A stretch of 63,871 nt of DNA, the filler included, from Octopus bimaculoides (lineage: Eukaryota): assembly GCF_001194135.2 (NCBI RefSeq). It is 6 parts of 5 records of this genome, joined end to end, with 100 filler letters (N's around TTAATTAATTAA, not from the genome) between each part and the next. Parts side by side here need not be neighbours in the genome. Positions count along the whole stretch, not along the records: positions 37,957 to 61,159 come from NC_069009.1; 5 more parts are not named here. One strand, 5' to 3'. The notes beneath the pieces were generated by a model, which saw nothing but the letters and a program-made list of their open reading frames with translations, was not told the DNA's origin and ran no database searches. Made by a program: the position numbers and the translations under genes. Positions 1-63,871 of this stretch are shown here, piece by piece (position 1 is the stretch's first letter; each line of letters starts with the position of its first letter).

Positions 1-15364: not shown

Positions 15365-15680
15365 CTTTTATCTGTTACTTATTTCAGTCATGGTGGCCAT
15401 ACTGGGGCACTTCTTTGAAGGGTTTAGTTGAATGAATCAACACCAGTACTTATTCTATCAGTCTCTTTTTGCCAAATTTCTAAGATACAGGGATGTAAAC
15501 AAACCAACACCAAGTGTCAAGCAGTGTTGGGGATAAATATAAACACAATGACATACTAAATCCATTCACAAGGCTTAGGTTTGTCTTGGGCTATAGTAGA
15601 AAGACACTTGCTCAAGGTGCCGTATAGTGGGACTGAACCTGGAATCATGTTGGGAAGCAACCTTCTAACCACACAACCAC
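15365..15680 (-). mobile_element. SINE family A copy
   Basis: Reverse complement of body and head. Confidence 0.65.
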
Positions 15681-15879
15681 ATAGAATTAAGAATTTAACA
15701 TTTTTCTGTAAAAATAGTTCTTCATGTTTGGAATATTAAATGATAGCAAGATTGTGATGATTTAGTTAACATTTCTTCTCATGTGAGACAATCCAGTGCT
15801 GTTTCCTTTGTTTTTGTGCTGGCTTAAGCCTTTAGCATTCAGATTACTCTGTTAAATGTAATGTTTGTGCTGATCTCTA

Positions 15880-16370
15880 ATGTGCCATGAGGAGCCAATC
15901 TCTAATTGTAAAAGGAACATGGAAGCGGTAGATCCAGGAAAACGTGGGATGAAGTGGTAAGAAAGGATCTACAGATATTGGGACTCACTGAGAGGATGAC
16001 ATGAGACTGAGGCTCCTGGCAGTTTACTGTGCTTGAGGAAACACACCAAGCCAAGTAAAAGTGTGGTTGTCCTTGTATACAGGCTTGTCCCTTCTCTAGT
16101 TGAACATTCCTAATTTTGTGGGCTTATGGGTGCTGGTACCATGTAAAAAGCACCCATACTGGTGCCACATAAACACACCTGTGCTGGTGATGTGTATAAG
16201 CATCTGGTATACTCTGTAAAGTGGTTGGTGTTAGAAAGGGCATCCAGCTATAGAAACTATGCCGAAACAGACATGGAACCTGGGCAGCTCCTCAGCTGGC
16301 CAGCTCCAGTCAAACTGTCCAACCCATGCCAGCATGGAAAACAGACATTAAATGATGATGATGATTTCAA
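15880..16370 (+). mobile_element. RTE LINE 3' end
   Basis: Encodes GRSRKTWDEVVRKDLQILGLTERMT, followed by the family D tail and (GAT)n. Confidence 0.7.
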
Positions 16371-17201
16371 TTAATCATGAATTATCTTGTTGCTTTGAGA
16401 TTTCAGTGACGTGATTGTTTATTGTTTTGAATGAAATTGTATGGTAAGATGTTAGAGGGTGGATGGCGGGGCCAGTTTAAACATAAAAGAAGCTGAATAG
16501 TTTGGCTGGATATGGTCAATTTAAATGCTAAAGAGTTAATGGATAACAATTTGGTGTCATCATCATCCTCATCATCATTACCACTTAATGTCCACCTTCC
16601 ATGCTGGCATGGGTTTAAGTGAAAAACCCTTACTTCATATTCCATCACTGATATTACTGTACCCTAGTTAAGGTACTATATATCTCCTGCATCCATTTAA
16701 TTGGCAGTAGCATTGGTTAAAAGCAAAATGAAAACATCTTAGAGTGAAACCTCAAACTGGAAGCTGACAACTTAATTGTTGACTGTATTTTAGATTGAAC
16801 CATTTCATTTACACAAAAACAAAATAGAATGTAAGTGATAAAAAGTTTGCTGATTATAGTGTTTTCATTATTTATTTTGCTAACTTTAAATAATTTGGAT
16901 CAGTTGAAGCAAACAAATTCATTTAATAAACTCAAGAAACTAGCAGACTTCTATTTATAAAGTAAAATCCAAAATGAATGTAGCTAGACTGAAGGAGGCT
17001 AATCACTGTGTTTCAATTAACAAACAAATAAAGTTAGAAATATTCTAATTAAAAAAGAATGAAAATAAAAGAAAATGGCTCCAGTCTGTGTGTTAGGATA
17101 AATACACAGATGTTGGATTTGATTCTTGTGATTGTAGTTGGATAAAAGACAGTTCCATGTTATTGCTCTCCTGATTGGCTATAGAAAACGAGAAGCAAGC
17201 A

Positions 17202-17250
<49 letters not shown>

Positions 17251-17251
17251 C

Positions 17252-17283
<32 letters not shown>

Positions 17284-17553
17284 CATAATAATAATAATAA
17301 CAATAACAATAACAGTAATAATCATCATTGTCATCATCATTCTTTAACATCTGCTTTGATACACACACACATACATACACACACACATATGTGTGTATGT
17401 GTATGTATATATATGTGTGTGTGTATGTGTATGTATATATATATGTGCATGTGTGTGTATATGTATATATACACACACACATCCATACATGTATACATAC
17501 ACACAAACACACACACACACAACAAACACACACACACTCACACAAACACACAT

Positions 17554-17595
<42 letters not shown>

Positions 17596-19240
17596 TCACA
17601 TACACACATGCACATACTGCCAGAATGAACTTCACTCAAAGATTGTATTAATTAAGCAAACCTCTTTGCTTACTTGCAGGCAGGCAAGCAGGAAGCTATA
17701 AAATATCTATCAAAATAATTAAACAGTAAACAGTCATTAGAAATACTGAAACATCATTTAAAACTGATTTATCCTTGCATAGCATTTCAGTATACACATT
17801 GGTTCTTATGCTGGAAGGGTTAATTTATCATATCATGAGAGATTATTGATTATGAAACTATGACTAGTGATTATATTCCTGGAATGAAGGTGATATGATT
17901 GAAATGTTTGTGATTGTGGCTGTCAGAGACAAATTGAATTCTTGCATGTTCTTTAAATGATTTTAAATACTCGAGAACTTAAATGATAAATGTAATGTTT
18001 GTAATATTGCATAATGAAGTTAATGTATCACTAATGTAAGATGCTGTGGCATAGCTGTGTGGTAAGAAGCTTGCTTCCCTATCACACATGGTTTCAGGTT
18101 CAATCCCACTGATAGAATAAGTACCAGGCTTACAAAAGAAATATTTTTAAAAATTAAAAACAGTACTGGGGTCTATGTGTTCTACTAAACCTCTTCAAGG
18201 AAGTGCCTCAGTATGGCTGTGGCTAAATGGCTGAAACAAATAAATGATAAAGCTAAATTAAAATATACAAATGGCATCCAATCGTAAAATCCCTGCCAAA
18301 TCAGACTGGGGTGTGGTGCAGCTCCCCTGCTTGCCTGCTCTGGTCACATCATCAAATCCATGCCAGCATGAGCAACAGACATTAAATGATGATGGTGATG
18401 ATGACGATGATAACAATGAAATGGTTTTCAACATTGTAGAGTTAAGTTGCTTGAGTGAAATTTAACAGCTTAAACCACACTGCATCATTGTACATTATTT
18501 TGCTTCCATTCAGAAAATGGTATCAATACTATTTAATAGCTGTGTGACTGGTATTGAGAAATAAAATCCATTTTTAGAATTCATGTTTCACCAACTCATA
18601 TTCATGCAAAAATGCTAATTTGTAAAACCTATAAAATCTATGGAGAATTTCCATGAAAATGTGTGGAAACAAAATGTAATTTGTGTAAAAATGTTTTATT
18701 TGTATATTTATTATAGAGGAACACCAATGATTAAAATATCTGCTTCACTCTTGATTCTTGTTCTCCAGACGAATTTTGAATATATTTCTGAGAGATGACC
18801 TTTTTTCTTTTCCTATAATGCAAATGTCAACAGCTACAGCCATATCTATTCTTGTAAAATGTGAGAAACTCTCAGAGAAATCAGGATAAATATTTCTGAA
18901 ACTATCAAAAGTGAAAAATGTTTTGCTTTCCATCCCTTCAGGGTTGATAAAAAATGGTACCAGTTGAGCACTGGGGTCAATATAATTGACTAACCCCTCT
19001 CTCACAAAATTTCTCGCCTTGTGCCTATAATAGAAAAAATTGTTATTATTAGGGAAGTAGATTCGCAGAATTGTCAGAATCTTAGAAAATGTACCTCATG
19101 TATTTTGTTCTGGTTCTTTACATTCTGAGTTCAAATCTTGTGGCTGGTATAGAAAATAAGGTACCAAGTCATCGACGGGTTGATGTAATCAAGTAACTCC
19201 TTCCTCTCAGAATCGCTGGCCTTGTGTCTAAATTGGAAAT

Positions 19241-19277
<37 letters not shown>

Positions 19278-19278
<1 letters not shown>

Positions 19279-19690
19279 AGGCAGTGAGCTGGCAGAATCG
19301 TTAGCATGCCCGGCGAAATGCTTAGTGGTATTTCGTCTGTCTTTACGTTCTGAGTTCAAATTCTGCTGAGATCAACTTTGCCTCTCATCCTTTCAGGGTC
19401 GATAAATTAAGTACTAGTTGTGTACTGGGGTCGATCTAATCGACTGCCCACCCCCCACTCCCTGTAAAAAATTTCGGGCCTTGTGCCTAGAGTAGAAAGA
19501 ATGGTTAGCATGCCAAGCAAAATACTTAGCAGCATTTTGTCCATCTTTATGTTTTGAGTTCAAATCCTGTCAAGGTTGACTTTACATTTCATCCATTCGG
19601 GGTTGATAAAATAAGTAAAAGTTGAGTACTGGGATTGATGCAATTGGCTTATCTCCTCCTCTGAAATTACTGACTTCGTGCCAAAATTTG
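19278..19690 (+). mobile_element. Two tandem SINE family C copies
   Basis: ggcagtgagctggcagaatcgttagc...ttctgagttcaaatt...cctttcagggtcgataaattaagtac. The central motif resembles my recollection of the MetaSINE domain (unverified). Confidence 0.7.
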
Positions 19691-20555
19691 AAATCACCAA
19701 GAGAAGGATAAAGTTTGATTCAGAATAAAGTCAGAATTACAAACCTGTCTGCTGGATTGGAGCTTTAGGTTTCTCATCAAACATCCTTTTGGTTTCTTCC
19801 ATGTTAGAAATACCCTCTATAAAGGGTAGATTGGGGTTATTAAAATGAACAAGAATTGTTTGAGAAATAAGGAAAACTCCGAAGGCAATTTCATTTCTGG
19901 TTTATTTATTTTCACTTACAGGACACGTGGCCACTTCTATAAAGAAAGGGGTTTAATTGACACAACCAGTCTTATAAGGAAGGAAAAGGGGTTAACTCAT
20001 AAATTTCTTGCTGCAGCTATCACCCTCTGTTGCCAAATCCTAATAATTTCAAGACCAGTCCTAGTATTGTTGCTGTTTTGGGAGTAAAAACTGGAGCTAT
20101 GCATTCTTTTGTGTAAGAACCAAGTTTAATCACATTTTAGAAAAAAAAAAAAAAAAACTTTCCGTGAAAAGATTTTCACCACTGATGTTTATTTCATGTT
20201 TTTATCAAGTATAGTTCTCTGGATTTTTTCCTTCCTTCAATTTTTAAGCTTTATAAATGATTTATTTATTAATAATTTAATTAGGAATTAGTGCTCAGTA
20301 ATCACTGTTTTGTAACTATATGTAACAACAATTTATTTGTAATCAACTTGACTGTATTCATCCTACCTTGGCTGGTGAAGGTGGCATAACAACAACTACA
20401 AATCCACAAAAAGTGATAGAAAAAAACCACATTCACAATGTACATCAATAATTATTATACTGTATCTGCAAATTCTATCCTAATTTATGCTATGTAGTTA
20501 TAACTTTATAAGTTTTATAATGAGCTAACTGCAATTTCATCAAGATAAACCTGTC

Positions 20556-20609
<54 letters not shown>

Positions 20610-21054
20610 GCACTTTTAAATATGTCATTCATTTCCAATATTCTGAAAAATCTTATTTGGCCTTAGAGAAATATTACCTTATCTAGAAACAGATAACGAT
20701 TAGTTACAGGGAGGGCATCTGACCATAGAAAATGTGCATCAATAAACTCTGTCTGGCCCATGCAAGCAAAGAAAAGTGGATGTTAAATGGCAGTGATGAT
20801 GATGAAGATAACTTAGAAAGAAAAATGCTTAATGGAACTCAAAATCACTTAATGAAGGAGAAACAATTTAAATGACACTAGAACTCTTTCATGAGGAAAA
20901 GGACTTTAATTGACATCGAATCAGTTTTATAAGGAAAATAGGTTTAACTGTTTAGCATTCAGATTACTCTGCTAAATGTAATGCTTATTTATTCACATTG
21001 TTTTGAATTAATCATGCATTACCTCATAGCTTTGTGTGGAGGCACATGGCCTAG

Positions 21055-21215
21055 TGTTTCAGTCATTTGACTGCGGCCATGCTGGAGTACTGCCTTTAGT
21101 CAAGAAAATCGACCCCAGGACTTATCTCTTTTTGACAAACTGCTAAGTTACGGGGACGTAAACACACCAGCATCGGTTGTCAAGCAATGTTGGGGGGACA
21201 AACACAGACACGCAA

Positions 21216-21260
<45 letters not shown>

Positions 21261-21400
21261 CGACGGGCTTCTTTCAGTTTCTGTCTACCAAATCCACTCA
21301 CGAGGCTATAGTAGAAGACACTTGCCCAAGGTGCCATACAGTGGGACTGAACCCAGAACCATGTGGTTGGTAAGCAAGCTACTTACCACACAGCCACTCC
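21055..21400 (-). mobile_element. Near full-length SINE family A copy, CpGs retained
   Basis: Runs from tail (tcagtcatttgactgcggccatgctgg) to head (cttaccacacagccactcct). Confidence 0.8.
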
Positions 21401-22245
21401 TATAATTATTATTATTAAATCTCACTGATGTTAACTTTTCCATTCACCCTTTCAGGGCCAGTAAGTAGCAACTGAATAATGACTTGATATGATCAGCTTC
21501 ACCCAATGCCTAAACTAAGTTCTAGTGCCTATGTCAGAAAATCAGTTCTCTGCTGCAATGAATCTCTCAGTCAGGCAGGCAATAACCAATATATTGTCCA
21601 CACTTATAAATAACCATTGAGAGTTTTACAATGTCCACACTTATAAATAACTGTTGAAAGTTTTGCTTCTACTTTACCCATGTAGAACAAAAGAAAGAAA
21701 AAAAAATGAGAGAAATAAAGGAAGAAAATAAACTGTCGGCTCATGAGTTGTGAATTCATATCTTAGTGCAAGCATTCCATTGTGCTTCTGTTAACCTAGC
21801 TGGGGAATAGGTATCAGTTTTGCTAAGACAGAATAGTAATATTTATTCTAAAGTGGATTTATCACAGCGCTATGCATATATATATNNNNNNNNNNNNNNN
21901 NNNNNNNNNNNNNNNNNNNNNNNNNNNNNTTAATTAATTAANNNNNNNNNNNNNNNNNNNNNNNNNNNNNNNNNNNNNNNNNNNNTTATTATTATTATTA
22001 TTATTATTATCATCATCATCATCATTATTATTGTTATCATTATTATAATTATTATTATTATTATTATCATTATTGTCATTGTTATCATTATTATAATTAT
22101 TATTATTATTATTATTATTATTATTGTTATTATTATTATTATTATTGTTATTATTATTATTATTATTATTATTGTTATTATTATTATTATTATTATTATT
22201 AATATCATCATCATCATCATCATTATTATTGTTATCATTATTATA

Positions 22246-22299
<54 letters not shown>

Positions 22300-23789
22300 G
22301 TTATTATTATCATCATCATCATCATTATTATTATTATTATTATTATTATAGAGTGAGCGGACGTGTATACTTTTGCATCTGCAACGGGTTTCTTGGTTAC
22401 TGTGTTTCCGAGCTATGTTTTTTGTTTTTTTTTTCAGAAAATTCATTATATCTTTGGACCTCTTTGTATCGTTAAACGTATTTTACACAACGTCCTTAAT
22501 TATTGAATAAATTTATTTTAATGTAAAACGAGATATTTTTCGAATGTTTGGTATGTGTTTAAAAAATTGATAAAAGCACAGAATTTATGTGTTACACACC
22601 TGTCTAGAAGTTACTTCTATATTATATGGAACAAACAAATACGATAGCCGCATTGAAGTATGTAGGATAATAGTGGTATAACATGACCAAGTAATCAGCG
22701 TGAATGTGTCTTACGGTGATATAGATAATACNNNNNNNNNNNNNNNNNNNNNNNNNNNNNNNNNNNNNNNNNNNNNNNNNNNNNNNNNNNNNNNNNNNNN
22801 NNNNNNNNNNNNNNNNNNNNNNNNNNNNNNNNNNNNNNNNNNNNNNNNNNNNNNNNNNNNNNNNNNNNNNNNNNNNNNNNNNNNNNNNNNNNNNNNNNNN
22901 NNNNNNNNNNNNNNNNNNNNNNNNNNNNNNNNNNNNNNNNNNNNNNNNNNNNNNNNNNNNNNNNNNNNNNNNNNNNNNNNNNNNNNNNNNNNNNNNNNNN
23001 NNNNNNNNNNNNNNNNNNNNNNNNNNNNNNNNNNNNNNNNNNNNNNNNNNNNNNNNNNNNNNNNNNNNNNNNNNNNNNNNNNNNNNNNNNNNNNNNNNNN
23101 NNNNNNNNNNNNNNNNNNNNNNNNNNNNNNNNNNNNNNNNNNNNNNNNNNNNNNNNNNNNNNNNNNNNNNNNNNNNNNNNNNNNNNNNNNNNNNNNNNNN
23201 NNNNNNNNNNNNNNNNNNNNNNNNNNNNNNNNNNNNNNNNNNNNNNNNNNNNNNNNNNNNNNNNNNNNNNNNNNNNNNNNNNNNNNNNNNNNNNNNNNNN
23301 NNNNNNNNNNNNNNNNNNNNNNNNNNNNNNNNNNNNNNNNNNNNNNNNNNNNNNNNNNNNNNNNNNNNNNNNNNNNNNNNNNNNNNNNNNNNNNNNNNNN
23401 NNNNNNNNNNNNNNNNNNNNNNNNNNNNNNNNNNNNNNNNNNNNNNNNNNNNNNNNNNNNNNNNNNNNNNNNNNNNNNNNNNNNNNNNNNNNNNNNNNNN
23501 NNNNNNNNNNNNNNNNNNNNNNNNNNNNNNNNNNNNNNNNNNNNNNNNNNNNNNNNNNNNNNNNNNNNNNNNNNNNNNNNNNNNNNNNNNNNNNNNNNNN
23601 NNNNNNNNNNNNNNNNNNNNNNNNNNNNNNNNNNNNNNNNNNNNNNNNNNNNNNNNNNNNNNNNNNNNNNNNNNNNNNNNNNNNNNNNNNNNNNNNNNNN
23701 NNNNNNNNNNNNNNNNNNNATATATAATGTTATGAACAACGCACAGATTACTTTGGACACGATATGATATATATCCACCTTTGCTACTA

Positions 23790-24091
23790 CAATCATCTCC
23801 GGAAAATACCCACAAGGATTGTTTACATGGATGTTTACTGCTGGAATGAAGCTCCACTACAAGTACTGTTTCTTCTTTGTTCTTTTTTCTGCGGATCGTT
23901 CTCACTTCTTACTACAAATCTCGTCTTATAGATGCAATAATCCATTCCTCTACTATTACCATCTCCGATGAAGGGATACTTTGGATTTTCCCTGAAACAG
24001 CTGTAAGACTTTATCCATAAAATACATTTCTAACTTTGGCATTGGTCTCTTTATTCTTTTCTCTCTTTATACATACATACACACACACACG

Positions 24092-24122
<31 letters not shown>

Positions 24123-24123
24123 G

Positions 24124-24165
<42 letters not shown>

Positions 24166-25330
24166 AACTAATGGACACCGAACACACACAAACAAACGCA
24201 CACACACACAGAAACACATACGCGCGCACACACACGCACACATATACACACGTGCACGTTTTCACAGAAGGAATGAGTCTATAACGGTACAAGGTTACCA
24301 CTGCAAAGAGAAAGTTACAACAGCATCAACAAGCGCAGAAGCAACAGCAGTAGCACACCAAATTGACCGATAACGGCAACGAAAGCAATAATATCGGCAG
24401 AACAATAGTAAGGCCTCTTTCGCTAAAGTAGTCTCTACGATGTCCTGACAAGTATTAAAGGAAAGCGAAACATTATTTAGTGTGAAAGTAATAAGGTGTG
24501 AGACTGCTTCGGGATCACACTGGAAGTAATTTTCCATGAAAAAGGATCGCCCATATAAACCTGAGAAAGAAGCCCAGATTAGATCGCCCTGCCCAAAAGT
24601 GTGAAACTACAAGTAATTGTGGAGGAAATACTAACGGGTTCCCACGTCTGTGGGACAATTAATCATCTTGAATCATTCATCCTTCACACCGAAGACAGGA
24701 ATAAGTAAAGGTAGGCAACTCTGTTATCGCGATCATCGCTGGAATGTCAGTAGTGTGCGGCAAAGATGAATACCATAATTGTTGCTACTCATCTTTCCGG
24801 ATAACAATTTGTCGTAGCACCGGAAACATCCAGATTGGAAGCAAGCGAAATCTGTAACATTAGTAAAGTAAAAAGTCAAGACGAACGAGAAATCAAAGGT
24901 TTTTTTCTCCTCAAAAGAACTGGACAGTGGCTTCGAGTAGCAGCACTATATATACTGATATGTGTCCATGGAGGGAACATGTCAATTAAAGAAAAGTGGG
25001 GATCTAATAAGAAACTCTAGGGAGGAAAAACAGCGAGGCTAAATTAAAAGGCAAACTACATGGTGGTTGTACCTTATGAAGAGGTCCCAATGCAACATAG
25101 GAACGGTTGGTTCTCATAAATGTCCGAGATAGCGTGTGAAGGACCGAATAAACTGAATGAGAAAGAGACAAATAATATAGTTTAGGAATTATGTACGTAG
25201 ATAATATAGCACACAAAAATAAACGTCCTCTGTAAAAATATGGTATCCAGTTTGTATCAAGCTGACAGACCACTCCCCTAATGACAAAACATTTCTTTGT
25301 TCTTACAAATCCAGAGACGGTCAAGGTGAC
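23790..25330 (-). mobile_element. Degraded Penelope-like RT region
   Basis: Frameshifted motifs in the expected order: PLHKVQPP (PKIHK..RP), FTLLMLQISL (DVxSL), DVGTR (MGT), FLRFI (RYIDD), LITFTLNNVSLSF (FT...SLPFLD). Confidence 0.45.
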
Positions 25331-26494
25331 ATAAAGGACATTTTGGTTACGGAAAGCGACCAGTGTAATTGTTTATCTGAAGCATGGGTCTCGGTACCAA
25401 ATAGATAGCGTATTCTTACAATTATGGATATGGAGCCTTGTGTGTAAAATCTTCAAAATGTCTTAATATCACGAAGATATTATTACATTCATGTCCCAGG
25501 TTTTGTTTATAATATTTTATGTGCATGTATATGTTGGTGTATATGTGCTCACACACATTCATATCAATACACACATATGCAATATATGTGTGTGTGTGTA
25601 CACTTAGATATGTATTATTATCATCCGTGTGTCGATGATGGTTATTATTAGGTTAGTCGATGACTGATGAAAGTCTTGAGGTCTTTGGTTACATCTCTTT
25701 ATGTTCAGAGACCAATCTGACTGTGCCGAATTAGCCTCCATCTTTTTTCAGATTGTAGCATAGATATAGATAGCAACCGATTTATTAGAGTCAAATTAAT
25801 CGATTTTATCTCTCCTACTTAATATGAGACCGCTTGCCTATATTTTGAGTTGTTGTAGTTACTGTTACCTTTCATTTACTTAAGGTAGTAGAGTGTCAGA
25901 AACATTAACGCCATTTGGTTCGATTATTTTATTTTCTGGCTTCGAAAGATGCCATCATTGAATTTTTCTTTCCATCTGTACAGAGTCGATAACACACGTA
26001 CTAATCATGTAATTTGATTGTTGACGCTCATTACATTCAATATGTTAACACTATCTTAACTAATCATGTAATGAGTCGATCCAGACATCTATATGATTCT
26101 CCTGCAAAAATAGGCTCCATGCCAAGCTAAGAAATCAATATATTTGTCTCTTACATCGTTCATCATATGAACACCTTTATTCACTAACCTATATTTTTGA
26201 GACAGTCTCTTACAAGCTGCTCGCCCTGCTAGAAATAGCAAACAAGTGCACCTTAAATAATGCCCTCACGAGATTTTAAATAAATCTGAAGTACAACGTT
26301 AGTGTTCTCCATGGTACAGAATAGATGAAATATTTAAGAGTGGACATGAAAGAAATGCTTTAAATACTTTTGATCAATTTACATATGCTCGTCCAGTGTT
26401 GACCGGGCGTGGGTTAGCAACAACATAACAGTTGTCAATCAAAGCATCGTTAGTACTTTTCACATTAGCTTTAGTATTCATTAATATTTTAGCT

Positions 26495-26872
26495 GGAGTC
26501 ACAATGACCCAGTGGTTAGGGCATCGGACTCGCGGTCATAGGATCACAGTTTCGATTCCCATACCGGGCGTTGTGAGTGTTTATTGAGCAAAAACACCTA
26601 AAGCTCCACGAGGCTCCGGCAGGGGGTGGTGGTGAACCCTGCTGTACTCTTTCACCGCAACTTCCTCTCACTCTTACTTCCTGTTTCTGTCGTACCTCTA
26701 TTTCAAAGGGCCAGCCTTGTTACACTGTTTCTCGCTGAATATCCCCGAGAACTACGTTAAGGGTACACGTGGAGTGCTCAGCCACTTGCACGTTAATTTC
26801 ACGAGCAGGCTGTTCCGTTGATCGAATCAACTGGAACCCTCGACGTCGTAAGCGACGGAGTGCCAACAACAA
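26495..26872 (+). mobile_element. Full-length tRNA-derived SINE (family B)
   Basis: tRNA-like head ccagtggttagggcatcggactc...gtttcgattccc. Highly similar to 55650-56037. Confidence 0.85.
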
Positions 26873-28689
26873 ATATTTAAGACATTTAGTGGTTTTAGGC
26901 TTTATAGTTTCATTCCAGCAGTGCCTTAATATCACAGCAATGACATCACAGCAATGACATCACAGGTATGACATTACATTATATCACAGTGATGACATTG
27001 GATCATTGACATAACATCTAATGATAATAATAAACAAAAACAAAATTTGGAGAGTGGGGACAGGGTATAATCTCACCCCAGGAATTACAGGAATTTTGTC
27101 GTAACACTGATATCATAGACATGACATTTCATGCATGAAATACACGACAATTGCATATCGTTCATATGGGTTACAAAACCGGTAACTGGAGGGAAGGGCA
27201 TAAGTTGAGAATACCAACATCAGTACTAGGACTAGCAGTGTTTTTTATCAACCAAAATGATGAGAAGCAAAGTTCATCTTTGTGGTAATCGAGCTCTGAA
27301 CGTAAAGAAATGTAATCGAACTCAGAACGGAAAAAATGTTGCCAAACATTTGGCTAACGACGTGTTAATGACTCTTCCAGCTCGCAACCTCATCGTCTAT
27401 ATAAATTGAAAGAGTATTTGTGAGACATGTTATAAACACTGGTTTGTAGATGTAGATGTAGAAAGACAAACATGCACAAATTTTGTCTTTATTTTGGTGG
27501 GTCTCTAAAATACATATCTACTGGATTTCACTTCTTTATATAATGCTTGGAACCATATTTACTCTCGGCCTTAAAAAGATAATCTAGCATATTTATTACT
27601 CTTAACAGAGTCAAGAAAGACTTATTTTGCAACTGCTACTTTAAGGTACTGTGTGCTGTGCCACGTTTCTACGCACATCTCGTTTTGTAGATGGCATATA
27701 ACAAGTACTTGAACCAGAGGCAAATCTGAGTCAATTAGTGAGACACCACACTAGAAATAGTCAATTTCTCTCATTGAAAACCCTACCTAAACGCAACACT
27801 AGAGTTTGATAAATGAAGGCACAGACATTAAATAATGAAGCCCTAGCTATAATGTGTCTGAAACAAGAAAAGAAAGACTGGATGGACACAGGTACAATGC
27901 TTTGATCATAGTTGGTCAGAGTTGATTTAGGGCTAAACATGTACATCAAATAACGTTACGTATTGCATACATAAAACATAAGCATAAGACATAATCATAA
28001 GAGAAAAGAGACAACTGAGGAAATGTCTATTTTGAGGACACTATTGATGTTACTAATAAAGAGAAAGATGCCATCTCATGATTCTAGTTGCGAGGTAAAG
28101 CTTCAAATTAAATATTACAGCTCACAGCATATGTAATTTATAGAAAGATATACTGCAATGATAATCATTATTCTTAGGAAGAAAACTAAACTTTTATTTC
28201 TTTTTATCTTTGAATAAAGATAAACGGAGAATAAATCAATATATTTTCTGTGTTAGACAAATTGATTCACTACCTTACCTTACCTGGATACTTTGTATCC
28301 ACAGTATAGTTGTGCTGTTGTTTACCTCCAAACTAACTCTCATTTAGCAGATCAAAGATCTATCAATTTCCTGCCATAACTATCTTAACTTTTAGTGCAT
28401 GATGTGATCTTTAGGAAATTTAGCTGTTAATTTCAGCATGTAGAGTGAACATGTAAAGGGTTCCTCATTGAATTCTATCCATTGTATATATTCACGTCGA
28501 AGATCATCTATAACAAAGGTTCAAGAAAACTGTTAGCACCAAGCCTAGGAAGTATTATAATATATTGCGAGCCTTATCACAATCTCAGGCTTCAAAGCAG
28601 TAGCTTCGTCTGCTAGAATTAGCTGGCAAACCTTTCCTCAAATTGTACGATACCGTGTTTTGACAATATAGTCTTAGATAATCTATAAT

Positions 28690-28892
28690 AAGTACTTGGC
28701 TTTCGGTAAAAGAAGATACAAGAGGACCAGTTAATTATGATTTTATTCAACGTATTCCCCTCTCAGATTCACACAATTATTGCAGCGCTCCTTCAGGGTT
28801 TCTAAGCTCTGTAAAAGAACCCGGAAGGTTGACCTCCCAGATGGCCTTTCGTGACACCTTTAAAGTCAGGAACGTTTTAGCACCCCCGCGTT
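28690..28892. mobile_element. Mariner-derived MITE remnant
   Basis: Ends agtacttggcttt... and ...aaagtcaggaacgttttagcacccccgcgtta resemble degraded mariner inverted termini. Confidence 0.45.
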
Positions 28893-29039
28893 AATACGGG
28901 ATGGTTCTTGTTGAAATACCATTGGTTATAGTTTTATATATTTAGAGGAAACTCGAGAGATTAATAATCCCTTCTACTCTAGGCAAAAGCCTGAAATTTT
29001 CTGGGAGGGATCTAGATGATTATATCGACACCAATGTTC

Positions 29040-29200
29040 AACTGGTACGTATTTTGTCGACTCCGAAGACAAAATCGATCTCGGCGAAATTTGAACTAAC
29101 AGATGTAAAGCCAGAATGAATTCCACTTAGCATTTTGTCCCCCCTGCTAACGGTTCTGTCAGTTTGCCACCTTTGGGGAGTTAAATAAGGACAATAAAAA
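29040..29200 (-). mobile_element. SINE family C copy
   Basis: Reverse complement ctggtacgtattttgtcgactccgaag...gaatttgaact...ctgtcagtttgccacct. Confidence 0.6.
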
Positions 29201-44035: not shown

Positions 44036-44218
44036 TAAGTACTAGATCGTTGTATATAGTTCTATGTAGGAGAAAAGAAAGCATAGCACCTGAAATGACA
44101 AACTTCCTCAAATATGAAACAAGAATCTCGTACAGGAGGACCTCAGAACATAACAAAGGGCGAAATAACTCTAAGCATTTCGTCCAGCATGCTAATGATT
44201 CTGCCAGCTCACCGTCTA

Positions 44219-44270
<52 letters not shown>

Positions 44271-45000
44271 GTTTCAAATTTTGCCGCAAGGGCAGCCAAT
44301 TCAGGGGAGGGGTTGAGTCGATTATATCGACCTCAGTGTTCCACTGGTACTTAATTTACGAACACCAAAAGGATGAGAAGCAAAGCCAATGTTGCCGGAA
44401 GCTGAACTCAGAACGTAGCGACAAGCCACTAAGCATTTCAACCGGACTGCTAACGATTCGACCACCTTGCCGCCTTGATGTTAATGATAACAATATGTAT
44501 ATATCAATATGTCAATTGTAATAGAAGACATCTATTTCCATTGCCACATCAAGATTGCAACATATCACAAGAATAGTGTAAGGTAAAACTGGATACTTAC
44601 CTGGAATGAAAGGTAATGTTCAGCGGGCCATGTATTTATTCCGAAGGTGTTCTTTCGTTTCTTTTATCAAAAAATAAGTTATAAACTTGTCATCCAGGAT
44701 CTAACTTTTCTCAACTAATCAAGCTTACTGAACTTTTCGACTGCTTTTCTCAGACTATTTTACTGTTAACCACATCTTTGTCACGTCTTGTTTGTGTCAG
44801 TTCTCTCCCCCCCCCCNNNNNNNNNNNNNNNNNNNNNNNNNNNNNNNNNNNNNNNNNNNNNNNNNNNNNNNNNNNNNNNNNNNNNNNNNNNNNNNNNNNN
44901 NNNNNATATATATATATACATATATACGTACATACATACACGCACACATACATACAAGCATACATGCATACATACATACATATATATATATATATATGTA

Positions 45001-45730
45001 TATTATTATTGGCACTCCATCGCTTAGACACCCCTTACAACCTATGTGGCTGTAGAGATAGGAATAAATGTAATTTCTCCAATAGATGTAAGACCGAAAA
45101 TATAGTTTACCAATGCGACGTACACACAAACATCCATATTAGATCTTACATTGGAATGACGAAAAACCAAATACGCCTCAGATATAATGAGCACCTATCT
45201 AGCTTGAGAAATAGAAATAAGGCAAATTCAACAGGACTTAGTAGGTATATCTGGGAACTAAAGGACAATAAGATAGAATATAAACTAAAGTGGCACATAC
45301 TAAAAGTAGCTAATTCCTGTAACCCAACTAACAGACGACGTGACCTCTGTCTAACTGAACGCCTCAAAATCCTAACGGCTAGTAATGACCTTTTAAACAG
45401 AAAATATGAATGTAGCCCAATTTGTCTTCATGCTAATAAATACTCATTCTCTAAGTATAATTAAATATGTAATACATTCCACTTCCTAAGTATAATTAAA
45501 TACGTAAAAAAGAATTTTCCTTTTCTAAGTATAATTGATTATAATTAAATAGTAAAAAGACCAGAGTTAGCCCCCTTTTCACCTAAATTTAGGGTTGCTC
45601 CCCTTTACTAACACCACCGGTGCTAAAAATATACGACGCGCACTTCAATTCTAACAACAACACGTGGAAATGCACCTGATTAAAATCGGAATTATGAGCT
45701 TAAATAGCACCCATCCTACATCCCCCTCCA
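45001..45730 (+). mobile_element. Penelope-like element 3' part with GIY-YIG endonuclease ORF end
   Basis: NIVYQC...YIGMTKNQIRLRYNEH...LSRYIWELK...LCLTERLKIL...LLNRKYE...CLHANK, stop at 45464. Confidence 0.85.
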
Positions 45731-47190
45731 NNNNNNNNNNNNNNNNNNNNNNNNNNNNNNNNNNNNNNNNNNNNNNNNNNNNNNNNNNNNNNNNNNNNNN
45801 NNNNNNNNNNNNNNNNNNNNNNNNNNNNNNNNNNNNNNNNNNNNNNNNNNNNNNNNNNNNNNNNNNNNNNNNNNNNNNNNNNNNNNNNNNNNNNNNNNNN
45901 NNNNNNNNNNNNNNNNNNNNNNNNNNNNNNNNNNNNNNNNNNNNNNNNNNNNNNNNNNNNNNNNNNNNNNNNNNNNNNNNNNNNNNNNNNNNNNNNNNNN
46001 NNNNNNNNNNNNNNNNNNNNNNNNNNNNNNNNNNNNNNNNNNNNNNNNNNNNNNNNNNNNNNNNNNNNNNNNNNNNNNNNNNNNNNNNNNNNNNNNNNNN
46101 NNNNNNNNNNNNNNNNNNNNNNNNNNNNNNNNNNNNNNNNNNNNNNNNNNNNNNNNNNNNNNNNNNNNNNNNNNNNNNNNNNNNNNNNNNNNNNNNNNNN
46201 NNNNNNNNNNNNNNNNNNNNNNNNNNNNNNNNNNNNNNNNNNNNNNNNNNNNNNNNNNNNNNNNNNNNNNNNNNNNNNNNNNNNNNNNNNNNNNNNNNNN
46301 NNNNNNNNNNNNNNNNNNNNNNNNNNNNNNNNNNNNNNNNNNNNNNNNNNNNNNNNNNNNNNNNNNNNNNNNNNNNNNNNNNNNNNNNNNNNNNNNNNNN
46401 NNNNNNNNNNNNNNNNNNNNNNNNNNNNNNNNNNNNNNNNNNNNNNNNNNNNNNNNNNNNNNNNNNNNNNNNNNNNNNNNNNNNNNNNNNNNNNNNNNNN
46501 NNNNNNNNNNNNNNNNNNNNNNNNNNNNNNNNNNNNNNNNNNNNNNNNNNNNNNNNNNNNNNNNNNNNNNNNNNNNNNNNNNNNNNNNNNNNNNNNNNNN
46601 NNNNNNNNNNNNNNNNNNTATATATATATATATATCAGCTGCTCCACGGTGTTATCACTAAAATAAGTGTTGTTTGGGAACACACATACCTTAGATATCA
46701 CCACATTCATTCAATTTTAATTCTAGGAAGGATTAAACGCTAACATTTATTAATAAAATTACAACAAAAAAATAAATCTAATAGAGCGGTCATCTATCCA
46801 AATTGACAGCTGTACACTTGATAATATGTTTAAAGACAAGAATGTAAGGGTCATCCCTTTAGTAGGGGTCATCCTTCAATAGGAGAGTGTCATACCCAAT
46901 TACTAATGTAGTAAGATCATTTTCAACTGCTATAAAAGGCAAAGGTGATGTATTAGAGGAAGAGTATTAGCGGTATTAAACTCTTGGAGCAGGTTATGAT
47001 CGCTACAAAAGGAATTACATTACATTTACTCTTTTACTTGTTTCAGTCATTTGACTGCGGCCATGCTGNNNNNNNNNNNNNNNNNNNNNNNNNNNNNNNN
47101 NNNNNNNNNNNNNNNNNNNNNNNNNNNNNNNNNNNNNNNNNNNNNNNNNNNNNNNNNNNNNNNNNNNNTTATTATTATTATTATTATTAT

Positions 47191-47412
47191 TCACTTCACT
47201 ACCGAGCGCAGCTCTGTGTGCTTTGGATATGCGCTGTAGTTTGCTGTGATGCTCTTATGGTTACTCTATTGAAATTGTTTTATGTAGGATGTGTGCAGTA
47301 CCTAACAGTGCTATTTTCTGTATGTTATATATATCTGTTAGTCCTGGAGTTTTTATTATGTATTTGTCTGAATATTTGTTATCATACCTAATGCGCCCAC
47401 TATGATAGGAAA
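47191..47412 (-). mobile_element. 3' end of R4/Dong-like element, third copy
   Basis: IKTPGLTDIYNIQKIALLGTAHILHKTISIE. (TTA)n on both sides. Confidence 0.75.
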
Positions 47413-47445
47413 CATTATTATTATTATTACTATTATTATTATTAT

Positions 47446-47485
<40 letters not shown>

Positions 47486-47486
47486 G

Positions 47487-47720
47487 AGGTGGTGAGCTGC
47501 CAGAATTGTTAACATGCTGGACGAAATGCTTAGAGGTATTTCACCCGTTGCTACGTTCTGAGGTAAAGTCGACGACTGAGTTCAAATTCCGCCGAAGTCC
47601 ATTTGCCTTTCATCTTTTCGGGGTCGAAAAATTAAGTACCAGAGAAACACTTGGGTCGATTTAATCGACTAGTACTACCCATCCACCTAAAAAAATTCAG
47701 GTTTTGTGCCTTTTTCAGAA
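47487..47720 (+). mobile_element. SINE family C copy
   Basis: gaggtggtgagctgccagaattgttaac...ttttcggggtcgaaaaattaagtacc. Confidence 0.65.
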
Positions 47721-47749
47721 AGGATTATTTCATTTTCGCACAGGAGATT

Positions 47750-48110
47750 AGACTGTTAGGGAGAAAAATCCCTAACATCGGGCTGCAATAAGTAACCTTA
47801 TATGCCAAGAACCTTCCTAAGTATCCTAGCTGTCCCTAATAATACTGTTTTCTGGAGCTGCACTAAACTAGGTTTTATGCCTATTTCCTCTATTTATTTG
47901 TTGAAACCTTTAGCGATAGTTCGTAATGCATTTGGAGTTATAGGTATACATTTTACCCGCACTTTCCCGAGCCTCTGTAACTCAATGGCTAGGTCCTGGT
48001 ATTTTGCTATGTTCTATGTAGTTTTCATATTGACTTTCCCATCATTGGGTATTGTGAAGTCAATTACCTGGCACTTACTGTTCTCTTTATCTACTAATAC
48101 TAAATGAGGC
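47750..48110 (-). mobile_element. RLE endonuclease domain end of another R4/Dong-like LINE
   Basis: CQVIDFTIPNDG...KYQDLAIELQRL...QLQKTVLLGTARILRKVLGI*. Confidence 0.8.
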
Positions 48111-50510
48111 CTTGTAGTTTCTATTAATCTATCAGCCTGAATGTTAAAATCTCACATTTTGTATTTTTTTATTTTCTAGCACTTTGCTAGATTCATGTTC
48201 ATACCACTTAGCAAATTCTAGCTATCTACATAACTTCCACTGGATTATTCTACCACGGTTATCACGAGTAACACTTTTCCCCTTTGATTTACGTAACCTA
48301 CATTGTCGTAAGCTTTTATCCCAATAGTCCTCAGGTTTTGTGCTACTACTAGCAACATTTCTGTTTCCCTTTTGCAACTACAACCATGTCTCACTATTAC
48401 TGTTTTCTTCCATTATCCGTGCAAAACCCTCTCTTGCCAGTCAGATAATTTTTCCCCCCAGCCTTTTAATCCCCTTTGCCTTTTGGTTTCGCTATCTCCT
48501 ACTATTACTCTTGCAGGTTTTTATAAAATTTCATCACTATTATCGGTGGTGCACCAGCATGACCGCAACCACTTGGCTGAAACACATAAATAAATAAATA
48601 AATAAATAAATAATCTACATAGGAGGCTACATTTACTCAAGCTAACATCTCACAGTCTTCTTCTTCTTCTTCTTCTTCTCAATTTTCTTCTTCTTTGTCT
48701 TTTGCTTATTGTTGTTATTGTTGCCATTAATCCACGTGGAGGCACGTGCGTAGTAGATAGGTTGTCGCACTCAAGATCTTAAGATTGTGGTTTCGCTTCC
48801 TGGACCGGGCGATGCATTGTGTTCTTTAGCAAAACACTTCATTTCACGTTGCTCCTGACCACTCAGGTGACAGAAATGAGTTATCCTGTGACGGACAGGT
48901 GTCCCATCCAGCTATGACTCGGGGAGTAACTTTGTTTCTTTGATCATTAATTTATGCATAACAGATTTATGTTTCCCTAGCAATATCACAAGGAGGTTGT
49001 TTAGTTCAGCTATACCTACTTATATTTTGACAAAATTAGAAAGAATTATTATTAGACATCACACATGACATCTAAGCTTGAAATATCGCTAGTGAGTTTT
49101 CTCTAAATTTACGTTCTTTATACTATTTCCGACAACTGAAATTATAACTTTTGTTCTGCGGATGCATCAAGGTTTCTGCTGAAGAAGATTTTCGGATCTT
49201 GTTCAAAACGGGGGCCACATTTTTCATTAATGTTTTACGTAGTGTTTTTGGTACCGAAAGACTTTCAAACTTCGTATACTTATCTATTTTGTGTTATAGA
49301 ACAGAAAAAAAAATTTGTATTCGGATTTATTTCATGTAAAAAATTGTCTTATTTCGATAATTTCAACCAATCACTGACAAGTATTCAGCTGTTTACATTT
49401 ACTCCTTTGGCTGATTAAGCGGTGTAAAGCGTATTTAATCTCCATTACTTCTGACATTTTGCAGAGGCAACACACGTGTGTTCGTTTTCCCTAACCCTAA
49501 CCCTAATTGACTTGCTNNNNNNNNNNNNNNNNNNNNNNNNNNNNNNNNNNNNNNNNNNNNNNNNNNNNNNNNNNNNNNNNNNNNNNNNNNNNNNNNNNNN
49601 NNNNNNNNNNNNNNNNNNNNNNNNNNNNNNNNNNNNNNNNNNNNNNNNNNNNNNNNNNNNNNNNNNNNNNNNNNNNNNNNNNNNNNNNNNNNNNNNNNNN
49701 NNNNNNNNNNNNNNNNNNNNNNNNNNNNNNNNNNNNNNNNNNNNNNNNNNNNNNNNNNNNNNNNNNNNNNNNNNNNNNNNNNNNNNNNNNNNNNNNNNNN
49801 NNNNNNNNNNNNNNNNNNNNNNNNNNNNNNNNNNNNNNNNNNNNNNNNNNNNNNNNNNNNNNNNNNNNNNNNNNNNNNNNNNNNNNNNNNNNNNNNNNNN
49901 NNNNNNNNNNNNNNNNNNNNNNNNNNNNNNNNNNNNNNNNNNNNNNNNNNNNNNNNNNNNNNNNNNNNNNNNNNNNNNNNNNNNNNNNNNNNNNNNNNNN
50001 NNNNNNNNNNNNNNNNNNNNNNNNNNNNNNNNNNNNNNNNNNNNNNNNNNNNNNNNNNNNNNNNNNNNNNNNNNNNNNNNNNNNNNNNNNNNNNNNNNNN
50101 NNNNNNNNNNNNNNNNNNNNNNNNNNNNNNNNNNNNNNNNNNNNNNNNNNNNNNNNNNNNNNNNNNNNNNNNNNNNNNNNNNNNNNNNNNNNNNNNNNNN
50201 NNNNNNNNNNNNNNNNNNNNNNNNNNNNNNNNNNNNNNNNNNNNNNNNNNNNNNNNNNNNNNNNNNNNNNNNNNNNNNNNNNNNNNNNNNNNNNNNNNNN
50301 NNNNNNNNNNNNNNNNNNNNNNNNNNNNNNNNNNNNNNNNNNNNNNNNNNNNNNNNNNNNNNNNNNNNNNNNNNNNNNNNNNNNNNNNNNNNNNNNNNNN
50401 NNNNNNNNNNNNNNNNNNNNNNNNNNNNNNNNNNNNNNNNNNNNNNNNNNNNNNNNNNNNNNNNNNNNNNNNNNNNNNNNNNNCACCACTACAACCACCA
50501 CCATCACCAC

Positions 50511-50638
50511 CGCCGTCGCCTCCGCCGTCGCCTCCGCCGTCGCCTCCGCCTCCGTCGCCTCCGCCTCCGTCGCCGTCGCCTCCGCCTCCGTCGCCGTCGC
50601 CTCCGCCGCCGCCTCCGCCGCCTCCTCCTCCGCCGCCG
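50511..50638. repeat. GC-rich (CGC/CTC/GTC)n microsatellite
   Basis: Read directly. The most GC/CpG-dense tract I noticed in the window. Confidence 0.9.
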
Positions 50639-50931
50639 GAGTGTGAGTGTGAGTGTGTGTGTATGCAAGAGTGATTGATGTTCAGTTTTTATTTGACGTT
50701 ACCACTAATTAAAGCTATAATCCATAATTACGTTCTCCACATTGAATTATCATTGAATTCAATTTTGTAAGTTTAAATATTAATCTAAAAGTAAAATAAA
50801 AGATTTATTCATCTCATGGAACAGGGGGGCAATGCTTGTCCTTTGAAGAATCCGCAATGGGAAAGAAATGAAATTGAACTTTCTGATATTTTGTATTTTC
50901 GTCTTTTACAGGTTAATCTACGCCTGAAAAT

Positions 50932-51116
50932 ATGTTTCATCAATTTAAATTGACTTTTGTGTTGATACTTTATATGAGATTATTTTTGGAGTCTCATGCT
51001 ACTACGTTAGACATTTGCTTAATATGCCGCTGTCAAAATGTTCGGACAAATATAGATTGTTCATATCACCAACTGAGTTTTATCCCACAACCTATTCCAC
51101 CGAATGTTGAATATCT
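50932..51116 (+). CDS. First coding exon of an extracellular LRR protein: signal peptide + LRRNT cap (MFHQFKLTFVLILYMRLFLESHATTLDICLICRCQNVRTNIDCSYHQLSFIPQPIPPNVEY-L)
   Basis: Acceptor ttttacag ends at 50911 and ATG is at 50932. Hydrophobic N-terminus followed by a CxxCxC-x8-C...LxxIP LRRNT pattern. Donor ct|gtaagt at 51116/51117 is phase 2, matching the downstream exons. Confidence 0.88.
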
Positions 51117-52134
51117 GTAAGTATTAGACAATTTCTATATATTTTCCGCATACGATGCTTTAAATTCTTGTTGTTTATGTTCTTAACTAATACCTTATGT
51201 TGTTGACCTGAGTTTTAAATTAAAACATGATGTTATGTTGGAGTAAAAAGGGCAAATAAGTTAACTGCCGTGAAGTCAAGTAGTCTGTTTTTTTTTTTCT
51301 GTAGATGTTGACTTATATGGAATATATAATTTACAATATTGCTCACAAAGCTGGGACGAGACCAATATTTGAACTTTGATGATGTTAGTTTATTACATTA
51401 AAACTCCTTATGATGATATTCAGGGAACGGAAAGAATGAAAACTGTTGGTATAAGCAAAACGTGTTGTATATATTGTTTTTTAAAATTAGTTTAAAATGT
51501 TTTTTATAGTTATTGCTGTATTGATATCACTTGGTGTACTCACAGAATGGTCGTTAACCATTGTGTGCATGCGTTATTTTTACTATTAAAATGTTAGCAT
51601 TAGACTAATTAAACTGCTGATAATAACGAGATCCGCTTAAATTGCCTGAATCTTAAATTACATAAATGAAACTCTTTATTTTTATTTGGGATGCAATTAG
51701 TAAAATTTAGGGTCATATCATAAGCACAGTACCTTTTTAAAAATAAACACACATTAATTCTAGAAAAGTTCTAGAAAATTATTTAAGCTCAATTGAAGTT
51801 TTAGATAATCGGTGTGTCCCAGTTCGACTGAAAAAATAACCTAGGTTGTAAAGAGTGTGTTCAACTCTCGCTGGGTATTATTTCAGATTAAATGATTTGC
51901 ATTGTTGCATTTATCATTTCAAACTTCCAATTTAAACCAATTATTCCAATACTATATTCGATCGATTCAATCGATTTCACCCACTTCTCTACATATGGTC
52001 TGAGAAAACAGAAATCCGTATATCTGCAGATGGTGAAAATACGATATGTATTATTTAGTAATTTTAATTTTTCATAATCTAATTCATAATTTAGTAGAAA
52101 ATTGGCCGCACCTGCAGACCGTCGAGTGGAATGA

Positions 52135-52610
52135 CACCTTCATCATCATCATCATCATCATCATCGTTTAACGTCCGCTTTCCATGCTAGCATGGGTTGG
52201 ACGATTTGACTGAGGACTGGTGATACCGGATGGCAACACCAGGCTCCAATCTAATTTGGCAGAGTTTCTACAGCTGGATGCCCTTCCTAACGCCAACCAC
52301 TCAGAGAGTGTAGTGGGTGTTTTTACGTGTCACCCGCACGAAAACGGCCACGCTCGAAATGGTGTCTTTTATGTGCCACTCGCACAAGAGCCAGTCCAGG
52401 GGCACTGGCAACGATCTCACTCGAAAATCCTACGGGAGCCAGTCAGGCGGTACTGGCAACGGCCACGCTCAAAATGGTGCATCTCATGTGCCACCCGCAC
52501 AAGAGCCAGTCCAGGGGCACTGGCAACGATCTTACTTGGCTTGCCGGGTCTTCTCACGCACAGCACATTTCCAAAGGTTGTGGTATTTAATCTGGCACTG
52601 GGTGTTCTGA
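52135..52610 (-). mobile_element. Family D (RTE-tail) element with internal tandem duplication
   Basis: (CAT)n-gtttaacgtccgctttccatgc...; cgcacaagagccagtccaggggcactggcaacgatct occurs twice. Confidence 0.75.
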
Positions 52611-52770
52611 CTTAAAATCTCTCCGAGGTCATCTTAACTTTACAGACTTTCCAGTACCAAACCAGACCAGTGGACTAGACGGAGTGAAGAGATGTAGGAC
52701 TGGGTGTCTTGTGGTATTTTTCTGGCTCTTTGCACTTTAAGTTCAAATCCCACTCAATTTTATGTTCCAG

Positions 52771-52842
52771 GGATTTCAAAGGTAACAATATCGAAGAAAT
52801 CAAAGTACAAACCTTCCGGAATTTGTCCAACTTAAAAAGTCT
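52771..52842 (+). CDS. LRR exon (DFKGNNIEEIKVQTFRNLSNLKS-L)
   Basis: tttatgttccag acceptor, 72 bp open in phase 2, gtaagttg donor, typical 24-aa LRR consensus. Confidence 0.92.
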
Positions 52843-53069
52843 GTAAGTTGAATCAGTTTTCTTTTATGGTATTTCATTGACGATACATTTCTAAATCTGT
52901 AGTGTTTTCCCATATTTCATTTTAAGCTCCCTCACCCGTCTTCCCAAAGATGTGTTTCATTGTTTTTGAATGCGTAAACGTGAGTGTGGTCCCATTTCAG
53001 AGACTTGGGACTTGGAACATACCAGAGCGTGATACTCAAGAGGAAACATTTAGTATATGCACATTTTGA

Positions 53070-53102
<33 letters not shown>

Positions 53103-53421
53103 CTTCGTTACAATATCATAAATCAGGAGAAGAGCATACCCTATAAAATATAGAGAACAGTTACTGTTTAGAGAAACTGAAGAGATGTCTAGTTCACGCT
53201 AGATATGAAACCAATATTTCTTTTCTAAACTTTCGTTATACATACACAAATATATATATATAAGGGATCAGCAAATTGCTTCACCAACATACCGAAAATT
53301 TAGAAATAGCAGTTAAAATACTAATTCTACTACTACAATATATCTCCAACAGATAGCGATATTCGTGACTCACGTAGGCAAAAGAAGAAAAATAACGAAA
53401 CAAACCTGTCGTTAGTTAATG

Positions 53422-53476
53422 ATGGACGCGTTTCGGGATTAGAATTATGTAAAAATTCAATTCCACTCCTCAGCAT
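53422..53476 (-). ncRNA. Minimal type I hammerhead ribozyme-like motif (Penelope pLTR-type remnant)
   Basis: Minus strand reads atg-CTGAGGA-gtggaattgaatt...aattctaatccc-GAAA-CGCG-TC-cat: core boxes, imperfect stem II, palindromic stem III, GUC site, 3-bp stem I. Confidence 0.55.
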
Positions 53477-54664
53477 AACCACTGAGCCACGCACCTTCAC
53501 TCTCTTCACCGTAGAAGAAAGGAGTGAAGCGATAGAGACAGAGAAAGGAAAGCCTCAGTTATTTACAATGACAATTAAATGGAAATACAATCTATTTTTT
53601 CTAGCTTCTTTACCTTTAACAATGACGAAGAGGGAAAGATATTTAGTAATGAATAGAGGGAAAATCTTTCAGGTGTTTACGTTTTATTCTGGGAGTTCTA
53701 GAACGATCGACTGTTAGTTCTTTCTTCTTTCCCCTACCCTTGGTACTTATTCACCTTCTTTCATAGTTCTTCGTGTCTTTTAACTGGGGGGAAAGACCAT
53801 GTACTTTTTTTTTTCAGGCACGTTTAGCGTTTTCTCTACAAACTACAAACAATCCTCCACCTTTTCTTTTCTTTTTTTTTTCATATAAAAACTAATGCAA
53901 AATTCGAACAGTGTATAGGCGGGAAAAGAGCCCAGAAAAAGGAGTAATACCTCCTATAAAATGGGGCTACACAAAATTCAACTCTATAATTTAAAGCAGT
54001 ATTTATCAACCTTTTTACCTTTGCATAACTCTCAAAATAAATTATGTGTCTCAAGGAACACCTGTACANNNNNNNNNNNNNNNNNNNNNNNNNNNNNNNN
54101 NNNNNNNNNNNNNNNNNNNNNNNNNNNNNNNNNNNNNNNNNNNNNNNNNNNNNNNNNNNNNNNNNNNNNNNNNNNNNNNNNNNNNNNNNNNNNNNNNNNN
54201 NNNNNNNNNNNNNNNNNNNNNNNNNNNNNNNNNNNNNNNNNNNNNNNNNNNNNNNNNNNNNNNNNNNNNNNNNNNNNNNNNNNNNNNNNNNNNNNNNNNN
54301 NNNNNNNNNNNNNNNNNNNNNNNNNNNNNNNNNNNNNNNNNNNNNNNNNNNNNNNNNNNNNNNNNNNNNNNNNNNNNNNNNNNNNNNNNNNNNNNNNNNN
54401 NNNNNNNNNNNNNNNNNNNNNNNNNNNNNNNNNNNNNNNNNNNNNNNNNNNNNNNNNNNNNNNNNNNNNNNNNNNNNNNNNNNNNNNNNNNNNNNNNNNN
54501 NNNNNNNNNNNNNNNNNNNNNNNNNNNNNNNNNNNNNNNNNNNNNNNNNNNNNNNNNNNNNNNNNNNNNAAGTTGAAATATTCTTATTTATAGTATTTCA
54601 TTGACATTATATTTCTAAATCTGTAATGTCTTCCCATACTTCATTTTAAGCTCCATCACCAGTC

Positions 54665-54950
54665 TTAACCTCATCAATCTTTTAGAGAAACGTTGTCATC
54701 TGTTGGCATTGATACATCAATTAGAAAGTATTTTTGTCTTCATGATCTCTGACAACTATGTCTGGCCTATTGGCCTTAATTTCTTTGTGTGTGTATTGGC
54801 ATATCCCAGAATATGGTTGCTTTCTCGTTTTCTGTGACCTTTTCTGGCGTGTGCTTATACCATCTTTTTTTCTGTTATTATTCCATAGTGTTGGCATAGC
54901 TTCAGTGTATGCAGGTCCCAACTCTTTGAATATATTCCTTCTTAGCCAGG
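54665..54950 (-). mobile_element. RLE endonuclease fragment inserted in an LRR intron
   Basis: HKEIKANRPDIVVRDHEDK...LIDVSMP (PD..D motif). Confidence 0.75.
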
Positions 54951-55649
54951 ACTTAGAAACACCTATATTTCCAAAGGTGAATTATCCAAACACCAAAGAA
55001 TTCCTCTTAACACATGGCTATGATTCTCCCCAACTACTTCTGCTTGTGATCAGAGATGCACATATTGTCAACCACTAAGGGACAGGCTCAACTGGTTAAG
55101 GTCAAACAACTGACATGCAAATCTGTGGTATTGAGCAGAATATTTACTGTAGCCCGTCTTTTCTACCAAAACAAAACAATGCTTTTTTTCTTTTTATTCT
55201 TTCCGTTGTTTCAAATTTAACATAACTTTTCCACCACTGTTTTATATTTTCAATTCTTCATGATCAGTCTCATCTTATTCATCACCACCATCAACAATAT
55301 TATCAACTTCATAAACATTTGCACCAACTACATCACCGTCATAATTAGTGTCATCAGTTTAGTTATCATCATCTTCACCAGAAACATTACCAGCAACATT
55401 CATCAACAAAATTATCGTCAGAATCACCGTAATTATCCTCATCAACTTCATTGTCACAACCATCACCATCACACCAACATTATCTTCATCAACCTTACCA
55501 CCATCCTTCCGTCCTACGTCTCATCGTTATATTTATCACTCCCACCACCTCCACTCTCCTCATCCTCTTACTCCTCCTCACTATTATCATCGCCATTACT
55601 TACTTTATTTTTCTTCCAGCAAGTATTTGTTTCGCCATTTTATGTTAGT

Positions 55650-56037
55650 GGAGGCCATTTATTTTATGTTAGTGGTTAGGGCAGCGGACTCACGGTCATA
55701 GGATCGCGGTTTTGATTCCCAAACCGGGCGTTGTGAGTGTATATTGAGTGAAAACAACTAAAGTTCCACGAGGCTCCGGCAGGGGATGGTGGCGAACCCT
55801 GCTGTACTCTTCCACCACAACTTTCTCTCACTCTTACTTCCTGTTTCTGTTGTGCCTGTAATTCAAAGGGGCCAGCCTTGTCACACTCTGTGTCACTCTG
55901 AATATCCCCGAGAACTACGTTAAGGGTACACGTGTCTGTGGAGTGCTCAGCCACTTGCACGTTAATTTCACGAGCAGGCTGTTCCGTTGATCGGATCAAC
56001 TGGAAACCTCGACGTCGTAAGTGACGGAGTGCCAATA
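55650..56037 (+). mobile_element. SINE family B copy ending about 60 bp upstream of an LRR acceptor
   Basis: Matches 26495-26872. attttatgtta on both sides is a possible TSD. Confidence 0.85.
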
Positions 56038-56098
56038 AATATTTTATGTTATACAACTCTTGTACTTTCTCCTAAAAACTAATTTTTTTATATTACAG

Positions 56099-56170
56099 AT
56101 ATTTACAATACAATAAGATCGAAAAAATAGAAGTAAGAGCCTTCGATGAACTGCCCAGTTTGAGAACACT
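56099..56170 (+). CDS. LRR exon (YLQYNKIEKIEVRAFDELPSLRT-L), non-cassette flanks
   Basis: ttttttatattacag acceptor, 72 bp, gtaagttag donor, LRR consensus. Confidence 0.9.
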
Positions 56171-56339
56171 GTAAGTTAGAGAAATCTTGTTGATAAATTA
56201 CTAAATATTTAAAATCTTTCATGGAATTATTCATCATCGCGATCTACTTTCCATCCCTTCCATCGTAGAATTGTTTAGCCAAAATTCTGTCACAAATATA
56301 TTCTATATAATTCCTTCTTTACTCAATTTTATGTTGCAG

Positions 56340-56411
56340 ATTTTTAACTGGTAATAAAATCAAGGAAATCAATGCGGACACATTCCGAAATCTGTTCAGT
56401 TTAGCATATAT
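56340..56411 (+). CDS. LRR exon (FLTGNKIKEINADTFRNLFSLAY-I)
   Basis: ttttatgttgcag acceptor, 72 bp, gtaagttg donor. Confidence 0.92.
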
Positions 56412-56739
56412 GTAAGTTGAATCAGTTTGTTTTTAAATAGTATTTCATTGACGATATTTCTAAATCTGTAATCCATTTTCATCCTTCATTTTCAGTTCCC
56501 TCACTCGTTTTTCCAAAGATAAGTTATATTGCTTGTGAATCTGTGTATATGAGTGAGAGCCCATTTCTTAAATATCGGATTTATAAGGGCGTGATACTTC
56601 ATGTATATATATGTTTCTGTATATGTGTAAAATCTGTCTCTGTTCAAAATCTGTGAATGTCAGTGAATGTGAGTAAGGGACCATTCCTTAGATCTGGAAT
56701 ATGAGTGTGTGACAATTAAGGGGAAAAAATTAGTGCAAA

Positions 56740-56993
56740 CAGGTCTAGTAGTGCTTTTGGTAGGGTTCATAGGTGTCTGGGGAAACAAATTAAAGTTAAG
56801 GTATATAATACATGCGTCCTCCCATCTTTGCTCTATGGAAGTGAGGCATGTGTCGTGTACCGTAGGCAGGTAAGGCAATTGGAACGATTTCATCAATACT
56901 GTCTGAGAAAAATTGGGGGGATAAACTGGAAAAGGGCTATTAGTAATGTGGAAGTGCTTAAGAGGAGTGACAGTAGCAATATAGTGTCAATGA
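56740..56993 (+). mobile_element. RTE (BovB-like) LINE fragment inside an LRR cassette intron
   Basis: KVYNTCVLPSLLYGSEA...LERFHQYCLRKI.GINW...SNVEVL. Confidence 0.85.
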
Positions 56994-57090
56994 TCTACTT
57001 TCTATCCCTTCTATCATCTAATAATTTATCAAAACGTCTGTCATAAATATGTTCTATACAATTCCTTCTTAAATCAATTTTATGTTCCAG

Positions 57091-57162
57091 ATACTTGAAT
57101 TATAATGACATCAGAGAAGTCAAAGCCGATACCTTCCAAAATCTGTCCAGTTTAACATATAT
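57091..57162 (+). CDS. LRR exon (YLNYNDIREVKADTFQNLSSLTY-I)
   Basis: ttttatgttccag acceptor, 72 bp, gtaagttg donor. Confidence 0.92.
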
Positions 57163-57359
57163 GTAAGTTGAATCAGTCTTCTTTTACAGTATTTCAGTGA
57201 CGAAATTGTGTACAATCTATCTCCGTCCAATGTGTAAAATCTATGTCTGTCCAAAGTTTATTCATGTCTGTGAATGAGTGAGGGTACATTCCTTATATTT
57301 GGAAAATATGAGTGTGTGACAATGAAGAAGAAAAATTAGTGCATACATGTTTATGTATA

Positions 57360-57405
<46 letters not shown>

Positions 57406-57832
57406 TTTGTGTGAGTCTGTTTGTGTATGGATGTGTGCATGCGAGTGTATCAAAATGTATATGTAATTCGGTCTGTATATCATGTGCGGTGTTTACGCCT
57501 CCATCACCACTGATTACCATCCTAACCTCTTCTTCTTCTTCTTCTTCTTCCCCGTATTCTTTTCTACTTCTTTTTCTTCTTTTCCTTCGTTTTCTCTTCA
57601 TCTTTTTCTTCTTCTACTCCTCCCGTTCTTCCACCTTCTATTCTTCTTGTTCTTGTTCTTTTTTCTTTTTCTACTCTTACCTCTCTTCTTCCACCTCTTC
57701 TTCTTCGTTTTCTTCTTCTTCTCCTCATTCTTTGCCCTCTTTTTCTTATTCTGACTTTGACCTTTTCTTTCACAATTCCTTCATATTTCCAATGGGAATT
57801 CATTCACAGAGATATGAGTATTTAAGGCGGCG

Positions 57833-58580
57833 AGCTGGCAGAAACGATAGCACGCCTTTCATCCTTTCAGGGTCGATTAAATAAGTACCAGTTACGTACT
57901 GGGGTCGATGTAATCGACTTAATCCGTTTGTCTGTCCTTGTTTGTCCCCTCTATGTTTAGCCCCTTGTGGGCAATAAAGAAATAGGTAATTCGTCTGCCG
58001 CTACGTTCTGAGTTCAAATTCCGCCGAGGTCAACTTTGCCTTTCATCCTTTCGGGGTCGATTAAATAAGTACCAGTTACATACTGGGGTCAATANNNNNN
58101 NNNNNNNNNNNNNNNNNNNNNNNNNNNNNNNNNNNNNNNNNNNNNNNNNNNNNNNNNNNNNNNNNNNNNNNNNNNNNNNNNNNNNNNNNNNNNNNNNNNN
58201 NNNNNNNNNNNNNNNNNNNNNNNNNNNNNNNNNNNNNNNNNNNNNNNNNNNNNNNNNNNNNNNNNNCGCCTTTCATCCTTTCAGGGTCGATTAAATAAGT
58301 ACCAGTTACGTACTGGGGTCGATGTAATCGACTTAATCCGTTTGTCTGTCCTTGTTTGTCCCCTCTATGTTTAGCCCCTTGTGGGCAATAAAGAAATAGG
58401 TAATTCGTCTGCCGCTACGTTCTGAGTTCAAATTCCGCCGAGGTCAACTTTGCCTTTCATCCTTTCGGGGTCGATTAAATAAGTACCAGTTACATACTGG
58501 GGTCAATATAATCGAATTAATCCATTTGTCCTTCTTTGTCCGCTCTGTGTGTAGCTCCTTGTGGGTAGTAAAGAAATAAG
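57833..58580 (+). mobile_element. SINE family C sequence repeated around an N-gap
   Basis: Essentially identical units at 57857-58094 and 58267-58510. Confidence 0.75.
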
Positions 58581-58685
58581 GAGCTATGAGTATCTTTGTG
58601 TGTAGAGCAGCCCCCATAATTTGTAGATATACATGTACTACTCTCTCAGCCTCTCTCTCAATTTTTCTCTCTCTTTCTTTGTATA

Positions 58686-58784
58686 TACTTTCCTTCTCAT
58701 TTTCCTACTTTCCTTCTCATTTTCCTACTTTCCTTCTCATTTTCCTACTTTCCTTCTCATTTTCCTACTTTCCTTCTCATTTTC
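58686..58784. repeat. 20-bp minisatellite (tactttccttctcattttcc), about 5 units
   Basis: Read directly. Confidence 0.85.
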
Positions 58785-59408
58785 TTTGTTAAATTTCTCA
58801 ATCATGAACATCGTCAAGTTCATCATCGTCTGCTTCGTCATTAACATCATACATTACCACAAAATACCATCATCAGATGCAGAAACTTCAACACTTTTAT
58901 CATCATCTCCAACAGTAACATCCCCACCAACATTATCACAATCAATATCATATTCAGCATCACCATAGACACGCTAATCCCCATTATCATCAGAATAATC
59001 AACATTAACAACATCAGCCACAACAACAGCATCATAACATCATCGTCATCAGCACTGCCAGCATATATTCTTCTCTGTCTCATCATCATATTCATCACTA
59101 CCACCACCACCACCACCACAACGTTCGCTACCAACTCTACCACCATTATTTTATTATCCTACTCAACCTTATCAACATCATCGTCATCAACATCATCATC
59201 GTCATAAACATCATCGTCATCAACGTCATCATCTTCGCCATCTTCTTCATTGAATTAACCATCAACGTGATCTATTTTCCATCCCTTCCATCATAGAATT
59301 GTTTAGCCGAAATTTTGTCCCATCTCTTCCATGATAGAATTGTTTAGCCGAAATTTTGTCACAAATATATTCTATACAAATCCTTTTTAACTCAATTTTA
59401 TGTTTCAG

Positions 59409-59480
59409 ATCTTTGAGTTCTAATAAAATCCAGGAAATCAAGGCAGACACCTTCCGAAATGTGACCAGTTTAACATTTAT
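59409..59480 (+). CDS. LRR exon (SLSSNKIQEIKADTFRNVTSLTF-I)
   Basis: ttttatgtttcag acceptor, 72 bp, gtaagttg donor. Confidence 0.92.
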
Positions 59481-59740
59481 GTAAGTTGAATCATTCTTCT
59501 TTTATAGTATTTCGTTAACAAATATATTTCTAAATCTGTAATATCTTCTCATCGTTAGTTTATGCTCCCTCACCCGTCTTTGTGAATCTCTGTGTGTCAG
59601 TGTGTGCCCATTTCTTGGATATGGCATGTATGAGATCGTGTAAAATCTGTCTCTGATCAAAGCCTGTGAATGTGAGAGAGTCTCCATTCCTCACAAATAT
59701 GGTCTATACAATTCCTTCTTAACTCAATTTTATGTTCCAG

Positions 59741-59812
59741 AGATTTGAGTGATAATAATATCACGGAAATCAAAGCCGACACCTTCCGAAATCTGTCCAG
59801 TTTGACACATCT
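59741..59812 (+). CDS. LRR exon (DLSDNNITEIKADTFRNLSSLTH-L)
   Basis: ttttatgttccag acceptor, 72 bp, gtaagtta donor. Confidence 0.92.
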
Positions 59813-60163
59813 GTAAGTTAAATCAGTCTTTTTTATTGTATTTCATTGAAGGTGTATTTTTTAAACTGTAATATATTTTCATCCTTCATCTTAAGTTACC
59901 TCAGCCGTCTTTCCAAAAATGAGTTTTATTGGTTGTGAATCTGTGTGCGTGAGTGTGTGTCCATTTCATACACATAAGCTATATGAGAATGGGATACTTC
60001 AGTGGAACCATTTAGCGTGTGGAACCATTTATGTGTATGTCTCAGTGTATGTATAGAAACTGTCTCTGTCCAAAACGTGTGTTAGTGTTCATGAATGTTT
60101 AGTAAAAATTCTGTCACAAATATATTCTGTACAATTTCATCTGAACTCAATTTTATGTTCCAG

Positions 60164-60235
60164 ATATTTGAGGACTAATGGTATCATGGAAATCAAATCA
60201 GACACATTCCGAAATCTGTTCAATTTAAGAGAACT
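60164..60235 (+). CDS. LRR exon (YLRTNGIMEIKSDTFRNLFNLRE-L)
   Basis: ttttatgttccag acceptor, 72 bp, gtaagttg donor. Confidence 0.92.
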
Positions 60236-60720
60236 GTAAGTTGAATCAGTCTTCTTTGATAGTATTTTATTGATGATATATTTCTAAATCTGTGATACCT
60301 TCTCATCCTTCTTTTTAAGCTCCCTTACCTGTCTTTCCAAAGATGTGTTTTACTGGTTATGAATCTGTGTGTGTGTGAGTGTGTGCCTATTTCTGAGTGC
60401 GGATCACTGGGCATTCATGTGGATATGAGTATATTTGTGTGTGTATCAGCACTTATAATTTATATATATATTTGTGTGCCTCTCTCTCTATCTATCTGAC
60501 CCTCTCCCCTTCTCTCTCTCTCTCTCTTTCTTTCTCTCTCTCTCTGATTATATATATACATATATTCTTGTTTGTGTGTGTGCACGCGCGTGTAAATAGC
60601 AGTGATAATTATCAGCCATGTGTTCTACTTTCCATTCCTTCCACTATCGAATTGTTTAGCCAACATTCTGTCACAGATATATTCTATACAATTCCTTCTT
60701 AACTCAATTTTATGTTTCAG

Positions 60721-60792
60721 ATATTTAAGTTCTAATAAAATCAAGGAAATCGAAGCAGACACCTTCCGTAATCTTTCCAGTTTGAGACATCT
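60721..60792 (+). CDS. LRR exon (YLSSNKIKEIEADTFRNLSSLRH-L), last one visible
   Basis: ttttatgtttcag acceptor, 72 bp, gtaagttg donor. The end of ORF 60602-60796 shows the same peptide. Confidence 0.92.
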
Positions 60793-61124
60793 GTAAGTTG
60801 AATCATTATTTTTTTATAGTATTTCGTTCACGATGTATTTCTAAATCTGTAATACCTTCCCATCCTTCATTTTCTGCTTCCTCACCCCGTCTTTCCAAAG
60901 ATGCGTTTTATTGGTTGTGAATCTGAGTGTGTGAGTATGTGCCAATTTCTTACACATGGGATGTATGAGAACGTGATAGTTCAGGGGAACTGTCGTGTGT
61001 AAGTGTGGATTAATGTAACATCACGGGAATTTGAGTATGTATTGGTGCGTATCAGCCCTCATAATTTGTACATATATATGTATACCACTCTCTCTGCTTC
61101 CCTCTCAATCTCTCTCTCCCTCTT

Positions 61125-61159
<35 letters not shown>

Positions 61160-61259
61160 NNNNNNNNNNNNNNNNNNNNNNNNNNNNNNNNNNNNNNNNN
61201 NNNTTAATTAATTAANNNNNNNNNNNNNNNNNNNNNNNNNNNNNNNNNNNNNNNNNNNN

Positions 61260-61295
<36 letters not shown>

Positions 61296-63379
61296 TAATG
61301 ACGGGTTTTCGTACAGGTTCCGTTTACCAAATTCTGCGAAGAAGGTATTCGTCACTGTCATAGAAACCTGCCCCGGATGCTATTTTCGTGACTGGATCTC
61401 TGATCTTCGGAGCAATTATTTTTTAAAGTAACTCTCTCTTCCCACCATTTTATCAATGACCCTTTCATTCTTAATGTTTTTCTCTTATCCAAGGCAATTC
61501 TGTTTCTTCTATTCACAAATTGTTCCTTACTAGGGTATTTGATATTTTGATTAGTGTACTGTATTTCCTTTTTAACTACATAAATTAGGACTCGCCAGAT
61601 TCCGTTCCGATATCTGTAGTATATTCAGCGATGATGTATGCAATAATTTCTTGATATTGCTTATATCCTCAGCCCACGTAGTTTGAAATCGTCATAAGCA
61701 GTGACGAAATAACATGTGCAGCATTGACAAAATATCCAGCCGAAAGCCTGTTTGATAGTATATGTTTGATATCATATTTAATTAATTTGTTCTCAGTTCT
61801 GAAAAGTGGAGTACCATACCATTGTTACTTGCGTAATACTTGTTAGTCGTAGGTCTGAGACCTTGGTAAACCCTTATGCTTAAATAATCCACCTGTGTGT
61901 ATCTTGGATGTCTTTAGCCTGATCTACTTTGTCGCAAGTAGTGATGTCAAGTCGTCGGCTGAGGTTAACATCTTCCTTCTTTCCCACTGGTCTCGAAGTC
62001 AGTGTCCATGGTCTTAGGAAAGATCATGGGCACTGCCTTTCCTCTCAAATAAAAAGATATAAAAAAAAGAAACTAGGAAATATTTAGTAGTGTAGCATCT
62101 CTACACAAACTTTCTCAAGATTTCTTTTTCACCTTGCGCCATTTTATTAAGCTCAGAAGGTGACGACCTTAACGATAAGGTCCAGAAAATTATATTAATA
62201 CTTCCACAAGTTCGACAATTAGATATTTAATCAATAATAGTTGGAAGTGGGATAAACAAGTAAAGGTTTAGGAAAAATACACAAATACATATTAATTACT
62301 AGCTGGAACACCGTGTCTTGTTATGCAACCATCAAGGTTTCTTAAGTCAATACTGTGTCCTATCGCGTTGGTTGTGCGATTCAACCACTTTTTAATGTCA
62401 TCATCAAAAATTTTCTGTTGAAATTAGTGCCAACATTGAAAGTTACGTCATTTCGTATACGAATATACGTCCAAGTAAACAATGCGATCGAAGATAGAAA
62501 AATAGGTAGGTAACGGCCACATATGCCTATTTCAGTTCTTGCACATATATATGCACAAGAACTAAACAAAATCAAAGGTAAAAAGATCTGGGAGGTTATG
62601 CTCACCTCTAAATATACGTAAGTAAATGATAAAAAAGTTACTGTGTTAATAGTATGTCCAAATATTACATATATATACACATTTTACATATATATACACA
62701 TAGGTACACGTATCTAGAAATAAAACAACCGGAGTAAAAAATAACAGAAGCAAATAGATATAATCAAATGTCGAGAAAATTCCCTTGAGCTGTGTCTATA
62801 AGGTTTATTATTAAGTGAGGTATTTTGACGTAAGTCACAGGCTACTAAATTATTATAATTCTCTTGTGTTGCAAAACAAGCTTCATTTAGATCTGATGAG
62901 CTATTATAAATAAACGCATCCGTATATATATGTGTGAGTGTGTGGGTGATTGTGTGTGTGTGTGTCTCTCTCTCTCTCTATATATATATAGATAGATAGT
63001 TTATATGTATGCACGTATATATATATATATATATNNNNNNNNNNNNNNNNNNNNNNNNNNNNNNNNNNNNNNNNNNNNNNNNNNNNNNNNNNNNNNNNNN
63101 NNNNNNNNNNNNNNNNNNNNNNNNNNNNNNNNNNNNNNNNNNNNNNNNNNNNNNNNNNNNNNNNNNNNNNNNNNNNNNNNNACACACACACACACACGCA
63201 CACACACACACACACATATATAAATATATATATATATATTTACAGCAAAAACAAAACTGACGGATACACACTCACACACACACACACATACACACGCGCG
63301 CGCAAGTATATTATATCAGCAGCAAAATGTCTGACAGAAACATACATGCATACATACATACGTACGTACGTGCGCAGAC

Positions 63380-63433
<54 letters not shown>

Positions 63434-63513
63434 ATAGTTATGTAGGCAGGTATGTAAGTAAGTAGATAGATAGACAGACAGGCAGACAAATAGATAGATA
63501 GACACACAGACAA

Positions 63514-63559
<46 letters not shown>

Positions 63560-63871
63560 TGATAGATAGATAGATAAATGCAAAAGTTTACATGTATCAT
63601 ACATACGAACCAAAACTTACACATAATTGCACTCCGTTAAGAAGAGACGAGAAATGATCAAATAAGAGAGGCAACATATGTATTTTAGGATAGCAAGTAA
63701 TATTATCATTATATACGTGTATACACATGGAAAAAATGAGTACCTCTATATGTAAATATATGTATGTATGCATGTACGTATTTACGTGTGTTTGTATGTA
63801 TGTATGTATGTATGTATGTATGTATGTATGTATGTATATGTATGTGTTTGCATATATATATATATATATAT

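What the first reader, a model, noticed from the sequence alone, without database searches (positions are those of the whole stretch)
50912..61120. Secreted/receptor LRR gene built from a recently amplified one-exon-one-LRR cassette
Seen: eight 72-bp exons, all phase 2 to phase 2, splice in frame after the signal/LRRNT exon, and every junction codon is Leu or Ile. Seven share clearly homologous flanking intron sequence, including the ttcttaactcaattttatgtt(c/t/g)cag acceptor region and the gtaagttgaatc donor, so exon and intron were duplicated together recently. Established: 72-bp single-LRR exons occur in LGR/RXFP and Slit genes, but their introns are not normally recognisably homologous. Inference: this is a young, copy-number-plastic LRR array, prone to unequal crossover, in which any exon can be skipped without a frameshift. 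It is a candidate variable recognition receptor (immune, symbiont or chemosensory) in a cephalopod.
Basis: partly seen in the sequence, partly recalled or inferred. Interest (0 to 1): 0.8.

Follow-up and report, generated by a model that had tools for sequence, protein, structure and literature searches.

The report
Octopus adhesion-GPCR leucine-rich-repeat exon array
This is the front end of a large Octopus bimaculoides cell-surface receptor gene (an adhesion GPCR of a known octopus-specific expansion), whose ligand-binding leucine-rich-repeat domain grew by repeated duplication of a one-exon-plus-intron unit; the exons are spliced constitutively in RNA.

Summary
Exon 1 (ATG 50932 to 51116) is followed by eight 72-nt phase-2 exons with Leu/Ile junction codons, and seven share homologous intron flanks.

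RNA adds three points.
- Gap 54069-54569 hides one more 72-nt LRR exon.
- Gap 58095-58266 hides none and looks like an unmerged contig overlap.
- The transcript continues beyond the piece (E10, E11, E12 and further sequence).

The window is Octopus bimaculoides CM046629.1. About 20 kb downstream on the same strand lie more LRR exons, then LRRCT, a Cys-rich domain, GAIN/GPS and 7TM. Paralogues with the same signal/LRRNT exon are LRR adhesion GPCRs. The array is therefore most likely the ectodomain of an adhesion GPCR from the known octopus-specific expansion. It is neither a secreted protein nor an LGR.

"Recent" is relative. Copies differ by about 15% per lineage at neutral sites. Splice-proximal intron is constrained (1-5%). 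Concave-face codons diverge twice as fast as neutral sites (30%).

Raw RNA-seq shows in-order, constitutive splicing, with no skipping among 400-630 reads per junction. Repeat number differs between paralogues, and O. sinensis annotations list isoforms differing by 24-residue units. My verdict is a new member of a known kind, of moderate interest.

The parts
50909..51116 (+). First coding exon: 23 nt of 5'UTR, then ATG at 50932, a signal peptide, an LRRNT cap (CxxCxCx8C) and the start of LRR1. A short 5'UTR exon spliced onto 50909 lies outside the readable window.
   Evidence: RNA contigs start at 50909, preceded by 27-68 nt that are not in the window. 626 raw reads join 51116 to 52771.
52771..52842 (+). 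LRR exon E2 (72 nt, phase 2-2). It shares the cassette donor flank and about 25 nt of the acceptor flank.
54069..54569 (+). Assembly gap hiding one 72-nt LRR exon. It begins AGATTTGGAAAGTAATAGTGTCAAAGAAAT and ends CTTCCAGAATCTATCTAGTTTGGAAACACT, which translates as DLESNSVKEI....FQNLSSLET.
   Evidence: The RNA contig has 72 nt between E2 and E3.
54570..54666 (+). Downstream intron flank of the hidden exon. It starts at base 3 of the cassette donor and is homologous to the other cassette flanks.
   Evidence: family D4.
56099..56170 (+). LRR exon E3, an older repeat type without the shared flanks. It resembles exon S3 of the O. sinensis gene.
56340..56411 (+). LRR exon E4 (young cassette type).
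   Evidence: 436 raw reads join E3 to E4.
57091..57162 (+). LRR exon E5 (young cassette type). Its unit is stretched by microsatellite and SINE insertions up to about 58687.
   Evidence: 497 raw reads join E4 to E5.
58095..58266 (.). Assembly gap in intron E5-E6. It holds no exon and is flanked by identical 242-nt copies, so it is probably an unmerged overlap.
   Evidence: family D5.
59409..59480 (+). LRR exon E6 (young cassette type).
   Evidence: 507 raw reads join E6 to E7.
59741..59812 (+). LRR exon E7 (young cassette type).
   Evidence: 401 raw reads join E7 to E8.
60164..60235 (+). LRR exon E8 (young cassette type).
60721..60792 (+). LRR exon E9 (young cassette type). The transcript continues past the end of the piece into E10, E11 (E7-like, 8 mismatches in 70) and E12.
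60653..61132 (+). Example of one complete duplication unit: about 70-100 nt of upstream intron, the exon, and about 340 nt of downstream intron. The same unit recurs at 52703, 56272, 57023, 59341, 59673 and 60096.
   Evidence: (families D1, D3, D4, D6, D7).

Best explanation
The region is the 5' part of one large Octopus bimaculoides gene for an LRR-bearing adhesion GPCR. This family is the octopus-specific class-B expansion, which NCBI names variously LRRC4-like or ADGRG6-like.

Exon 1 encodes the signal peptide and LRRNT cap. Each following 72-nt phase-2 exon encodes one 24-residue LRR. All exons are spliced constitutively, in genomic order, into a long solenoid with at least 11 repeats shown by RNA. 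Downstream come LRRCT, a Cys-rich domain, GAIN/GPS and 7TM.

The array grew by unequal crossing-over that duplicated whole exon-plus-intron units of about 330-560 bp. After duplication three rate classes appear:
- Distal intron and third codon positions drifted neutrally.
- The branch-point/polypyrimidine/acceptor stretch (-40..-1), the donor (+1..+12) and the structural LRR residues were held by purifying selection.
- The solvent-exposed concave-face residues changed about twice as fast as neutral sites, which suggests selection for altered ligand binding.

Shown here: exon structure, splicing, flank homology, rate classes, the family's architecture, and same-strand downstream GAIN/GPS/7TM exons. 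Inferred: that the array and the 7TM part are one transcript, unequal crossing-over as the duplication mechanism, and ligand-driven selection.
For: Exon structure and junction codons.

LRR identity. The PDB hits are generic typical-LRR ectodomains.

RNA: contigs in X3, X12, X14, X18, X19 and X20 join 5'UTR, exon 1, E2, the hidden exon and E3 through E11 in order. The 1676-nt contig runs 607 nt beyond E11. Raw reads (X32) give 626, 436, 497, 507 and 401 reads on successive junctions, with introns near zero depth.

Locus identity: O. bimaculoides CM046629.1 at 4.067 Mb.

Family by the N-terminal exon: P0059, P0062, P0070, P0073 and P0077 carry LRR plus LRRCT plus HRM, GPS and 7tm_2.

Downstream on the same strand: three more 72-nt LRR exons, a last LRR, LRRCT (the P0106 model starts inside it), Cys-rich exons, GAIN, a canonical GPS (CSCDHLTSFALLM), TM1 and TM2. 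There is no LRRNT exon in that stretch.

Literature: PMC6408891 describes the octopus-specific adhesion-GPCR group, with LRR in 5 of 22 members.

Rate classes, as difference from the cassette consensus:
- Concave codon positions 1+2: 0.30.
- Distal intron: 0.156.
- Other third codon positions: 0.146.
- Other codon positions 1+2: 0.047.
- Intron -40..-1: 0.054.
- Intron +1..+12: 0.014.
Concave positions against distal intron give an odds ratio of 2.3, p = 0.002. Pooled dN/dS is 2.6 at the concave positions and 0.19 elsewhere.

The same cassette flanks occur in an O. sinensis gene. The acceptor flank is at about 24 times baseline depth in genomic contigs.
Against: - No RNA record was seen that physically links the LRR exons to the GAIN/7TM exons.
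- About 7.8 kb between the two loci, plus several gaps including a 1480-nt gap right after the piece, were not read. They could hold a stop, a LRRCT or another start.
- The current annotation treats the region as four separate short genes.
- The selection test rests on only 6 exons and 7 codons. It assumes a star phylogeny, and the concave positions were assigned from the LRR template, not from a structure.
- Gene conversion among cassettes could mimic some of the rate differences.
Confidence: 0.78

Rival explanations
1. An independent gene for a secreted or membrane-anchored LRR-only protein (LRRC4-like, as annotated) that merely lies upstream of a separate adhesion-GPCR gene.
For: NCBI models call it LRRC4-like and stop early. 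About 7.8 kb plus gaps between the array and the LRRCT exon were not seen. No RNA link to the 7TM part was obtained.
Against: The short models end at gaps or contig ends, not at real stops. The downstream model P0106 begins inside a LRRCT without a signal peptide or LRRNT. LRR exons with the related acceptor continue right up to it. Every long paralogue with this N-terminal exon is LRR plus GAIN/GPS/7TM. The RNA runs at least 607 nt past E11.
Confidence: 0.12
2. A splicing-diversified receptor: the symmetric LRR exons are alternatively skipped or swapped to give many ectodomain isoforms from one gene.
For: All exons are phase 2-2, so any subset stays in frame. O. sinensis RefSeq lists isoforms of two family members that differ by exact 24-residue units or by swapped units: 157 against 133 aa, and 525, 501 and 477 aa.
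Against: In this gene, raw RNA-seq shows only in-order junctions, with 400-630 reads each and a listing threshold of 3 reads. There is no E3-E5, E6-E8 or E2-E3 joint. Contigs from at least 7 other runs in several studies carry the same single order. The O. sinensis isoforms are computed models and could come from reads mis-placed among near-identical exons.
Confidence: 0.07
3. The flank similarity and the repeated exons are an assembly artefact, such as collapsed or duplicated haplotigs in a gappy scaffold.
For: The piece has many gaps. One gap is flanked by identical 242-nt copies.
Against: The exons differ from one another by 15-29%. All appear once each, in order, in spliced RNA. Genomic contigs from the 2015 run cover 59295-60400 with 0 mismatches at single-copy depth.
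Confidence: 0.02

Closest known systems
Octopus-specific adhesion-GPCR expansion (group 3 of Ritschard et al. 2019, PMC6408891)
   Same: Same species. Class-B adhesion GPCRs with GPS and 7TM, and LRR domains in some members. The paper reports tandem co-localisation, branch-level positive selection, and expression in axial nerve cord, suckers and skin. Paralogues sharing this gene's N-terminal exon have exactly that architecture.
   Different: The paper worked on 7TM-containing gene models and did not describe the LRR exon structure, cassette duplication or site-specific divergence. This gene's LRR part is annotated separately from its 7TM part, so it was probably not analysed as an LRR-bearing member. 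Whether this very gene is in their list was not checked.
Vertebrate ADGRA2/ADGRA3 (GPR124/GPR125), LRR-containing adhesion GPCRs
   Same: N-terminal LRR domain with LRRCT, followed by HRM, GAIN/GPS and 7TM. Paralogues hit Pfam GAIN_ADGRA3.
   Different: ADGRA proteins have about 4 LRRs and an Ig domain (from my own knowledge, not tested here). Here there are at least 11 LRRs, probably about 20. No Ig hit was found. A Cys-rich domain ending in CCxxxLCN, which I read by eye as resembling Ly6/uPAR, and a SEA-like stretch are present instead. Orthology was not tested.
LGR4/5/6, glycoprotein-hormone and relaxin receptors (class-A LRR GPCRs), and Slit
   Same: The LGR4/5 ectodomains are among the best PDB matches.
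   Different: The downstream transmembrane part here is 7tm_2 with GAIN/GPS, not a rhodopsin-type 7TM. The PDB similarity is generic to typical LRRs: IGFALS and TLR3 score higher.
Lamprey variable lymphocyte receptors
   Same: LRR modules of 24 residues with variation concentrated on the concave face. The locus is modular.
   Different: VLR diversity is made somatically by copying flanking cassettes into an incomplete gene. Here the cassettes are ordinary GT-AG exons, all included in the mRNA.

Membership tests
Typical extracellular LRR domain with LRRNT cap | Tandem 24-residue LxxLxLxxNxL repeats matching LRR profiles | tested here: met
   LRR_8 at E = 1.5e-51, with 4 stretches. All 8 exons carry xLxxNxIxxI....F..L..L.
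Typical extracellular LRR domain with LRRNT cap | Signal peptide followed by a four-cysteine LRRNT | tested here: inconclusive
   A C29-x2-C32-x-C34-x8-C43 pattern follows a hydrophobic N-terminus. Pfam LRRNT scored below cut-off in the paralogues where it appeared (25.2 bits against 25.8 in P0062). No signal-peptide predictor was available.
Adhesion GPCR (class B2) | GAIN domain with GPS motif next to the 7TM | tested here: met
   Downstream on the same strand of CM046629.1. GAIN exons are at L003 16507-21161. GPS CVYWDES...CSCDHLTSFALLM is at 22897-23076. The called gene there has a Pfam GPS hit.
Adhesion GPCR (class B2) | Secretin-type 7TM (7tm_2) | tested here: met
   TM1 and TM2 exons are at L003 24500-24589 and 27051-27155. 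7tm_2 is a weak hit for the called gene, which is cut by the locus end. 7tm_2 scores 4.8e-10 in paralogue P0059.
Adhesion GPCR (class B2) | LRR array and 7TM part belong to one transcript and protein | tested here: inconclusive
   Same strand, about 20 kb apart. LRR exons continue up to the LRRCT exon, with no LRRNT exon between. Paralogues have the joined architecture.
LGR / glycoprotein-hormone receptor family (class A) | Rhodopsin-type 7TM after the LRR ectodomain and hinge | tested here: not met
   The downstream exons are GAIN/GPS/7tm_2. The only O. bimaculoides LGR4-named hit is 42% identical and lies on another chromosome-sized record.
Alternatively spliced cassette-exon array (Dscam-like or skipping-based diversity) | Transcripts that omit or choose among the repeated exons | tested here: not met
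   In X32, 401-626 reads support each in-order junction and no skipping joint reached 3 reads. Contigs of at least 7 runs show a single order. Only about 6% of one raw run and assembler contigs were examined, so rare or tissue-specific events are not excluded.
Somatically assembled LRR receptor (VLR-like) | Incomplete germline gene plus non-spliced donor cassettes | tested here: not met
   Every cassette has AG/GTAAGT sites and is present in the mRNA in germline order.

The most novel reading that the evidence does not exclude
The octopus LRR adhesion GPCRs could form a rapidly evolving recognition repertoire. Lineage-specific gain and loss of one-LRR cassettes, accelerated change of concave-face residues and, in some members, alternative inclusion of LRR exons (as the O. 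sinensis isoform models suggest) would together tune ligand specificity. The ligands could serve contact chemosensation, self/non-self recognition or neuronal recognition in arms, suckers and skin. That would make the family a cell-surface diversity system parallel to the octopus protocadherin expansion.
Probability: 0.12. Interest if true: 0.75.

Novelty: new member of a known kind. Interest (0 to 1): 0.42.

Why it matters
The result has three practical consequences.

- **Annotation.** At least four RefSeq models are probably fragments of one receptor gene of 47 kb or more. These are XP_014782915.2, a 181-aa model, LOC106878254 and a GPS/7tm_2 model. Counts and domain tables of the octopus adhesion-GPCR expansion (LRR seen in only 5 of 22 members) are therefore likely to under-report LRR ectodomains.

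- **Exon duplication.** The locus is a clean natural example of tandem exon-plus-intron duplication. Neutral intron sequence, constrained splice-proximal intron and fast-evolving ligand-facing codons can be compared side by side within a single locus.

- **Experiments.** If the ectodomains are under diversifying selection, they are the obvious place to look for ligands of an expanded, highly expressed receptor family whose function is unknown.

Tried and rejected
I used repeat-free sub-ranges instead.
- P0002 and P0077 are not on record for context look-up.
- The 5'UTR exon, the hidden exon and the E12 start were searched for in the window and in all fetched loci. None was found.
- The first protein search with the whole spliced product returned mostly generic LRR proteins and two truncated O. 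sinensis models. Searching with exon 1 alone is what revealed the family.
- From contig tables I first read E11 as identical to E7. A later run showed 8 mismatches in 70, so that claim is withdrawn.
- Two literature searches for a described octopus LRR exon-cassette system found nothing beyond PMC6408891. Passages in PMC9815951 and PMC10138644 were not relevant.
- No tRNA-like genes were detected in the intronic SINE-like repeats.
- A high-copy transposon origin for the flanks is rejected. Genomic depth is at single-copy baseline away from the splice-proximal parts.
- LGR, Slit and VLR membership were rejected (see the membership tests).

Full report
**1. The observation**

No other exon of this LRR type is found on the plus strand. 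They lie at 52771-52842, 56099-56170, 56340-56411, 57091-57162, 59409-59480, 59741-59812, 60164-60235 and 60721-60792.

Splicing them after the first coding exon (ATG 50932 to 51116, 185 nt) gives an open 253-residue product. Every intron is AG...GTAAGT and phase 2. The junction codons are L, L, L, I, I, I, L, L. The product matches LRR_8 at E = 1.5e-51. Its N-terminus is a hydrophobic leader followed by CxxCxCx8C, which is the pattern of an LRRNT cap.

Seven exons share intron flanks.
- The acceptor motif occurs 7 times against 0.05 expected.
- The donor motif occurs 7 times against 1.3 expected.
- The repeat finder independently reports 7 copies of a 234-nt unit, plus further families that extend the unit to about 100 nt upstream and 340 nt or more downstream of the exon.
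- The exon at 56099 lacks these flanks.

**2. The gaps**

Gap 54069-54569 hides one exon.
- The sequence after the gap begins at base 3 of the cassette donor and continues with the cassette's downstream flank.
- RNA contigs place exactly 72 nt between E2 and E3.
- 419 raw reads run from the end of E2 into AGATTTGGAAAGTAATAGTGTCAAAGAAAT with agreement 1.0.
- The hidden exon ends CTTCCAGAATCTATCTAGTTTGGAAACACT. It reads DLESNSVKEI....FQNLSSLET.

Gap 58095-58266 sits in the E5-E6 intron. It is bracketed by two 242-nt copies that are 100% identical (family D5), which is the signature of an unmerged contig overlap. RNA joins E5 directly to E6.

**3. Transcription and splicing**

Spliced contigs in at least seven runs from several studies carry this order: a short 5'UTR exon (not in the window), then 50909-51116, E2, the hidden exon, and E3 to E9. 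They then carry E10 and an E7-like E11 that lie beyond the piece. The longest contig (1676 nt) continues 607 nt past E11. E12 starts AATTTGAGCGGTAATGATATC.

In about 6% of a 2026 raw-read RNA run (X32), exon depth is 300-1100 and intron depth about 0-10. The in-order junctions are supported as follows.

| Junction | Reads |
|---|---|
| Exon 1 to E2 | 626 |
| E3 to E4 | 436 |
| E4 to E5 | 497 |
| E5 to E6 | about 410 |
| E6 to E7 | 507 |
| E7 to E8 | 401 |

No exon-skipping joint reached the listing threshold of 3 reads. So in this gene the exons are constitutive, within the limits of the sampling.

**4. What the gene is**

The window is Octopus bimaculoides GCA_001194135.2, CM046629.1, with exon 1 at about 4,067,340 and the same gaps. 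RefSeq splits the region into an 86-aa model (XP_014782915.2, LRRC4-like) and a 181-aa model.

A search of 1.8 billion representatives with exon 1 alone found a family sharing this signal/LRRNT exon at 46-70% identity. Its long members (O. vulgaris and O. sinensis ADGRG6-like, LRRC15-like and so on) read, in order:
- signal and LRRNT;
- 3 to 12 LRRs;
- LRRCT;
- a Cys-rich domain ending CCxxxLCN;
- a SEA-like stretch;
- HRM;
- GAIN/GPS;
- 7tm_2.

About 20 kb downstream of E9 on the same strand, locus L003 contains the following:
- three more 72-nt LRR exons with a related acceptor (tatcaactcaattttatgtttacag);
- a last LRR (...YEDGAFLFLPS...);
- a LRRCT exon, inside which the model LOC106878254 (P0106) begins;
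- Cys-rich exons;
- GAIN exons;
- a canonical GPS (CSCDHLTSFALLM);
- TM1 and TM2.

No LRRNT exon lies in that stretch. The simplest reading is one gene of 47 kb or more. This matches the octopus-specific adhesion-GPCR expansion of Ritschard et al. 2019 (PMC6408891).

The link is inferred from collinearity and from the family's architecture. About 7.8 kb and several gaps were also not read.

**5. How the array evolved**

The six closest cassettes (E4 to E9) are 71-85% identical in the exon. Measured as difference from the cassette consensus, the sites fall into three classes.

| Site class | Difference from consensus | Reading |
|---|---|---|
| Distal intron | 0.154-0.156 | Neutral |
| Third positions of non-concave codons | 0.146 | Neutral |
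| Intron -40..-1 | 0.054 | Constrained |
| Intron +1..+12 | 0.014 | Constrained |
| Positions 1+2 of structural codons | 0.047 | Constrained |
| Positions 1+2 of the seven concave x codons of LxxLxLxxNxLx | 0.298 | Accelerated |

Concave positions against distal intron give an odds ratio of 2.3, p = 0.002. Pooled Nei-Gojobori dN/dS is 2.6 at the concave codons and 0.19 elsewhere.

The flank homology therefore has two causes: shared descent, which is now 15% diverged per copy, and purifying selection on the splice signals.

An O. sinensis gene (L001) carries the same flanks. Its exon S4 is about as close to E4-E9 as they are to each other. A different cassette type (S2, S5, S6; 83-90% identical, with differences clustered in the first 13 nt) has multiplied there. 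Genomic contigs show the acceptor flank at about 24 times baseline depth, while the mid-intron is single copy.

This shows repeated, lineage-specific cassette duplication over evolutionary time. It does not show one very recent burst. The caveats are that the sample is small, the copies are treated as independent, and gene conversion was not modelled.

**6. Comparison and verdict**

The domain works like any typical-LRR ectodomain. The best PDB matches are IGFALS, TLR3, LRRC15, LGR4/5 and LRIG1.

It is not an LGR, because the downstream part is 7tm_2 with GAIN/GPS. It is not VLR-like, because the cassettes are ordinary exons that are all included.

Alternative use of LRR exons is not seen in this gene. 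It is, however, suggested for paralogues by RefSeq isoforms that differ by exact 24-residue units. That remains a lead to be checked against uniquely mapping reads.

Overall the feature is real and well-supported. Its interpretation is corrected from a young secreted variable receptor to the constitutive LRR ectodomain of a mis-annotated adhesion GPCR from a known octopus expansion, with evidence of cassette turnover and accelerated change on the binding face.

Noticed in passing
window 57091-57162 and 59409-59480 (RNA run X32): A few reads join the end of E5 to the start of E5 (5 reads, about 1%) and the end of E6 to the start of E6 (11 reads, about 2%). The likely cause is RT/PCR chimeras between neighbouring exons whose 3' ends differ by one base. 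Exon repetition, tiny circular RNAs, or a rare cassette duplication in a pooled sample are not excluded.
   Followed up: partly
window 57853-58094 and 58267-58508: Two 242-nt copies, 100% identical, lie on either side of the 172-N gap. This is probably an unmerged contig overlap, so the gap and one copy may not exist.
   Followed up: partly
window 51035; 59780; 59788: Variants appear in raw RNA reads. 51035 A>G is seen in 59% of reads and changes Gln35 to Arg in the LRRNT. 59788 G>A is seen in 20% of reads and changes Arg to Gln in E7. 59780 C>T is seen in 16% of reads and is synonymous. They may be alleles or a very close extra copy.
   Followed up: no
CM046629.1 about 4.067-4.114 Mb (L002, L003): Four RefSeq models look like fragments of one gene broken at assembly gaps. 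They are an 86-aa model, a 181-aa model, the 286-aa LOC106878254 that starts inside a LRRCT, and a 182-aa GPS/7tm_2 model.
   Followed up: partly
Proteins P0073, P0115-P0119, P0001 and P0058 (O. sinensis): RefSeq isoforms of two family members differ by exact 24-residue LRR units or by swapped units (525, 501 and 477 aa; 157 and 133 aa). This suggests alternative LRR-exon use in paralogues, or mis-mapped reads.
   Followed up: partly
L003 11906-13895; paralogues P0067, P0070, P0072, P0073: A Cys-rich domain of about 90 residues lies between LRRCT and the SEA-like/GAIN region and ends in CCxGxLCNxND. By eye it resembles a Ly6/uPAR three-finger domain. Pfam gave no hit.
   Followed up: no
window 52120-52620: A SINE-like repeat in intron 1 has an internal 79-nt duplication. 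It is extremely abundant in RNA contigs, with word depth up to about 7e5. Related repeats lie at 55650-56030 (also present twice in L003 3246-3884) and at 57815-58590. ARAGORN finds no tRNA-like gene.
   Followed up: partly
window 37958-38819: ORFs here show reverse-transcriptase motifs (HGFRPGRSC..., YLDFAKAFDKVDH). This is a LINE remnant at the start of the piece. Nothing else gene-like was found upstream of exon 1.
   Followed up: no
window 50510-50638: A GC-rich (CCGCCG)n-type tandem array lies directly after the 967-N gap, about 300 bp upstream of the first coding exon. The true 5'UTR exon and promoter are not in the readable window.
   Followed up: no
window 59279-59360: A 41-nt tandem duplication (95% identical) lies inside the upstream flank of E6. 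It is a small-scale example of continuing duplication within the cassette.
   Followed up: no
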